This document shows, piece by piece, positions 1 through 64,000 of a DNA stretch of 64,000 nt (positions within the stretch are counted from its first letter, which is position 1; each line of letters opens with the position of its first letter). The stretch comes from a virus. Taxonomy: Duplodnaviria > Caudoviricetes. The DNA lies in IMG/VR virus record IMGVR_UViG_3300035498_000877, positions 32,001 to 96,000 of that record. One strand, given 5' to 3'. Position numbers and translations under genes: made by a program. The notes beneath the pieces are model-generated. The model ran no database searches. It saw only the letters and a list, made by a program, of their open reading frames with translations, and was not told the origin of the DNA.

Positions 1-1
1 T

Positions 2-130
2 GATAGAAACAGATGGACATATAATTACATAACGAAGATTGAATATGCAGGACAAGAAGAATGTAGATGTATTCAAGTAGAAGCTGCAGATCAATTATAT
101 TTAACTACTGATTGTGTAGTAACTCACAAT
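2..130 (+). mobile_element. Intein C-terminal splicing region, probably inserted in the helicase Walker A motif
   Basis: Translation ...ITKIEYAGQEECRCIQVEAADQLYLTTDCVVTHN|TFMA shows intein blocks F/G, terminal His-Asn and a +1 Thr (the T of GKT). Confidence 0.9.
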
Positions 131-1249
131 ACATTTATGGCATGCTATTCAGCTATCAAAGTAGGATTGAGAACATTAATTATCGTACCTACCAGTGGTA
201 TTAAACAACAATGGATAGATACTCTAACTGATATGTTTAATGTTGATCCATCTAGAGTTAAAGCAGTCAATAAACCATCTGATTTCATTAATGTTAAAGC
301 TGACTTTGTTGTAGTGTCACAAGCATCATTGTCAGTATTAAATAAACAATACAATCTTGAGAAGATAATGAAAGATAATAAGTTTGGAATTAAAGTAATT
401 GATGAAGTACAAATGTGGTTCCATAATATTATCAAGGTAGATGGTAATTCTAATATATGCCATAACTGGTATCTTACTGGAACATTTGGTAGATCAGGTC
501 AAGAAGAAAATGATTTATATCAAAAGATGTTTGGAGATCTACAGATATTCAGAGAGAAGAATAAGAAATCTACTATATTCAATCCAAGACCAGGAAATAT
601 ATATGGTATGAAACCATATATGCATGTAAAGATGATGTGGACTAAATCAGGATTATCTAAAGAAGAAATTCAATCAGTAATGGGTTCAATGAGATATTCT
701 GAACGTGCAGAGAAATGGGTTAGATATGGTATTAGTGTACCTGCATATACTAACTTAGTAATTCCACCTGACGGTACAATGACCAAACATCTTGGTCACA
801 TATTAAAGACAATTAAAATGGCTGATAAAGAAGTAACATATGGAAGAATGTTAGTACTTGATTCTACAATAGCAGCTACAGAAATAATTGCAGATAAATT
901 GAAGAAAATGTTTCCAAATAAAAAGATATATACATATCATTCTAAACATACCAAAGAAGAGAATGATATAGCTAAAGCAGAAGCTGATATATTAGTGTCA
1001 ACTGTTAAGTCAGCAGGTACTGGTTTTGATATGAAAGATCTATCTAAACTAGTAGTATCAGCTCCATTTTGCAGCTGGATTTTATCTGACCAGATAAGTG
1101 GTAGGTTACGAAGAAGACCTGATGACAAAGACGTATATATGTGGGATATTGTTGATGCTGAGATCAAACAACTACGTTCATGGGCTAATACTCGAGCTGA
1201 CTGCTATAAGAGAAAATGTAAAACATTCAAAGTTGTTGATATGGATTAA
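2..1249 (+). CDS. SF2 (DEAD/DEAH-like) helicase, 5'-truncated by window edge, intein-containing
   Basis: Frame is open from position 2, upstream of the track's ATG at 137. Motifs IIVPT (Ia), IDEVQ (II), LTGTFGR (III), GTGFD (V), QISGRLRR (VI). Confidence 0.9.
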   Translation, partial: DRNRWTYNYITKIEYAGQEECRCIQVEAADQLYLTTDCVVTHNTFMACYSAIKVGLRTLIIVPTSGIKQQWIDTLTDMFNVDPSRVKAVNKPSDFINVKADFVVVSQASLSVLNKQYNLEKIMKDNKFGIKVIDEVQMWFHNIIKVDGNSNICHNWYLTGTFGRSGQEENDLYQKMFGDLQIFREKNKKSTIFNPRPGNIYGMKPYMHVKMMWTKSGLSKEEIQSVMGSMRYSERAEKWVRYGISVPAYTNLVIPPDGTMTKHLGHILKTIKMADKEVTYGRMLVLDSTIAATEIIADKLKKMFPNKKIYTYHSKHTKEENDIAKAEADILVSTVKSAGTGFDMKDLSKLVVSAPFCSWILSDQISGRLRRRPDDKDVYMWDIVDAEIKQLRSWANTRADCYKRKCKTFKVVDMD

Positions 1250-1253
1250 TATA

Positions 1254-1274
1254 AGGGAGGTATTTTACCTCCCT
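1254..1274. terminator. Hairpin, probable terminator
   Basis: AGGGAGGTA-TTT-TACCTCCCT directly after the helicase stop; no clear U tract on the + strand. Confidence 0.55.
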
Positions 1275-1336
1275 AAAAATATTAATTGTTATAACTAATC
1301 TCAATAATAATTTTAAAAGGGAAGGATACTATAAAT

Positions 1337-1609
1337 ATGAATTATTCACAAATATCAAAAGAGAAATTAAATAGTTTAATTGAATCATCGGAATCTTATA
1401 TTATCACTGTATTGGATGATAGTATTAAATCAAATTTTATTAAAGGTGGATTTGATAATATTAAAGATAATATTAATATTCCTTTATATTATGCATATGA
1501 TTCTTTCTATAAAGGCAGTATTATAATTGGATTATCAGGTTCTAGGATGATATTAAATAATTTTAATTTAAATGATATTTTTGAAATAATTAAAGAGTAC
1601 TGTAATTGA
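1337..1609 (+). CDS. Hypothetical protein (possible degenerate thioredoxin-like fold)
   Basis: ORF with upstream GGGAAGGA RBS; N-terminus resembles thioredoxin-like proteins but has no CxxC. Confidence 0.55.
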   Translation: MNYSQISKEKLNSLIESSESYIITVLDDSIKSNFIKGGFDNIKDNINIPLYYAYDSFYKGSIIIGLSGSRMILNNFNLNDIFEIIKEYCN

Positions 1610-1638
1610 TAAATTTAAGAAAGGAAGAGTGTATTTTT

Positions 1639-2160
1639 ATGGTTAAATTTATTAAATCGAGTAAAGTATGGGATGTTATGAGTGAAGCATTGGTAACTAC
1701 TAAGGATCCAATGATATTATTTGTTTTAACATCAGCTGATGATTATGAATGTACTGAGTTAGTAAAAAATATGAGAATAAAATATGAAACTAAAAATATC
1801 AATATTTGTTATACATATTTATCAACTATCCCATCAAATGTATTTTATAAATATTTAATGGGACCAAATTATCCAGCAACATTTCTTATTAATTTTAAAG
1901 ATAGTGATAATTGCTCAGAAGATAATTTAAAGAGTGGATATCTTAATTCTGAATATATACATACTTACTTGTATTATGCAATTGATCAAATGGTTTCAAA
2001 TAAATCACTTGGATCAATATATAAAACTAATCATAAATCATTTTTCCGAAAAGAAACAATTAGTAAAATAAAATTCTTAGATCATGTAGATCTGTATAAT
2101 ATGTGGGCATTTGCAAAAATAAATATAGGAAGGAAAAAAGAAAATGGAAACAGAGAATAA
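1639..2160 (+). CDS. Hypothetical protein (possible thioredoxin-like fold)
   Basis: AAGGAAGAG precedes ATG at 1639; YPATF resembles a cis-Pro loop. Confidence 0.6.
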   Translation: MVKFIKSSKVWDVMSEALVTTKDPMILFVLTSADDYECTELVKNMRIKYETKNINICYTYLSTIPSNVFYKYLMGPNYPATFLINFKDSDNCSEDNLKSGYLNSEYIHTYLYYAIDQMVSNKSLGSIYKTNHKSFFRKETISKIKFLDHVDLYNMWAFAKINIGRKKENGNRE

Positions 2161-2434
2161 ATTACCAGTTGGAATATGTAAACAAGCTGTAATGAAATTA
2201 GAATCAGCAATGGCTGACATTAATGAGATTGCAGAAGATGAAGATATTGATGAAAATCAGAAACAATTATTCTCATCTTTGGCTGAGAGTACTGGCACAA
2301 TGATTGCATGTATTGTTAATGAAGTATCTGCTGAGATGGGCGAAGAAGAATTTGTTAATGAACAAATAGACATGGATGAAATACAACCATGGCCAGAAAA
2401 TGATACTGGAGATATATTAGAAGAAGAATTATAA
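2144..2434 (+). CDS. Acidic hypothetical protein
   Basis: RBS AGGAAGG; ends before a bidirectional terminator. Confidence 0.75.
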   Translation: METENKLPVGICKQAVMKLESAMADINEIAEDEDIDENQKQLFSSLAESTGTMIACIVNEVSAEMGEEEFVNEQIDMDEIQPWPENDTGDILEEEL

Positions 2435-2440
2435 ACAAAA

Positions 2441-2468
2441 AGAAAGGAAGGTCCATGCCTTCCTTTCT
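2441..2468. terminator. Bidirectional intrinsic terminator
   Basis: AGAAAGGAAGG-TCCATG-CCTTCCTTTCT between convergent genes. Confidence 0.8.
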
Positions 2469-2470
2469 CA

Positions 2471-2806
2471 TTATATCTTACCCTTAGCGGGTATAGTAAT
2501 ATCATCACCTCCTGTGAACTCTCTCAGCTCTTCTATAAGTACTAATTTTATGTTGAACTTGAAGAACTTGAAAGTATCTTCTTCAGGCATGTTGCCCATT
2601 ACAAAGAATCCTATCAATCTAGACTTCCGGTCAAAAGCCCACTCAAACCACGGTGTCTCCCAAGAATCCTCTATGATGTCATCATCGATAATGTCAATAT
2701 TTACATGGTCGAATGCATGCTCAATTCTTTCAGGACTAATACATCTTTTAATCATACACTTTATCATTCGTGTAACTTCAATTGTTGTCATTTCTACTGT
2801 TCTCAT
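2471..2806 (-). CDS. Hypothetical early protein
   Basis: AAGGAGGAG RBS before MRTVE; conserved promoter motif upstream. Confidence 0.75.
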   Translation of the reverse strand: MRTVEMTTIEVTRMIKCMIKRCISPERIEHAFDHVNIDIIDDDIIEDSWETPWFEWAFDRKSRLIGFFVMGNMPEEDTFKFFKFNIKLVLIEELREFTGGDDITIPAKGKI

Positions 2807-2857
2807 AAACACTCCTCCTTTATATGTTTTATAATAAAAATTATGAGTTACATTTCT

Positions 2858-2903
2858 TTTATTACATTATTAAAATATATTATTAATACTGAGGAATATG
2901 CGA
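2858..2903 (-). promoter_or_regulatory. Bipartite phage promoter, copy 1
   Basis: Minus strand TCGCAT-N17-ATATATTTTAATAATGTAATAAA; same spacing in five copies. Confidence 0.7.
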
Positions 2904-2945
2904 TTAAATAAAAGAAAAGAGAGGATTTTACTCCTCTCTATTCTT

Positions 2946-3881
2946 TTATGCTTCCAGTGATTGCCTACAAGCTTCGATTACATCTTCTTCTGTCTCTGCT
3001 ACCATATAGAATCCTGATGCATGAACGAATTCCAGATTTAATCCAGAAATTTGTTGCAACTCGCTATTTCTTAATCCTCTCCATGATTCTTTGAAAGGAG
3101 TTTTGAGCCCAAAGCTCATGGGTTCTATTGGCACTGCCTGGCAACACCATTTACCATCTCGTTGCCAATATACAAACTTAGCATCCGATGGTATTAATAC
3201 TTCCTGCCATGGGCAGAACTGATCTAATTTAACAATCGTTCCATCTGAATTTTCCAAGTATTTCTTGACCAAATCATTGGCTTCTGATTTTGACCACATT
3301 TCCTTCACTTCATTATAGATGATATCTACTGCAATGTCCATAGCCCTGTTCATTCTACCTTTTATGTGTACAGGATTTTCATTCCAGCAATAATTGAAAC
3401 CAGATACTAATGTTGAAAACTGACACTGAGTACCTTCAACACCATTATCAGCAGCATCAATTGGATCAAAGATTGTTTTTGCTACATATGAAACGTATTT
3501 TTCATCGACAATCTCATCACCAATGATGGCCCATATCAGACCACAGCTTGCATATGGTATAGTTCCATCTTCGTGATATGCTTTCTGCTCATTAGGAAAA
3601 TGATGATCAAGGAAAGATAGATCAACATCAATATGCAGTACCTGAGGTTCTGTCTCTAGATTTCTAGCTCTTGTAAAAGTAATAGGACTAATGTTTTCTA
3701 GTCCGCTATTATTGAGGATCTTTCTATAGACCTCTAATAAGGCCAATGCAAAAACTTCATCAGCATGGAACACTGGTCCATCGTGTACAACAACTTTACC
3801 AAATTTCATACCTTCAATAATTTTCTGTTTTGCAGATTCTTTTGTTAAACCAAAACCTTCTAAAAACTTTTCTAATGTCAT
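2946..3881 (-). CDS. MYG1/UPF0160-family DHH exonuclease
   Basis: HDGPVFHADEVFALALL, LDHH, YASCGLIW, IDAADNG and EFVHASGF motifs typical of MYG1. Confidence 0.9.
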   Translation of the reverse strand: MTLEKFLEGFGLTKESAKQKIIEGMKFGKVVVHDGPVFHADEVFALALLEVYRKILNNSGLENISPITFTRARNLETEPQVLHIDVDLSFLDHHFPNEQKAYHEDGTIPYASCGLIWAIIGDEIVDEKYVSYVAKTIFDPIDAADNGVEGTQCQFSTLVSGFNYCWNENPVHIKGRMNRAMDIAVDIIYNEVKEMWSKSEANDLVKKYLENSDGTIVKLDQFCPWQEVLIPSDAKFVYWQRDGKWCCQAVPIEPMSFGLKTPFKESWRGLRNSELQQISGLNLEFVHASGFYMVAETEEDVIEACRQSLEA

Positions 3882-3952
3882 AACTATTTCCTCCTAATAT
3901 TATAAAATTTTTATAGATCCTATATTCAGTTGTATGTAATAATGAACTTACC

Positions 3953-3998
3953 TTTATTACATTATTAGAATATATTATCATTGTTATTAAATATGCGA
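3953..3998 (-). promoter_or_regulatory. Bipartite phage promoter, copy 2
   Basis: TCGCAT-N17-ATATATTCTAATAATGTAATAAA. Confidence 0.7.
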
Positions 3999-4036
3999 TA
4001 ATAAGAGAGGAATAATTTATTCCTCTCTTATATTAT

Positions 4037-4450
4037 TTACTTATTTTTATTATCAGAATCTGGTATGATTTTTGTTTTTAACTCATTAATTTCATGCAGT
4101 TGTTTATTATAAAACTCATTAACAACCTTAATAGATTCATCAAATAATTGTGATGATGTATCACCATATCCACTTATATCTGATATTGCAGGTATACATA
4201 ACCTATTAGTTCTCTGAGTGATATATTCATTAACTGCATTAATATCATTATTATACTGAATATTATCAATAGTATCATCAACTATATCAGCAACATTATC
4301 AATATTATCAGCAATTTTTATTAATTCAGCTGCATAGTTTTTTAATTCAACTGATATATTATGCAAATCATTCGCAATTATGGATACATTCAATCTAGCC
4401 TCTGTTCTACTATATAGTGATTTTAATTTTTCCAATCTTTCTGTATTCAT
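4037..4450 (-). CDS. Helical hypothetical protein, paralog of 7433-7867
   Basis: Aligns along its length with 7433-7867 (ANDLHNISVELKNY / ASDMHDIAVDLANY; RTNRLCIPAI..GYG / RTKRLEIPAI..GYG). Confidence 0.8.
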   Translation of the reverse strand: MNTERLEKLKSLYSRTEARLNVSIIANDLHNISVELKNYAAELIKIADNIDNVADIVDDTIDNIQYNNDINAVNEYITQRTNRLCIPAISDISGYGDTSSQLFDESIKVVNEFYNKQLHEINELKTKIIPDSDNKNK

Positions 4451-4464
4451 TATATTATCTCCTT

Positions 4465-5334
4465 TTATGAATTTATTATATCCAATATCTTAAATATATT
4501 ATTGGAAGTTGAATCTGTATTTTTGAAATTATATGCCCAATCTGTATATCTTTCATTTGTGAACATTCCCAAATATCTTCTGAATGTCATTAATGTTATA
4601 AAGTTGCATGCTCTATTGAAACATTCATTATGATGTTTCAAGAATTCATTAGTGACTTTACTATTATCATGATATGGTATCAATATATCATTTTGATATT
4701 TGATAAATGGATCATCAACTGATAATGTATATTGTTTATAATCCCCATATAAGTCAGTAATAATTGCTTCATGGTTAATTATATTTAATTTGAGTATGCT
4801 ATATTGAGTTGCATCTGGATTGAATGGATCATATTCTCTGAACATATATTCCATATCATCTGGTCTACTATTCCTATATATTCTCAATTGAGTTTTATCA
4901 TTAGCTTGTACATATGGTACTTGTAGATATTCCATATCATTGATGACAATAAATGGATCAATAAACTTATCAAAAGAATCAATGATTACATATTCTTTTA
5001 CTCTGATTGCCATTTCCAGAAATTTGATAAACATTGAATCAATTGCTTTTGAATTTTCATCTAATTGTATATCATCATTAATAGAATGAGTTTCAAGACT
5101 ATATTTATTAAATGATACCATCTTCCTGATTATACAATTATCATTAATAAAATTATATTCTCTTACCATTAATGAAAACTTCTTATTTACTACTGATATT
5201 TTATACAGAGTATCCGATTCAGCTTTAATATAGAAAGAATAACCATTAACCTCTCCAATGTATGTGGATGGTTCTAATAGATTTATAATGCTTCCATTTA
5301 CTGCCAAATCAATTAAATCTTTATAAGTTGTCAT
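4465..5334 (-). CDS. Hypothetical protein
   Basis: 289-aa ORF with AAGGAGG RBS. Confidence 0.8.
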   Translation of the reverse strand: MTTYKDLIDLAVNGSIINLLEPSTYIGEVNGYSFYIKAESDTLYKISVVNKKFSLMVREYNFINDNCIIRKMVSFNKYSLETHSINDDIQLDENSKAIDSMFIKFLEMAIRVKEYVIIDSFDKFIDPFIVINDMEYLQVPYVQANDKTQLRIYRNSRPDDMEYMFREYDPFNPDATQYSILKLNIINHEAIITDLYGDYKQYTLSVDDPFIKYQNDILIPYHDNSKVTNEFLKHHNECFNRACNFITLMTFRRYLGMFTNERYTDWAYNFKNTDSTSNNIFKILDIINS

Positions 5335-5422
5335 TTTTATTTCCTCCTTGTGTTTGTTATAATTGTTATATTAAAAGAATATATAATTAAAAGAATAGAG
5401 GATTAATATCCTCTATTCTTTT

Positions 5423-5827
5423 TTATTCTCCTTCATAATTTGGATCTTCTTCATTAGGATCTCGATGCTTAAATAAATCTAAATGTTTATTCCAATATGC
5501 TTCTTTTAGGTTTATCGTACTTTGTAATATTTCACATCTTCTTTTATTCCATTCCATAGCATGTTTCATCCATTCATCAACATCTTTTCTATATGATAAT
5601 TTTCTACATATTTCATCCATTTCGTCATGTAATTTTTGAGCATTTTCAATTACTTCATTTCTTTGTTTTTTACCTTCTTCTTCACTAATTCTACCTTTAT
5701 AGACATCTTGTTCAATATCCATTATCTTCATAATGTCAATATAATCTGATATTGGACTATACATAAAACTCTGAATAAATTCTTTGTATACCTTAATTTC
5801 AACATATGTACTATATCTACCAGCCAT
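5423..5827 (-). CDS. Hypothetical protein
   Basis: ORF with GGGGG RBS and downstream terminator. Confidence 0.8.
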   Translation of the reverse strand: MAGRYSTYVEIKVYKEFIQSFMYSPISDYIDIMKIMDIEQDVYKGRISEEEGKKQRNEVIENAQKLHDEMDEICRKLSYRKDVDEWMKHAMEWNKRRCEILQSTINLKEAYWNKHLDLFKHRDPNEEDPNYEGE

Positions 5828-5882
5828 AATTAATACCCCCTTAAAGTATTTATATTAATTATCGGTGAAAAAAAGAGAGAGG

Positions 5883-6674
5883 TTAATCCTCTCCCTTAAG
5901 TTCTTCTAATGCATCATCATCCCAAGCATTGGTGATAGATGCAATAGCAATTGAATTTACGTCATCATACGGATTTTCCCCAATTTCAAAGAAATCTCCA
6001 AGACTGTTAATGATTCCAATAGCATTATCAGCATTAAGCTTAGCTTTGTTCAGTGTATTAAAGTCACTGACAGATTTATCAATCAACTCTTCATCTGGCA
6101 TCAAGTTAATTGTATTCTCTAATGTTTTTGCCACTGATAATAATATTGAATGGATCGCCTGTAACTGAATCTTAGAATAATTCTTTGTTGTCATTGATTT
6201 TGGAGTATCTGACTTTGCCTCTGATTTCTTAACTTCCTCATTGGCAAGCTTTCCTGCCACCCATGGTGATAAGAAGTCTCTGACCATCTCAAGAACTGAA
6301 GGATGATTTCCACCATGCCATGTAGCTTCTGGGCCATCAATAAAACTATTTGTGATCGGGACATTAATCAATTCACCATTCTTGATATTGCCAAGTGAAT
6401 CGGCAAATCGAATGAATACAGCATCGAATTCCTGCTCAAAGAAAAACTTAACCAACTGCTGATAATTGCCAATCATGTTCTTTGTAAGAATATACAAACT
6501 ACATGTACTATTGGTTTTATCAGTATTAGCACATGCGATATAGTCATAATTGTCATGGAATAATGTAGTTTGTTTTGATGACAGGTATTCAAAATCCTTG
6601 GCAATGACATCATCTGATGCATTTGAAAGTTCTAATGTGTAGTAGAAAAGATCAATCATTCTTAAATTACTCAT
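5883..6674 (-). CDS. Hypothetical protein, DLxxYTxEL paralog family
   Basis: N-terminal LRMIDLFYYTLEL shared with neighbouring genes; AAGGAGG RBS. Confidence 0.8.
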   Translation of the reverse strand: MSNLRMIDLFYYTLELSNASDDVIAKDFEYLSSKQTTLFHDNYDYIACANTDKTNSTCSLYILTKNMIGNYQQLVKFFFEQEFDAVFIRFADSLGNIKNGELINVPITNSFIDGPEATWHGGNHPSVLEMVRDFLSPWVAGKLANEEVKKSEAKSDTPKSMTTKNYSKIQLQAIHSILLSVAKTLENTINLMPDEELIDKSVSDFNTLNKAKLNADNAIGIINSLGDFFEIGENPYDDVNSIAIASITNAWDDDALEELKGED

Positions 6675-6739
6675 ATTATTATCCTCCTTAGATAATTTAA
6701 AATTTTTTCAGTATTCAGTTGTATGTAATAAACTTATTA

Positions 6740-6785
6740 TTTATTACATCATTAGAATATATCGTTAATTATTTAAAATATTCGA
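6740..6785 (-). promoter_or_regulatory. Bipartite phage promoter, copy 3
   Basis: TCGAAT-N17-ATATATTCTAATGATGTAATAAA. Confidence 0.7.
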
Positions 6786-6804
6786 TAAAAAGAAAAGAGG
6801 GTTG

Positions 6805-7338
6805 TTAACCCTCTTGACTTCTTTCATCATAATATGGTGATATCTCTGTAATAGCCTGAGGTAATTTTCTAGATTTCTTCGCTGCAATCTTATTCATTTT
6901 CCATTTACATAATACTGCAGCAATGGCTTTGCGTGTCATGAATCCAGATGCAACATCATCAGCATCCCATTCCTCTTGTGAGTTTGTAAATAAATAGTCA
7001 ATTGAGAAATTTTCAATTACCATTACACCATAATCATTAGCACCAATATCGTTCATAAAATGAATATCTAACGTGCCATCTGATGGAACAAATACAAATT
7101 TTGTAATCTCCTGATATTCATCTATTATATTTTTCATATATAAATGAAGAATATAGCAAGGTTTTTTAGCAGCATCATAGTATGCAGATATCGCAGATGC
7201 TGCATATTCATCAGAATCATCAAACAATTTGATTTGTTCACCTGGTTTATTATTAACTAACTCTTTTGTATATAGATATAAATCAGCAAATGTTAAATCA
7301 AATAAAGTATCTGATAATTCATTTTTAACAACTTTCAT
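6805..7338 (-). CDS. Hypothetical protein, DLxxYTxEL paralog family
   Basis: LTFADLYLYTKEL motif; AAGGAGG RBS. Confidence 0.8.
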   Translation of the reverse strand: MKVVKNELSDTLFDLTFADLYLYTKELVNNKPGEQIKLFDDSDEYAASAISAYYDAAKKPCYILHLYMKNIIDEYQEITKFVFVPSDGTLDIHFMNDIGANDYGVMVIENFSIDYLFTNSQEEWDADDVASGFMTRKAIAAVLCKWKMNKIAAKKSRKLPQAITEISPYYDERSQEG

Positions 7339-7370
7339 ATTTTTACCTCCTTAGGTTTAAATATTATTTA

Positions 7371-7416
7371 TTAACTACATATATAGAATATATAATCTGA
7401 GGGAAAATAAATACGA
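7371..7416 (-). promoter_or_regulatory. Bipartite phage promoter, copy 4
   Basis: TCGTAT-N17-ATATATTCTATATATGTAGTTAA. Confidence 0.65.
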
Positions 7417-7432
7417 TAAAAAAGAAGAGGGT

Positions 7433-7867
7433 TTAATAGCCCTCTTCTACTGCCTTTTCTTCTATAGTATTATCTACTTTTATGTGTTCTTGTAACCATT
7501 TACAATCAGTTACTTGATCATTATAGAATATATTTATATTTTCAAGTGCATTATCATATTCACCAGTTGTTTTATTTCCATATCCATCCATATTATTTAT
7601 AGCTGGAATTTCCAATCTCTTTGTACGTTTTGAGATATATTCCTTTGCGATAATAACATTTTCTGGTGATTGAATTTTTCCAACCATTTCATCAATATCA
7701 TTTGCAACATCATCAAACTTTGTTGCTAATTCTGCTAAAGCAGATGAATAGTTTGCTAAATCTACAGCAATATCATGCATATCACTGGCAACTACTGCAA
7801 CATCCAATTTTGTATTTAACATTTCTGACATACATTGCAATCTCGTAATTCTTCCTTGATCAATCAT
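7433..7867 (-). CDS. Helical hypothetical protein, paralog of 4037-4450
   Basis: Direct similarity to 4037-4450. Confidence 0.8.
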   Translation of the reverse strand: MIDQGRITRLQCMSEMLNTKLDVAVVASDMHDIAVDLANYSSALAELATKFDDVANDIDEMVGKIQSPENVIIAKEYISKRTKRLEIPAINNMDGYGNKTTGEYDNALENINIFYNDQVTDCKWLQEHIKVDNTIEEKAVEEGY

Positions 7868-7880
7868 TTTATTATCCCCC

Positions 7881-8408
7881 CTAATATAGAATAGTTGCTC
7901 TAGGAACTATATCAATATCAAAACCACCTGCTTCTTGCCATGACTTTAACATTTCCTCAATGACAGATCTAAGTTTCTTATTGTATGGCTCTCTAAGGAA
8001 AGTATCCCATTTAGCTCTTGCCCCATTTATTTCACCATAAATATTTTTAAGTCTCTTACTATACTCTCTACTATATGCATATTCTGTCGACATTGGATAA
8101 ATACCTTCTTTGGTTGGTATACAAAGAGTTCCATATATAGATCCTGATTCTGTATCACATAAGAATACTATTACACAGATTTCTTTAAATGAATCATTAA
8201 CTCTATCATTTACATAGATTGCAAGTATGTAAGTTGCTTCATGATCATTTTTATAATCTACAGTAGCCCATGTCCCAAATTCATCATTTCCATTTAGAAA
8301 TGGTATTGGATTATTTTTAGTATGATCTTGAATAGAACCAGATGTTTCATAAGATAACATATTCTTTGTGTAATCAAGTAAGTCCTTCCAAGTTAGATTT
8401 TTAGTCAT
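7881..8408 (-). CDS. Hypothetical protein, DLxxYTxEL paralog family
   Basis: Start moved to MTKNLTWKDLLDYTKNM, which follows an AAGGAGG RBS and removes the overlap with the upstream gene. Confidence 0.8.
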   Translation of the reverse strand: MTKNLTWKDLLDYTKNMLSYETSGSIQDHTKNNPIPFLNGNDEFGTWATVDYKNDHEATYILAIYVNDRVNDSFKEICVIVFLCDTESGSIYGTLCIPTKEGIYPMSTEYAYSREYSKRLKNIYGEINGARAKWDTFLREPYNKKLRSVIEEMLKSWQEAGGFDIDIVPRATILY

Positions 8409-8439
8409 ATTTATTTCCTCCTTAATATGTAATATATTT

Positions 8440-9699
8440 TTATTTCTTATGCTTGGATAATATATCATCAAAATCAATATTGCAATTAAAGTTTATTTCT
8501 ATTTCTTCAGGCGAACTACTATCTTGCAATATTGTATTGCTTGTTGGCATTATTTCAGTAAGTCCATAATATCTGCCTTCTTTATCCTTAGCTATTAACA
8601 TATCATCATTTGTCATTCCAATGATTTTATATTCCTCTGTATTATTAGAATTATCCATATTACTTTTTGCCCCTTTACTTTTTGCATCTAATTCTTGAAT
8701 ATACAATTTATCCAAAAACCTTTTAAATATCTCAATAGCATGAGATCTTGATTTTAATGCATCATTATATCTATAAATATATCTAGGGCCTGTATCTCTA
8801 ACATGTATTGGTAAATCATAAGCATCAATAATATCATTAAAACTATAAACTCCTGGTAATGGTATAAATTTACTATCACCATCAGTTTCAGAATATGGGT
8901 CATATGCAGCTATATAAGTATATATAGAATCAGTTGCATAATGAAATGATATTTTAGCATCAATTTTATATTTTTCATCTTGTCTTCTTTTAGACAATGC
9001 TTCAAGAACTATTATGCCACTATGTATGTTTAACTGATATGCTGCATATACATAATCACAATCATTATATCTAAAATGATACTGATGATCACTATAATGC
9101 GATGTAACCATATGAGGTTTGGAATTTAATAATTCCTCAGTTTGATTGAATAGATCAAGATAAGTATATTTTTTCATTCTATTATTTATCTCCTTATATT
9201 CATTATAATATCTTAATAGTCTTGGCAATTGTTTATGTATGAAATATCTCATATCATTCCCATCTATCCATAGACACCTTATTTCATCAACCATATCTAC
9301 ATTATGGAATTCGCCTAATTTACCAATTTCAACAAATTTGAATTTATTAGAGGATAAATAATCTACTAAATAAACAAACATTCTATTGGTTTTATGATGA
9401 AATGAAAATCTAACCATTGGTACATATTTATCAGAATAAATTTCTTTATATATCTCTAAAACAATTGAATTCATTGGCATTACATATGCAATTGCTAGAT
9501 ATTTTATTCGTTCATGTTCTGATTCATTAATATTATCCGAAATTAATTCAAGTTGTTTATCACTAATATGATCAATAACTTTATGAGATTTTGATACTAG
9601 CAATTCTTTTGTGAAATTATATAAATCTCCATAAGTAAAAGGTTTAAAATCTTTTGTAAGGGTATATTTATCTGCTGCATCTATTTTGTGTTTCTTCAT
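8440..9699 (-). CDS. Hypothetical protein with two tandem DLxxxTxEL domains
   Basis: Internal duplication FTYGDLYNFTKELLVSKSHKV.DH.SDKQ / YTYLDLFNQTEELLNSKPHMV.SH.SDHQ. Confidence 0.8.
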   Translation of the reverse strand: MKKHKIDAADKYTLTKDFKPFTYGDLYNFTKELLVSKSHKVIDHISDKQLELISDNINESEHERIKYLAIAYVMPMNSIVLEIYKEIYSDKYVPMVRFSFHHKTNRMFVYLVDYLSSNKFKFVEIGKLGEFHNVDMVDEIRCLWIDGNDMRYFIHKQLPRLLRYYNEYKEINNRMKKYTYLDLFNQTEELLNSKPHMVTSHYSDHQYHFRYNDCDYVYAAYQLNIHSGIIVLEALSKRRQDEKYKIDAKISFHYATDSIYTYIAAYDPYSETDGDSKFIPLPGVYSFNDIIDAYDLPIHVRDTGPRYIYRYNDALKSRSHAIEIFKRFLDKLYIQELDAKSKGAKSNMDNSNNTEEYKIIGMTNDDMLIAKDKEGRYYGLTEIMPTSNTILQDSSSPEEIEINFNCNIDFDDILSKHKK

Positions 9700-9715
9700 T
9701 ATAATAGTTTCCTCC

Positions 9716-10240
9716 TTAATCTGTATATACCCTTACATATCTATATTTCCATTTATCACATTTATATTTATCTCCTTCACATGATAGAATTGTATAATCA
9801 CAATACCACTTATCAGAATCATATGGTTTTATTTGATATCCCTCATTTGCTAAGTATGACATAAATTCATCTTTAGTAATTTCTCTATCAAATGTGAATG
9901 TAGTATCATCATATCCATCCCCATAATATATTGGTTTATGATAACACTTCTTATCAATACATTTAAATGATAAACTTTCTTCATGTTTTGTTGGGATATA
10001 TTTGATAATATCTGCTAATTCATATACTGAACCACTTTCTGTATGTAATGTTAGCAAATTATCATCTCTTGTTGTCTCCATAATACGAGTAGTTATCAAT
10101 AATACATTATCAGTAGATATATCAATATATACTGCTCTCTTATCTTCTGTGAGAGATATATGGAATATCTTACCATTTAATATATCTCCTCTAAATCCTT
10201 CCATTGGTTTTGTTAGTGTGTACAATCTCATTATTTGCAT
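9716..10240 (-). CDS. Hypothetical protein
   Basis: 174-aa ORF with GAAAGG RBS. Confidence 0.75.
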   Translation of the reverse strand: MQIMRLYTLTKPMEGFRGDILNGKIFHISLTEDKRAVYIDISTDNVLLITTRIMETTRDDNLLTLHTESGSVYELADIIKYIPTKHEESLSFKCIDKKCYHKPIYYGDGYDDTTFTFDREITKDEFMSYLANEGYQIKPYDSDKWYCDYTILSCEGDKYKCDKWKYRYVRVYTD

Positions 10241-10253
10241 TTCCTTTCATTAT

Positions 10254-11987
10254 TTATTCTTCATCATCATATTCAACAAAATCAGATTGTTGAATAAGTT
10301 TGATTCTCTTAGTTGCATTGGCTTTTTCTTTACCTATTATATCTATATCTGAAACTAATGATTGTAATGATAATACCTTATCAAGATTCATATCATCAAT
10401 CAATCTTAATCCATTATTCTTTGCAAATGGATGTGCTAAATATGTAAACTTAGCAAACTCAGCTTCAGATTGATCTATACGTCTTCTTTTAACTACACTT
10501 AGTTCCATAAACTTATCATCAGTTCCTGGTTTATATGTAATATTACACAGACATACGAAATCTGCTGTTTCGCATACTTCCCATGCTGTACCGATATGCT
10601 CACGTCCAACTTGTTTTAATGGATCTGCTTTACCTAATCTAACAACATTATCCATTATTCCTGCAGCTGCTCTATTTAATTGATGAGCTGTAATTACTGG
10701 AATATCCAATATTACAGCTAAAGCTTTTAATTCATTTGAAATATGATTCAATTCCAATTTCTCATTATCGGGAGTTGGAACTGCAGGTGCAATTCGTTTC
10801 ATATAATCTAATACAATTGCACATACTTCCATATTCTCATCTCTTAGATCTTGTACTAATGTAAATAGATCATCTGTTGATATTTCTCTATATGAAAAGT
10901 ATTTCATTACAATTTCTATATTAGATTTATTTTTAGGCTCTTTTATTAATTGAGCTTCTAATGAATTACTATTCTCATCTTTTACAGTTACATCTTCCTT
11001 CAATACCTTTGTGATACCTAATACATCACAAATCATATCAGTTGCTTCTTCTTCTGAATAATTTGTCATAGGTTCATCAAATTCCATATTCCATAATCTT
11101 TCAATAACTTCAGTAAAGAAATTTTCCATTGTAATATATAATACACATGGTTTCATTCCTGGAGTTCTTGGTTGATAATCTGGATTATATTTTCGAATAT
11201 CGATAGCAGTTTTCTGCAACATTATTGATTTACCAGAACCTACTGCTCCTGCATATACATATAATCTTCCATTCATATAAGCTGGTGATAATAATGTATT
11301 TAATCTTCGAATACCTACTTTGAGAAGATTGCTAGATGCTGTTAGTGATTGCATTGTTTGAGATATGGAAGTTCTAACACTATCTGGATCACTAGTATTG
11401 AATGTTATCTTATTAGCTACCAAATTTGTGTTATGTTGAATATCAAGTAATGATTTAGATACTAAGAATAATCTATCAACTATTTCTTTGAATGCTCCTG
11501 GCTTGTCCATATCAATATCATCAAGTAAATCTATATACTGATCTTTCAGTGCAGTTATATATCCATATTGAAGTGCTTCTGCAATTAAATCATATATTGA
11601 TTTTACTTCAGGAGATGTGATAATATTTGGATCATTAATAGACGAATTAATAATATCAGCCTTAATGTTATCATACTCAGGTTCTCTTTTAGCAATTTCT
11701 GCTATAAGTTCAGGAGTTGTATATCCATCTAGCCATTTTTTAGATACATATTTAATACACCATATGTATGATAACAATTCCTGGTTGTTAGAATATTTAG
11801 TTACGTCGATATTATTAAATAGGATATTAATATTTTTTACTGCTTTATATGACCGGAATCCTGGATGTTCCATTAATAATATCTTCATTATATTTTTTAA
11901 AATCGGTCTTTTAAAGAATACAGATATTTTATCTAATTTAATATCTCCTACTTTTTTAAGATCGGACTTTTGTTTTTTAGTTGCCAT
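10254..11987 (-). CDS. dnaB: DnaB-like replicative helicase (jumbo phage type)
   Basis: Walker A GAVGSGKS, YITMEN, IVLDY, PVITAHQLNR; likely start MATKK after GAAAGG. Confidence 0.9.
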   Translation of the reverse strand: MATKKQKSDLKKVGDIKLDKISVFFKRPILKNIMKILLMEHPGFRSYKAVKNINILFNNIDVTKYSNNQELLSYIWCIKYVSKKWLDGYTTPELIAEIAKREPEYDNIKADIINSSINDPNIITSPEVKSIYDLIAEALQYGYITALKDQYIDLLDDIDMDKPGAFKEIVDRLFLVSKSLLDIQHNTNLVANKITFNTSDPDSVRTSISQTMQSLTASSNLLKVGIRRLNTLLSPAYMNGRLYVYAGAVGSGKSIMLQKTAIDIRKYNPDYQPRTPGMKPCVLYITMENFFTEVIERLWNMEFDEPMTNYSEEEATDMICDVLGITKVLKEDVTVKDENSNSLEAQLIKEPKNKSNIEIVMKYFSYREISTDDLFTLVQDLRDENMEVCAIVLDYMKRIAPAVPTPDNEKLELNHISNELKALAVILDIPVITAHQLNRAAAGIMDNVVRLGKADPLKQVGREHIGTAWEVCETADFVCLCNITYKPGTDDKFMELSVVKRRRIDQSEAEFAKFTYLAHPFAKNNGLRLIDDMNLDKVLSLQSLVSDIDIIGKEKANATKRIKLIQQSDFVEYDDEE

Positions 11988-12056
11988 GATGCTACTACTT
12001 CCTTTCACCATTTAATAATTTTATAATAAAATTTTTTAGAAAAGAGGTTATGAGAT

Positions 12057-15000
12057 ATGAAAGATATTAGTTCTTTATTTCTCACTGCGAAAGCAAGTGG
12101 ATCTCAAAAGGATGCTCTTGCATATTCTGAATGTATTCAAGACTTGTATCAGAATAAACCTAGTGAATATATCACAAAACTAGAATATATAATTCAATCT
12201 AATACTGGTTTAAATACATTCGATTCTTTCATTGAGAAATATGGTCTTCCAATATGTGCATATGATCATGTTATGCAGTGCTTTGAGAAATGTATAGATA
12301 AATGTAAGACTAATAAGAAAGATTCTTCTAAATATGAAGAAGAAAAAGAAAAACTTGAATCTTTCAAGAAGCAATATAAGAACTGCTTCTTGATGTATGA
12401 ATATTATCAGGATAAGTTAGATCCAAAATACTTCGATACTTACTATGGATTCAATGAGAATGGAATTCAGAAAAAGAAACTTATGGCTGGTATGATAAAT
12501 CAATTTGGAGAATCTGCAATTCCTGATATAATAATTACTGCTGATAAGATTGGCGATACTGCAATATATCAAACAGTTAAATATATTGAGTCATCTGATA
12601 AACTTGATGGTATTGCACATGAATTGATATCAGAATCATTTAAAGATATCAATATTAAATCAGATGCAATTACTGAGAAAGCACTTTCTCCAGTAGTAAT
12701 GAACATGATTCAGAGACATAATGCTCAGTTTACTGAAGCAATGGCTGTTCGAAATGATAATGCTGAGTATGATTATACTGAATCAGAAATAAATGCTATT
12801 CAGGATTTGATTTCATTATATGAATATCAAGTATTATGTCTTGAGGATGCTGATGAGAAACAGAAGTTGCAGAATACTATTTATTCTTTATATGAAGAGC
12901 TTGATGGTGTAATTGATGAATGTGGAAATATTATCAATTATAATGAAGGAAAGATTCTAGATAAAATCAAAGAGGTTCATAAAAAGAATAAGGAAAAACG
13001 TGGAGTAAAAAGTGAAGTATATGACCGTTTCCAGGATCTAGTAGATCATATTGCTCATATTGTAAAAGGCGAGATTAATTATGAGATAAAAGGATTTAAT
13101 AACAAAGCTAGATATTTTGATAGACTTCCAACTGATCCAAGTATAACAGTTACTGTAGGAAATGATCGTGAAGATATTTATGGTCTTAGTGCAGCAAGAA
13201 CATTAGTCGATGTTATGATGGCTGATAAATCTGAAGGAGATTTCTTTGAAAATTTATTCTTATTTATAAATATTGAATTCAAAACTAAGAGTTCATTAAC
13301 CAGAGGACAGAAAACTGATATCAGAAAAATTCTTGTTGATTCAATAAAGGAATCATGTACTCAATTAGTAAATAATAAAAAGATAGCATTGGATTTATCT
13401 CCTGAAGTTCATTCAGCAATGAATGATGATGTTAGTGGTAATAAAAGAACCACTACAAATACAACAACAAAAACTGATGCTGATGGAAATGTAGTAGATA
13501 AAAAAGTAGACATAGTAAATGAATATAAAACTACATGGACCTACAAGATATATGTCAATAAGAGCATTAAAGATGATATTGATTTTTCGGTATTTGAATC
13601 ATCTGATATAGATGAAGAAACTGCTGATTCAGTAATACCAATGTTACCAGCTAATGAGTCTGAATCATTGAGGCATGTCAATACTAGAAATAAGTTTTCT
13701 GGAGAAGCCCCGACATATTTGTCAAGTAATCACAATCTGAAATATGGTGAAGACGATTCAGATGAAGATAAAACTCTTGATGATTATAGAAGAGCATCAG
13801 CTGATGATAGACCTGAATCAGATGATGATCAAGTGGATGAACCTGATGTAGAACTTGATGATACTGATGGAGATACTGATACCGATGATAAGATTAAAAC
13901 AAATGATGATGACAATAGGGCTATTAATAATTACTATTATTATACCTATACCAATTCATTGAATAGGGTTAGCAATTCACATAATCAGGCTAATAGAGAT
14001 AATCATTCAGTTACAAGTTCTGATGATCATTCAATGAATAAAGGATCTAATAGAGATAATAATAGAAATAATAGATATGGAGAAGATACTCTAACTGAAG
14101 GATTATTTGATATATTTAATCGTACACATAATCAGGGAGATCCAGCATTTAGCAAAGCTAATGCAAATGCTCAGAATGAAATCAATCAGTTAAAATCAAA
14201 AGGTATATCTGATAAAATAATCAGAAAGCTAACTAATGATGTTCCAAATCATATTGAGATGTTAATAGATGATTGGAAAGTAGATGATGCCAATGATTAT
14301 CTCAAATTGCAATTTGATGTAGTTCCTGGAAAAGTATATGATGATTCAGGTACTAATATAGGACGTGATTTCCAGTATGTACCAATGGCAGCATATTATT
14401 TTTCTGATCAAATTTCTCCGTATGTTGGTAATATTATCTATGGTGGAAAACAATATCCTGATATTCCAGAGACAGAAGCATATATTGGCTTTGTAGAACC
14501 ACTTCAGCAATACATTAATTCATATGCTGGTGAATTAGATGATAAACCAACTGGAAATATATTAGCTGATATTAGAAAATATAATATCAAAGGTAAAAAG
14601 ATATATCTGAAATCTAATGGTCAGATTGGATTTGAACTTGATAGTGATATTGATCCTGAACATGAGATTGGTATTAACTATGATGGAAATAATCCTGAGC
14701 ATAGATGGACAGTTGGTCAAGGTGATACTGCATTTGAATCAGTTGCATTTAAAGAAGACGCTTCTGATCAAAAACCTGAATCAGATCATCCAATTAAAGA
14801 TACTGCAATGGATATTGATAGATCTCTTGGAAAAGTTCAGCAAGGAGCTAAGAGAAAAGTACAGAATGTGATCAATGCTGGTACTGCAATTACTAAACCA
14901 GTAAAACGAACATACCAATGGATTACAAAACTCGTATATGATTATAAAGATAAAGATGAAAATCGTATCAAAGAAGATATGGCCGATCCTAAGAAACGTA

Positions 15001-15353
15001 GCGGATTAATGAAAGCATTTCGTGAAGCTATAAGAATAGGAGCACTTGCTAAAGCAGGGCTTTTGCTAAATCCAGTATTTATGTATCTTAATATATCTAA
15101 TAAGATGAAAAAGAATGATAAAGAAAAAAGAATTCGAAGAGAGATTATTGGAGAATTAAGAACAGAATTAGATATCATGGATGAGAAGATCGAATATGCT
15201 AGAAGTCATGGTGATCAAAAGAATCAATATCAACTTATGCGTCTGAAGAATGAATTGCAAAAGAAACTTGTTCGTGTAAGTGGAGACGATTCTGGTGGAG
15301 TACCTAGTATGTGGAGAGCAGGAAGTCATAGACGTTTCAGTGAATTAGTCTAA
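12057..15353 (+). CDS. Large virion/internal head protein, probably protease-processed
   Basis: 1098 aa upstream of the capsid gene; acidic linkers, repeated (F/Y/L)-x-E candidate cleavage sites, C-terminal coiled coil. Confidence 0.65.
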   Translation: MKDISSLFLTAKASGSQKDALAYSECIQDLYQNKPSEYITKLEYIIQSNTGLNTFDSFIEKYGLPICAYDHVMQCFEKCIDKCKTNKKDSSKYEEEKEKLESFKKQYKNCFLMYEYYQDKLDPKYFDTYYGFNENGIQKKKLMAGMINQFGESAIPDIIITADKIGDTAIYQTVKYIESSDKLDGIAHELISESFKDINIKSDAITEKALSPVVMNMIQRHNAQFTEAMAVRNDNAEYDYTESEINAIQDLISLYEYQVLCLEDADEKQKLQNTIYSLYEELDGVIDECGNIINYNEGKILDKIKEVHKKNKEKRGVKSEVYDRFQDLVDHIAHIVKGEINYEIKGFNNKARYFDRLPTDPSITVTVGNDREDIYGLSAARTLVDVMMADKSEGDFFENLFLFINIEFKTKSSLTRGQKTDIRKILVDSIKESCTQLVNNKKIALDLSPEVHSAMNDDVSGNKRTTTNTTTKTDADGNVVDKKVDIVNEYKTTWTYKIYVNKSIKDDIDFSVFESSDIDEETADSVIPMLPANESESLRHVNTRNKFSGEAPTYLSSNHNLKYGEDDSDEDKTLDDYRRASADDRPESDDDQVDEPDVELDDTDGDTDTDDKIKTNDDDNRAINNYYYYTYTNSLNRVSNSHNQANRDNHSVTSSDDHSMNKGSNRDNNRNNRYGEDTLTEGLFDIFNRTHNQGDPAFSKANANAQNEINQLKSKGISDKIIRKLTNDVPNHIEMLIDDWKVDDANDYLKLQFDVVPGKVYDDSGTNIGRDFQYVPMAAYYFSDQISPYVGNIIYGGKQYPDIPETEAYIGFVEPLQQYINSYAGELDDKPTGNILADIRKYNIKGKKIYLKSNGQIGFELDSDIDPEHEIGINYDGNNPEHRWTVGQGDTAFESVAFKEDASDQKPESDHPIKDTAMDIDRSLGKVQQGAKRKVQNVINAGTAITKPVKRTYQWITKLVYDYKDKDENRIKEDMADPKKRSGLMKAFREAIRIGALAKAGLLLNPVFMYLNISNKMKKNDKEKRIRREIIGELRTELDIMDEKIEYARSHGDQKNQYQLMRLKNELQKKLVRVSGDDSGGVPSMWRAGSHRRFSELV

Positions 15354-15390
15354 TGATTTCTAATATAATATGAAAGGAGGTGAATTAGGA

Positions 15391-15972
15391 GTGCCAACAG
15401 ATAATATATTTGAAAGATTTTTATTTGAAGCTCCAGATGATGATCCACCTGATGATGGAGGAGCTCCGCCAGATCTTGATGATACTATGGATATGGGAGA
15501 TACATCTGATGCATCTAATGATGATCCACCACCAGATATTGACGATGGAGCCGGAGGAGAAGGATTTGATACATTTGATGATCAATCTGATGATATGGGC
15601 GATCAAGGTGGAGATGATCAACCAAGTGAAGAAGATCAATTAAACAATATGAAGTTAAATGAAAAGATATCTGCGATAATGAATATGAATCTTTATCAAA
15701 GATATCTTTCACTATTGAATAATATATCAAATCAACTTACTATGATAAAGGATAATAATGACTTACTGTCATCAATCTCAAGTGAATCTTTAGATGTAGT
15801 AGAAGCACTGAATAAACTCGACGAGAATATTCATCTATATTTAAAGAATAACTTTATGAATGAGGACTATAGTAAGAATTTACTATTCTTTAATAAGTGC
15901 ATAAACTTATTAAAACTTTTGAATGATTCTTTTAATGACAAAGTACATAAAGGAATTAGATCAATAAAGTAA
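15391..15972 (+). CDS. Acidic head-associated (scaffold-like) protein
   Basis: GTG start after AGGAGG; D/P-rich N-half (FLFE|APDD) and helical C-half; immediately before the capsid gene. Confidence 0.55.
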   Translation: MPTDNIFERFLFEAPDDDPPDDGGAPPDLDDTMDMGDTSDASNDDPPPDIDDGAGGEGFDTFDDQSDDMGDQGGDDQPSEEDQLNNMKLNEKISAIMNMNLYQRYLSLLNNISNQLTMIKDNNDLLSSISSESLDVVEALNKLDENIHLYLKNNFMNEDYSKNLLFFNKCINLLKLLNDSFNDKVHKGIRSIK

Positions 15973-16057
15973 CCATATGTTAAAAATCTACAAATCTACA
16001 ATCCAAACAAAATTGTGTTAGGTAGTAAAATATTTTAGTAAAGGAGATAATAAAGAT

Positions 16058-17914
16058 ATGAACAGACAGGGAAATGTCAGCTGGTTCTATGAATCAGCAG
16101 CTAACAATGGCAACAATGCCTATGTTGCACCAACTTCATCATTTGGTGCTTATCAGCAAGATAGCAATTTCAAGTCATTTGATGAAAAATTCAATGATCT
16201 TTGTAATGAGTATAAGGAGAGTGCTGGTATTGATATCAAGAAGGATATCACAGCAATGCTGTCAGATAAGGGATTCATGGAGGAGTATAAGCAGAGTTTG
16301 CTTGAGCCTGTATTTGAAGCTTATCTTGAGCAGTGCCCAAATGATCCTCATGCTAAGTCAGTAATTGATAATGTAGAGAGATTCTGGGATACAAAGGTTA
16401 AGTCATATACTGAGTCTGCTTCAATCACTGGTTTCCTTCCAATTGCTACATTGGAGTTCCCAGTTCTTGTTAAGCAGTTCTTCTCTTCAATTATGAAGGA
16501 TATCATTGAGGTTGAGTCTGTAAAGACACCTAATATCACAAAGCATGTTAGAACAACATACATGGTTGATAATCAGACAGGTGAAGAGTATGAATATCCT
16601 AGGTGCATGTTTGATGGTACATGGGAAAAGCTTTGGGAAGCATCTAAGGGTCATAAGATTCGTGAAGAGGTAGTTCCTCTTGATAATGGTAAGCTCTATA
16701 AGTTCCCTATTGTTGAGAAGCTTACAGATGGTGTTCCTGGAATTGATAAGCTTTCTTTCAATTTCAAGATCATTGCTATTCAGGTAGGTGGAGAAGTTGT
16801 AAATCTTCCTGGAAATGGAATCACAGTTGAGTTCTCTACAAATGGTACTCTTGTTAATGGTGATCTTAACTTCGAGCATGATGGAACTCAGATTGAGGAT
16901 ACAATTGCTGGTCAGGTTGATTTCAAGAATGGTACAGTTTCACTTGCAGCTACGAATGGTCAGGTTACAGGTGTTGTATTCCAGGGTTATCTTTCAAATG
17001 AGAAGAACCTTAGAAGTATCTCAGTTCGTGAGAAGAGAGATATTTTGAGATTCACAATTGAAGATGGTCCACGTTGGAACATGCCATTCTCTATTGAAGA
17101 GATTGAAGACGCAGCTGCTCTTCTTGATATTAATTACTACAATAGAATGGTAGATGAGATTACTCGTACACAGGAAATGCAGGAGTGCATGACTGTTATC
17201 AAGTTCTTGAATGATGAGTTTGCTAAGTTCAATGGTGTTAAGACTGATACATATAAGCTTGAGTCTCTTGCTAATACATATACAGTTGATATCAAGGCAC
17301 CGGATTACTTCGCAGGTGATCCATTTGATTACATTTCAAAAGCTATTCAGTTTAGAATGAAAGCTATTATTCATCAGATTGAAGAGACAACAAAGTTGGA
17401 TGATCTCTCATTTGTTGTATCTGGTAACCCAATGGCTTGCCAGTTAATAGCTCCATTCACAAGCTGGAAGATTTCTCAGGGTACATCAATTGGTGGTATC
17501 TCTGTAAATGGATCATATGGATTTGCTACAGATATGGGAGCAAATGTTCGTGTAGTTGCATCTAACCTTTATGATGCATATACAGTTGATCCTACAGATG
17601 AGACAGGTAAGCGTGAGCTTGTTCTTAACATCTATGCTTATCCTACATCACCTGATAGAATTACATTCCGTCATCTTAAGTATACATCACACTTGATGAC
17701 ATCTCAGAACCAGACGGCATATCAGTCAACACAGGCTCCTGGTGGTGCATATAACATTGTAACTGCTACATCAAGATTTAAGGATATGAGCATTCAGGGT
17801 ATTCAGGCTAGACTTGTTATCCTTAACTCTGATAAGGTTTATGGTTTAGCTCCAGAGATTCCTCCTATTGTTGGATCTCCATGGCTTGAGCCTACAGCAG
17901 CTGCACAGCCTTAA
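16058..17914 (+). CDS. Major capsid protein precursor
   Basis: 618 aa; strongly biased high-expression codon usage (AAG/GAG/CAG); propeptide-like N-terminus ending ..SYTE|SAS; HK97-like C-terminal features (IEEIEDAAALLDINY; VVSGNPMACQLI); strong terminator downstream. Confidence 0.8.
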   Translation: MNRQGNVSWFYESAANNGNNAYVAPTSSFGAYQQDSNFKSFDEKFNDLCNEYKESAGIDIKKDITAMLSDKGFMEEYKQSLLEPVFEAYLEQCPNDPHAKSVIDNVERFWDTKVKSYTESASITGFLPIATLEFPVLVKQFFSSIMKDIIEVESVKTPNITKHVRTTYMVDNQTGEEYEYPRCMFDGTWEKLWEASKGHKIREEVVPLDNGKLYKFPIVEKLTDGVPGIDKLSFNFKIIAIQVGGEVVNLPGNGITVEFSTNGTLVNGDLNFEHDGTQIEDTIAGQVDFKNGTVSLAATNGQVTGVVFQGYLSNEKNLRSISVREKRDILRFTIEDGPRWNMPFSIEEIEDAAALLDINYYNRMVDEITRTQEMQECMTVIKFLNDEFAKFNGVKTDTYKLESLANTYTVDIKAPDYFAGDPFDYISKAIQFRMKAIIHQIEETTKLDDLSFVVSGNPMACQLIAPFTSWKISQGTSIGGISVNGSYGFATDMGANVRVVASNLYDAYTVDPTDETGKRELVLNIYAYPTSPDRITFRHLKYTSHLMTSQNQTAYQSTQAPGGAYNIVTATSRFKDMSIQGIQARLVILNSDKVYGLAPEIPPIVGSPWLEPTAAAQP

Positions 17915-17987
17915 TTAGCTTTTTAATAATTCCAATCATCCTCCATTGGATATTATTATGCCTATACGATTCGGAAACTTGCCGTAG

Positions 17988-18017
17988 TGTAAGAGGGTGC
18001 TTCGGTACCCTCTTACA
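17988..18017 (+). terminator. Strong hairpin with cUUCGg tetraloop after the capsid gene
   Basis: TGTAAGAGGGTGC-TTCG-GTACCCTCTTACA. Confidence 0.85.
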
Positions 18018-18088
18018 TTAGCTTTTGCCTAATTACTATTTTATAATTAGTAAAAAATCTTAGATTATAATAAAGGAGGAAACTCGAT

Positions 18089-21000
18089 ATGGCTAAATCA
18101 AAAGGATTAGTTAAAGATGTATTTATGACTGATCTTCCAGAAGATATTCAATATATAATTACTGATGTCAATAAGATGATATCAAATATAATTGATAATA
18201 CATTGAATAATAAAAAAGCATATGATGATTTGAAGAGTTCTAGTTGGGCTATGAGTTGCTTAAAAGATTTCAAAACAGCTCCTTCTGCTAAAGGAGATGT
18301 TGGATCTGCTAGAATATATAAAAGAGGAAATAAATATGATACTATGATACAGGTTACTGGTCATTTCAGAAACCATCAGTATGGATGGATTGAAGAATTA
18401 CTTCATGATTTTGTACGAGATGTTCATCAGTCTGTAAAGACAGAAGTACGTAAACGTCATAAGCTGACAATTAAAGATGAAGGTACTGGTGGAGATAGTA
18501 ATGAAGGATTTGATTTGTATCTAAGTAATAAACAGTCAAAAGAGTTATGGGATAAATTTGAAGATAGAAAAGCTAAATTTATTTCTGAATCATTTGATCT
18601 TATTGATAGTGATGATGAGGATGATGACATTACTAATTTTAATGAGAAGTCACATGGTAAACTAAAGTTTGATTATCGTAAAGGATATGATGTAGATACT
18701 GGTCATAAGATAATGATTGTGTATTCACTTGATAATATCAATATTACATTTCCTGGTCATGCACATGGGTTAGACTATAGTGATGTTAAAGATAAACTAG
18801 ATGATCCTGAAATTCAGAAGTTAAATAGAGAAGCTGAACAGAATATTGCTAAGAAAGGAAATCTTGATCATCAATCATATGGTCAGAAGATATTGGCTAT
18901 CAAAGATTTAGTTACTAATAAAACTCTTAAGAGTTGTAGATATGTAGGATTATTTGATCCTGATCACAAACATCCTGAAGCAATGAAGTTAACTGATGAG
19001 CAGATTAAATATGCTCAATCACATTTCCATATCTTTTCTATTAAAGTGGGAGATGTTGAGACAGAAGATCAGAAGAATTTCAAATCTTCTAAAGCATATA
19101 AGATGAATATTGTTGGTAATGATAATCTGAATGAACCTAAGATTACAATTGGTGAGAAACATCTTAAATCAGGTAGAGGTGCTAAGTTGGATGATATTGA
19201 CCCAACCAAGAAACCAATAACATACAATCATCCATCTGCAAAGGATCTTAAAAAGAATCCTGATCACTACACAAAAGAAGATGTAGATCTTATATTAGAT
19301 GCAATTAATTCTCAAGCTTTCAATAATGAAGAATTTGATGAAAAATCACATGGAAAGTTGAAATATTCATTCAGAATGTCAGTGAATTACAAAAATGGTC
19401 ATTTTATAAAAATTGTATTTGATTTGAAACCAGAAGATATATCACAAGTAGGTACTTTTGATGATCAAGACTATAAAAATTTTAATTCATTTTTAAAAGA
19501 TAAAGAAATAATTAAAAATATAAATAAAAATGGATCAACTAATTTTTCTGGTACTGGAACTGTAATGGGAATTGTTGATATGGATACACATGAGAATTTA
19601 AAAACTGTATCGACTATAGGAATACTTGGCGGATCTCAAACCACATTTGAAAAATATCTACCAAAATCAAAATATTATGACAGAAGCAAAAATAATTTTG
19701 GTGAATATTTAAGAGCTGATAGAGAGAAAATTGCTGCTGAGCTTAATTTAAATCCACCAGATGCAATCACATATACAGTTGGTGAGAAATGTAAAGTTCC
19801 TGTTTATAGATCAACATTGGCATCAAATACTATAAATGCTGTATTCAATAATGAACATTCTCCATATGGCAAAGGAGTTAAAGGTGGCTCTTATCCTAAA
19901 TCTAGCGTTATAAAAAGCAATAATTGGCATGGAAGAAATAGCGATATATCTGTTAATACTGCTATTAAACAATTAGAGAAAGAATTTGATAACGTTAAAG
20001 CAATTGCTACTAAATATCCTGATTTACAAGGAGATGTGGATAAAGTTGAAAAAGATTTTGATTATGTAAAAAAGGAAATATCTAAAAATGTTGATGAAAA
20101 ATATGGACAATCAATATCAAATCCAACATATAAATATTATCATTACTATTTAAAGAACGACATAGATAATTTAAAATTATCTATAAATCATAAAAAAGGA
20201 ATATGGGAATCAATAGATATAAATTTATATGAAAAAGATAATATTGATTTTGAAGAATCTGCTGATAATTCACCAGCTGTTCATAATCAGGGTAAGAGAA
20301 TGTTAGCTGCTCTATCCAAGGAATATATTGGAGAGAATGCTAAAAAGATTAACCAGTATGGTGCTAATACATTTGCTAATATCATTACCAAGAATCTATT
20401 ACCATCATGGGGTGGAGCTTTTAGAAAGTTATCTATACAAATAGATACTAAATCAAATGGTATTGTTGAGTTTAAGATTCCTACAATGTCAATTGATTTC
20501 ATCTCTAGATATATTAATGGTAGAGAACCACTGGAAGCATTTCTTCACAGAGTACCCGAAATTAAAATACGTATGTCAGCTGATGTATTCAATACAATGA
20601 AAGACCCTAATGATGCTTATAACTTTTTCTTAGCAGCTGTTAAGTATTATGATATTAAAGTAAATAAATATGCTAATAAATTAATGGCTGAAGCAATGAG
20701 AATGGATACAGCTATGAAGCATCTTATATCAACTACTAAACTCAGTGGATTAGTATCATATTCATTACAGTTATTATTTATATTTGATAAAGTGGATATG
20801 AGTAATAATAAGACATTTGAAATAGATAAATCTGATATTGATACTGTAAATAAGTTCTTTAGGAATATCTATACATCTTATGCTGACCCTGAGAAAGAAA
20901 AGAATAAGGTACTTAAAGATCTCAAAGATATGGTTAGTTCATTGACTGAATCATGTGAATGGGATGATAATATTAAAACCATATCATATCTTCCAGAAGA

Positions 21001-21436
21001 AGTTGGTAAATTGTTTGATGGAAAGTATAATGAAATGATAAAACATTATACTGATTTATGGTACAATGAACAAATCGACTGGCAAGATATGAGAACTACT
21101 GAAGGACAGTTAAAATACATTAGAGAAAAATTTGGTGTTAAGAAATTGAAAAAGATTCCTAAGGATATAGTTGCATATATTCAAATTGAAACTGAAGCAA
21201 TTGAAACATCAAATGATAAAATGATGATTGCTTCTTATTGTTTATCTAAATTGGAGATTGTTGAATGGTATATCGAATTGATAGATACAGATAATAAGAA
21301 GTATATAGTTCCACATACACGTGCATATCTTGTTGATGTTAGAACTCAATTACTGAAATGCTACAAAGAAATTATGGATACTAAGATTGATAAGAATGCT
21401 GGTAAAATAAAAGTAAGTGATGAGTATTATATTTAA
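18089..21436 (+). CDS. Large virion/internal head protein with duplicated internal module
   Basis: 1115 aa; two modules beginning F(N/D)E|KSHGKLK; located in the head cluster. Confidence 0.65.
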   Translation: MAKSKGLVKDVFMTDLPEDIQYIITDVNKMISNIIDNTLNNKKAYDDLKSSSWAMSCLKDFKTAPSAKGDVGSARIYKRGNKYDTMIQVTGHFRNHQYGWIEELLHDFVRDVHQSVKTEVRKRHKLTIKDEGTGGDSNEGFDLYLSNKQSKELWDKFEDRKAKFISESFDLIDSDDEDDDITNFNEKSHGKLKFDYRKGYDVDTGHKIMIVYSLDNINITFPGHAHGLDYSDVKDKLDDPEIQKLNREAEQNIAKKGNLDHQSYGQKILAIKDLVTNKTLKSCRYVGLFDPDHKHPEAMKLTDEQIKYAQSHFHIFSIKVGDVETEDQKNFKSSKAYKMNIVGNDNLNEPKITIGEKHLKSGRGAKLDDIDPTKKPITYNHPSAKDLKKNPDHYTKEDVDLILDAINSQAFNNEEFDEKSHGKLKYSFRMSVNYKNGHFIKIVFDLKPEDISQVGTFDDQDYKNFNSFLKDKEIIKNINKNGSTNFSGTGTVMGIVDMDTHENLKTVSTIGILGGSQTTFEKYLPKSKYYDRSKNNFGEYLRADREKIAAELNLNPPDAITYTVGEKCKVPVYRSTLASNTINAVFNNEHSPYGKGVKGGSYPKSSVIKSNNWHGRNSDISVNTAIKQLEKEFDNVKAIATKYPDLQGDVDKVEKDFDYVKKEISKNVDEKYGQSISNPTYKYYHYYLKNDIDNLKLSINHKKGIWESIDINLYEKDNIDFEESADNSPAVHNQGKRMLAALSKEYIGENAKKINQYGANTFANIITKNLLPSWGGAFRKLSIQIDTKSNGIVEFKIPTMSIDFISRYINGREPLEAFLHRVPEIKIRMSADVFNTMKDPNDAYNFFLAAVKYYDIKVNKYANKLMAEAMRMDTAMKHLISTTKLSGLVSYSLQLLFIFDKVDMSNNKTFEIDKSDIDTVNKFFRNIYTSYADPEKEKNKVLKDLKDMVSSLTESCEWDDNIKTISYLPEEVGKLFDGKYNEMIKHYTDLWYNEQIDWQDMRTTEGQLKYIREKFGVKKLKKIPKDIVAYIQIETEAIETSNDKMMIASYCLSKLEIVEWYIELIDTDNKKYIVPHTRAYLVDVRTQLLKCYKEIMDTKIDKNAGKIKVSDEYYI

Positions 21437-21498
21437 TATTAGAAAGGGAGATAAAATATCTCCCTTTCTTATATAATGAAACTAAAGGAGGTATTACA

Positions 21499-23217
21499 AT
21501 GGAAATATCTTTTGAAGACATTAATTATTTGGAAAATTTCCAATATACTAGGGACTACTTCGAAATGCAACAAGCAATAGCACAATATAATCTATATAGT
21601 ATGTATTTAGAATCACTTCAGTTTGGTACCAATAATTCTGATAATGAAGCTATTACTGGATCAACTTATTTTGTAGAAGATATTAGTAATTTAATAGATA
21701 AAGCAAAAGCTGTAGGTAAAAGGATATCTGATGCATTTTTCAAAGTAGTAGATTGGTTTAAAAGTATATGTAGTCGATTTGTAAATTGGATAAAGAATGT
21801 AGTTGGTAAAAATAAAACTAACACAAAGGAAGAAACTGTAACACAAGCTAAAAATATTATTAATAAGATGGATAAAAATACATCTATAAAATGGAATACT
21901 ACTAATAATGATGATGGTGTTGATATGGACAAAGTTGAAAAGTATATTGATAAAATATTAAATTCAATGTATGATAAAGCAATAAAATATAATCCAAAGG
22001 GATCTAAAGCCAGTGATATTCTCATTAATGCATGTGAATTGATTAATAATAACATTATGCCACAGAGTAAAATGATATTATCAAGTATTTATTATAGGCT
22101 AGAAGAAAAAACTTTGGCTGGTGATTTGTATAAAATTTCTGATAACAAGGAAGCATTTTATGATGCAGATATTCTATCTAAAATACAATCTCAATTTCAA
22201 TTTAAAGTTTCTGATGGGATTAAGTCTAATTATAATACATTCGGGAAAACCATAGATATTGATAAATCTATTAAAGAATATTTAGCTAATATAAAATCTG
22301 ATTTATTTAAATGGATTAATGAAATTAGAGCATTTTATAAAGATGAAATACAGAAATTGGAAGCTGGCTTTAATAATGATTCAACTAATACTCAATCATC
22401 TGATAATAACAATTCGACAAAGAACAAGAAATCAGTAGCCATGCAATTATATGATATTCATATGGAAGCTAATGAAGATTTGAATATTCCATTTAAAGTT
22501 AATAATCTCAGTAAAAAGCATTTTTATAAATACCCTTTCAATTTTACTGAAGCCGAACTTGGGAAAATTACTGAGGAATTTTATAATGATATGCAATTTA
22601 TAGCAAATGAGATATATGATAGCGATGGTAAACTTAATGAAAATGAAATAATTGGATCTAACTCACTAATTGCTGTATTACATGGAAATATGTATTTAGA
22701 AAAATCAGCAATACCATCTGAATATATTGATTATATATCAACACTTGGATTAGATTTAGGAATTAAATATGCAACTAGATTATTAGATTCTTATTTAACC
22801 ATAGTAACATTAAGAGATATGCAATATGTAGAATCATTACGCCAACAGATATCTTCAATATATGCATACCACAACATTAATGAAGGTGATGATGGTATAC
22901 CATTATCAATTAATTATGTGGAATCCACAAAAGATTTTGATAAAATCAAAAATGATATGTTCGCAAATATACCTGAATTGCGAAATCAATGGGATTCTTT
23001 TAAAGATACTAGAGATAGTGTTTGGATAGAATTGAATAAAAATCCACCATCACGAAATGGCTCAAGTATTAATATTGATTCAGAGCAATCATTAATTAAT
23101 TATATTACCAAAGTTGGTGAATGTACATCTATATTGGCAAAATTAGTTAATAAATATAAAATTTACTGCCATAAATATATGAAACTAGTTAATATTTACA
23201 TACAAAATAATTATTAG
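21499..23217 (+). CDS. Putative internal head protein
   Basis: Propeptide-like N-terminus (MYLESLQF..YFVE|) followed by amphipathic helix AFFKVVDWFKSICSRFVNWIK; similar to 46666-47850. Confidence 0.6.
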   Translation: MEISFEDINYLENFQYTRDYFEMQQAIAQYNLYSMYLESLQFGTNNSDNEAITGSTYFVEDISNLIDKAKAVGKRISDAFFKVVDWFKSICSRFVNWIKNVVGKNKTNTKEETVTQAKNIINKMDKNTSIKWNTTNNDDGVDMDKVEKYIDKILNSMYDKAIKYNPKGSKASDILINACELINNNIMPQSKMILSSIYYRLEEKTLAGDLYKISDNKEAFYDADILSKIQSQFQFKVSDGIKSNYNTFGKTIDIDKSIKEYLANIKSDLFKWINEIRAFYKDEIQKLEAGFNNDSTNTQSSDNNNSTKNKKSVAMQLYDIHMEANEDLNIPFKVNNLSKKHFYKYPFNFTEAELGKITEEFYNDMQFIANEIYDSDGKLNENEIIGSNSLIAVLHGNMYLEKSAIPSEYIDYISTLGLDLGIKYATRLLDSYLTIVTLRDMQYVESLRQQISSIYAYHNINEGDDGIPLSINYVESTKDFDKIKNDMFANIPELRNQWDSFKDTRDSVWIELNKNPPSRNGSSINIDSEQSLINYITKVGECTSILAKLVNKYKIYCHKYMKLVNIYIQNNY

Positions 23218-23248
23218 AATAGAAGAGGGATTAAATCCCTCTTCTATT
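23218..23248. terminator. Bidirectional terminator
   Basis: AATAGAAGAGGGATT-A-AATCCCTCTTCTATT between convergent genes. Confidence 0.85.
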
Positions 23249-24346
23249 TTATAATCTTTCATTCAGGAAATCTATAATATTGCTAATAAGCAAATCGACT
23301 ACTGATTCTTTGATTCTACATCCAGCAGCTTTTGGATGTCCGCCTCCACCAATAGGAGCAGCTATCTCAGTACCTATATTGAAATCATCTTTTACAGATC
23401 TCATCTCAATTGTTTGTGAATCATTGTAGAAAGATACTTGGAATATGATATCATACTCAGGATGATTTGCCAAGAAGCTATTTCCTATTTCAGATATATT
23501 AGCTCCAATGATTGGGAAGATTAATAAACACTTCTTTCCTTTTACATCAAATTTATACATATCTTCTGGAACTAGCTGTGATATAATATTCTTTTCTTTT
23601 TCGATTTTTCTGTTGATAATAAACTTAACATCATTACTGCATTCAAGATAGTAGTCTGGTTCAGATGTATCATGACTTTTCAATGTTGATTTTTCATAAT
23701 TATCACAGAATAAATCCATCTCTAATAATATGAATAATTGAAATAATTTCTTTGCGGCAATATTGTTAGTCTGTTTCCACTCATATGTATCATATGATCT
23801 AATCAGATCTACTATATAAGCAAGCCAATCATTTTTCTCGAATATTCTTTGTCTTCTTTCTGATGGATAGAAGTGATCCATTTCATCTATCTTTTTACCT
23901 GATTTTAATGCTAATTCACCTATTGAAAGTAACTCACAGAAATGCTGATATAATAATGATGTACCAGATTGCATAATTCCCAATTCGTTTTCTGGCACAA
24001 TGTGAGCATTCTCTATAATATGCTCAGCAAAGAAATTAGACCTATGATGATCATAGATAATAATCGAATTTGCCAAGAATGGAAATTCATTTATAATCTT
24101 TAATAATGTTTCCCTATTTGGAGATATATCAGCAAAATAAATATTTGTTTTTGCACTTATTTTCTCTGATGCAAGTGATTCTACAATTGTATTATATGCC
24201 ACTTCATCAATATTGCCATTGCTGCAATTTAATACATCATAGTCAAGACCTTTAAGATACTTAAGTGAGTCATACCACAAATCAAATACAATTCTGCATC
24301 CTGCTCCATCCAAATCGTCATGTGTAAATAAAATAGCTTTTAACAT
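23249..24346 (-). CDS. DHH/DHHA1 phosphoesterase (NrnB-like oligoribonuclease)
   Basis: THDDLDG, FADIS, YDHH, SGTSL, SYDTYEW, GGGGHPKAAG. Confidence 0.9.
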   Translation of the reverse strand: MLKAILFTHDDLDGAGCRIVFDLWYDSLKYLKGLDYDVLNCSNGNIDEVAYNTIVESLASEKISAKTNIYFADISPNRETLLKIINEFPFLANSIIIYDHHRSNFFAEHIIENAHIVPENELGIMQSGTSLLYQHFCELLSIGELALKSGKKIDEMDHFYPSERRQRIFEKNDWLAYIVDLIRSYDTYEWKQTNNIAAKKLFQLFILLEMDLFCDNYEKSTLKSHDTSEPDYYLECSNDVKFIINRKIEKEKNIISQLVPEDMYKFDVKGKKCLLIFPIIGANISEIGNSFLANHPEYDIIFQVSFYNDSQTIEMRSVKDDFNIGTEIAAPIGGGGHPKAAGCRIKESVVDLLISNIIDFLNERL

Positions 24347-24433
24347 TTTTTATTATCCTCCTTTAAATTATGAAATACTTGTTTGTTTTTACTTTCTATA
24401 TAAATAATATATAAATGAAAGGAGGAATTATAG

Positions 24434-25240
24434 TTGTCCGACATAAAAAAGATAAATGGTAAGTATTATGACTTCGGATGTTCTAATGAAAGTTTCTTAT
24501 TGACAGCAAAAGAATTAAAACAATTAGGTGTTAAGAATTATTATTTCATGCTAAGAATAGATAATCCTAGAGTTGCTGATATAGATCCTTTTAAGAAAGA
24601 TATAACTAGACAAGAAATAGAAGCACTACTCCAAGAGTTCAAAGGAAATATGTGGTCATTTATGAGAATGGCAGTTAGAATGAGAACTGATAAAGGAATA
24701 GTTCCATATGGACTTCATAGAGGATTAGCAGCTGCATGTTGGTGTTTTGAAAGATCACAAGATAACTGTTTATGTGAGCCACGACAAACATGGAAAACAA
24801 CTGGTATTATAGCGGGTCCTATTCAATGGGCTTTCCAATTATCTACTAACTTGAAAGGTCATTTCTTTGGAAAGGAAACTGATAATACAAAACGAAACTT
24901 AGCTACATTAAAAGATGATATTGATCTACTTCCAGAATGGTTAAATTTTAAACGCTTTATGGATGATGATGGCAAGATGAAAAAAGCCAGACAAGCAACT
25001 GAAGCATTACAAAATAATTTATTCCATAATAGTATAGAGATACATCCTAAACCAACATCACTATCTCATGCTCAAGGTATGGGACGTGGTGGTTCTGGTG
25101 CAATATTGTATTTTGATGAAATTGAACATACACCATTCGTTGGAGAAATTATTTCCAACTCGGCTCCATTATATAAAACAGCATCCGAGAATGCTGCAGC
25201 TGCAGGTAAGGCTCACTGCCGTCTGTTCAGTTGCACACCT
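24434..25240 (+). CDS. terL: Terminase large subunit, exon 1
   Basis: Walker A EPRQTWKT and Walker B LYFDE; exon ends ..FSCTP at a U. Spliced product is 715 aa. Confidence 0.9.
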
Positions 25241-26806
25241 AAAGTGAAATTTGAATTATTTTATAAATTACTTGTGTAAAAAGTCAACCGTGAGGTCACC
25301 ATTGAAATAAAATATGATAATATGAAAGGTGATTCTTATGGAAAATAAAACTTCATTCAAAAAGATTACATACCCTGGAGTACCAGAAAACAAATATCTT
25401 ATATCTGAGAAAGGTGATGTATTTAGTACATTTTTAAATAGATGCTTAAAACCTGATACTGATAAAGATGGATATTTCAAAGTTTACCTCGGGGGCAAAC
25501 ATTACATAGTTCATCGTCTTGTTGCATGGGAATTTTATCCAAAAACAAGGGATTTGAAACTATGTGTTGATCATATAGATGGCAATAAGCAAAATAATTA
25601 TTACAAAAATCTAGAATGGGTCACTATTAAAGAAAATACCAGAAGAGCAGAAGCAATGGGATTACGAAATGTTCGTGGAGAAGCTAATGGACATACTAAA
25701 TATAGTGAAGAATTAGTTCATGATATTTGCAAGTTATTAGAAGAAGGATATAATGAAATCGAAGTTTGGCGCAAAATAAATGATACCAATAGGCCTCTTA
25801 AAACTAGAGATGATTATTCATTATATCATTTAATTTATCGACTTAAAAAAGGAACTATATGGCCTGATGTTATTAAATTATATAAAATTGATAAAGATGC
25901 TAATCATAAATCAAAATGTAACTTTATACCAAACCAAAATAGTCGATTCACAGAAGAACAAATTCATTATATATGCAAATCAGCTTTAGAAGAAAAAACT
26001 CCATATGAAATTTTAAAATCAATGGGTATTGATAAAACTAATAAAGATTTTAAAAGATATGCTGGGGCCATACATTCAATATTGAGAGGTACAAATTGGA
26101 GAATTATTAGTGATCAATATTTTGATTTTGATAATATGAATAAGAAACATCCAACAAAATATGATATCGATAATGCTGTTATATATTCATCTATTGATAT
26201 GGGCATGGACTTCAAATCAATAATAAAAATGTATGGAATTAATAAAAAACAAGATGATCCCAATTTATATAGAGCTCTTAGACGAAGATATCATAATTAT
26301 ACTGTTATGAAAAAATTGAAGAATGAAGATGTTGTAGAAATATATGATATGGATGATGAAAATACATGGACTATCATCCAATAAAATAATTCAAAGACTG
26401 GGTGGCTATTCAGTAATGAATAGTACCAATCCAAAGTGAATTGCGGGGAGTTCCTTAGAGCTTTATGTACCAAACTATCATAGTGATATAGATAGTGGAT
26501 GAAGTAATTACTCATGTATGGTAAAAAGCATAAAGATTGGATAATCACGCAGCTAAGTATCTCAAATGAGATAAAAGTTCAACGACTATCCCTCGGGCCT
26601 AACAAGCCAACAGGAGTACGGCCACAAGTTAACGGTGGCGGGTGAGATTCCCTTAATTGGAAGCGCTTGCTCCATATTAATGATGGATGAAGATATAGTC
26701 TCGGCTGTAGAAATACACTTCATACTTGAAATAGTATGTCGTCTACCGAGAGGTAGAGAAGTTCATAAGAGAACTGCATAGTGTTGCGAACTATGTGAAG
26801 GATACG
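25241..26806 (+). mobile_element. Group I intron in terL carrying an HNH endonuclease gene
   Basis: 5' splice site after U, terminal G; core motifs GAATTGCGGGGAGTTCC, AATCACGCAGCTAAG, GTTCAACGACTA and AGATATAGTC (P7 pair). Removal joins CTP|GNLD in frame. Confidence 0.9.
25329..26384 (+). CDS. Intron-encoded HNH homing endonuclease (NUMOD4-like N-terminus)
   Basis: YLISEKGDV, VHRLVA, VDHIDGNKQNNYYKNLEWVTIKEN; two repeated C-terminal units (KYSEELVHDICK / RFTEEQIHYICK). Confidence 0.92.
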   Translation: MILMENKTSFKKITYPGVPENKYLISEKGDVFSTFLNRCLKPDTDKDGYFKVYLGGKHYIVHRLVAWEFYPKTRDLKLCVDHIDGNKQNNYYKNLEWVTIKENTRRAEAMGLRNVRGEANGHTKYSEELVHDICKLLEEGYNEIEVWRKINDTNRPLKTRDDYSLYHLIYRLKKGTIWPDVIKLYKIDKDANHKSKCNFIPNQNSRFTEEQIHYICKSALEEKTPYEILKSMGIDKTNKDFKRYAGAIHSILRGTNWRIISDQYFDFDNMNKKHPTKYDIDNAVIYSSIDMGMDFKSIIKMYGINKKQDDPNLYRALRRRYHNYTVMKKLKNEDVVEIYDMDDENTWTIIQ

Positions 26807-28147
26807 GGAAACTTGGATACCCGTGAAGGTAAAGAGTCGCTCCCAATTATTAAATCTATGATACCATGGAGTGAAAAGATTTATGATATGACAGATGAAC
26901 AAATAGCTGAATATAAATCAGCTTTCAAAGATGAATATCATAATTCTCCTGAGCAACATACTCGTGAAGTAATTGATGTATTCTATATTGAATATCAATA
27001 TTTCCAAGTAAGAAAAACATATCAGTGGGTAATGGAACAATATGCATTATCTGGTGATAAGATGGCAATCAGACGTGAGATTTTATTACAAAGACTTAGG
27101 GGTTCCGATAAATCTCCTATTGATCCAGAGGATCTTGAGTATTTAATTGCTAATATGACTAAATCAACTGATGATATTATTATCAATAATAAATGGCTAT
27201 TCAAATTATATGAACATGGACAAGGATTGACAAATGGTATCAAGAAAGCATTTGATGAGAAGATTCCATACATTGTTGGTATTGATCCATCAGCTGGTGG
27301 TGGTGGAGATAACTTTGCTATTGAAATTGTTAATCCTTATAACTTGAAAATTGCTGCTGAATTCAAATCTCCATACTTAACAGCTATTCAAGCATGTAAA
27401 TTATTAATTTCACTAGTAGAGAATTATATTCCAAGAGCAGTACTTATTCCTGAAAAAAATAGTATGGGTATATATCTAATTCAAATGATATGTGAGACTT
27501 CAATTAAAGGAAACTTATATTGGTCTGAAAAAGGACAAGAACTTGAAGAAATGGTATCTGAAAATGCTAATGACGCTGAACTTCAAAAATTATCAGTTCA
27601 ATACAAGAAATATGGAACTTATTTAACTAAGAAAATCAGAGATGCTATGTTTGAATTATTATTTACTCATGTTAGGGAGTGTAAAGATATATTGAATACC
27701 GAATATCTGGTAGAGGATATTTGTAAGTTACAGAAATCATCTACAGGTAAAATTGCTGCACTTGATGGTGAACATGATGATTCATTGATGGCATATCTTC
27801 ATGCAATTTATTTATATTATACTGGAGATAATCTTCCTAGATTTGGTATTATTAAAAATGATCATCCTATCTTTGGAAAGATTGAAGAAGATACTGATGA
27901 TAAAATCGAAAATCAATCTGGCTTGTCACAAATGTTCTCAGTAGAGCAATGTTCATTTGATGAATTTGTAATGCAGGATGCTGCTAGAGTTGAGAATGAA
28001 ATAAAAGATATGGTATCATCATTAAGCTTTGTAAATAATGATGTATATAATAAAGATAATAGCAATAATATAAATGAATATGATGATACAGCATCATTAC
28101 CAGCACATTTTTTTGATGTCATTAATGACTTAGATTACACATATTAA
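26807..28147 (+). CDS. terL: Terminase large subunit, exon 2 (nuclease domain)
   Basis: YIVGIDPS, IPEKNSMG and GEHDDSLMA RNase H-like motifs. Confidence 0.9.
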   Translation, partial: GNLDTREGKESLPIIKSMIPWSEKIYDMTDEQIAEYKSAFKDEYHNSPEQHTREVIDVFYIEYQYFQVRKTYQWVMEQYALSGDKMAIRREILLQRLRGSDKSPIDPEDLEYLIANMTKSTDDIIINNKWLFKLYEHGQGLTNGIKKAFDEKIPYIVGIDPSAGGGGDNFAIEIVNPYNLKIAAEFKSPYLTAIQACKLLISLVENYIPRAVLIPEKNSMGIYLIQMICETSIKGNLYWSEKGQELEEMVSENANDAELQKLSVQYKKYGTYLTKKIRDAMFELLFTHVRECKDILNTEYLVEDICKLQKSSTGKIAALDGEHDDSLMAYLHAIYLYYTGDNLPRFGIIKNDHPIFGKIEEDTDDKIENQSGLSQMFSVEQCSFDEFVMQDAARVENEIKDMVSSLSFVNNDVYNKDNSNNINEYDDTASLPAHFFDVINDLDYTY

Positions 28148-28165
28148 AATAGAAAGGAGATAAAT

Positions 28166-28879
28166 ATGAGTGCATTTTATGCTAAGGAAGGAAAGATATA
28201 TGCTTCTGACTATATTGAGATATTTGTTCCAGTATCATTCATTTCAAATGGAATAGCATTGAATAAAGGAGATTCTCTTGAAGTAGTTGGATTATTATAT
28301 GCTCAGCCATATGTAAATGGATCTGCTAAAAACATTCAATTCTTTAATATTCCGACTATTATAAATTTGATGATCTATAATTATACTGAGAGAACTGTTG
28401 ATATTGAAGGAATGAATATCAAATGTATGGTATTAGAATATATGAAAGATGCTTATGTAATGCATCAATCAATAACACAGGGACGAGAAGTTGCTGAAAC
28501 ATTCTTACAGATGGTATTGGCTGGAAAAGTTCCTAAAACAATTTCATACATGAAGTTAATTGATATTTGGTGGAAGAATTTATCTATATCTGGAGTTAAT
28601 TTCAAAGTACCTTCTAAGATATATGAGATGATACTTGCTTCCATCTATAGAAGTCCTAATAATCCAAAAGAAAGATATGGTCAATATATTGGAAGACAGA
28701 ATAATACAACTGGATTGGATTATAAAACTAATAATGTTCGAGAAGTTGTTAAGAATTTATCAACATTCAGTGGAATGGTTTTTGAAGATATGAATGCTAT
28801 GATTACTAATGGAATTAATAATTCAATTAATAATATAGAAGAGCAAGAATCCCCACTTGAAAAGATTATTCACTACTAA
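28166..28879 (+). CDS. Putative RNA polymerase beta' C-terminal (clamp) fragment
   Basis: GVNFKVPSKIYEMILASIYR, STFSGMVFEDMNAMITNGI and ESPLEKII resemble the beta' C-terminal motifs GVxINDKHIEVIVRQM, SFISAASFQETTRVLTEAA and LRGLKENV. Confidence 0.6.
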   Translation: MSAFYAKEGKIYASDYIEIFVPVSFISNGIALNKGDSLEVVGLLYAQPYVNGSAKNIQFFNIPTIINLMIYNYTERTVDIEGMNIKCMVLEYMKDAYVMHQSITQGREVAETFLQMVLAGKVPKTISYMKLIDIWWKNLSISGVNFKVPSKIYEMILASIYRSPNNPKERYGQYIGRQNNTTGLDYKTNNVREVVKNLSTFSGMVFEDMNAMITNGINNSINNIEEQESPLEKIIHY

Positions 28880-28960
28880 TTAACTATTGTAACACTTTAT
28901 TAAAGAGATACTATAGAAATATGAACTCTAAAAATATTAAGTAAAGGAGTGTATAAAAAT

Positions 28961-31453
28961 ATGAGTAATACAGATTCTACAGCTCAGATCATACCATACT
29001 ATTCTCATCCTCACGTTTATACCGTGATTAATGATAATACGTATTATGACGAAACAGTCAATACTGATGTAGCATCAGATACTTCATTACCATATTCAAC
29101 CATGGTAGTCACAGGTGCCGATAAAGGTATTGATAATACTTTTATTAGATTACAAAATCTATCAACAAAGCAAGCTTTATTTGGAGTAGGAAACTTTGCT
29201 AAATATGGTCAGTCTTCTATACAAGCAGATGTATTGTTTAATGGATATACAAATGTTTGGTTCTGCAGAGTATTACCTGATAATGCAACATATGCTAACT
29301 TAGTAGTAGTTGCTTATTATCGTAAAGGAAAGATTCTTGATGAACTTGGACAGGAAACTGGTAAGTCTCGTCTTGAAATTAAGTTTGGTACAGTTAGTGC
29401 TGGTAAACCAACTCTTGAAGAAGGATCTAAGTCAGATGATGATATTGATGCATTTGCCAGATCTTTAGTAACAACAACTGCTGATCCACAGACAGGATAC
29501 ATGTGTGTTCCTTTGTTCTATATAAGAGCAATTGGACGTGGAAAGTATGGAAATAATCTATCAATGAGATTTGGTAGAGATACTGATGCAGAGAAAGAAT
29601 ACAATGGAAAAATGTATGATTTCTATCTCATTAATAATGAGAGTGCAACGGTTGTTTCAAATGTTTTTGCAGGATCATTATATCAGACAACAAAGTATGA
29701 TACATCAACATTGATTGATGATGTTGTATCACAGTATGCAACTGGATCATCTCCTATTGCAGCTAAGACATATGATGAATATCTTGAGAAGATATTTGAG
29801 TATTATCATGAAATAGCTGTTGAGAATTACAACTATATTCAGCAGTCTGGTGCTGCTGAAGCTGATGTTGAAGAAGTTACAGCTGCATTAGCTATTACTG
29901 ATGAACAGTTTGATATCTTATTTGGTAAGGTATTAAATACAAGAACTTCTGAAGAGATTCCTTATTATAGGAATTATACACAGGATCCAGATAATGTATG
30001 GGTTGACCCAGATCTTGAGATACCTGCAACTGAGAGTGCTTCAAAACCACTTAATATTTCTGATTGGACAACAGCATTTGTTGGTGCCAGAGTATTAGTA
30101 GCTTCAGATTCACTCAATGATGGTAAGAGAATGATCTATAAGATTATTTCAATTGATTCTGAAACTGGAAATATCCTTTATGATGAAGGAACAGAAACAG
30201 CTATAGATGCTAACCAGTATGATGGAATTGATTTGACACAGTCTGTTGGCTGGGCTCTTACAAATGGTAGTGATGGTGATTTTGAATCAATTACCGTAAA
30301 TGGTGAGACAAGAGAGCCTTCATCTGCTGAAATGAAATTACTTCTTTCTCGTGAGTATGTTAAAGCTATTCGTGGTGAGAAAGATAGAAGAATCCTTAGT
30401 CCTGCACGTATTGATCTTGATTTCATATTTGATGCAAATTACAATATGACATCTACAGATAGTGTAGCACTTGATACAACTACAATTCCTCTGTATGATA
30501 ATTCGACTGTACTTACTAACCAGGATGCTCAACAGTTAGCAATTCTTGGAACAACTTCAGATTCAACCTTATCATTCTCTGATCTCAATGTTAAGCAAGC
30601 TCTTTATGATCTTAATGAGTTCAGATGTATTAATGGTATGACAGTTGCTAAGCCAAATGTTGGTAGTGCAGGATGCTCATTATATCTTGATTGTGGATTA
30701 GTTGGATCAAAGACTCTTGAAGTTAATTCAGAGTTGAATGCAATCATAGATATGTTTGCAGACTATACAGGAAGACAGACATCAATTGATCTTGGATATT
30801 ATCAGATGTTTGATCCTCTTACAAAGAAGAAAATCAATGTAACAGTTGATTATCTAATTGCACAGGGATTGATTCCTCACATAATCAAGTATGGTTTGAA
30901 TAAGCCATTCGTATATAATTATGCACAGGTAACATCTGTACAGAAGGATACTTCTACAACATCTTCAGGTGCAATGATCAGAGATTCATTTGTACCAGAT
31001 ATTGATCTTATAGATTGGGATGTTAAGGAGAAATTATATACTTCAAGAATTAATTATTGGCTTTCAAAGGATGAAGGTAGAACAGTTCAAAGAGCAGTTC
31101 AGAACACTCGTCAGACAGAAGCTTCTGCACTTCTTGAAGAGAATAATGTTCGTGTACTTAATACTCTTAAGAAAGAGATGGAAGAGGCTTGTAGAGGATA
31201 TCTGTATTCTTGGAATGAACAGGAAGTTCGTAAAGGATTTACAGATGCCCAGATGAAGAAGTTCAGTCCTTGGATTGGAACAATGGTTCAGGATATTGAT
31301 ATCTCATTCGAAGCAAATGAGTGGGAACAGGAACGTATGATCATGCATTGCTATGTATCAGTTAAGTTCCGTGATATAGTTAAGAGAATAATTCTTGAGA
31401 TTAATATTAATCGTCCAGATTATTCGTCATCAAGTGATGGAGGTGAATCATAA
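28961..31453 (+). CDS. Tail sheath protein
   Basis: About 830 aa; WFCRVLPDNATYAN N-terminus, FIFDANY, sheath-type C-terminus (EENNVRVL..VSVKFRDIVKRIILEININR). Confidence 0.88.
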   Translation: MSNTDSTAQIIPYYSHPHVYTVINDNTYYDETVNTDVASDTSLPYSTMVVTGADKGIDNTFIRLQNLSTKQALFGVGNFAKYGQSSIQADVLFNGYTNVWFCRVLPDNATYANLVVVAYYRKGKILDELGQETGKSRLEIKFGTVSAGKPTLEEGSKSDDDIDAFARSLVTTTADPQTGYMCVPLFYIRAIGRGKYGNNLSMRFGRDTDAEKEYNGKMYDFYLINNESATVVSNVFAGSLYQTTKYDTSTLIDDVVSQYATGSSPIAAKTYDEYLEKIFEYYHEIAVENYNYIQQSGAAEADVEEVTAALAITDEQFDILFGKVLNTRTSEEIPYYRNYTQDPDNVWVDPDLEIPATESASKPLNISDWTTAFVGARVLVASDSLNDGKRMIYKIISIDSETGNILYDEGTETAIDANQYDGIDLTQSVGWALTNGSDGDFESITVNGETREPSSAEMKLLLSREYVKAIRGEKDRRILSPARIDLDFIFDANYNMTSTDSVALDTTTIPLYDNSTVLTNQDAQQLAILGTTSDSTLSFSDLNVKQALYDLNEFRCINGMTVAKPNVGSAGCSLYLDCGLVGSKTLEVNSELNAIIDMFADYTGRQTSIDLGYYQMFDPLTKKKINVTVDYLIAQGLIPHIIKYGLNKPFVYNYAQVTSVQKDTSTTSSGAMIRDSFVPDIDLIDWDVKEKLYTSRINYWLSKDEGRTVQRAVQNTRQTEASALLEENNVRVLNTLKKEMEEACRGYLYSWNEQEVRKGFTDAQMKKFSPWIGTMVQDIDISFEANEWEQERMIMHCYVSVKFRDIVKRIILEININRPDYSSSSDGGES

Positions 31454-32532
31454 TGGCTATTCCTGGAGTAATTACAGCTCAGACTGGTGGTCGTCAATTT
31501 GATGCCCCTGATTTGACAAAATATTCTATGTTTGTGGGTGGTACAAATGCAACTCATCATGCATTAAAGAATTATTCTCCATTGCTTAATGGCTTTGGTA
31601 GATTATTCATGGTTAGACCACCTTATGCTATTCTTAAAATGTTTGCTGGCTCAGATGCCAACTTATATTCATCAGATAATCTGTTTATACAGTTTAAGCA
31701 TATGATGGAGTATATGAATAAGTCTGTAACTGGTTTTGGTGATAAAACACTTGAAAATGCTTCTACAGCTATTCAAGGTGGATTTGCTGGTAGATCATTT
31801 AATACTCCTACAGTAACTAAGGAGACAACACAGGAAATTACAATTGGTTTGTATGAAATGGTTGGTGCTCCTGTATATACAGTTATTGATGGTTGGATGA
31901 ATGCTATTGGTGATGAGAATTCAGGTCTTGCTACTTATGGTGGATTCATCTCAGGTGGTCAAGATTCTAATGGTCTTGAGAAGAGATTATATATGAGATC
32001 TTCTGAGACAGATGAAGGTATTGCATTCAATGAGTCTAATCATACAGCAGAATGTATTTATGTAATGCATGATCGTTCTGGTGCACAGGTAGAACGTGCA
32101 GTACTTCTTGCAGATATGTATCCAAAGGCAATCTCTCAGTCAAAGATTCTTGACATGGGTGAGGGTGGATCACATGATAATGTAACATATGATATTGCAT
32201 TCAACTGTGTAGTCTATAGGTCTCCTATTATTACAGCAATTGCAAATGATCTTTTGAAGCAGTATAGAATTGTATCTAATTCACTTAACTTCAATCCTGA
32301 ACTTGGTGATGCTATTTATGGTGCAAACAATACTAGCTTATTCCAGAGATCACTTGGTGCTGTTCCAGTTGATAGTGCTACAGGTACTAATATTGGTAAT
32401 ACACCTGCATTCTATGCTACTAACACTCCTAAGACAGTTACTTCTGATCTTGTGGATATTAATGAAGGTAAACTTGCAGGTCAGTCTGGTCGTACGGTTA
32501 GCAATGATTGGTCTAACTTCGTATCTGAATAA
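31453..32532 (+). CDS. Tail tube protein
   Basis: Coupled (TAATG) to the sheath gene; beta-rich; ERAVLLADMYP motif. Confidence 0.75.
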   Translation: MAIPGVITAQTGGRQFDAPDLTKYSMFVGGTNATHHALKNYSPLLNGFGRLFMVRPPYAILKMFAGSDANLYSSDNLFIQFKHMMEYMNKSVTGFGDKTLENASTAIQGGFAGRSFNTPTVTKETTQEITIGLYEMVGAPVYTVIDGWMNAIGDENSGLATYGGFISGGQDSNGLEKRLYMRSSETDEGIAFNESNHTAECIYVMHDRSGAQVERAVLLADMYPKAISQSKILDMGEGGSHDNVTYDIAFNCVVYRSPIITAIANDLLKQYRIVSNSLNFNPELGDAIYGANNTSLFQRSLGAVPVDSATGTNIGNTPAFYATNTPKTVTSDLVDINEGKLAGQSGRTVSNDWSNFVSE

Positions 32533-32542
32533 TTAATAATAA

Positions 32543-32568
32543 AAGAGAGGGATATTAATCCCTCTCTT
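32543..32568 (+). terminator. Intrinsic terminator
   Basis: AAGAGAGGGAT-ATTA-ATCCCTCTCTT followed by a T-rich tract. Confidence 0.8.
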
Positions 32569-32608
32569 TATTTTAACCGTTTTATTAAAAAGAAAGGAAG
32601 TGAATATC

Positions 32609-32821
32609 ATGAAAATAACATGTCCAAAATGTGGCAGTGATAATATTATATCAGTTAATAATTCTCATTATATATGTAATAATCAATCTTGTATGAAAAG
32701 AAATGGAACCAAGGTCCAATTTAAAATAGTCTATGATAAAGGAATTAAATTTCCATATAATCAAATATTTGTAGATAGATCAGAAAAAGAATTTTTCAAT
32801 AAACCTTATCTAGTAATATAA
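32609..32821 (+). CDS. Small zinc-ribbon protein
   Basis: CPKC..CNNQSC. Confidence 0.65.
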   Translation: MKITCPKCGSDNIISVNNSHYICNNQSCMKRNGTKVQFKIVYDKGIKFPYNQIFVDRSEKEFFNKPYLVI

Positions 32822-32834
32822 AAAGAAAGAGGAG

Positions 32835-33398
32835 TTAATCCTCTTTCTTTTTTTCTGTTATATTTGGATTCAAATAATATGATGGTAATTTAGCTCTATA
32901 TTTTGAACATACAACAAATGTTGGTTTCCATATTAAAGATGTTGGCCATGTTCCTTCAGATTTCTGTTCATCATATGCATCTATTATATTATCAATTGAT
33001 TTTTTGGTTTGTTCTTCAACAGCACACAAAGATGAATAAGCACATGTATCACAGATATAATTTATCTTTTTCTGATATTTAATATCTAATACTTTATCTA
33101 AGCTAAAATATTCACCTTCATATCCATATTCACATGGAGCAATATATCCCTCATCATGTTCATCATCTTCAATTGGTAACATATCTTTACTGATAAATGT
33201 ACCATAGAAATCAACCAGTATATCTTTATTATATTTATATCGACATGGGGTTCCATCAGATGAAGAATCACCTAGTTCATATAAATTATATTCAGCTGGT
33301 ATACTATTTCTTTCAATTCTGCTATCGCAGAAATATCCATCTACTCCTTTAATATTCATTTTACACCAGTCTTTTATTTCCATTGCATTATATCTCAT
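32835..33398 (-). CDS. Protein with LPD28-like N-terminal domain and Cys-containing C-terminus
   Basis: FCDSRIERNSIP..YNLYEL..DGTP..VDFYGTFIS resembles large-polyvalent-protein domain 28; C-terminal CDTC..C..C. Confidence 0.6.
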   Translation of the reverse strand: MRYNAMEIKDWCKMNIKGVDGYFCDSRIERNSIPAEYNLYELGDSSSDGTPCRYKYNKDILVDFYGTFISKDMLPIEDDEHDEGYIAPCEYGYEGEYFSLDKVLDIKYQKKINYICDTCAYSSLCAVEEQTKKSIDNIIDAYDEQKSEGTWPTSLIWKPTFVVCSKYRAKLPSYYLNPNITEKKKED

Positions 33399-33400
33399 AT

Positions 33401-33535
33401 TTATATCCTTTCTTTTACTATTTTATACATTCCTCTAGCTTCTTTAAGCAGTTTCTTCTTTTTCTTTTTACATTTTTCTTTGTAGATTTTTTCTTTAGGA
33501 TTTTCTTCAAATTTTATTTTTTCAGGTTCATACAT
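33401..33535 (-). CDS. Small basic protein (44 aa, not in ORF track)
   Basis: MYEPEKIKFEENPKEKIYKEKCKKKKKKLLKEARGMYKIVKERI* with GAAAGGATG RBS; stop lies 2 nt before the next start. Confidence 0.55.
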   Translation of the reverse strand: MYEPEKIKFEENPKEKIYKEKCKKKKKKLLKEARGMYKIVKERI

Positions 33536-33610
33536 TTTATCACATCCTTTCTATATTTATAATATATAATTATACTTATATTTAAAAAATTAAAAAGGAG
33601 GTTTTATATT

Positions 33611-34003
33611 ATGCATGAAACCATTAATTTGACACCTGTTATTGGAGCAATACTTGTATGTATCATATTTCCTCTTGTTGCTACTGGAGTAAAATATTTA
33701 TCAAGTAAAGCATCTGAAGAAAAGCTAGCAGAGATTTCACAATATGTACATATTGCTGTAACAGCAGCAGAACAATTATATCAGTCTGGTCAGATAAAAC
33801 GTGAAGAGCGTCATGAATATGTTGAATCAGTTTTAAAATCTAAAGGTATTGATATTGATTTAGATGAGATCGATGCATTAATAGAAAGTAATGTATTATA
33901 TTTGCCTAAATTACTATCACCTGTAGAATCTGTAACAGCTGAATTATCAGAAGTTAAAAATGATGATGAATCAACAACTTCAAAAGAAAATACAACTGAA
34001 TAA
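33611..34003 (+). CDS. Holin, LL-H family-like
   Basis: Single N-terminal TM helix, AVTAAEQLY, IDALIESNV. Confidence 0.8.
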   Translation: MHETINLTPVIGAILVCIIFPLVATGVKYLSSKASEEKLAEISQYVHIAVTAAEQLYQSGQIKREERHEYVESVLKSKGIDIDLDEIDALIESNVLYLPKLLSPVESVTAELSEVKNDDESTTSKENTTE

Positions 34004-34033
34004 TAGAAGAGGGATCTTAATCCCTCTTCTATT
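34002..34033. terminator. Bidirectional terminator (holin / RT)
   Basis: AATAGAAGAGGGAT-CTTA-ATCCCTCTTCTATT. Confidence 0.85.
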
Positions 34034-34035
34034 TA

Positions 34036-35199
34036 TTATATTTCTAAATATTCTAAATCATTTTCATGAATTAGCTCATAAATATAATTATAAAATTCAG
34101 GATCATCTTTTTTAATATTTTTAAGTTTCTTTTTAAAATTCTTATATTTATCATTTTCTGATATTTTAGAATGACATAATTCTATATCTACATATGGTTC
34201 AACAAAACCTTTCACCATATAATATATATCACAGTGATTTAGATTGCCCATGTATGATTCAATAGCTCTAGCATCAATTAATCGGATTCTATGATTTTTA
34301 TTAATTGTCATTGCTCTTCTAGTAAATCTCAGCATTGTTGATTTTCTAAGTTCTGTTCTATCCCTAAAAAATCTAAACCCGATAAAATCAAGATCTCTAC
34401 CATAATGAACACCATTTTGAATATAATCAAATCTAAATAATTGATAATTATGCTTTAATTCTAAATGTAAATTATCTTTTACATAATCTTGTATATTATA
34501 AAGCACATTATGTAATTTATATTTATTAGAATCAAATAAAGCCATATCATCCATAAATCTAGCATAGTGAGTAACTCCACACACTTCTTTAATCCAGTGA
34601 TCAAAATCTTGCATATAAAAATTAGCAAACCATTGGGACGTAAAAAAGCCTAATGGGAGACCATGATCTATGGTCCCCAATATGGCTTTAATCAATCTTA
34701 ATACTTTTGCATCTTTAATTTTAGTAGCTAATTTTTCATATAATATATCTTGATCAATAGAATCAAAGAAATGATGTATATCCATTTTAACACAATATTT
34801 TACATGCCGTGGGTCTTCTTTTATCCATTGTTTTATCTTTTTAGCACATTTATGTTGTCCTCTTCCAGGAATTGATGCATATGATAATTCATACATCTGA
34901 GACATTAATACAGGCATAATAGCTTGTATTAACATATGTTGAATTATCAATTCCATATATGTAGGAATATAAAGTTTTCGTTCTTTCTTAGTAGTTGGCT
35001 CAAATATTATTATAGCCGTATGTTCCTTAGGTTCATATGCTTCAGCATATTCAACTATTATAGGATAAAATGTATCAGGGTCATCTAAGATTTTTTGTAC
35101 TGATTCTCTGTCTCTCTTACGTTTTGAGGAATTTTTAATAGCTAATAATACATTCTCATAGCTAATTAAAGTATCCCATAAATTTTTATATGTTTTCAA
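34036..35199 (-). CDS. brt: DGR reverse transcriptase
   Basis: KMDIHHFFDSID, GLPLGFFTSQWFAN (DGR-type SQ), YARFMDD, LDFIGF; adjacent TR. Confidence 0.95.
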   Translation of the reverse strand: MKTYKNLWDTLISYENVLLAIKNSSKRKRDRESVQKILDDPDTFYPIIVEYAEAYEPKEHTAIIIFEPTTKKERKLYIPTYMELIIQHMLIQAIMPVLMSQMYELSYASIPGRGQHKCAKKIKQWIKEDPRHVKYCVKMDIHHFFDSIDQDILYEKLATKIKDAKVLRLIKAILGTIDHGLPLGFFTSQWFANFYMQDFDHWIKEVCGVTHYARFMDDMALFDSNKYKLHNVLYNIQDYVKDNLHLELKHNYQLFRFDYIQNGVHYGRDLDFIGFRFFRDRTELRKSTMLRFTRRAMTINKNHRIRLIDARAIESYMGNLNHCDIYYMVKGFVEPYVDIELCHSKISENDKYKNFKKKLKNIKKDDPEFYNYIYELIHENDLEYLEI

Positions 35200-35375
35200 T
35201 TTTATCTTTTGTTATATAAATATCCAAAAAATGCCTAAAAATCACCTTGGCCACTTTCACCTTTCGGCTACTCACAGCATTTGTCGGGTCAATTTCCACC
35301 GATGGGTGTGGATGATACCGTGCATTATTATCACTTATTCCAATTCCAAAAGTAAGTACTAACTTACTTGTGATT
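35200..35375 (-). ncRNA. DGR spacer (Sp) RNA segment between TR and RT
   Basis: GC-richer segment (CCACACCCATCGGTGGAAAT..GAGTAGCCGAAAGGTGAAAG) in the position where DGR RNA structure and priming elements lie. Confidence 0.55.
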
Positions 35376-35485
35376 TTTAGGAGAGCCGCCGTAGTTCCAG
35401 TTCGAGTCAGAAACCACACCAGAGAGATCCACGCACACCAAGCCCACATGAGACTCATTGTTCGTGTTGCCACCAAATTTCGCGA
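35376..35485 (-). repeat. DGR template repeat (TR)
   Basis: 110-bp ungapped match to 35994-36103 with 13 mismatches, all at adenines of the TR sense strand. Confidence 0.96.
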
Positions 35486-35858
35486 TTCACACAGTACCAC
35501 CCAATATCGTTCCCTGAGCATTTGAAAATTAATAGCAATATACCTGGAATAAAAGATATATAATTTAATAGCTCACATGTCATAGCTCAGATCTTAGAAC
35601 ATTATTTGATATTTATATTTTTGAAACTTCATTAATAGTTACATAAATTATTTTATATAAAATAATTTTGATATAATTAGTAGAGTTCATTTACTCTAAA
35701 AGAAAATATAATATTATATAAATATTATATAAATATTATCTTAATATTTTCTCAATATAAATAAATATATTCTAAATATATCAAAATAATATATAATTAA
35801 ATAATATTGTATATTTTTAAAATATTTTTATTATGAATTTTATAAAAATAAATATAAA

Positions 35859-35887
35859 ATATCGAGGGAGATAATCTCCCTCGATAT
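35859..35887. terminator. Perfect inverted repeat downstream of the DGR target
   Basis: ATATCGAGGGAGA-TAA-TCTCCCTCGATAT. Confidence 0.65.
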
Positions 35888-35911
35888 GATATCTTGATTT
35901 TTTATTATATA

Positions 35912-35947
35912 AGAGGGGACACAATAGTTTCCCCTCTCACTTCGTGA
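35912..35947 (-). promoter_or_regulatory. Hairpin(s) 3' of VR, candidate DGR target-recognition cruciform
   Basis: AGAGGGGA-N10-TCCCCTCT and TCAC-TTC-GTGA lie 20-60 bp past the target stop codon. Confidence 0.55.
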
Positions 35948-35969
35948 TTCACCCTTTACAGATTTTCAT

Positions 35970-37493
35970 CTAAGCTGTCTTTTTAGGTAAACATTTAGGA
36001 GAGCCGCCGTAGGCCCAGAACGAGGCAGAAACCACACCAGAGAGATCCACGCACACCAAGCCCACAGGAGACTCAACGCTCGTGTCGCCACCAAAGGCCG
36101 CGACATCTACTTGAGAGTTGTTAAACCAAGCTCCAGATGTATAATAAGTTGACGCACTACCAGATACCTCTTTAATGAATATACCATTTTCAGTAAATGT
36201 CATACTCTTTAGATAACCACCATTAGTACCAGATGGTGTAGAACCAATATTAATATATCCATCACCAGTAAAGTTATATCCTTCTACTGTACTACCATCT
36301 TCGGTACCATAAGTAAGTTTTACTAACTGAGTACCTTTATTATTTATTAATCCATACATCCATCTCCATATATTACCCCAGAAATTCTCAATACCAAATA
36401 TTTTAACACCTGATACATTATCTGTTGTACCCCAGAATAAACCTTTTTGATCCATAGTACCTGATTTAATTTGTCCAGTATTAGAAGTAGATTTATAAGA
36501 ATTATTATTACCTCTACCAAATGCTGTTTTAGAATCAGTAGTCTTGCTAATTAATAGTGATAATAGTACTATTAATAACCAATCACTATATGTATTCATA
36601 CTCCATATATTGTCACCATTTTGATTATTTGCAGCTGCATATTCAGCAGTCTGTGTTGCATTAATATAATTGGCTACTGATAAACCGCTGATAGATCTTA
36701 ATACACTATCTACATTACTACCATCATATGCTGGCATATACATATATGGTACTTCATCGCCATAATTGTTTATATGAGCCCATGCATGATAATTAGTATC
36801 TACTTGTTTATTTGATATATAAACATTTACACTATCATCTGTTTGTAATACAAGTTTAAAATATACCTTTGGTATACCAACCATTACATTACCTGCAACA
36901 GTAGTATCTGAATTATATGCATCCTCTCCACTAATAGTTTTAGTATAATCATTTGGATCTAATAGATATGCCTCAGTACCATCATAATTCAACATGCATG
37001 GTCTAAGATTCTTTATAAAGAATGCATTACCCCAATCACCATAATCAAATACATCATTATCATAATCCATATGTGCTGCAGTATAATTTGTATTTTGGCC
37101 AATATATGATATCATACTATTAGGATCAGATGTCGATTGATTAAGATTGAATCCATATATTTCAGCATCCCTAATAGTTACTGTTCCAGTGTTTGAATCA
37201 CTATTAACCTCGATTACCATTTTGCTAATTAAATCATTGAACATTGTAGAAATATAATCATCTAATCCCAAATTATCCCTACCAAATTGCTTCTCTTCAT
37301 CAGTCAAATTTTGTTCTTCTGTAACATCTAATGCTTTATAATTTTCCACATTATCCAATCCAATATCGGATTTAGTAATATTATGTGGATTTGATGCTTG
37401 TATATGTTTTTCTATTCTAGTCTTACTATCCTTTTTACTTAATTTAACTAAATCACGAATTGAATTGGTACCAATATACTTATTATTACTCAT
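35970..37493 (-). CDS. DGR target protein: putative tail fibre/receptor-binding protein with C-terminal CLec-like domain
   Basis: NPHNITKSDIGLDNVEN fibre motif; FGIENFWGNIWRW (Mtd/FGE-like CLec motif); VR in the final codons. Confidence 0.9.
   Translation of the reverse strand: MSNNKYIGTNSIRDLVKLSKKDSKTRIEKHIQASNPHNITKSDIGLDNVENYKALDVTEEQNLTDEEKQFGRDNLGLDDYISTMFNDLISKMVIEVNSDSNTGTVTIRDAEIYGFNLNQSTSDPNSMISYIGQNTNYTAAHMDYDNDVFDYGDWGNAFFIKNLRPCMLNYDGTEAYLLDPNDYTKTISGEDAYNSDTTVAGNVMVGIPKVYFKLVLQTDDSVNVYISNKQVDTNYHAWAHINNYGDEVPYMYMPAYDGSNVDSVLRSISGLSVANYINATQTAEYAAANNQNGDNIWSMNTYSDWLLIVLLSLLISKTTDSKTAFGRGNNNSYKSTSNTGQIKSGTMDQKGLFWGTTDNVSGVKIFGIENFWGNIWRWMYGLINNKGTQLVKLTYGTEDGSTVEGYNFTGDGYINIGSTPSGTNGGYLKSMTFTENGIFIKEVSGSASTYYTSGAWFNNSQVDVAAFGGDTSVESPVGLVCVDLSGVVSASFWAYGGSPKCLPKKTA
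35994..36103 (-). repeat. DGR variable repeat (VR)
   Basis: Encodes AAFGGDTSVESPVGLVCVDLSGVVSASFWAYGGSPK versus TR AKFGGNTNNESHVGLVCVDLSGVVSDSNWNYGGSPK. Confidence 0.96.
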
Positions 37494-37563
37494 ATTAATA
37501 CCATTCCTTTCATAATTAAATATGTTTATATAGCTATTATAAAAATGTAGGATACATCTTTAC

Positions 37564-39804
37564 TCATTGATTATCTACATATTTAGCTAGTGCTGCACAT
37601 TCCAATAGTTTTAATTCATACAACTCATTATCATCTATTACCAATAAAGCCCAATCATCTGGTACATTATTTATCCTTGGTATAAGATTAAAAGATTCAT
37701 ATTTCAAATATAAATTATTCCAATAATAAACATTAGCTAGTGCCTCAGCAATCATTTGTATACATGTGAATGTTGCTTTCTTATTTGGAGTTCCAAATAC
37801 TGTATGACCTAAGGCTGAACATGAAGCACAATCATTTCCAATTGGACAATCAAAACAAATATCATTAGTCTGAGATCTTCTAGTAATTGAATCGAGTAAT
37901 TTTAATACTTCTGAATCTTGTTCTCGTCCAACTAACCCATCATCAATATTTCCAATGCATAGATCTTTAACATCATTTCCTACAGATGTTGGCATATACC
38001 TGATACATGGATAGAATTGTCCATTAGGTCTTAATGCTAACATTGATCCAGTACCTCCACAGAAATTAGAATCATTATGTTTTGCTTCTTTATCCTCCTG
38101 CTTCTCATTAAATATAGATATATAAATATGCTCTAGATTATTAGATATTAAATATCGAGCAAGTTTCTTTAATTGATAATACTCAGTAGCTGCAGTATCT
38201 CTAGTCCATCCTTCCTCAAATACACAATTCATATTTATACATTTCATGTCATTCTTAATAAAGTCTACTACTGAATCATATAAATACATTATATTAGATG
38301 GAGCTAATGTCATCTTAGAATTTCTTTCAGAAGTATAATTCTTATTATAATGATTTAATGCTGCTATATCAATATCATATGATCCTTCTCCATTAGGTTG
38401 TATTCTACAAGAATCATGCAATTGTTTATTTCCATCTATTGATATATTGAATGAAATATTATGTGCATATTCTTTGAAGAATTCTTGTACTTCATCATCA
38501 AAATATTGCATACCATTAGAGCATATAGATAATCTATGTAAAGCAAACCAAGGATGATTTAATTTATAACACTGATCCAAAAAATATTCATAGATCTGTT
38601 TAATCAATTCAATTTCCAATAATGGCTCTCCACCAATAAATTCAATAATAATTGCAGGTGAATTATATCTATTTATATATCCATATTTATCAGCTAATAG
38701 ATTATCTACGAACTTCTTTGCAGTATCAAATGACATTCTATCATTAGTCTTATTAAACTGATAGCAGTATGTACAATTATGGACCACTGCATTATTAGCA
38801 ATATATGTATGACAAGTAGTTGTTAGATTACAAACAGTTCCAGAATCACATGCTTCTAATTTTTCAATCATAACACTATTGCTGGGGACGATCTGAATAC
38901 GTTTATCTATCAAGAAAACAAATAAATCATTATCATCTATAATTTGTTTAAATGGTTTAAATTCTCCATTTGAAGTTAAGAATGGATGATCATCTGTAAC
39001 TCTAAATAATTCTCTTCCTGAAGACTTGTCCTTCACAATATTTAGTGGCTCATACATACGCCACATATTTGTCACTATATATGGCTTAAAGTATTTGAAG
39101 TCATGATATTTTTTAGCATCACTTTCATCAATACCTAAAATTTCATCTCCACAACTAATATCTTCTATATTCTTTTCTGTCCAGTCAGCCATCAGAATTT
39201 TAGTTCCCATAGCAAAACAATTCAAAGAACATCTTTCAGTTACTTGGAAAGTAAAATTATGACAGAATACATCAGCATCGTCACCGCATCCAACTTGATC
39301 TTGTCTTTTATTTGAAAATAATTCTGGATATGCTTTAGCAATTGCATTATTATATGAATCAGTAGTAAATCTGAAATACTGATCTGGAAATATATCTAAT
39401 ACATCATTATCTGGTATCAAATTATCAACTGTTTGTAAAAATTCAACATCATCAGATAATAGTAACATCTTATATTTGCAATACATTGTATCGATTTCTA
39501 CATTCTGGATCAACATATCTTTGATTGGCATATCATTATTTTTAGATACTGATTGCAAAATATCAATTGCTATATTAGAAAACATTGATCTGAGCTGCAT
39601 ACTAGATTCAGTAAATTCTTTTCTCAAATCCGGAATCTTATCTAAATCATAATTGTGTTTAACCATATATTTCATTCTAAACAATAATGCGTCAATTTCA
39701 AGTGATAATCTATCTAATCTGTAATCTTTGTATTTCTCTAATACAAATTTATCAAATTGAACTTTGTATAATGTAATATCTTTTTCTAATAAATGAGTTT
39801 TCAT
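37564..39804 (-). CDS. Radical SAM/SPASM peptide maturase (CXXX-repeat-target-like) with intein
   Basis: TFQVTERCSLN|intein|CTYC gives CxxxCxxC; FIGGEPLLE, HPWF, ISIDG; SPASM CGG..FYPC..CFDC..CASC..C; ANVYYWN. Confidence 0.88.
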   Translation of the reverse strand: MKTHLLEKDITLYKVQFDKFVLEKYKDYRLDRLSLEIDALLFRMKYMVKHNYDLDKIPDLRKEFTESSMQLRSMFSNIAIDILQSVSKNNDMPIKDMLIQNVEIDTMYCKYKMLLLSDDVEFLQTVDNLIPDNDVLDIFPDQYFRFTTDSYNNAIAKAYPELFSNKRQDQVGCGDDADVFCHNFTFQVTERCSLNCFAMGTKILMADWTEKNIEDISCGDEILGIDESDAKKYHDFKYFKPYIVTNMWRMYEPLNIVKDKSSGRELFRVTDDHPFLTSNGEFKPFKQIIDDNDLFVFLIDKRIQIVPSNSVMIEKLEACDSGTVCNLTTTCHTYIANNAVVHNCTYCYQFNKTNDRMSFDTAKKFVDNLLADKYGYINRYNSPAIIIEFIGGEPLLEIELIKQIYEYFLDQCYKLNHPWFALHRLSICSNGMQYFDDEVQEFFKEYAHNISFNISIDGNKQLHDSCRIQPNGEGSYDIDIAALNHYNKNYTSERNSKMTLAPSNIMYLYDSVVDFIKNDMKCINMNCVFEEGWTRDTAATEYYQLKKLARYLISNNLEHIYISIFNEKQEDKEAKHNDSNFCGGTGSMLALRPNGQFYPCIRYMPTSVGNDVKDLCIGNIDDGLVGREQDSEVLKLLDSITRRSQTNDICFDCPIGNDCASCSALGHTVFGTPNKKATFTCIQMIAEALANVYYWNNLYLKYESFNLIPRINNVPDDWALLVIDDNELYELKLLECAALAKYVDNQ
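38776..39219 (-). mobile_element. Mini-intein (148 aa) within the radical SAM Fe-S motif
   Basis: Begins CFAMGTKILMAD, block B VTDDHPF, ends YIANNAVVHN, +1 Cys; too short for an endonuclease domain. Confidence 0.93.
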
Positions 39805-39860
39805 TTATAAATCCCTCCTATAACATATTAGAATGAACGTTGATTAATTCGACGATTAAA

Positions 39861-39890
39861 ATAGAAGAGGGACTAATATCCCTCTTCTAT
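39861..39890 (-). terminator. Intrinsic terminator
   Basis: ATAGAAGAGGGA-CTAATA-TCCCTCTTCTAT. Confidence 0.8.
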
Positions 39891-39898
39891 ATTTTAAT

Positions 39899-41461
39899 TT
39901 ACTGATTAGAATCTTCACTATCTTTATCTTCTGAACCAGATGTTTCATCAACTGCTTTATCTTCATTTGAATCATTATCATTTTTAGTAGGTTCAGTATC
40001 TACATCTTCATCCTCTTGACCAGATTCAGTATCTTTATCTGATTCATTTGAATCTGTATTATCTGTAGGATCAGTAGTTTCAGAATTATCTGCCTCTGAT
40101 GTATCTGGTACTTCAGTTTCTTTATTATCATCTTCATTATCAGATGAATTATCACTGTTATCTGTATCTCCTTCTGATGGAGTTTCAGGAATTTCACTTT
40201 CAATAGGTGGATTCAGTATTTCATTATTGTTGTATAAATCAGTCAACTTATTAATTGCATTATATATTCCATTAAGTTGGAATTTAATTGTATCAATTTC
40301 ATTTTTGAGTTGAATATCTCCATTCTGAAGCTTCATTATTTTTGAATCAAATTCTTCAAAATTGATATCCTGTTCTTTATTTGTAGAAGCTGCTGGTACT
40401 ACTGGGACATTTGTATTAATATTAGATACTACTTCATCAGTATTATCATAAGCATCTTCTAAGAATGGAACTTGTAATACTTTTGCTATCTCAGTTGTAT
40501 CATTAACTATCATACAATCATTCTTGAATATATTAATTCTGAATACAATTCTATGACCTGGGTTAATAACAAATCTTCTATTAACATGAATTACGCCACA
40601 TGGTAATAGAGCAATCTGAGCTCTTGGATCATTAATCTCCTGAGCATGTAATATAATATTATCACCTGACTGAGTAAAGTGATAGAATCTATTGAATGAT
40701 GACATCAATGGAGGTGATATCAAACCATTAGTAGTTAATGATTCAGGACCACCAATTCTTTGAACTCTCTGATGTTCATTGTGATAGTTCCAAATATTTT
40801 TATCATTACTAAATAAATATTCTGGTATTGGATTATAAGGAACTCCTTCTGGCCAAGCTTCTCTATAAGGTTGACATTGCTGAAGCTGTTTAGCTTTAGG
40901 AACATCAGCTCTTAATGTTTCATAGAATAACTGAACTTTAGTAATTCTAAATAACATCTGTTCCATACCATATGTGAAGCTGTTAACAGTACTAACCAAT
41001 GTGCTACTGAAGTTGGTTATAAGAGCATTATCATTAATATCTCTTCCATTAATGTCAAGATAATATTCCCTATCAAATATTCTGAGATCCTCTGACATCT
41101 TTCTTAATATTTGTCCAGTATGAGAGTTTTCTATCTGATAGTTTACTCGAACAATAATTCCTCTTCTGAGAGTATTAAACTGATGATTCATTGCATATCC
41201 ATAATTAGCAATTGTATTAACCAATCTCTTATACATAGAACTATTTCCTTCAACTGCCGGTAATGAAGTACTAGCCCTTCTACCTATATCATCAATATTA
41301 AGATCTATGATTGCTCTCATTGAATCTTCTTGATTGATTGATATTTCACTTTTAATTATAGATCTATCTATCTGTGGAAACTGTTCTTTATCAGCATACT
41401 CAGATAATAGATATGGTATTCCATTCACATCAACGAATACATTTGTATGTTTATCTGACAT
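39899..41461 (-). CDS. Hypothetical (probably virion) protein with coiled coil and acidic disordered tail
   Basis: 520 aa with GAAAGGAG RBS; last 100 aa or so are D/E/S/N-rich. Confidence 0.7.
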   Translation of the reverse strand: MSDKHTNVFVDVNGIPYLLSEYADKEQFPQIDRSIIKSEISINQEDSMRAIIDLNIDDIGRRASTSLPAVEGNSSMYKRLVNTIANYGYAMNHQFNTLRRGIIVRVNYQIENSHTGQILRKMSEDLRIFDREYYLDINGRDINDNALITNFSSTLVSTVNSFTYGMEQMLFRITKVQLFYETLRADVPKAKQLQQCQPYREAWPEGVPYNPIPEYLFSNDKNIWNYHNEHQRVQRIGGPESLTTNGLISPPLMSSFNRFYHFTQSGDNIILHAQEINDPRAQIALLPCGVIHVNRRFVINPGHRIVFRINIFKNDCMIVNDTTEIAKVLQVPFLEDAYDNTDEVVSNINTNVPVVPAASTNKEQDINFEEFDSKIMKLQNGDIQLKNEIDTIKFQLNGIYNAINKLTDLYNNNEILNPPIESEIPETPSEGDTDNSDNSSDNEDDNKETEVPDTSEADNSETTDPTDNTDSNESDKDTESGQEDEDVDTEPTKNDNDSNEDKAVDETSGSEDKDSEDSNQ

Positions 41462-41504
41462 AATTTTATTCTCCTTTCAAAAAATAAATATTGTTATATT
41501 GGGG

Positions 41505-42722
41505 TTAATTCATCGATAATATCTCACGAATAATATATATAATTATTGGAGTAAATACAAATGCATCTTTACTATTATATACATTAACCAATGAATCTAT
41601 TAAATGTAAAGATATATCTTGAATTGATATTGAATCTTTCCTATTAATATATTTCCATATCATTTTTTCATACTCAGATGCAATTGGTTCTCTTCTATTA
41701 TCTAATAAAGCATTAAATGTTTTATCATTAAAATATGATAACTGAATATTATCAGCACCATAAGCTCCTGATAATCTAATTGGTTTTACAATCTGAATAT
41801 CTTCTTCACCCCATCTAAAAAAAGAAGAGTCAATATAAGCAGATGAATCAGTAATTCTGTAATAGAACTTCTGAATATCTTCATTAGGACATCCTTGTTC
41901 GAACCATCTGTATATTGATTGACTATACATCTGTGGAAGTTTACTGTCTATTACTTTATTACTTAACATAATCACATTTGCAGAATTATCATAATTCATC
42001 AGATTATGTTTTCTCATAAACTCATTTCCACAGAGATCAAAATATCTAGTTCCATTGTCATCAAATATGAAACAATTGTGACGTGGATTATAGTAAATAG
42101 CTTTATAGTTATCAATCATTACTGCAACCATTCTATTTATTTTTGATCTCAATATAAAATCATCTTTCTTAATGATTGGATTTACATTAGTACCAATTGC
42201 ATTTAAATCAGTATGATATGTTTCTACTGTTTGTTTCATTAGGTTTTCTATAGTTTCAGTAGATGTACTTTGAAGTCTATAATGTATCTTATAATATCCT
42301 TCAGTTTTCATTGTATCTACAGCAACGTCAGTAACTTCAAATACAGCATTCATCTTTAAATGATTAACTCTAAAGAAATCCATTGGTTTAGGTACTATTG
42401 TAGATGGAAGTATTATACAATCTCCTTCTACATTAATATCTTCTATCTGTTGTTCATCAGTATTATTTGGTGTAGCTTGATTAAATCCATATAATGGAAA
42501 ATTTTCAATTCTATTAAATCTCAATGGTGATTTAGATCCAAATAATTGTTCTATATTCTGAAGTCCTCTATCTACTGTAGTAGCATCATCTTTCTGTGCA
42601 AAGTATTCAGTCAATATTGCTCCATTCTCTACATATTTATTTACTTGGCTTTTTAGTCGTTGTTCATATTTAAATATATTACCATTTAACAATGGCTCTT
42701 CATTAAAAATTAATTCAGCCAT
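41505..42722 (-). CDS. Putative virion structural (neck/head-completion-like) protein
   Basis: 405 aa; ILPSTIVPKPMDFF..FEVTDV barrel-like motif; near the probable portal. Confidence 0.5.
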   Translation of the reverse strand: MAELIFNEEPLLNGNIFKYEQRLKSQVNKYVENGAILTEYFAQKDDATTVDRGLQNIEQLFGSKSPLRFNRIENFPLYGFNQATPNNTDEQQIEDINVEGDCIILPSTIVPKPMDFFRVNHLKMNAVFEVTDVAVDTMKTEGYYKIHYRLQSTSTETIENLMKQTVETYHTDLNAIGTNVNPIIKKDDFILRSKINRMVAVMIDNYKAIYYNPRHNCFIFDDNGTRYFDLCGNEFMRKHNLMNYDNSANVIMLSNKVIDSKLPQMYSQSIYRWFEQGCPNEDIQKFYYRITDSSAYIDSSFFRWGEEDIQIVKPIRLSGAYGADNIQLSYFNDKTFNALLDNRREPIASEYEKMIWKYINRKDSISIQDISLHLIDSLVNVYNSKDAFVFTPIIIYIIREILSMN

Positions 42723-42787
42723 TAATATCCCTCCTTTACTAAAGTATACTAATTAAATAGCGGTTTTTGAGTAAAAATAGGTGGACT

Positions 42788-43180
42788 TTATAGTCCACCA
42801 TCTGTGAATTCATCATCATTAAAATTATCATCTACAAAACCAGCCAATCTCGAAGCTTTTATTGTACTTATACCTATATATATCAAATCATATACTACAT
42901 GTACGAATTCATCTAGGTCTTCATATAATTCTTGCTCATCAATAAAACTCATTAATTCAGATTCTTTATCTGGATTAATATATATTATACTTGCAATTGA
43001 ATTAAAGTAATATGACATATTTATCAATCTTTTAACCAATTCAGATGTCAAATTATGATTTACTTCCGTATCTTTAGTATTAGGATACACTTCAAGTATG
43101 TCATATATGTCCGATTGTTCAAAACATAAATTTTTAAATACATCAATAATATTTTCCGAGCTATGTTGGGTGTTTTTCAT
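42788..43180 (-). CDS. Hypothetical protein
   Basis: AGGAGG RBS. Confidence 0.75.
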   Translation of the reverse strand: MKNTQHSSENIIDVFKNLCFEQSDIYDILEVYPNTKDTEVNHNLTSELVKRLINMSYYFNSIASIIYINPDKESELMSFIDEQELYEDLDEFVHVVYDLIYIGISTIKASRLAGFVDDNFNDDEFTDGGL

Positions 43181-43223
43181 TTTTGTAATTCCTCCTATAT
43201 TGTATCGCTAATATAATATATAA

Positions 43224-43559
43224 TCATGATAAGAAATGAATGAAACTAATTGCTGATTTAATAAATCGACCCATATTTTGTATATATTCTTCATAACTGA
43301 AATCCATTTTAGAAGCTTCATATTCAAATATCTGATAATATTCACCAGTATCATCTTTTGAAATAGCATTTGCAATTACATGCAAATTAGATATAAGATT
43401 ATGTAATGCCATGATTGTATATGTGATATCTTTCTTTTCCATCTTAGTTTCTGAGAAAACTATCCCTTCTGGTGGATTGTATTTGTAAATAGTTCTCTCT
43501 TTAATCAAAGTCATTAATGAATAATTTTCATTAATAATATGACTTATATCTATTTCCAT
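43224..43559 (-). CDS. Hypothetical protein
   Basis: GAAAGGAG RBS. Confidence 0.75.
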   Translation of the reverse strand: MEIDISHIINENYSLMTLIKERTIYKYNPPEGIVFSETKMEKKDITYTIMALHNLISNLHVIANAISKDDTGEYYQIFEYEASKMDFSYEEYIQNMGRFIKSAISFIHFLS

Positions 43560-43594
43560 ATAAAAATCTCCTTTCTCATTTATAATATACCTTT

Positions 43595-43619
43595 ATAATA
43601 TATTATTAAAAACAATGTA
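43595..43619. repeat. 25-bp element identical to 63439-63463 (probable promoter/operator)
   Basis: ATAATATATTATTAAAAACAATGTA at both divergent gene junctions. Confidence 0.65.
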
Positions 43620-43696
43620 ATCTTATTTATTATTATTTTTATCTCATTCCGACAGCTTATTAATTTTGAATAATTAAAAGTAAAGGAGAGTTTGAT

Positions 43697-46009
43697 ATGC
43701 CTAAGCAAGAAGATAAAATTATAGATGCCCTAAGCACTGATATAGCTGACACTGTCGGTAATATGCATGAAGATGAACTTGAAGTAATATCAAAAGAATT
43801 TGATAAAACAATGAAGGATGCTTTATCATCATTCAATTCAAATACTTTTGATGATGATGGATTTATTAAACGTATGAGAGATCTCAGTACTGATAATAAA
43901 TCTGATAAAGATATGGTAAACAACGTACTCAGTACAGTTGGAAAAGATTATATAAGTGCAGAATCATTACATCAAAATGAATTATTATTAAGAAGAGATA
44001 TAAAAAATATATGTGCTCAGTTACCTGAGATGCATGATGTAATAAATATTATTCGAGATTCAATTATTGAATGTAGTGTAGCAACTGGTGAAGTATCCAG
44101 AACACTAATATTTGAAAATCATTCTGGAAATGAAGTATACGAATCTAAAGCTAAAGAAATTGAGAAGACATATAATTTACCAATGGCAATTAAAAACTTT
44201 ATAGTTCCAAGAGGACTAGAAAGTGGAGAAATGTATATACAGGTAACTCCATATAAAAAGTTATTTGCTGAATTGGAATTAGCTAAGGAACGTAAGAGTG
44301 GTCATATAAATTATAATGGGGAAGTATTTAAAGAAAGTATTCCATATAAAGTAGCAAATTCATTCCAAGAATCTCACTCAATATATAGTAAAGAAAATCT
44401 TGATATCCTGATGGAGAGTGCGTCCAGTAATGTTAAATCTGATATTATTGATGATTATAAAACTGAAAATGGTAATGGTAAAACCATGAAGATATCAGAT
44501 GCAATTACTAAAGAAGATATTACATGTCTACTTGAGAGTATAGAAATATCAAATGGTTCTTCAGTAATGATGACTGAAATGGGTGAAGAAGGATTTGAAT
44601 CTTTTGTATATATGGAATATAATGATTATCTAAAGAAGACACAATCAAGTATTAGTAGAGATAATCATTTTATGGAAGCAATGGGAGATATCATCAGTAT
44701 TAATAATGATGAATTAGATGAGTTGGATATTGCTGCTGTGACTACCCAAAAATATAATGATATCAAAGGTGCATATGTTAAATATTTATCTCCATTACGC
44801 TTAGTACCTATTCGAATGGATAGACGTGTAATTGGATATTATTATGTGACATCAACAATGGATCTTCAAAGAAATTCTCTTCAGAAGAATGGTACTATAG
44901 ATGTATCATATCAACACTTTACAAAAGACAAGAAGATGGTAGATCAGTTAGCTTCTATTATAATAAGATCTTTTGATAAGAAGATGTTAGAGAAGAATAT
45001 CAAACTTAAAAATGAAATTGTTGAAATTATAATGGCACATAAATTTTCTGAAGGAAAATTATCTTTTATTTACATCCCAGAAAATGAAGTAGTAAGATTA
45101 GTTATTAATGAAGATGAAGATGGTAAAGGACATTCAACATTGGAACCATCTATATTTCCTGCTCGTATTACATTGATGCTCACAATGTACAATACTCTTT
45201 ATATTCTCAATAACAATCAAACTAGAATTCATTATATAAAATCATCTGGATTAAATAAAGATTATGCATCACAGATTCAGCGTACTATCAGAAAATTCCA
45301 ATCTAGAAGAATTTCAGTAGATGATATTTACTCATATTCAGGTGTATTGAATAAAGTAGGTGCAATGTCAGAAATGGTATTACCTGCCGGACGTAATGAT
45401 TATAAAGCATTGGAAACAGATACTATTGAAGCATCTAATGCTCCAATTAATACTGAATTCTTAGAGCAGAATAGAAAACAAATGTTATCTGGTACTGGTG
45501 TTCCTGCATTAATGTCTATCAATGCACTTGATGAAGTTGACTTTGCTAAGAGTTTGGAACTTGCCAATACTAGATTCTTATCAACTATATCTTCATATAA
45601 GATTGATTTCAATAATGGTATTACAGATCTATATCAACGTTTAATGAGATATACTACTGATATTGAAGAGGAAGTTATCAGAAGCTTTAAATTCAAATTC
45701 AATGCTGCTAAACAACAAGAACTTACTATTACATCTGAGATGATACAAAACTTCAATTCATTAGTAGAACTTGTAATGAGTGTTTATTACAGTAAATCAG
45801 ATATGGAAGATGAGAAAGGAAATGCATCACAGAAACAAATACATCTAAGAAAAGAATTAGCTAAAGAGTATTTACCTCAATTGAACTTTGATAGATTGGA
45901 TGAAATTGTTAAACAAGTTGAAGTAGATGCAAATGATGATATACTACAATCAAAAGTAACTCAAATCAGTATTGATCAAAATGATATTGATGAGATTACT
46001 TCTAAATAA
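43697..46009 (+). CDS. Probable portal protein
   Basis: 770 aa; DGKGHSTLEPS, QMLSGTGVPA, EVDFAKSLELANTRF resemble T4/phiKZ-type portal motifs. Confidence 0.7.
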   Translation: MPKQEDKIIDALSTDIADTVGNMHEDELEVISKEFDKTMKDALSSFNSNTFDDDGFIKRMRDLSTDNKSDKDMVNNVLSTVGKDYISAESLHQNELLLRRDIKNICAQLPEMHDVINIIRDSIIECSVATGEVSRTLIFENHSGNEVYESKAKEIEKTYNLPMAIKNFIVPRGLESGEMYIQVTPYKKLFAELELAKERKSGHINYNGEVFKESIPYKVANSFQESHSIYSKENLDILMESASSNVKSDIIDDYKTENGNGKTMKISDAITKEDITCLLESIEISNGSSVMMTEMGEEGFESFVYMEYNDYLKKTQSSISRDNHFMEAMGDIISINNDELDELDIAAVTTQKYNDIKGAYVKYLSPLRLVPIRMDRRVIGYYYVTSTMDLQRNSLQKNGTIDVSYQHFTKDKKMVDQLASIIIRSFDKKMLEKNIKLKNEIVEIIMAHKFSEGKLSFIYIPENEVVRLVINEDEDGKGHSTLEPSIFPARITLMLTMYNTLYILNNNQTRIHYIKSSGLNKDYASQIQRTIRKFQSRRISVDDIYSYSGVLNKVGAMSEMVLPAGRNDYKALETDTIEASNAPINTEFLEQNRKQMLSGTGVPALMSINALDEVDFAKSLELANTRFLSTISSYKIDFNNGITDLYQRLMRYTTDIEEEVIRSFKFKFNAAKQQELTITSEMIQNFNSLVELVMSVYYSKSDMEDEKGNASQKQIHLRKELAKEYLPQLNFDRLDEIVKQVEVDANDDILQSKVTQISIDQNDIDEITSK

Positions 46010-46036
46010 AATAAAATATAGAAAGGAAATAAAGAA

Positions 46037-46588
46037 ATGATTGATTTACATGGTTTAAAGATGAAAGATTTAAATCAATATATGCAAGCTATTACTGAAG
46101 CTTTAGATGATGTTGACAATGATACATTAGATGCTGAAGTACCACCAGAGTTACCATCTGAAACAGATAGTGCTGAGTCATCTGGAAATAGTGAACAGGA
46201 ATTATTGGATAAACTCAATAAAGTATTTACTCCAATTCTTGTTATGCAGAAATATGAAGATGATACGTCAGATAATGTTAAAGAGTCTTTATCAGAATCA
46301 TCACTATTAACAGAAGCAAATATTGTTAAGTTTGATGATCAAACAAGGATGGCACAGTTAATAGCAACATGTGCATTATTGATAGCTCAACAAAAGAATA
46401 CAGATAAATATCAAATGTATGCTCAGGCAGCTGCAACACGCAATAAAATGAAATTGGAAATTCAAAAAGACGAATATGATGCCGCTAAAACATTAGCACA
46501 GAAGTATCTTATTAAAGTATCTACTACTAATAATAATGGAGATGCTAGAAAAGCTGCAACTAATCTATTGCCTGAGACACAGCACTAA
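46037..46588 (+). CDS. Putative head-associated protein
   Basis: Acidic N-half with ITE|/LTE| sites; follows the portal. Confidence 0.55.
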   Translation: MIDLHGLKMKDLNQYMQAITEALDDVDNDTLDAEVPPELPSETDSAESSGNSEQELLDKLNKVFTPILVMQKYEDDTSDNVKESLSESSLLTEANIVKFDDQTRMAQLIATCALLIAQQKNTDKYQMYAQAAATRNKMKLEIQKDEYDAAKTLAQKYLIKVSTTNNNGDARKAATNLLPETQH

Positions 46589-46665
46589 TGCAAACTATTT
46601 AGTAATGAATCATATGAACCACATAATTCATAAAAATTTTTATATTCAGAAAGGAGATATATACT

Positions 46666-47850
46666 ATGACTTTTGGAGAAGTAGTATTAGAGAGTAAATT
46701 ATTTGAATACTCTAAAGAGTATTATGATTTACTAAAAGAGAGTTATGAAATATCACTGATGGAAACATACATTGAATCACTTGATTTTGTAAGAAATGGT
46801 GGATATGAATATGTTGCAGAAGCATCAGGAATTACAATTAAGACAGATAATTACTTTGTTGAGTCAGCTGACGATAATCAGTATGAGGAGCTTTGCAAAG
46901 CATATGAAGAGAAGGTTGGAAACTTCCTTGGTAATATTAAAGCAGGATTTGATAAGTTACTTAGTAAGGTAATTCCATTCTTTACGAGGATTGCAAATAA
47001 ATTTGATGCTACATGTCAGCAAGGTGATCGTCTTACTAATTATCTAAGTACAATCGAAGATGGTGGAGAAGATGCTAAACAAATTGGCGAAATAATTAAA
47101 AAATGTATTAATGATACTAAATTTGCTGGATATCTATTATCAGGCGATTCTCAAAAAGCATATAATCCGAATAAAAAATTACAATCAGTACCTCCTAAAA
47201 CTTTATTAGCAATTACTTTGGCTTCTAAATATCATGCTTTAGAGATATTATGCTCACAGGATTATGAATATTTGATTGTACAAGGTGGTGGCGATGCAGC
47301 TGTTTCACTTGATGATCTTACAAAGATATTCAAGATGGTTTCTAATGGATCTGAGGCTAAAAGAGCTGGTAATTATGGTAATGCAATAAAGAAATTAGAT
47401 TATATCCAGGAAGAAAATGCTAAAAATGGATTAAAGGTTAATATAAGTTCTGGATCTATTGAAAAGAATATTAAAGAACTTAATGAGCTCAAAGAAAAGA
47501 TTAGCAAGAAAGAAGAAAATCTATCAACTAATGGAGGATCTGATTTTGCTATTGACCATGAAGGTACTAAATCATTTGCAAATGATTTATCTCTACTTTA
47601 TAAGAGATTGACAAATACAATAGCATCAACTCTTTCTGCATATAGTGCATTGTTGGCATTTAGATCAACTACACTTAAAGCTACTGATGAGTATATCAAA
47701 GCACATCCATTACCAAAGAAAGAAGGTCCTGTATCAAAAGCAGTTAACAAGGTAAAGGGAGCAATTCACAAAAATAAAGGCGATGAAGATGATGATTTTA
47801 GTGATGATTTCTTTGATGATGACGAAGAAGATAATAATGACAAGAAGTAA
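46666..47850 (+). CDS. Putative internal head protein
   Basis: TYIESLDF..YFVE| leader plus amphipathic helix, as in 21499-23217. Confidence 0.6.
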   Translation: MTFGEVVLESKLFEYSKEYYDLLKESYEISLMETYIESLDFVRNGGYEYVAEASGITIKTDNYFVESADDNQYEELCKAYEEKVGNFLGNIKAGFDKLLSKVIPFFTRIANKFDATCQQGDRLTNYLSTIEDGGEDAKQIGEIIKKCINDTKFAGYLLSGDSQKAYNPNKKLQSVPPKTLLAITLASKYHALEILCSQDYEYLIVQGGGDAAVSLDDLTKIFKMVSNGSEAKRAGNYGNAIKKLDYIQEENAKNGLKVNISSGSIEKNIKELNELKEKISKKEENLSTNGGSDFAIDHEGTKSFANDLSLLYKRLTNTIASTLSAYSALLAFRSTTLKATDEYIKAHPLPKKEGPVSKAVNKVKGAIHKNKGDEDDDFSDDFFDDDEEDNNDKK

Positions 47851-47914
47851 TTGAAATATGATAGGTCCTGTTATTCAGGACCTATCTTTTTAATTGAGAA
47901 AGAAGTTGATTAAA

Positions 47915-48352
47915 ATGATATATGGTACTTCAACAGTTGCTAGTGTTGTAGAAGAAAGTGTATGCAGAACTTCTAAAGATTATAAATTCACAGATATTGG
48001 AATTTATAAAGTACATTCAAATACATTATTACCAGATGTACCATTTGAGGAAGAATCAGATCAGCCATATGATATAGATGAAACTATATTTCTGAATGAT
48101 GAAGAAACTAAAATGGAATTTACAACTTTGACGGAATGCCAAAATTATATTACTGCCCGTTATATTGGTAGAGCTCCTCTGGAATGGTATGATAATAAAA
48201 CTACAACTAAGATGGGAAGACAATTTATTATGCAATGTAGAGGTGGAAAAACTGGAGATGATTATAGAATCTTTGGAACTGAAGATGCTATTCGAGGATA
48301 TAATAAGAATGCAAATGACAATAGTGAATTACCTGGAGGAGGTGAAACATAA
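47915..48352 (+). CDS. Hypothetical protein
   Basis: ORF coupled (TAATG) to the next gene. Confidence 0.65.
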   Translation: MIYGTSTVASVVEESVCRTSKDYKFTDIGIYKVHSNTLLPDVPFEEESDQPYDIDETIFLNDEETKMEFTTLTECQNYITARYIGRAPLEWYDNKTTTKMGRQFIMQCRGGKTGDDYRIFGTEDAIRGYNKNANDNSELPGGGET

Positions 48353-48759
48353 TGTCAATGCCTGGAACCAATCAACCAGATATTACATATTTAGATACTT
48401 ATATTGAAGATGGTCAAAAAGCTACTATTTCACTTGCTAACTTTTATGATACTACATTGGTAAAAAATATGATTAGAGAAAATCATATTTATAGAACTGC
48501 AATGAATGATTTCTTTTTAAAACATAGAGATCAACTATCTGATTCAATTGAATTATATAGTATTCCAGATTCCATGTTTTATAGACCAAAGTCAGTTAGT
48601 CTAGATTTATATGGAACTACTGAATTATGGTTAGCATTATTAAGAGTTAATGATTTTAAATCGGTAGCTGACTTCCATTATAATGTTATAAAGGTATATA
48701 GCCCATCAGATTTATATGAGCTGATAAATATATTTTTTAAACGAGAAGGAATTCGATGA
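48352..48759 (+). CDS. Baseplate wedge protein (T4 gp53/LysM-like)
   Basis: YRPKSVSLDLYGTTELWLALLRVND motif. Confidence 0.75.
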   Translation: MSMPGTNQPDITYLDTYIEDGQKATISLANFYDTTLVKNMIRENHIYRTAMNDFFLKHRDQLSDSIELYSIPDSMFYRPKSVSLDLYGTTELWLALLRVNDFKSVADFHYNVIKVYSPSDLYELINIFFKREGIR

Positions 48760-48831
48760 GATTACCACAATCTTGTAACTATTATAATAAAAAATAAAAT
48801 ATAGTAAATATCTGAAAGGAGATATAATAAA

Positions 48832-49752
48832 ATGACAAAGGATCAATTTAGTTTATTAGATGATTTACTCACCGAGTCAACGACTGATGAGAATAATGAT
48901 ACATTTGGAACTCAGCGTCATGATGTATCTATTCCAGTTCCACAGACGACTCAGCTCACTACTAAGCAACATGATGCTGCATTAACTGCATTAAAGCAGA
49001 GCTTTAAGGAAGCAGCTGATATTATTGATTCAATTATGAATGCTGAAATAGTTGATGATAAAGTATATGATGAGCAGGCTGAGTTTACAGAGAATGCACT
49101 CACAGATGCATTATATGAATCAGTAATCAATGGACCATTATTTGAGAAGGTTGATAGAACTGATAAGGAAGCTGTAAAGAATATTGTAAAAACAATTGGA
49201 CCAAAGGTTGGAAAGTTTGTTAAACAAGAGAAGACAGTGGTTTATAAACCATATAAGTTTGTTCTTAAGTTACTTACAGGAGCTGGGCTACTTGCTGCAA
49301 GTGGTGCTATTTCTACAGCTGCAGGTGTAGCTAATATGGCTGCTGCAGGCATTAACGTTGCTAAAGGTGCCGCAATTGCTACTGGAGCTATAGAAGGTGC
49401 TGCAAGTGGTGCTATTGCTACTTCAATTTCTCAATGCTGGAGTCAGCATGCATGGCAGTTTATTGGAACAATTGGATGTGAGAAAGCTGATATTCAAACA
49501 TTTGTTGATTCAATTAATAAAGAATTTGCTGAAGATCTCGGCGAATATAGAATACTTTATGTATCAACAACTCCAAATCTTGCTGATCTCTTCAGAACTA
49601 AGTTCAATTGGAAGAATCATAATCAATTCTATTTACTCTTAGTTGATAAGAAACTTCCTAAGGAAATTACAAAGGGTATTAAAGATACAGATAAGGCACT
49701 TGCTAGCTCAGGTGAAGAGAAAAAAGAAGAACCTAAAAATGATAACGAATAA
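48832..49752 (+). CDS. Putative internal virion protein with Ala/Gly-rich hydrophobic segment
   Basis: Acidic leader with LTE|, FKE|, FTE|, LYE|, LFE| sites; about 55-aa A/G-rich hydrophobic stretch. Confidence 0.6.
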   Translation: MTKDQFSLLDDLLTESTTDENNDTFGTQRHDVSIPVPQTTQLTTKQHDAALTALKQSFKEAADIIDSIMNAEIVDDKVYDEQAEFTENALTDALYESVINGPLFEKVDRTDKEAVKNIVKTIGPKVGKFVKQEKTVVYKPYKFVLKLLTGAGLLAASGAISTAAGVANMAAAGINVAKGAAIATGAIEGAASGAIATSISQCWSQHAWQFIGTIGCEKADIQTFVDSINKEFAEDLGEYRILYVSTTPNLADLFRTKFNWKNHNQFYLLLVDKKLPKEITKGIKDTDKALASSGEEKKEEPKNDNE

Positions 49753-49770
49753 TAAAAAAGAAGAGGGAGC

Positions 49771-50340
49771 TTATCCCTCTTCTTTTAACTTATTTAAGTG
49801 GTCTTGTAACTCAACTATCTCAAGCACATTGATAACAGCAATTAGATTATCATTGATATAAGTAAACTGATTATTATCAATCTGGATTTTAATTGGAAAT
49901 TCTTCTAGATCCATTTCTTCCATAAACTCATTCCAATGATTTTGCTGAAACTGAATAAATGCTTCATCAGATCCTCTTTCTCTGAATCTTCGCATAAATT
50001 CTTCCTTCACATAATCATCATTCTCTGGATATATCAGATAATAATTAATGCCATTCTCTCTCAATGCATCTCTAACGGCTTTATGAGATGATACAAATAT
50101 GATATCTTCAGCATCCATATGCTCTTTAATATGAGCAATATAGTTATTAGGGAAATCAGGATTTCTAGTATCAGTCTTATTACCCTCTTCATCATAAATC
50201 CAACTGAACAATGATGAATCAGAATCTAATATCTTTGATCCTTTCTCCTTATCTAAACACTTATCTGAATAAATCGAATAGTTATTGTAATACCATGACT
50301 TACCACATCCTGGGTATGCTGAAATAATTTTAGCTGACAT
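49771..50340 (-). CDS. P-loop NTPase/kinase-like protein
   Basis: IISAYPGCGKS Walker A; LDSDSSLF. Confidence 0.75.
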   Translation of the reverse strand: MSAKIISAYPGCGKSWYYNNYSIYSDKCLDKEKGSKILDSDSSLFSWIYDEEGNKTDTRNPDFPNNYIAHIKEHMDAEDIIFVSSHKAVRDALRENGINYYLIYPENDDYVKEEFMRRFRERGSDEAFIQFQQNHWNEFMEEMDLEEFPIKIQIDNNQFTYINDNLIAVINVLEIVELQDHLNKLKEEG

Positions 50341-51264
50341 TTAGTTATCCTCCATTTTTGTATTTTTATTTATACCAGCATCAATAAAATTTTTACCATA
50401 GTCTTTCTTTGTTGTATCCAATATAATGCCTGATAAGTTCTCAGATATATTATCAATGATATCAGATGATTTACCTGCAGTTGATTTTGTATTTTTAATA
50501 ATATCATTGGCGATAGATTCTAATTTATTTATACTATCAATTGTTGGTCCTGCATCAGTTGCAGTCATTTTTTCATAATCTTTTAAATCAGATTCTACTT
50601 GTTCTCGTGATCCTGGTTCATTGCTGACTTGAACGCTTCGAACATCATCAATATTATCGGCATCATTATCAGTGATACTACTATTATTATCATTAGTGAC
50701 CATATTATCAATAATGCTACCATCATTACCTATCACCTCCTGATTATTGATATTATTATCTGAAGGTATTTTGGCTGTACTAACACAACATTCTGGATGG
50801 GTTACTTTCACAGCTGTTGTGACAGAATCTAAAAGATCATCACTTTCATCTATCACTGGATCAAGTCCTCTACCAATTTTGATTGCTTTAGTTATATTGA
50901 TAACTTTTTCTTTGGTATTTCCAGACATATCAATCCTAGCTATTACTTCATATAAATTATCTATCGAATATATAGCATTATAATGTTTCAATGATTGTGC
51001 TAATTTGTGTAATTCATCTTCAGGCTCAGGTTCACTGATATCTTTTTCCAGCTCTTCCAAGTCTTCAAAGAATTCATCCATTGGCACTTCAGTATTTTCC
51101 TTAGCTTCATCATGATCATAATCTTGAGATCTATCATTTGTATTAACTACCTGAGTAGATACTGGAATATTTGATTTAGATTTGAATGTCTTGTTAATGA
51201 AATTATGGAATTGCATCTTTAATTGGTTATCATAGATATTTCCATTATCGTCTTTAAATTTCAT
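50341..51264 (-). CDS. Acidic hypothetical protein
   Basis: 307-aa ORF with GAGG RBS. Confidence 0.7.
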   Translation of the reverse strand: MKFKDDNGNIYDNQLKMQFHNFINKTFKSKSNIPVSTQVVNTNDRSQDYDHDEAKENTEVPMDEFFEDLEELEKDISEPEPEDELHKLAQSLKHYNAIYSIDNLYEVIARIDMSGNTKEKVINITKAIKIGRGLDPVIDESDDLLDSVTTAVKVTHPECCVSTAKIPSDNNINNQEVIGNDGSIIDNMVTNDNNSSITDNDADNIDDVRSVQVSNEPGSREQVESDLKDYEKMTATDAGPTIDSINKLESIANDIIKNTKSTAGKSSDIIDNISENLSGIILDTTKKDYGKNFIDAGINKNTKMEDN

Positions 51265-51273
51265 ATTATCCTC

Positions 51274-51522
51274 CTATTGTTTTGATATTTTTACATATAC
51301 TCCATCATCTTCTATTTCATCATTCTGTCCATTATCGATGATTATATTAGCATCTGGAATAGTCTTTTTACATGATGATACGAATTCATTAAATTGGCCT
51401 ATATTTTCAAAACTGTCTAACTTAATAATGAATATTTTTGTTATAGATGATGCTACCATGTTGACAATATCATCTAATTGATTTGAGTTGCTATTAACAT
51501 AATTCCTTTTTGTCATATTCAT
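51274..51522 (-). CDS. Hypothetical protein
   Basis: ORF with GAGGG RBS. Confidence 0.65.
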   Translation of the reverse strand: MNMTKRNYVNSNSNQLDDIVNMVASSITKIFIIKLDSFENIGQFNEFVSSCKKTIPDANIIIDNGQNDEIEDDGVYVKISKQ

Positions 51523-51570
51523 CTTATTTATCCCTCTTACTTTTACAAACTTTATTCATAGACTCCATAT

Positions 51571-52458
51571 TTAATTTTCTGAATATTCAAATAATTTTTT
51601 ATTATCATTACTGAATATTTCTATCTTGTACGATAATCCAGCTATTCTAATAAATCTAGAAAATATTTGAGCTGATAAAGGTTTCTTACCATTCAAAGTA
51701 GTCATCATATTATTGATAGTATAATCATCAACATTATCTGATTTTAATGTTGACTTGGTTATATTCTCCATGATTATCAATATCTTTATAATTTTCTTAA
51801 ATGGATCATCCTTAGTATTTAAAATATCATCATATTTAACAATTCCAGTATCAAATGTATTCTTTCTGTAATTATATGATAATAATCTTTTATTACCTTT
51901 ATATACAGTAACATTGTAATTTATGTGTAAAATCACATCTACCCATATACACCACTTGTCCATTCGCATAAATGTGATTTTAGATAGAGATTGATACATA
52001 TTAGTCAGTATCTTTTCTTCTATCTTTGGTCTGCACATATCTACTAGATCTACCATAGTAATATTCATTGCAGTTATTGTGCCTTTCACGCACTGTGTAA
52101 ACATATTATCTCCATCGCATAATTGAGGAACTAATATTTCATCGTTGTCACACAGCCGTTGTTTATAAAGTATCTTATTAGCTTCTTCATTTGTCAGTCT
52201 ATCAGATATATCTGATATACCAATTTTTATCATATCTTTAACATTTTTATTATTACTAAATTTAGTAATAATCTTTTTCTTCCCATCATATATAGGATAG
52301 AAACCAGTCAAAGCATCTGATGTTGTAGCAGCTCGGGAAAACATATACAGTCTTCCATCTGTTGGATCATAATACAATTTTCCTTCAAGCATATTAGGCT
52401 CATTTATATCCCCATATACTTCATATGTCTTTTTTGATCCAGCAATAATCCCGATCAT
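51571..52458 (-). CDS. Hypothetical protein with two putative HTH-like repeats
   Basis: DNMFTQCVK..MNIT..NMYQSL / DDPFKKIIK..ENIT..NNMMTTL internal repeat. Confidence 0.55.
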   Translation of the reverse strand: MIGIIAGSKKTYEVYGDINEPNMLEGKLYYDPTDGRLYMFSRAATTSDALTGFYPIYDGKKKIITKFSNNKNVKDMIKIGISDISDRLTNEEANKILYKQRLCDNDEILVPQLCDGDNMFTQCVKGTITAMNITMVDLVDMCRPKIEEKILTNMYQSLSKITFMRMDKWCIWVDVILHINYNVTVYKGNKRLLSYNYRKNTFDTGIVKYDDILNTKDDPFKKIIKILIIMENITKSTLKSDNVDDYTINNMMTTLNGKKPLSAQIFSRFIRIAGLSYKIEIFSNDNKKLFEYSEN

Positions 52459-52557
52459 AAAAATAAACTCCTTTCTATATTATTATACAAATATAATATA
52501 TAAGTAAAATCTTCAAGAATATAAATACAGGGGTTATATAACCCCTGTATTATTTGT

Positions 52558-53226
52558 TTATTTAAATTCATCAAACTTCGGCTGTATATCAACTATTGCT
52601 GGATTAGTGCCAGTATGTTCTACCTTATTCTTTTGATCAATAAACATATTGTACATTAATAATGATAATACATTAATATCCAATTTCTGTAAGGTGAATA
52701 ATAATGATGTCAATTCATTGAGAGTTAATAGAACAGATGACTGTTCATTATTAAATTTAATCTTTATACCCTCAATTCTATTATCATCCTGAGTTATCAC
52801 AACAGCTGACAATTCAATTGTCATAGTACCAATCATGAATACTCTACGCACCTTACTAGCAGCTTCTTCATTCAATTCTAATCGTTTTCCAGTGTATGTA
52901 TACAAATCAGGAATTAATAAATCTTTACTGATTAATTCCAATTCAGACACAAATACTGGTAGATTAAATTTAGTCATAGTTAATGTATCATTAGGATTCC
53001 ATATTGGTCTAATTCTATTACCATTCTCATCAACTGTATTTGCTCTAATGATAGATAATAATACAATTGGATATAACGCAACTGAATTACTCCTATTTCC
53101 ATCTACACTACTAATATACTCACTAGTCCTAGTATCATCCACATTAAGTCTTATCTCCAATCTGAGTTTATTAGGAATAGTTAAGCATTGATATCTTGCT
53201 GTTTGTTTCACATTTATGTCCTCCAA
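52558..53226 (-). CDS. Hypothetical protein co-transcribed with RNAP beta
   Basis: Starts 3 nt after the RNAP stop. Confidence 0.75.
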   Translation of the reverse strand: MEDINVKQTARYQCLTIPNKLRLEIRLNVDDTRTSEYISSVDGNRSNSVALYPIVLLSIIRANTVDENGNRIRPIWNPNDTLTMTKFNLPVFVSELELISKDLLIPDLYTYTGKRLELNEEAASKVRRVFMIGTMTIELSAVVITQDDNRIEGIKIKFNNEQSSVLLTLNELTSLLFTLQKLDINVLSLLMYNMFIDQKNKVEHTGTNPAIVDIQPKFDEFK

Positions 53227-53229
53227 TTT

Positions 53230-53658
53230 TTATTTTTCTTCCATTAATTGATTTTCATCAAATTTTCTATAATTATCCCTTGGATCTTTTTCTACAATAA
53301 TATCCATGGGTTCATTTGTAACTCCATATACTTTTAACTTTCCTTCAGATGCATGATATAATGCATCTAATGTTTTGTTATATTCTTCTTCTGAATCACA
53401 TACTATTCTTAATGATTCCCAATCGTCATCTAATTTTTCTTCTTCCATATACTTGGCTATTTTATAATGCATTTCGTTTTCATATAATGAATCATCAAAA
53501 TACATTGATTTCATATCACAAAATGGTGACAACTCCCCTGACTGGCCCGGATCTGAGGCACTGCCTTGTGCAAGGTCTGTCCAACCGACCATAGATGGAT
53601 GTAATATACGTTGACGAATTGGGATTCTTCTAGTATCATTTCCTCCTAGTGAATTTGG
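53230..53658 (-). CDS. rpoB: RNA polymerase beta subunit N-terminal half, exon 3
   Basis: PNSLGG..RILHPSMVGWTD..SDPG corresponds to beta fork-loop-2/region D (bacterial GPGGL..RDVHPTHYG). Confidence 0.88.
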   Translation of the reverse strand, partial: PNSLGGNDTRRIPIRQRILHPSMVGWTDLAQGSASDPGQSGELSPFCDMKSMYFDDSLYENEMHYKIAKYMEEEKLDDDWESLRIVCDSEEEYNKTLDALYHASEGKLKVYGVTNEPMDIIVEKDPRDNYRKFDENQLMEEK

Positions 53659-54152
53659 CAATTATCTTCATATTAGTTCGCAACACTAATACAGTTCCTT
53701 TATGAACTTCTCATACTCTCGTATGACAATAACCTATCTCAAGGTTAAGGTGTGTTTCCACAGTTGAGACTATATCTTTACTATATTATCTTTTACCAAT
53801 GAATATAGTACCACTCGTTTCCCATTACTCTATTCCCTGTCAGGGTTTATAGCCCTCATTAGCTTAGGGGGTACTCTACTGACTACATTGTATAGGTTAT
53901 TAGTCCATATACGTAGTTGACCGATAGTCGTTGAACTTTGTATTATTTTATTTTCACATTTTACTATTTAAAACTAAAATTAATTATACCTAGCTGCCTG
54001 TGATTGTCTAATCCTAAATGATTTTACCATCCGATAGTCGTTATACTATCTGCTACACTGTATCAGCTGCGGTTATTTAGGCTATAAAGAGTTTCCGGCA
54101 ATTAGTAGTGGTAAGGCTCGTAAATTTACTGCTATGAGGCTAGTAATAGGCA
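53659..54152 (-). mobile_element. Group I intron 2 (494 nt, ORF-less)
   Basis: 5' site KKG(GGU)| with P1 AGGU/GCCU; core TAATTGCCGGAAAC, CAGGCAGCTAG, GTTCAACGACTA, AGATATAGTC; ends ATAATTG. Confidence 0.9.
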
Positions 54153-54257
54153 ACCTTTTTTAGTGTATGTAAGGAAGGAATGAAAATCCATATCTGAATT
54201 TGATTCTGCATATCTAAGAACTCCAGATGAATATAACTTTGTTAGAAAAATATCTTC
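54153..54257 (-). CDS. rpoB: RNA polymerase beta subunit N-terminal half, exon 2 (35 codons, not in ORF track)
   Basis: EDIFLTKLYSSGVLRYAESNSDMDFHSFLTYTKKG joins exons 1 and 3 in frame. Confidence 0.88.
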
Positions 54258-54700
54258 CAATTATCTTCACATAATTTCGCATGCGGATTATGTAGTTCCC
54301 TTATGAACTTCTCCTACTTTCATAGGACAACATGTTATTTCAAACATGAGGTGCATTACTGCAGTTGTGACTATATCTTCTATTATATTCTATTACCAAA
54401 TATAACAGTCTCTCGTTTCCTTTTACATATAACCATTCCATTGTTATATAACCCAATTCTACTTGGTAAGTACTCTACTGACTATATTAGTACCGTATTT
54501 CTCGAATACTATAGTTGGTCGATAGTCGATGAACACTCATCTTTACAGATGATTAGCTGCGATGATTATCCCTATTCAATACCTTTTAACTATACCTTGA
54601 GATATTACCTCTTGCCATTTATTATATTTCTATAATAATTTAGTAGTATTGACTTAGCAGGAACTTCCCGCAATTATGAGAGAATCCCCAAAGAGATTTT
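54258..54700 (-). mobile_element. Group I intron 1 (443 nt, ORF-less)
   Basis: 5' site FP(CCU)| with P1 UCCCU-AAA..UUU-GGGGA; core TAATTGCGGGAAGTTCC, ATCGCAGCTAA, GTTCATCGACTA, AGATATAGTC; ends ATAATTG. Confidence 0.9.
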
Positions 54701-55864
54701 AGGGAATCTGAAAAGTTTTAAATAATCAGATATAAGAGCTTTATCACCCAGACTTACTATACGATTAATTCGTTTTGATACTTCAGCAGTTACAAAACTT
54801 CCTAAGTACTCATTGCATCTTAATCGCTTATTCTCCATTGATAAATTATCTTTTGCCCATAGTTTATGATAATTCTGAATTATCCATCTAAGTAAATGAT
54901 AAATATCTTGTTTATCGTAATCATTGATCTTTAATTCTTTCTTAGATACATCATCAAGTAATCTATTAAAGAATATATGTTGATATACTCCTCTACGTAC
55001 AGTATTCTTTCCACCTACTATTATCATCCACTCTTCCCAATCATCTATCTTGTCATATGAGATTTTAGTTTCTTCAAATAGTTTTATTAGACATCCTACT
55101 ATAGATCTTACATAGATTTCTTTATCAAATATATTCTTCTTCACTATAACAACAATATCACTTTTCTTTCCGCAGTCAAATTTAATTATTTTATCTGAAT
55201 CAGGATAGTTTCCATCTTTCTTTCCAACATAAATAAATTTATCCACTTCCATAAATATCAATGTCTTTGTAATACCAAGATTCGAATATATCAATAATAC
55301 ATTAATTGCATTCTTGAATATCTGAATTGTATATATTGGAATTTGATATTCATTTCCTTTGGTATCTGTAAAGTTTTCCTTTATAGTCTTTACACATATT
55401 GGCATTAGTGATTTAATTGTTACAGCTCCAAATGATGGATATAACATTTTATCTACCATCTGGTATATTAAATAACATTTCTTTCCTTTTATCATACAAT
55501 AACCATTCTCATCTATCAGTGGGATTAGAATTGGTTTCGTTAGATAGTGAACCTTTAGTACTCCATCTTTATCATGGCCAGATACTTCAATGTTTAAATA
55601 CATTACTCCACATCTAGTTTCTGATATATTTTTGATGGCCTTATTCTTATTTGCATTTCTTCTGATAACATGATCATTTACATCATACTTATCTTCATCA
55701 GGCTCCCATTCATAGCTCAATATTTTTATATTGGGCAGAATTTCAAATCCTTTAAATGCATCGAATATGTACTCTTCCAATGGTTTATCATATGACTTTT
55801 GAATTAATCCAACATTTAAATTTTCTTTGTATGGATTGGGTAATTTATTAATATATTTCTTCAT
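54701..55864 (-). CDS. rpoB: RNA polymerase beta subunit N-terminal half, exon 1
   Basis: ILIPLIDENGYCMIKG..YQMVD and DNLSMENKRLRCNEY resemble bacterial beta IPLMT..G.FIING and DHLGNRRIR. Spliced product is 565 aa. Confidence 0.88.
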
Positions 55865-55929
55865 GATACACCTCCTATTATATCATTATATTGATATCTA
55901 ATTGGCTCTCCTTTATTGTTGCATTTCAT
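55861..55929 (-). CDS. 22-aa upstream peptide overlapping the RNAP start (ATGA)
   Basis: GAAAGGAGG RBS; MKCNNKGEPIRYQYNDIIGGVS*. Confidence 0.5.
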   Translation of the reverse strand: MKCNNKGEPIRYQYNDIIGGVS

Positions 55930-56014
55930 ATTTAACAACCTCCTTTCACTTGTCCAATAAAAAATATATAATTAAAATTTTTATTAGGATCCATGTTTAT
56001 CATAATAACTGAAT

Positions 56015-56116
56015 TTATTCTTGATAATTATCTCCTGACATCAAAAATATTAATAGTCCTAATAATATCAATAATTCTTCTCTGTTCTCTGTAATCCATT
56101 CAGTAAATTTTCCCAT
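56015..56116 (-). CDS. 33-aa small membrane peptide (not in ORF track)
   Basis: GGGGGT RBS; MGKFTEWITENREELLILLGLLIFLMSGDNYQE*. Confidence 0.5.
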   Translation of the reverse strand: MGKFTEWITENREELLILLGLLIFLMSGDNYQE

Positions 56117-56208
56117 AACTATATACCCCCAGTAATATTATTTTTGTAATAATTATGTTCGTATAAAGAGGCGAAAAAATAGAGGGAGTTAATACTCCCT
56201 CTATCTAT

Positions 56209-57345
56209 TTACTGATTATTTTCTTTTGCTGCTCTATCAGCAATTGTTCCATATGTTGCAATGATATCATCATATAGTTGATCTAACAAGTTTTGAAGAT
56301 TTGTTTTGATTCTTTCTTTGATACTATCAGGAATAAGATTTCTGATATAATTATCAAGTGCAATAACCATTGCTGTTGTCTCTCTTCTATCTTTCCCATC
56401 ATAATTATCATAATTAGAATATGTTACTTTTGTCATGAAATATAAACAAATCATATTATTCAACTCACGATATTTTGTATCAAGAAATTTTTCTTCAAAC
56501 TTTGATAATTCAAATATGACCTTAGAAGGAATATGAATCTTATGAAGTTTATCAGATGCTCTATTAATTCTGTAATCAATATCTTTCTTGCTTCCCCATG
56601 CCTTAATTAATGATTTTTTCATTGTATCACTAATGGGTTCAGATAGAAAGTCAAGATATTTAGCCTGCTTATATTCATTTACACTAGCCAACATTTTCTC
56701 TTTCGATTCTTCATCTTCACATTCATTAGCAATTTTTTCTAACTCCAATATATGCTGCTCTTCATTCAATTCAATAAGCTTAGATCTAGACTCCTCTATA
56801 TTTCTGTATTCTTTAAGTGCAGATACATAATTAAATTGGTCATCAGCAGCTGCTTTAATACGATCCATTGTCTGCTCATGATCAACACCAATGATTGGAT
56901 GTCCTGATCCAAAGATTCCAATAACATCATCTTCAGTCATTGAATCTAAACCATTGAAGAAATTATATGTTTCTTCTGTTTGATCTTCTGTCTTAGGAGT
57001 GCAATGCTCATTATTAAAAGCCCATATCTTTTTCATCTGATCTTCAGTAATACTATATTCTTTCTTTGTCGCCTTTAAATCCTCTGACATGAGTTCAAGC
57101 ATCTCTCTGGCATTCTTAATCATATCATCAAGTTGATCTAATGTTTCAGGAGTTATTGTGCCATCTTCACCAATCAATGATACAGAATCTTCAGTATCAT
57201 CAGAATTATCAATACTCTTATTATTGTCATCAATAATCTCTTGTGATTCATCTTCACTCACTCCTTTACTCATCAAATAATCTTTCATATCTTGATCTGA
57301 TTGTGGGAATTGTACAATATTATCATCATTCTCGTTTGGTTCCAT
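56209..57345 (-). CDS. Hypothetical helical protein
   Basis: 378 aa with GGAGGT RBS; downstream of the chaperonin. Confidence 0.75.
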   Translation of the reverse strand: MEPNENDDNIVQFPQSDQDMKDYLMSKGVSEDESQEIIDDNNKSIDNSDDTEDSVSLIGEDGTITPETLDQLDDMIKNAREMLELMSEDLKATKKEYSITEDQMKKIWAFNNEHCTPKTEDQTEETYNFFNGLDSMTEDDVIGIFGSGHPIIGVDHEQTMDRIKAAADDQFNYVSALKEYRNIEESRSKLIELNEEQHILELEKIANECEDEESKEKMLASVNEYKQAKYLDFLSEPISDTMKKSLIKAWGSKKDIDYRINRASDKLHKIHIPSKVIFELSKFEEKFLDTKYRELNNMICLYFMTKVTYSNYDNYDGKDRRETTAMVIALDNYIRNLIPDSIKERIKTNLQNLLDQLYDDIIATYGTIADRAAKENNQ

Positions 57346-57359
57346 TATTGCTATACCTC

Positions 57360-59225
57360 CTATACATATGCTTCTACAGTTTCTTGATGTGAGTTATCAA
57401 CATCTGGGTCCATTACTATACATTGATTTCCTGAGATAAGGATCTTTACTAATTCAGAAGCAACTGTCAATACCATTACGTCAGTTTCAGCTGATGTTAC
57501 AATATTTTCATTGTACTCTAATGTCTCAATATCAAATACTTTCATACTCTTAATAGACTCTAAAAGTATTTCTTCTTTCTTTGCATTAGCTTCTTTATTT
57601 AATTCAGGAAGTCCTTCCTCAGTTGTATATTGCCATCTTGGAATCAATTTATGTATTCCTAATCCATCTGGACCACGAAGTACTTTTATGTATACCAACT
57701 CACATGATTTGACAATCATTTCTAATATCATAATCTCCAATATAACATCTTCTGGTATTTCACTATTTTGTGAATTATAATAAGATTGTAATTCTAATAT
57801 ACGATCAGTAGCTGCTTTTATTATACTTAACTGGCATCCTGGTACAATACCATACTTTATGGCTGATCTGATACACTTGATAACATCTTCAACTGAATCC
57901 CATATAATATTTTTCTGTAATGAGCTATCAGCTCCTATATAATAAATATATGTATTTAAATGAAGTTTCATGACTCTAGCATTAGCTTTATATATCTTTT
58001 CAGAGAATGATTGTCTTTCATTGTCTGTCTGAGATTCAATATCGCTAAGATCTTGATTAGCCCTATTGACAAGATCTTTATATCTGTCATACTCAAATAT
58101 ATCATCATCTGGTTTAAATATAGAACCATTATTACATGTCAACATAGCTGATTTAGCATGACATATTAATTGATATAATGGATATGTTTCATCTTCTAAT
58201 ATATTTTCAACCATCGTATCTGATCCATCTGCATAAATAGATGCTGTCATTTCTGTTGCTAAACTTTGTGTTATTACTTTTCCTTTTAATATAACAGCGA
58301 GATCACCAAGATCATTATCATCTACTTTAGACCGTAAATACTGAGCTGATATAAGATTTATATTTCCTTGTCTGAATTCTATAGTTGTATATTGCTGCAA
58401 TATTGTTTCACACATTAATACATCATACTGAGGAGCAATAATCAATAACTTAGATCCTTTAGCTTTCAATACTTCATTAATCTTAAATATGACATTCTGC
58501 ATGAAATCTGATTCTAATTTATGATCAAATATCATCACATAAATATCTGATTCTTCTGTACTTAAGTCTTCATTCTTTACATATGCATCACTAATTAAAT
58601 TAGCTGCAAAATCATACCCATCAATCTTCTCAACATATGATTTATTTGTAGGAGAATCTTTCTGTTTAATTGAAGGAGAAGCTGTTTCCTTGTATATATT
58701 AGCAATATTCTCACTTATCTCTTTATTACCATTACTAGAAACATATGCTAAATTATAAATAGTATCACTATCTAAATCAATTGGTTTAGAATAATCAGAT
58801 ACTCTATCACACAAATCTTTTACAACCTTATCCCAAGTATTTATAAATTGCCTTGGTAAACGGTATGAAGCATATATCTTATCTTTGCATGATTTATAGG
58901 TAGAAAATAATGCATCAGTCAATGCAATAGCTGTTGTAGTTCCATCACCTACAGTATTATTCATTTTGGTACATGGTCCCATTATTAAATTCAATATCAT
59001 TCTCTTATACTTATTATGAAAACGATAATTCTTTAATATTGAATATCCATCTTTAGTAGCTTCTGTCAATGATCCATCTAGTATAGTAGCTGATGATCCA
59101 AGTGGTCCAAGTGATTTAGATAAATTTGTAGATATTACATTGAATACTTCTTGTACCAATCCTTCAAACTCAGCTTGGGGGATAATGTTACTCTGTGTGT
59201 CATTTGAATATTTTAAAAATTCCAT
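57360..59225 (-). CDS. groEL: GroEL-like phage chaperonin
   Basis: SLGPLG, TKDGYSI, VGDGTTT, SSNGN, VEDVI..A...GIVPG motifs. Confidence 0.9.
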   Translation of the reverse strand: MEFLKYSNDTQSNIIPQAEFEGLVQEVFNVISTNLSKSLGPLGSSATILDGSLTEATKDGYSILKNYRFHNKYKRMILNLIMGPCTKMNNTVGDGTTTAIALTDALFSTYKSCKDKIYASYRLPRQFINTWDKVVKDLCDRVSDYSKPIDLDSDTIYNLAYVSSNGNKEISENIANIYKETASPSIKQKDSPTNKSYVEKIDGYDFAANLISDAYVKNEDLSTEESDIYVMIFDHKLESDFMQNVIFKINEVLKAKGSKLLIIAPQYDVLMCETILQQYTTIEFRQGNINLISAQYLRSKVDDNDLGDLAVILKGKVITQSLATEMTASIYADGSDTMVENILEDETYPLYQLICHAKSAMLTCNNGSIFKPDDDIFEYDRYKDLVNRANQDLSDIESQTDNERQSFSEKIYKANARVMKLHLNTYIYYIGADSSLQKNIIWDSVEDVIKCIRSAIKYGIVPGCQLSIIKAATDRILELQSYYNSQNSEIPEDVILEIMILEMIVKSCELVYIKVLRGPDGLGIHKLIPRWQYTTEEGLPELNKEANAKKEEILLESIKSMKVFDIETLEYNENIVTSAETDVMVLTVASELVKILISGNQCIVMDPDVDNSHQETVEAYV

Positions 59226-59332
59226 ATTGATGTTTCCTTTCTTAATTTAATATTATCATTATTTGTAATTATATATGATTTTAATAATAACTGATTGTGG
59301 ATATTTACATTTAAAATAATAAAAAGGAGGGA

Positions 59333-59923
59333 TTGATTTTGATAGATGAAGATAAATTGTATGAACAAGCTTATGGAGATATTCCTGATACACAAATTGG
59401 AAGGGTTGAATATATATTAGGTAAAAGAGCTAATAATGAAAAGTTTAATGCTGAGATTGCTAAAGAAGGTAAAAAAATAAAAAGAATAAAATATAAGACT
59501 ATTGAATTCACAATGTGGAAAATTGTGAAACCATCTAGAAGACCTAGAGCTAATAGTCGAAGTGGATATATCAGAATGTATGTTCCGGGAGCAAGAGAAG
59601 CTGGAGATTGGTTTGAAAAATTTTGCAATGAAAATAATTTGCCATTCATAAATACCCCATGTAAATTATATATGGAAATATATGAGAAGACTCCATCTAG
59701 TTTCAGTATAAAGAATAAGGTATTAGCAGAATTGGGAATTATTAGACCATGGAAGAGAACTGGTGATTTTGATAATTATGCAAAGACAATAGCTGACTGT
59801 ATACAACATGGAATGCTTGAGGATGATTGTTTGATTATAGAATCTAAACAGCAGTTATTCTATTCGATAAAACCACATGCTCATGTTAAAATAGAATATA
59901 TGGAAAAATGGCCTGAATATTAA
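59333..59923 (+). CDS. rusA: RusA-like Holliday junction resolvase
   Basis: KPSRRPR, GDFDNYAKTIAD, LEDDCLI catalytic motifs. Confidence 0.85.
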   Translation: MILIDEDKLYEQAYGDIPDTQIGRVEYILGKRANNEKFNAEIAKEGKKIKRIKYKTIEFTMWKIVKPSRRPRANSRSGYIRMYVPGAREAGDWFEKFCNENNLPFINTPCKLYMEIYEKTPSSFSIKNKVLAELGIIRPWKRTGDFDNYAKTIADCIQHGMLEDDCLIIESKQQLFYSIKPHAHVKIEYMEKWPEY

Positions 59924-59937
59924 GGAGGTGATTAATT

Positions 59938-60576
59938 ATGATGGGAAAGGATTGTGAATCTCTATTATCAGGGATTACAAGTATAAAGAAATCATTAGAT
60001 GATGGGATAGTCAGTTTGGCTGGTGAGTTAGCTAGCTCTACAGTAGTAATTGATACATCAATAAGTGTGAATGAAGATTCACACAGTGGTACATTGAAAG
60101 TAGATGAAAAAGAAAAAACAGCTTCTTCATCATCATATTTCTCAGCTGTTCAATCAGCTATATCAGAAAGTAATACTGTTATTGGACAGATGAAAACATT
60201 AGGTAGTCAGATGTATGTATCAGAACCAGAAGGATTTAACAACTCATATGGAAGTCCATGGAAAGAAATTAATAGATTATCTTCTATATTAACATCAGTA
60301 GAAACATATGCAAATGCTCACTCTACCATGAAACATGTTGGTGAGAAAGCAGGATTAATAGGACTGATGTCTATGGCTGCATCTGCATGTGTAGACGCTA
60401 AGTGGGCATTAATAACATACAATGACTATGTACAGAGAGGGTTTGATACCAAATATAATAACAATACTCCTTCAATAACATTTGCTAGAACAAAAAATAG
60501 AAGAACCACTGGAAATATTACACAGCCCATATCAGAAAATGTACATATTGCTGATGAATCTACAGATCCGTATTAA
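59938..60576 (+). CDS. Hypothetical protein
   Basis: AAGGAGGTG RBS. Confidence 0.75.
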   Translation: MMGKDCESLLSGITSIKKSLDDGIVSLAGELASSTVVIDTSISVNEDSHSGTLKVDEKEKTASSSSYFSAVQSAISESNTVIGQMKTLGSQMYVSEPEGFNNSYGSPWKEINRLSSILTSVETYANAHSTMKHVGEKAGLIGLMSMAASACVDAKWALITYNDYVQRGFDTKYNNNTPSITFARTKNRRTTGNITQPISENVHIADESTDPY

Positions 60577-60608
60577 TACAAAAAAGAAGAGGGATTTATA
60601 TCCCTCTT

Positions 60609-60995
60609 CTAATCTTGTTTTGCTTTATAGTACTTATACAATCCATAACTGTTTATCATATCTTCTTCTGTATCTAATGCTTTATTATAAATATTTTCAA
60701 GTTGATCTATTATATCATCTTCTCTTCTGTTTTCATATATACATTCATATCTAACTTTAGAGAGCTCGGTAGATGTCAGCTCAACTAAGTGCGTAATTAA
60801 TACTAGATATACATTGTATCGCTGAATCAATAATTCACAATACTTAGCTATTTCACTATTAGATGAGACATATAACATTGCTAAGTTCAGGTACTGTGTA
60901 TATTCCTGGATTAAACCAATTGATCTCTCAGATGAACTGGTTATTGCATCAATATTGTTTTTTAATACATCTAAATGCTCTTTGTATTGTTCCAT
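60609..60995 (-). CDS. Hypothetical protein
   Basis: Likely start MEQYKE after AAGGGG RBS. Confidence 0.7.
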   Translation of the reverse strand: MEQYKEHLDVLKNNIDAITSSSERSIGLIQEYTQYLNLAMLYVSSNSEIAKYCELLIQRYNVYLVLITHLVELTSTELSKVRYECIYENRREDDIIDQLENIYNKALDTEEDMINSYGLYKYYKAKQD

Positions 60996-61008
60996 ATTAT
61001 TTTCCCCT

Positions 61009-61527
61009 TTACAATTTAATTGCTTTTCTAATAATAGATGATATGTATCCTGGAAGATATTCAAGTGGTGATACATTCTCTAAATCTTTGGTAGTTGACA
61101 ATGGGTTGTCATAATCGGTATATCCATTATCACACTTAAATAGTTTCGCCTCTTCCTTATCTAAGAAAAGTATCACCCATTCTGCGATCTTGTTTTTACC
61201 AACTATATTAATCTGGTTTCCTCCATAGTAAATATGTAGTGCATAATTTCCACCTTCAAGTAATTTAATTTGTCCTGCATTCTTTTGTGCATACTCAAGA
61301 AAATCAGCATATGATAGCTGATCCTTATACCTGAGTTTATTAACTGCCTGATTCTTTGTAGCATATGTAGCTACTTTAGCTATGTTATCATTGTGAGGAG
61401 CAGATGCAATTAAGGTAAATTTTTCTTTTTCATCTCCTTCTCCATAACAGATACAGAAATCTTCAACCTCATATTTTTCCAGAGTATTGAGAATCTCTTT
61501 CATACAATCAAACTTGTTGTCCATCAT
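61009..61527 (-). CDS. Hypothetical protein
   Basis: AAGGGGG RBS. Confidence 0.75.
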   Translation of the reverse strand: MMDNKFDCMKEILNTLEKYEVEDFCICYGEGDEKEKFTLIASAPHNDNIAKVATYATKNQAVNKLRYKDQLSYADFLEYAQKNAGQIKLLEGGNYALHIYYGGNQINIVGKNKIAEWVILFLDKEEAKLFKCDNGYTDYDNPLSTTKDLENVSPLEYLPGYISSIIRKAIKL

Positions 61528-61783
61528 TTATTTCCCCCTTAAATAAATTTTGTTCTATCATTGTTTTAATATCATAGATATTTGGATAAACTAAAATGAG
61601 TGGTACATATTTATCGTGATCACGTATTATAATTTCATCAATATGTACCGGTACTCTAATTAAATCATTATTATCCTTAATGCTTAGAAATAACGAGCTT
61701 GGTTTATTTGGGTCAATTTGAAGATATTTTCTATTTAGTATCATATCTTCTATTGATTTACTAAAACATATTCTTTGTTTCAT
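61508..61783 (-). CDS. Hypothetical protein
   Basis: Likely start MKQRI after GGAGG. Confidence 0.7.
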   Translation of the reverse strand: MKQRICFSKSIEDMILNRKYLQIDPNKPSSLFLSIKDNNDLIRVPVHIDEIIIRDHDKYVPLILVYPNIYDIKTMIEQNLFKGEINDGQQV

Positions 61784-61824
61784 TTTTATTTCCTCCATTC
61801 AATTATATTGTAATAAACTCACTC

Positions 61825-61870
61825 TTTATTACATTATTAGAATATATAATTTCATAATAAAAGTATACGA
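61825..61870 (-). promoter_or_regulatory. Bipartite phage promoter, copy 5
   Basis: TCGTAT-N17-ATATATTCTAATAATGTAATAAA. Confidence 0.7.
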
Positions 61871-61889
61871 ACAAAAAATAGTGAGGACT

Positions 61890-62255
61890 TTAATCCTCAC
61901 TATTTTTAAATTCCTTATACAAATTATATGTATTTGTAATATCTGCTGCAACTCCATTTATGTCATCAATGAATTTATCTAACTTATTAATATACTCATC
62001 ATTTTCAATTTTTGATTTATAATCATTTATTTCTGTGGTAAGTTGAGTATATGTATTTGTTAAGTTGCTATATAAATCATCATATGACATAAATATTCCC
62101 TCAGGTTGTTCATCTGGTGTATTTTGTCCATGACCCATAGCAATCATACCATTCCATTGTTCACATATTGCATTAGAAACTTTGACAATATTTTGAACTT
62201 TCTTCTCCTCCTCTTCTATAAATTTTTCATCAAATGACATATCATTCATTGTCAT
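61890..62255 (-). CDS. Hypothetical protein
   Basis: AGGAGGT RBS. Confidence 0.75.
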   Translation of the reverse strand: MTMNDMSFDEKFIEEEEKKVQNIVKVSNAICEQWNGMIAMGHGQNTPDEQPEGIFMSYDDLYSNLTNTYTQLTTEINDYKSKIENDEYINKLDKFIDDINGVAADITNTYNLYKEFKNSED

Positions 62256-62271
62256 ATTATTATACCTCCTA

Positions 62272-63414
62272 TTATATCATAGCTTTTTTAATATATTTTT
62301 CTAATTTAGATTTACTCATTGGAGTATCATACTCGATAGCTAGATACTGATAATATTTTTCTACTATTGGTACAGATGGGTCCAATATGAAATTATATGT
62401 TGTATCAGAATCATCTTCTAGTCCATTATCTATTACTTCATATGATGTTTCCTTAATAGATGTAGTGAATAGTTTTTCATTAAATAAAACTGAAGTAAGA
62501 TTCTCTTTGAATGATGGATCTAAGTTATCAGGAGTTTTAAATACCAATTTAATCTTTCCTACTTTATTACCGCTAAACAAATCAACATTCTCATCTTTAA
62601 TTCTATTAATCTCATTTATTATATTTTCTTGACTTAAATATATCTCTGATTGTGGATTATATTCATATGTCTTATAAATATAAGCTTCAGTATTTTCTAC
62701 AAATATAAATTTATCATCTTCTATAATACCATATCCTTTTGGATCTTCCTCTCCAAAACAACTTCTAAACAATGACCCTACATAATAAACTTTATCATCA
62801 ATATTAGTATATGTATGGTAGTGCCCAAATACAGTTAAGATAGAAGCATTAATTAGTTCCTGTGATTTAAATCTAGGAACTTGTTTTTCATTATTAGATT
62901 TATTATTTGATGAATATGATATTATCGAAGGCATTCCATCTTCTATTATTCCATGCCCGAATATATAGTCATACTTTTTATTACTATATAAATAGTCTTT
63001 ATAAAATTCATGTTTATCATCAATATATTCCTCAGGTAAATATAAGATATTCTTACCATCGATGCATTCTTCAGTAGCAGTATCAAATACTTTCATGTCC
63101 ACATTTTTAGAAGTTAAATGATAATTAAATAATTTATATTGATTCATCTCATGTGATTCTGTTCCATATATTATTCTAATTTTGGTATTATTTCGTTTTG
63201 ATAATCTAATTATTAGTGACATTATATTCACTGCTAGTGATATATATTCTTCATTGGCTTTAAATAGCCTGTCAAAATAATCTCCCAATATAACTATCAT
63301 ATCACATTTCTTATATCCTGCTTCTTTTTCTAATATATCAGTTACTACATGATAGAAATATTGCGTATCTTTAATTGATCCAATATGCAGATCAGCAATT
63401 AATAATATTCTCAT
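62272..63414 (-). CDS. sbcD: SbcD/Mre11-like metallophosphoesterase nuclease
   Basis: IADLHIG, LGDYFD, GTESHE, FGHG, FGHYH, YVGSL..FGE..PKGY; start MRILL after GGAGG. Confidence 0.88.
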   Translation of the reverse strand: MRILLIADLHIGSIKDTQYFYHVVTDILEKEAGYKKCDMIVILGDYFDRLFKANEEYISLAVNIMSLIIRLSKRNNTKIRIIYGTESHEMNQYKLFNYHLTSKNVDMKVFDTATEECIDGKNILYLPEEYIDDKHEFYKDYLYSNKKYDYIFGHGIIEDGMPSIISYSSNNKSNNEKQVPRFKSQELINASILTVFGHYHTYTNIDDKVYYVGSLFRSCFGEEDPKGYGIIEDDKFIFVENTEAYIYKTYEYNPQSEIYLSQENIINEINRIKDENVDLFSGNKVGKIKLVFKTPDNLDPSFKENLTSVLFNEKLFTTSIKETSYEVIDNGLEDDSDTTYNFILDPSVPIVEKYYQYLAIEYDTPMSKSKLEKYIKKAMI

Positions 63415-63438
63415 TTTTATTCCTCCATTTATATGAAA

Positions 63439-63463
63439 ATAATATATTATTAAAAACAATGTA
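63439..63463. repeat. 25-bp element identical to 43595-43619
   Basis: ATAATATATTATTAAAAACAATGTA. Confidence 0.65.
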
Positions 63464-63590
63464 TTTTCACAATACAAATTTTTAAATATTAAAAATATTA
63501 TAATTACATCTAATGGAATATGACATAATAGCCTAATATTTTTGATAAAATAACTTTATAACATTTTAAAAATAGAAGGGAGAAACTATT

Positions 63591-64000
63591 ATGAGCAATA
63601 AGTACTTGGGGGGGGGATTCCCAGATTAAAAGCCTAATACAAAATATAATAAAAAATGTACCACGTGAAGAATATAGTGGTGATGATATTAAAAAGATGC
63701 GAATGCAAACGTGTAAACATGAAAATCTAATATATCAATATAATAATGATGCAACATGTACTGAAGATGGTACTGAGGATGAGATATGTAATGAATGTGG
63801 ATATACAGAAACAAAAATTAAAGTAGGATCGGCTTTAGGTCATATTTATCCATCTGAGTGGACTATCAGTAAAGAAGCTACTTGTGAAGAAGATGGTATA
63901 AAAATAAAAGTATGTACTAGATGTGGTAACGATCAGATTACTGATACTATTTTTAAATTAGGGCATAGTTATCCTGATGATTGGACTATAGTAACACCAG
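63591..64000 (+). CDS. Frameshifted gene for a Cys-repeat (ATCTEDG-type) surface/fibre protein; runs off the window
   Basis: RBS GAAGGGAG and ATG at 63591 give MSNKYLGGGFPD*. The +1 frame after the G9 tract is open to the window end and encodes DATCTEDG..CNECG..ALGH / EATCEEDG..CTRCG..LGH repeats. Confidence 0.7.
63608..63616 (+). repeat. G9 homopolymer tract (candidate slipped-strand or frameshift switch)
   Basis: Nine consecutive G residues in codons 6-9; G8 or G11 restores the frame. Confidence 0.75.

Follow-up and report, generated by a model that had tools for sequence, protein, structure and literature searches.

A poly-G tract in a jumbo phage gene is probably one of five contingency switches in a putative tail-fibre family

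Introduction

Why would a phage gene that has a Shine-Dalgarno-like sequence and an ATG come to a stop after 12 codons, when a long open frame runs on directly behind a run of nine guanines? We address this question for a locus at the end of the window, the 64,000-nucleotide stretch of DNA analysed here, which comprises bases 32001-96000 of one 289,234-bp contig with 29.8% G+C (window position 1 is genome position 32001). A preliminary description read the locus as a poly-G switch operated by phase variation or ribosomal frameshifting, in a gene sharing its N-terminal motif with the target of a DGR, and saw in the two genes a two-tier system of diversification. Genes for a tail sheath and for virion proteins are present in the window as well, and the 289-kb genome that carries it is that of a jumbo myophage. 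Among its other genes is one for a phage-encoded GroEL-like chaperonin (57363-59225, minus strand; phrog_5725, 4.7e-69). Family members are referred to below by genome coordinate; other positions are those of the window unless marked as genome positions (Table 1).

Results

The ribosome binding site, the ATG, the MSNKYLG peptide, the G9 run and the stop at codon 13 that the preliminary description claimed can each be read at the focal locus. With nine G's the ATG opens onto 12 codons only; with eight or 11 it is joined, as had also been claimed, to an intact frame of 568 or 569 codons, which the tract thus gates. This +1 frame is open from 63595, leaves the window and ends at genome position 97298. 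It was searched for ATG, GTG and TTG ahead of 63697 and none is present, and gene callers placed the start of the focal gene at the ATG there or at the next one (P0274, 531 aa; P0048, which starts MQTCK). Slipped-strand contingency loci are recognized by a homopolymer or short repeat of at least about seven nucleotides inside an ORF or promoter and by changes of its length that turn a full-length product into a truncated one and back; the focal gene has both the homopolymer, as G9, and the switch of product. An alternative genetic code was considered and rejected, because every premature stop is TAA and table 11 gives a dense set of ORFs.

Table 1. Coordinates of the focal locus, its gene family and associated elements. 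Positions are window positions unless marked as genome positions; sister contigs are from other assemblies.
Feature	Position	Strand	Description
Class B leader (copied)	63441-63590	+	common to focal gene and 260826
Shine-Dalgarno-like sequence GAAGGGAG	63575-63582	+	read from sequence; ends 8 nt ahead of ATG 63591
Short frame, G9 state	63591-63629	+	ATG, 12 codons MSNKYLGGGFPD, then TAA 63627-63629 as codon 13
G9 homopolymer, proposed slippage tract	63608-63616	+	exactly nine G after codon 6 (MSNKYL)
Start of gated body frame	63617-64000, on to 65298	+	remainder of head DSQIKSLIQNII.., then Cys-rich beta-hairpin stalk
First start codon of body frame	63697-63699	+	ATG; product of 533 aa without head peptide
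Focal gene	genome 95591-97298	+	G9 at 95608, G9 in sister contig L007; OFF; in frame at 8, 11
Gene 21359	genome 21359-22645	+	G9 at 21379, G9 in sister contig L010; ON; in frame at 9, 12
Gene 107775	genome 107775-109136	+	G9 at 107792, G9 in sister contig L009; ON; in frame at 9, 12
Gene 260826	genome 260826-262132	+	G10 at 260844; OFF; in frame at 8, 11
Gene 281598	genome 281598-282889	+	G11 at 281615, G11 in sister contig L015; OFF; in frame at 9, 12
666-aa gene, no tract	genome 99353		reads MSKKYAGENSI
Split family member, no tract	genome 167685-169189 (L006:1685-3189)		91-aa head ORF MSNKFIGTNSI... and 391-aa lectin-body ORF
DGR target, no tract	35970-37493 (start 37493)	-	507-aa tail protein, phrog_5302; starts MSNNKYIGTNSIRDLV; head reads MSNNKYIGTNSI
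DGR reverse transcriptase	34036-35199	-	Pfam RVT_1, 8.6e-17
TR	35376-35485	-	
VR1	35994-36103	-	110 nt, 88% identity to TR; all mismatches at TR adenines
Dead mini-gene (remnant)	genome 109216-109315 (L003:3216-3315; window 77216-77315, past window end)	-	
Class A leader, 90-128 nt			ahead of 21359, 107775, 281598, 99353 and the remnant at 109315
Third leader			ahead of DGR target and 167685
Lectin-like phrog_5302 tail-protein body			in 21359, 107775, 281598, DGR target and 167685
Peptidase_G2 / pre-neck-appendage body			in 260826 and 99353
Inverted repeat, 262 nt, 3 mismatches	genome 95949-96210 (window 63949-64210)		nt 359-620 of focal gene
Partner copy of repeat	genome 1-128 and 289145-289234	-	in second stalk gene

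Is the tract a matter of chance? The contig contains exactly five G runs of at least seven nucleotides (9, 9, 9, 10 and 11) and none of 7-8, while the expected number of runs of at least nine is 0.013 from base composition and 0.025 under a first-order Markov model; the tract is thus not a product of chance. All five runs are G on the plus strand, follow codon 6-7 of paralogues beginning MS(N)K(K)(Y/V)L, and are followed in the productive frame by GG(G)(S/D)..KSLI. The focal run is, as the preliminary description had it, the longest in the window, and its four counterparts elsewhere in the genome lie at the equivalent position of paralogues. The genome search that it recommended, for further MSxKY(I/L)G starts and further G tracts, returned the five tracts and a shared N-terminal head in eight genes plus one remnant (five with the tract, three without). 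The picture of one poly-G switch is therefore correct in that the tract gates a frame, but the focal gene is not alone: it is one of five. The only C7 run of the genome (genome 151070-151076) reads AGGGGGGG on the minus strand, 7 nt before an ATG, where it falls within the Shine-Dalgarno region and is not coding.

What is retained at this position is the homopolymer and not the glycines that it encodes. GGG is the rarest Gly codon of the genome (3.7%), and GGG-GGG accounts for two of the 206 Gly-Gly pairs in long ORFs. At the position of the tract the paralogues without poly-G read GTN or GEN, GTN being the form in the DGR target where the poly-G genes have GGG, and remote homologues write their N-terminal Gly runs in mixed codons. 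Retention of a tract against composition and codon bias, a further hallmark of contingency loci, is thus seen here. The frames behind the tracts are likewise intact, over 428-569 codons in the five genes, and the three genes that are out of frame have open frames of 434-568 codons without a second lesion; the probability of about 430 open codons arising by chance at the composition of the genome, computed from base frequencies, is about 1e-16.

The family combines a common head with different leaders and bodies. The motif that the preliminary description thought common to the focal gene and the DGR target is real, and it extends across all eight genes and the remnant. Over 123 nt, the leader of the focal gene is 96.7% identical to genome 260708-260830, and the 260826 locus has the same ribosome binding site at the same spacing. 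We claim no promoter there, since sites from a sigma-70 scan were no more frequent in the focal leader than in shuffled sequences. Three unrelated types of distal body follow the heads, namely the lectin-like phrog_5302 body, the Peptidase_G2 fibre and the Cys-stalk adhesin; paralogue matches range from 1e-27 to 1e-78 for the phrog_5302 tail protein and reach 3e-40 for Peptidase_G2 / pre-neck appendage, and the focal body is unique within the genome. In the split member at 167685 the body ORF begins 53 nt downstream of the head ORF, and this may be a broken gene, possibly an interrupted one.

Does the length of the tract change in the DNA? Within the genome, the genes 107775 and 281598 share every nucleotide for 115 nt upstream of the tract and for 87 nt downstream of it; the tract alone distinguishes them, being G9 in the first and G11 in the second. 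Between assemblies, the contig L019 from another JGI sample aligns with the reference over 5006 nt with no mismatches and one gap, and this gap is the tract of 260826, which is G9 in L019 and G10 in the reference; both lengths are OFF there, and both are consensus calls from short-read metagenomes, in which homopolymer length is least reliable. The other four loci show no difference in tract length between assemblies, and the focal locus is an out-of-frame G9 in both. As the lengths G9, G9, G9 and G11 are reproduced, random errors of assembly do not explain them. The sister samples carry adjacent JGI identifiers and hold essentially one strain (99.95-100% identity) and are thus weak replicates. 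Logan contigs of SRR11792166 and SRR11792608 cover the neighbouring gene and end 136 nt upstream of that gene, about 58 nt before the tract. We note that at G9 in L019 a TTG ending in the tract (L019:2614-2616) falls in the body frame, and a gene caller began a 429-aa product there; this start is probably not real, being separated from the ribosome binding site by about 24 nt, and it illustrates how such genes are mis-annotated.

What does the tract of the focal gene control? The focal body consists, in order, of a Cys-rich stalk, an Ig-like domain, a Listeria-Bacteroides repeat (Pfam Flg_new, 2.5e-14) and a C-terminal beta-sandwich, the last three of which lie beyond the window. An AlphaFold model built with 31 homologues (mean pLDDT 83) is all-beta and resembles beads on a string, and its Foldseek matches are to the InlB B-repeat, to a sialidase CBM (carbohydrate-binding module) and to Ig/cadherin strings; by this model the body looks like an adhesin. 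No match to the body was found among PHROG profiles. The first 33 residues are modelled with low confidence, the head peptide at a pLDDT of about 30, and this says nothing either way on docking. From the modularity of the family we infer that the shared N-terminal peptide may anchor the fibres on the virion, as the preliminary description supposed.

More than 40 homologues of the body occur in other large phage contigs, and in these the stalk always stands behind an N-terminal domain of about 70 aa of a different type. The preliminary description had asked whether homologues begin at the equivalent of the ATG at 63697. They do not: they lack MSNKYLG, but they carry this other domain ahead of the Cys-rich stalk, and for this reason a headless product from that ATG is unlikely to be the functional form. 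The head itself appears confined to this genome in the searches made. A scan of viral contigs and of metagenome contigs for the DNA pattern of the cassette gave no match; a search of viral contigs for related loci with the focal body as query found no relative; the same search with the 21359 protein found two distant loci only, aligned from residue 40 on and with no G runs; when the first 45 residues of the 21359 paralogue served as query, a word-based search returned only proteins of this genome; an exhaustive HMMER search returned 1466 relatives of the body, none carrying the head; and blastn against a phage collection gave nothing beyond 140 nt matching the tail spike of a Flavobacterium phage. 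A related jumbo-phage contig (L013) has a similar head of the non-poly-G kind, MTETKKFLSLNSIRSFI, with no G run of at least seven.

In remote homologues a short N-terminal peptide is often followed by a Gly-rich stretch, and this suggests that the tract sits in a linker tolerant of changes in length. These Gly runs were considered as further poly-G tracts and ruled out, being written in mixed codons. Two remote homologues of the lectin body, L016:1501-4983 (a contig of NCBI GCA_963629875.1) and L018, have runs of six to seven N-terminal glycines. Behind the L016 homologue stands a gene for a reverse transcriptase, and the association of a lectin-like body with a DGR would thus recur elsewhere.

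Is the same gene both switched and hypermutated? The DGR in the window is intact, with a reverse transcriptase, a TR and a VR with adenine-specific mismatches. Comparison of the TR with the whole genome yielded two matches only, VR1 in the DGR target and a degenerate VR2 at genome 109216-109291. A DGR target is recognized by a 3' variable region that matches the TR with adenine-specific mismatches, and the focal gene has no match to the TR. VR2 differs from the TR mostly at adenines and at a few other positions, and it is part of the dead mini-gene, whose class A leader and ATG..TTGGGGG head (G5) are fused straight to VR2 and the last codons of the gene. This mini-gene looks as though a deletion, one end of which lay in the poly-G tract, had produced it; nowhere else is a head of the poly-G type physically joined to a DGR tail. 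The two-tier diversification of the preliminary description thus exists at the level of the family, which comprises constitutive members, one of them DGR-hypermutated, and switchable members, but not within one gene, since the TR has no match in the focal gene. Adjoining the DGR target is a gene for a 746-aa protein (37567-39804, minus strand) with weak radical-SAM / 4Fe-4S and Hint / intein matches (Hom_end_hint, 5.8e-7, below the Pfam cut-off), which may be an intein-containing radical SAM enzyme.

Finally, a 262-nt inverted repeat links the focal gene to a second stalk gene. The first 52 nt of the repeat (63949-64000) lie within the window. The second stalk gene is on the minus strand and spans the contig ends; its 726-aa product has the other type of head, followed by a Cys stalk and a lectin body. 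In yet another sample, the contig L023 leads from reference position 2336 to position 1, continues through 44 nt that are absent from the reference contig and then runs from 289234 downward, at 100% identity; because it joins both contig ends, the genome is circular or circularly permuted. In the sister contig L007 the poly-G head and stalk are joined to the lectin body through the 262-nt repeat, a junction that reflects either a chimera made in assembly or a genuine isomer produced by recombination (inversion). A reading of it as a module swap between strains is not upheld, because the junction crosses the repeat shared with the second stalk gene and may be chimeric. The reference arrangement, with the focal head on the adhesin body, is supported by L023, and the adhesin body is thus the likely, though not fully certain, distal body under the control of the focal switch.

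Discussion

What, then, does the poly-G tract do? On the anatomy of the locus, the non-random tracts, their change of length in the DNA of the family and the intact frames that they gate, we propose that the focal G9 is probably a DNA-level contingency switch, one of five in a family of tail-fibre or receptor-binding genes whose products we infer to be virion fibres or receptor-binding proteins. The unit would be a head cassette, made up of a copied leader, a ribosome binding site, an ATG, 5-6 codons, Gn and the (S/D)..KSLI peptide, placed on one of three bodies. The replicating polymerase would slip on the G run, so that G's are gained or lost; one length in three would join the start to the body, and the other two would stop after 11-15 codons. 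Each gene would be an independent ON/OFF switch, and with the tract at the 5' end the OFF state would cost a peptide of 11-15 residues only. The sequenced majority would then have two genes ON (21359 and 107775) and three OFF (focal, 260826 and 281598), and progeny would be mixed virions with different sets of accessory fibres, beside the constitutive members without a tract, one of which is diversified by the DGR. Such switching would presumably be both frequent and reversible.

Could the tract act without any change in the DNA? RNA polymerase slippage, or ribosomal frameshifting on GGG codons, would recode the message so that every allele yields full-length protein in a constant proportion, and the tract would set dosage and not an ON/OFF state. 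Homopolymers of at least nine nucleotides are classic sites of transcriptional slippage (Thermus dnaX, Shigella mxiE, IS elements), which makes it plausible for the runs of 9-11 found here, and in both assemblies the focal G9 leaves the body out of frame, as expected were that the functional state. However, a programmed event should keep one geometry across the family, and the five genes need shifts of 0, 0, +1, -1 and -1, which fits a programmed translational shift poorly; neither a single direction of shift across the five paralogues nor, in their AT-rich flanks, a downstream stimulatory structure or an upstream SD-like stimulator is evident, and the lengths of the tracts do change in the DNA. 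Of the two mechanisms offered by the preliminary description, phase variation thus agrees with the DNA-level change of length in the family, and frameshifting does not agree well with the shifts required. We regard recoding as an unlikely sole explanation, and it could also operate together with DNA slippage, so that the OFF states would leak.

Another alternative assigns the tracts no function. Poly-G would have arisen once as a hot spot, spread with a duplicated or converted cassette and inactivated copies, the focal gene being a young pseudogene. A single synonymous change would end the slippage, and the paralogues without a tract show that other residues are tolerated; yet the tract is 9-11 nt in all five live copies despite codon bias and AT pressure, and the OFF genes show no second lesion over 434-568 codons. 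Decay does occur in this family, as the dead G5 remnant (109216-109315) and the split paralogue (167685) attest, three of the five copies are out of frame, and both assemblies show the focal locus OFF. Weighing these observations, we consider loss of function by a hot spot improbable. That the true focal length is G8 and the gene simply intact is very improbable, for even though Illumina consensus is prone to error at long G runs and assemblies break at the head cassette, which is a dispersed repeat, another assembly also gives G9 at the focal locus, distinct lengths are reproduced at four loci (9, 9, 9 and 11), and a systematic error would not leave two paralogues in frame and three out.

We therefore return to the contingency switch. 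An extension of it, which we put forward as a doubtful possibility, is that the cassette may be a portable and self-homogenizing phase-variation module that recombines onto any receptor-binding body, so that five switches (32 repertoires) would operate over a constitutive fibre diversified by the DGR; inversion at the 262-nt repeat might in addition exchange bodies between switchable and constitutive heads, which would bring three mechanisms to bear on one fibre family. If the contingency switch is confirmed, stochastic ON/OFF switching of fibres would be a general bet-hedging strategy of viruses, and a large phage would be able to pair it with targeted hypermutation. There would also be practical consequences. 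In the prediction of host range for phages from metagenomes, out-of-frame fibre genes should not count as pseudogenes, and in annotation it should be borne in mind that gene callers began these genes at internal ATG or TTG codons.

Several known systems resemble this one in part. Poly-G/C tracts near the 5' end that turn surface genes of Neisseria and Haemophilus ON and OFF by slipped-strand mispairing are well known. Similarly, cj1421 and cj1422 of Campylobacter jejuni have G9-G10 tracts near the 5' end and slipped-strand ON/OFF switching, with several loci per genome. Unlike these bacterial contingency loci, the tracts described here are in a virus, are replicated by the phage, and precede putative virion fibres and not enzymes that modify the host surface. 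As in the Bordetella phage BPP-1, with its tropism switching through Mtd, an intact DGR acts here on the C-terminus of a fibre paralogue; however, the focal gene is not its target, and DGR and poly-G are found on different members of the family. The Gin/G system of Mu and the Cin/C system of P1 place alternative C-terminal fibre parts behind a constant N-terminus, and the 262-nt repeat could likewise exchange the bodies of the two stalk genes, with the difference that the alternative junction in L007 may be a chimera.

Among phages, homopolymers that give rise to reversible frameshifts, and thereby to bet-hedging, have been described in T2/T4 and other coliphages (Gomez, Barrick, Waters, bioRxiv 10.1101/2025.10.21.683753). 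The contingency runs of coliphages are mostly short (at least six), occur in all gene classes and are under-represented in tail fibres (bioRxiv 10.1101/2025.10.21.683753), in contrast to the long G tracts described here, which are found only in putative fibre genes. As relayed by the same preprint, Fletchervirus phages have tracts of 7-11 G in receptor-binding protein genes (Sorensen et al. 2021, Cell Rep 35:109214, via bioRxiv 10.1101/2025.10.21.683753; PMC12823448), and judged by that account these tracts are the closest known system. Both cases, so far as it is described there, are myophages of lytic type and low GC with several G tracts of 7-11 nt inside the coding sequence of fibre or receptor-binding genes, putative ones in the present phage, in which the length of the tract sets the frame and mixed progeny are proposed. 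They differ in that the present phage shows no sequence relation to Fletchervirus (blastn against a phage collection), belongs to another host lineage and has a genome of 289 kb, and in that switching is read here from sequence. Fletchervirus genomes are much smaller than this. A further difference is that all five tracts here lie in one copied head cassette on three unrelated bodies, with a DGR on a paralogue. To our knowledge, Campylobacter phages are the only ones in which experiments have shown poly-G to switch receptor-binding proteins. Here what is probably the same device occurs in an unrelated and uncultivated jumbo phage, in a cassette copied five-fold and alongside a DGR that acts on a paralogue.
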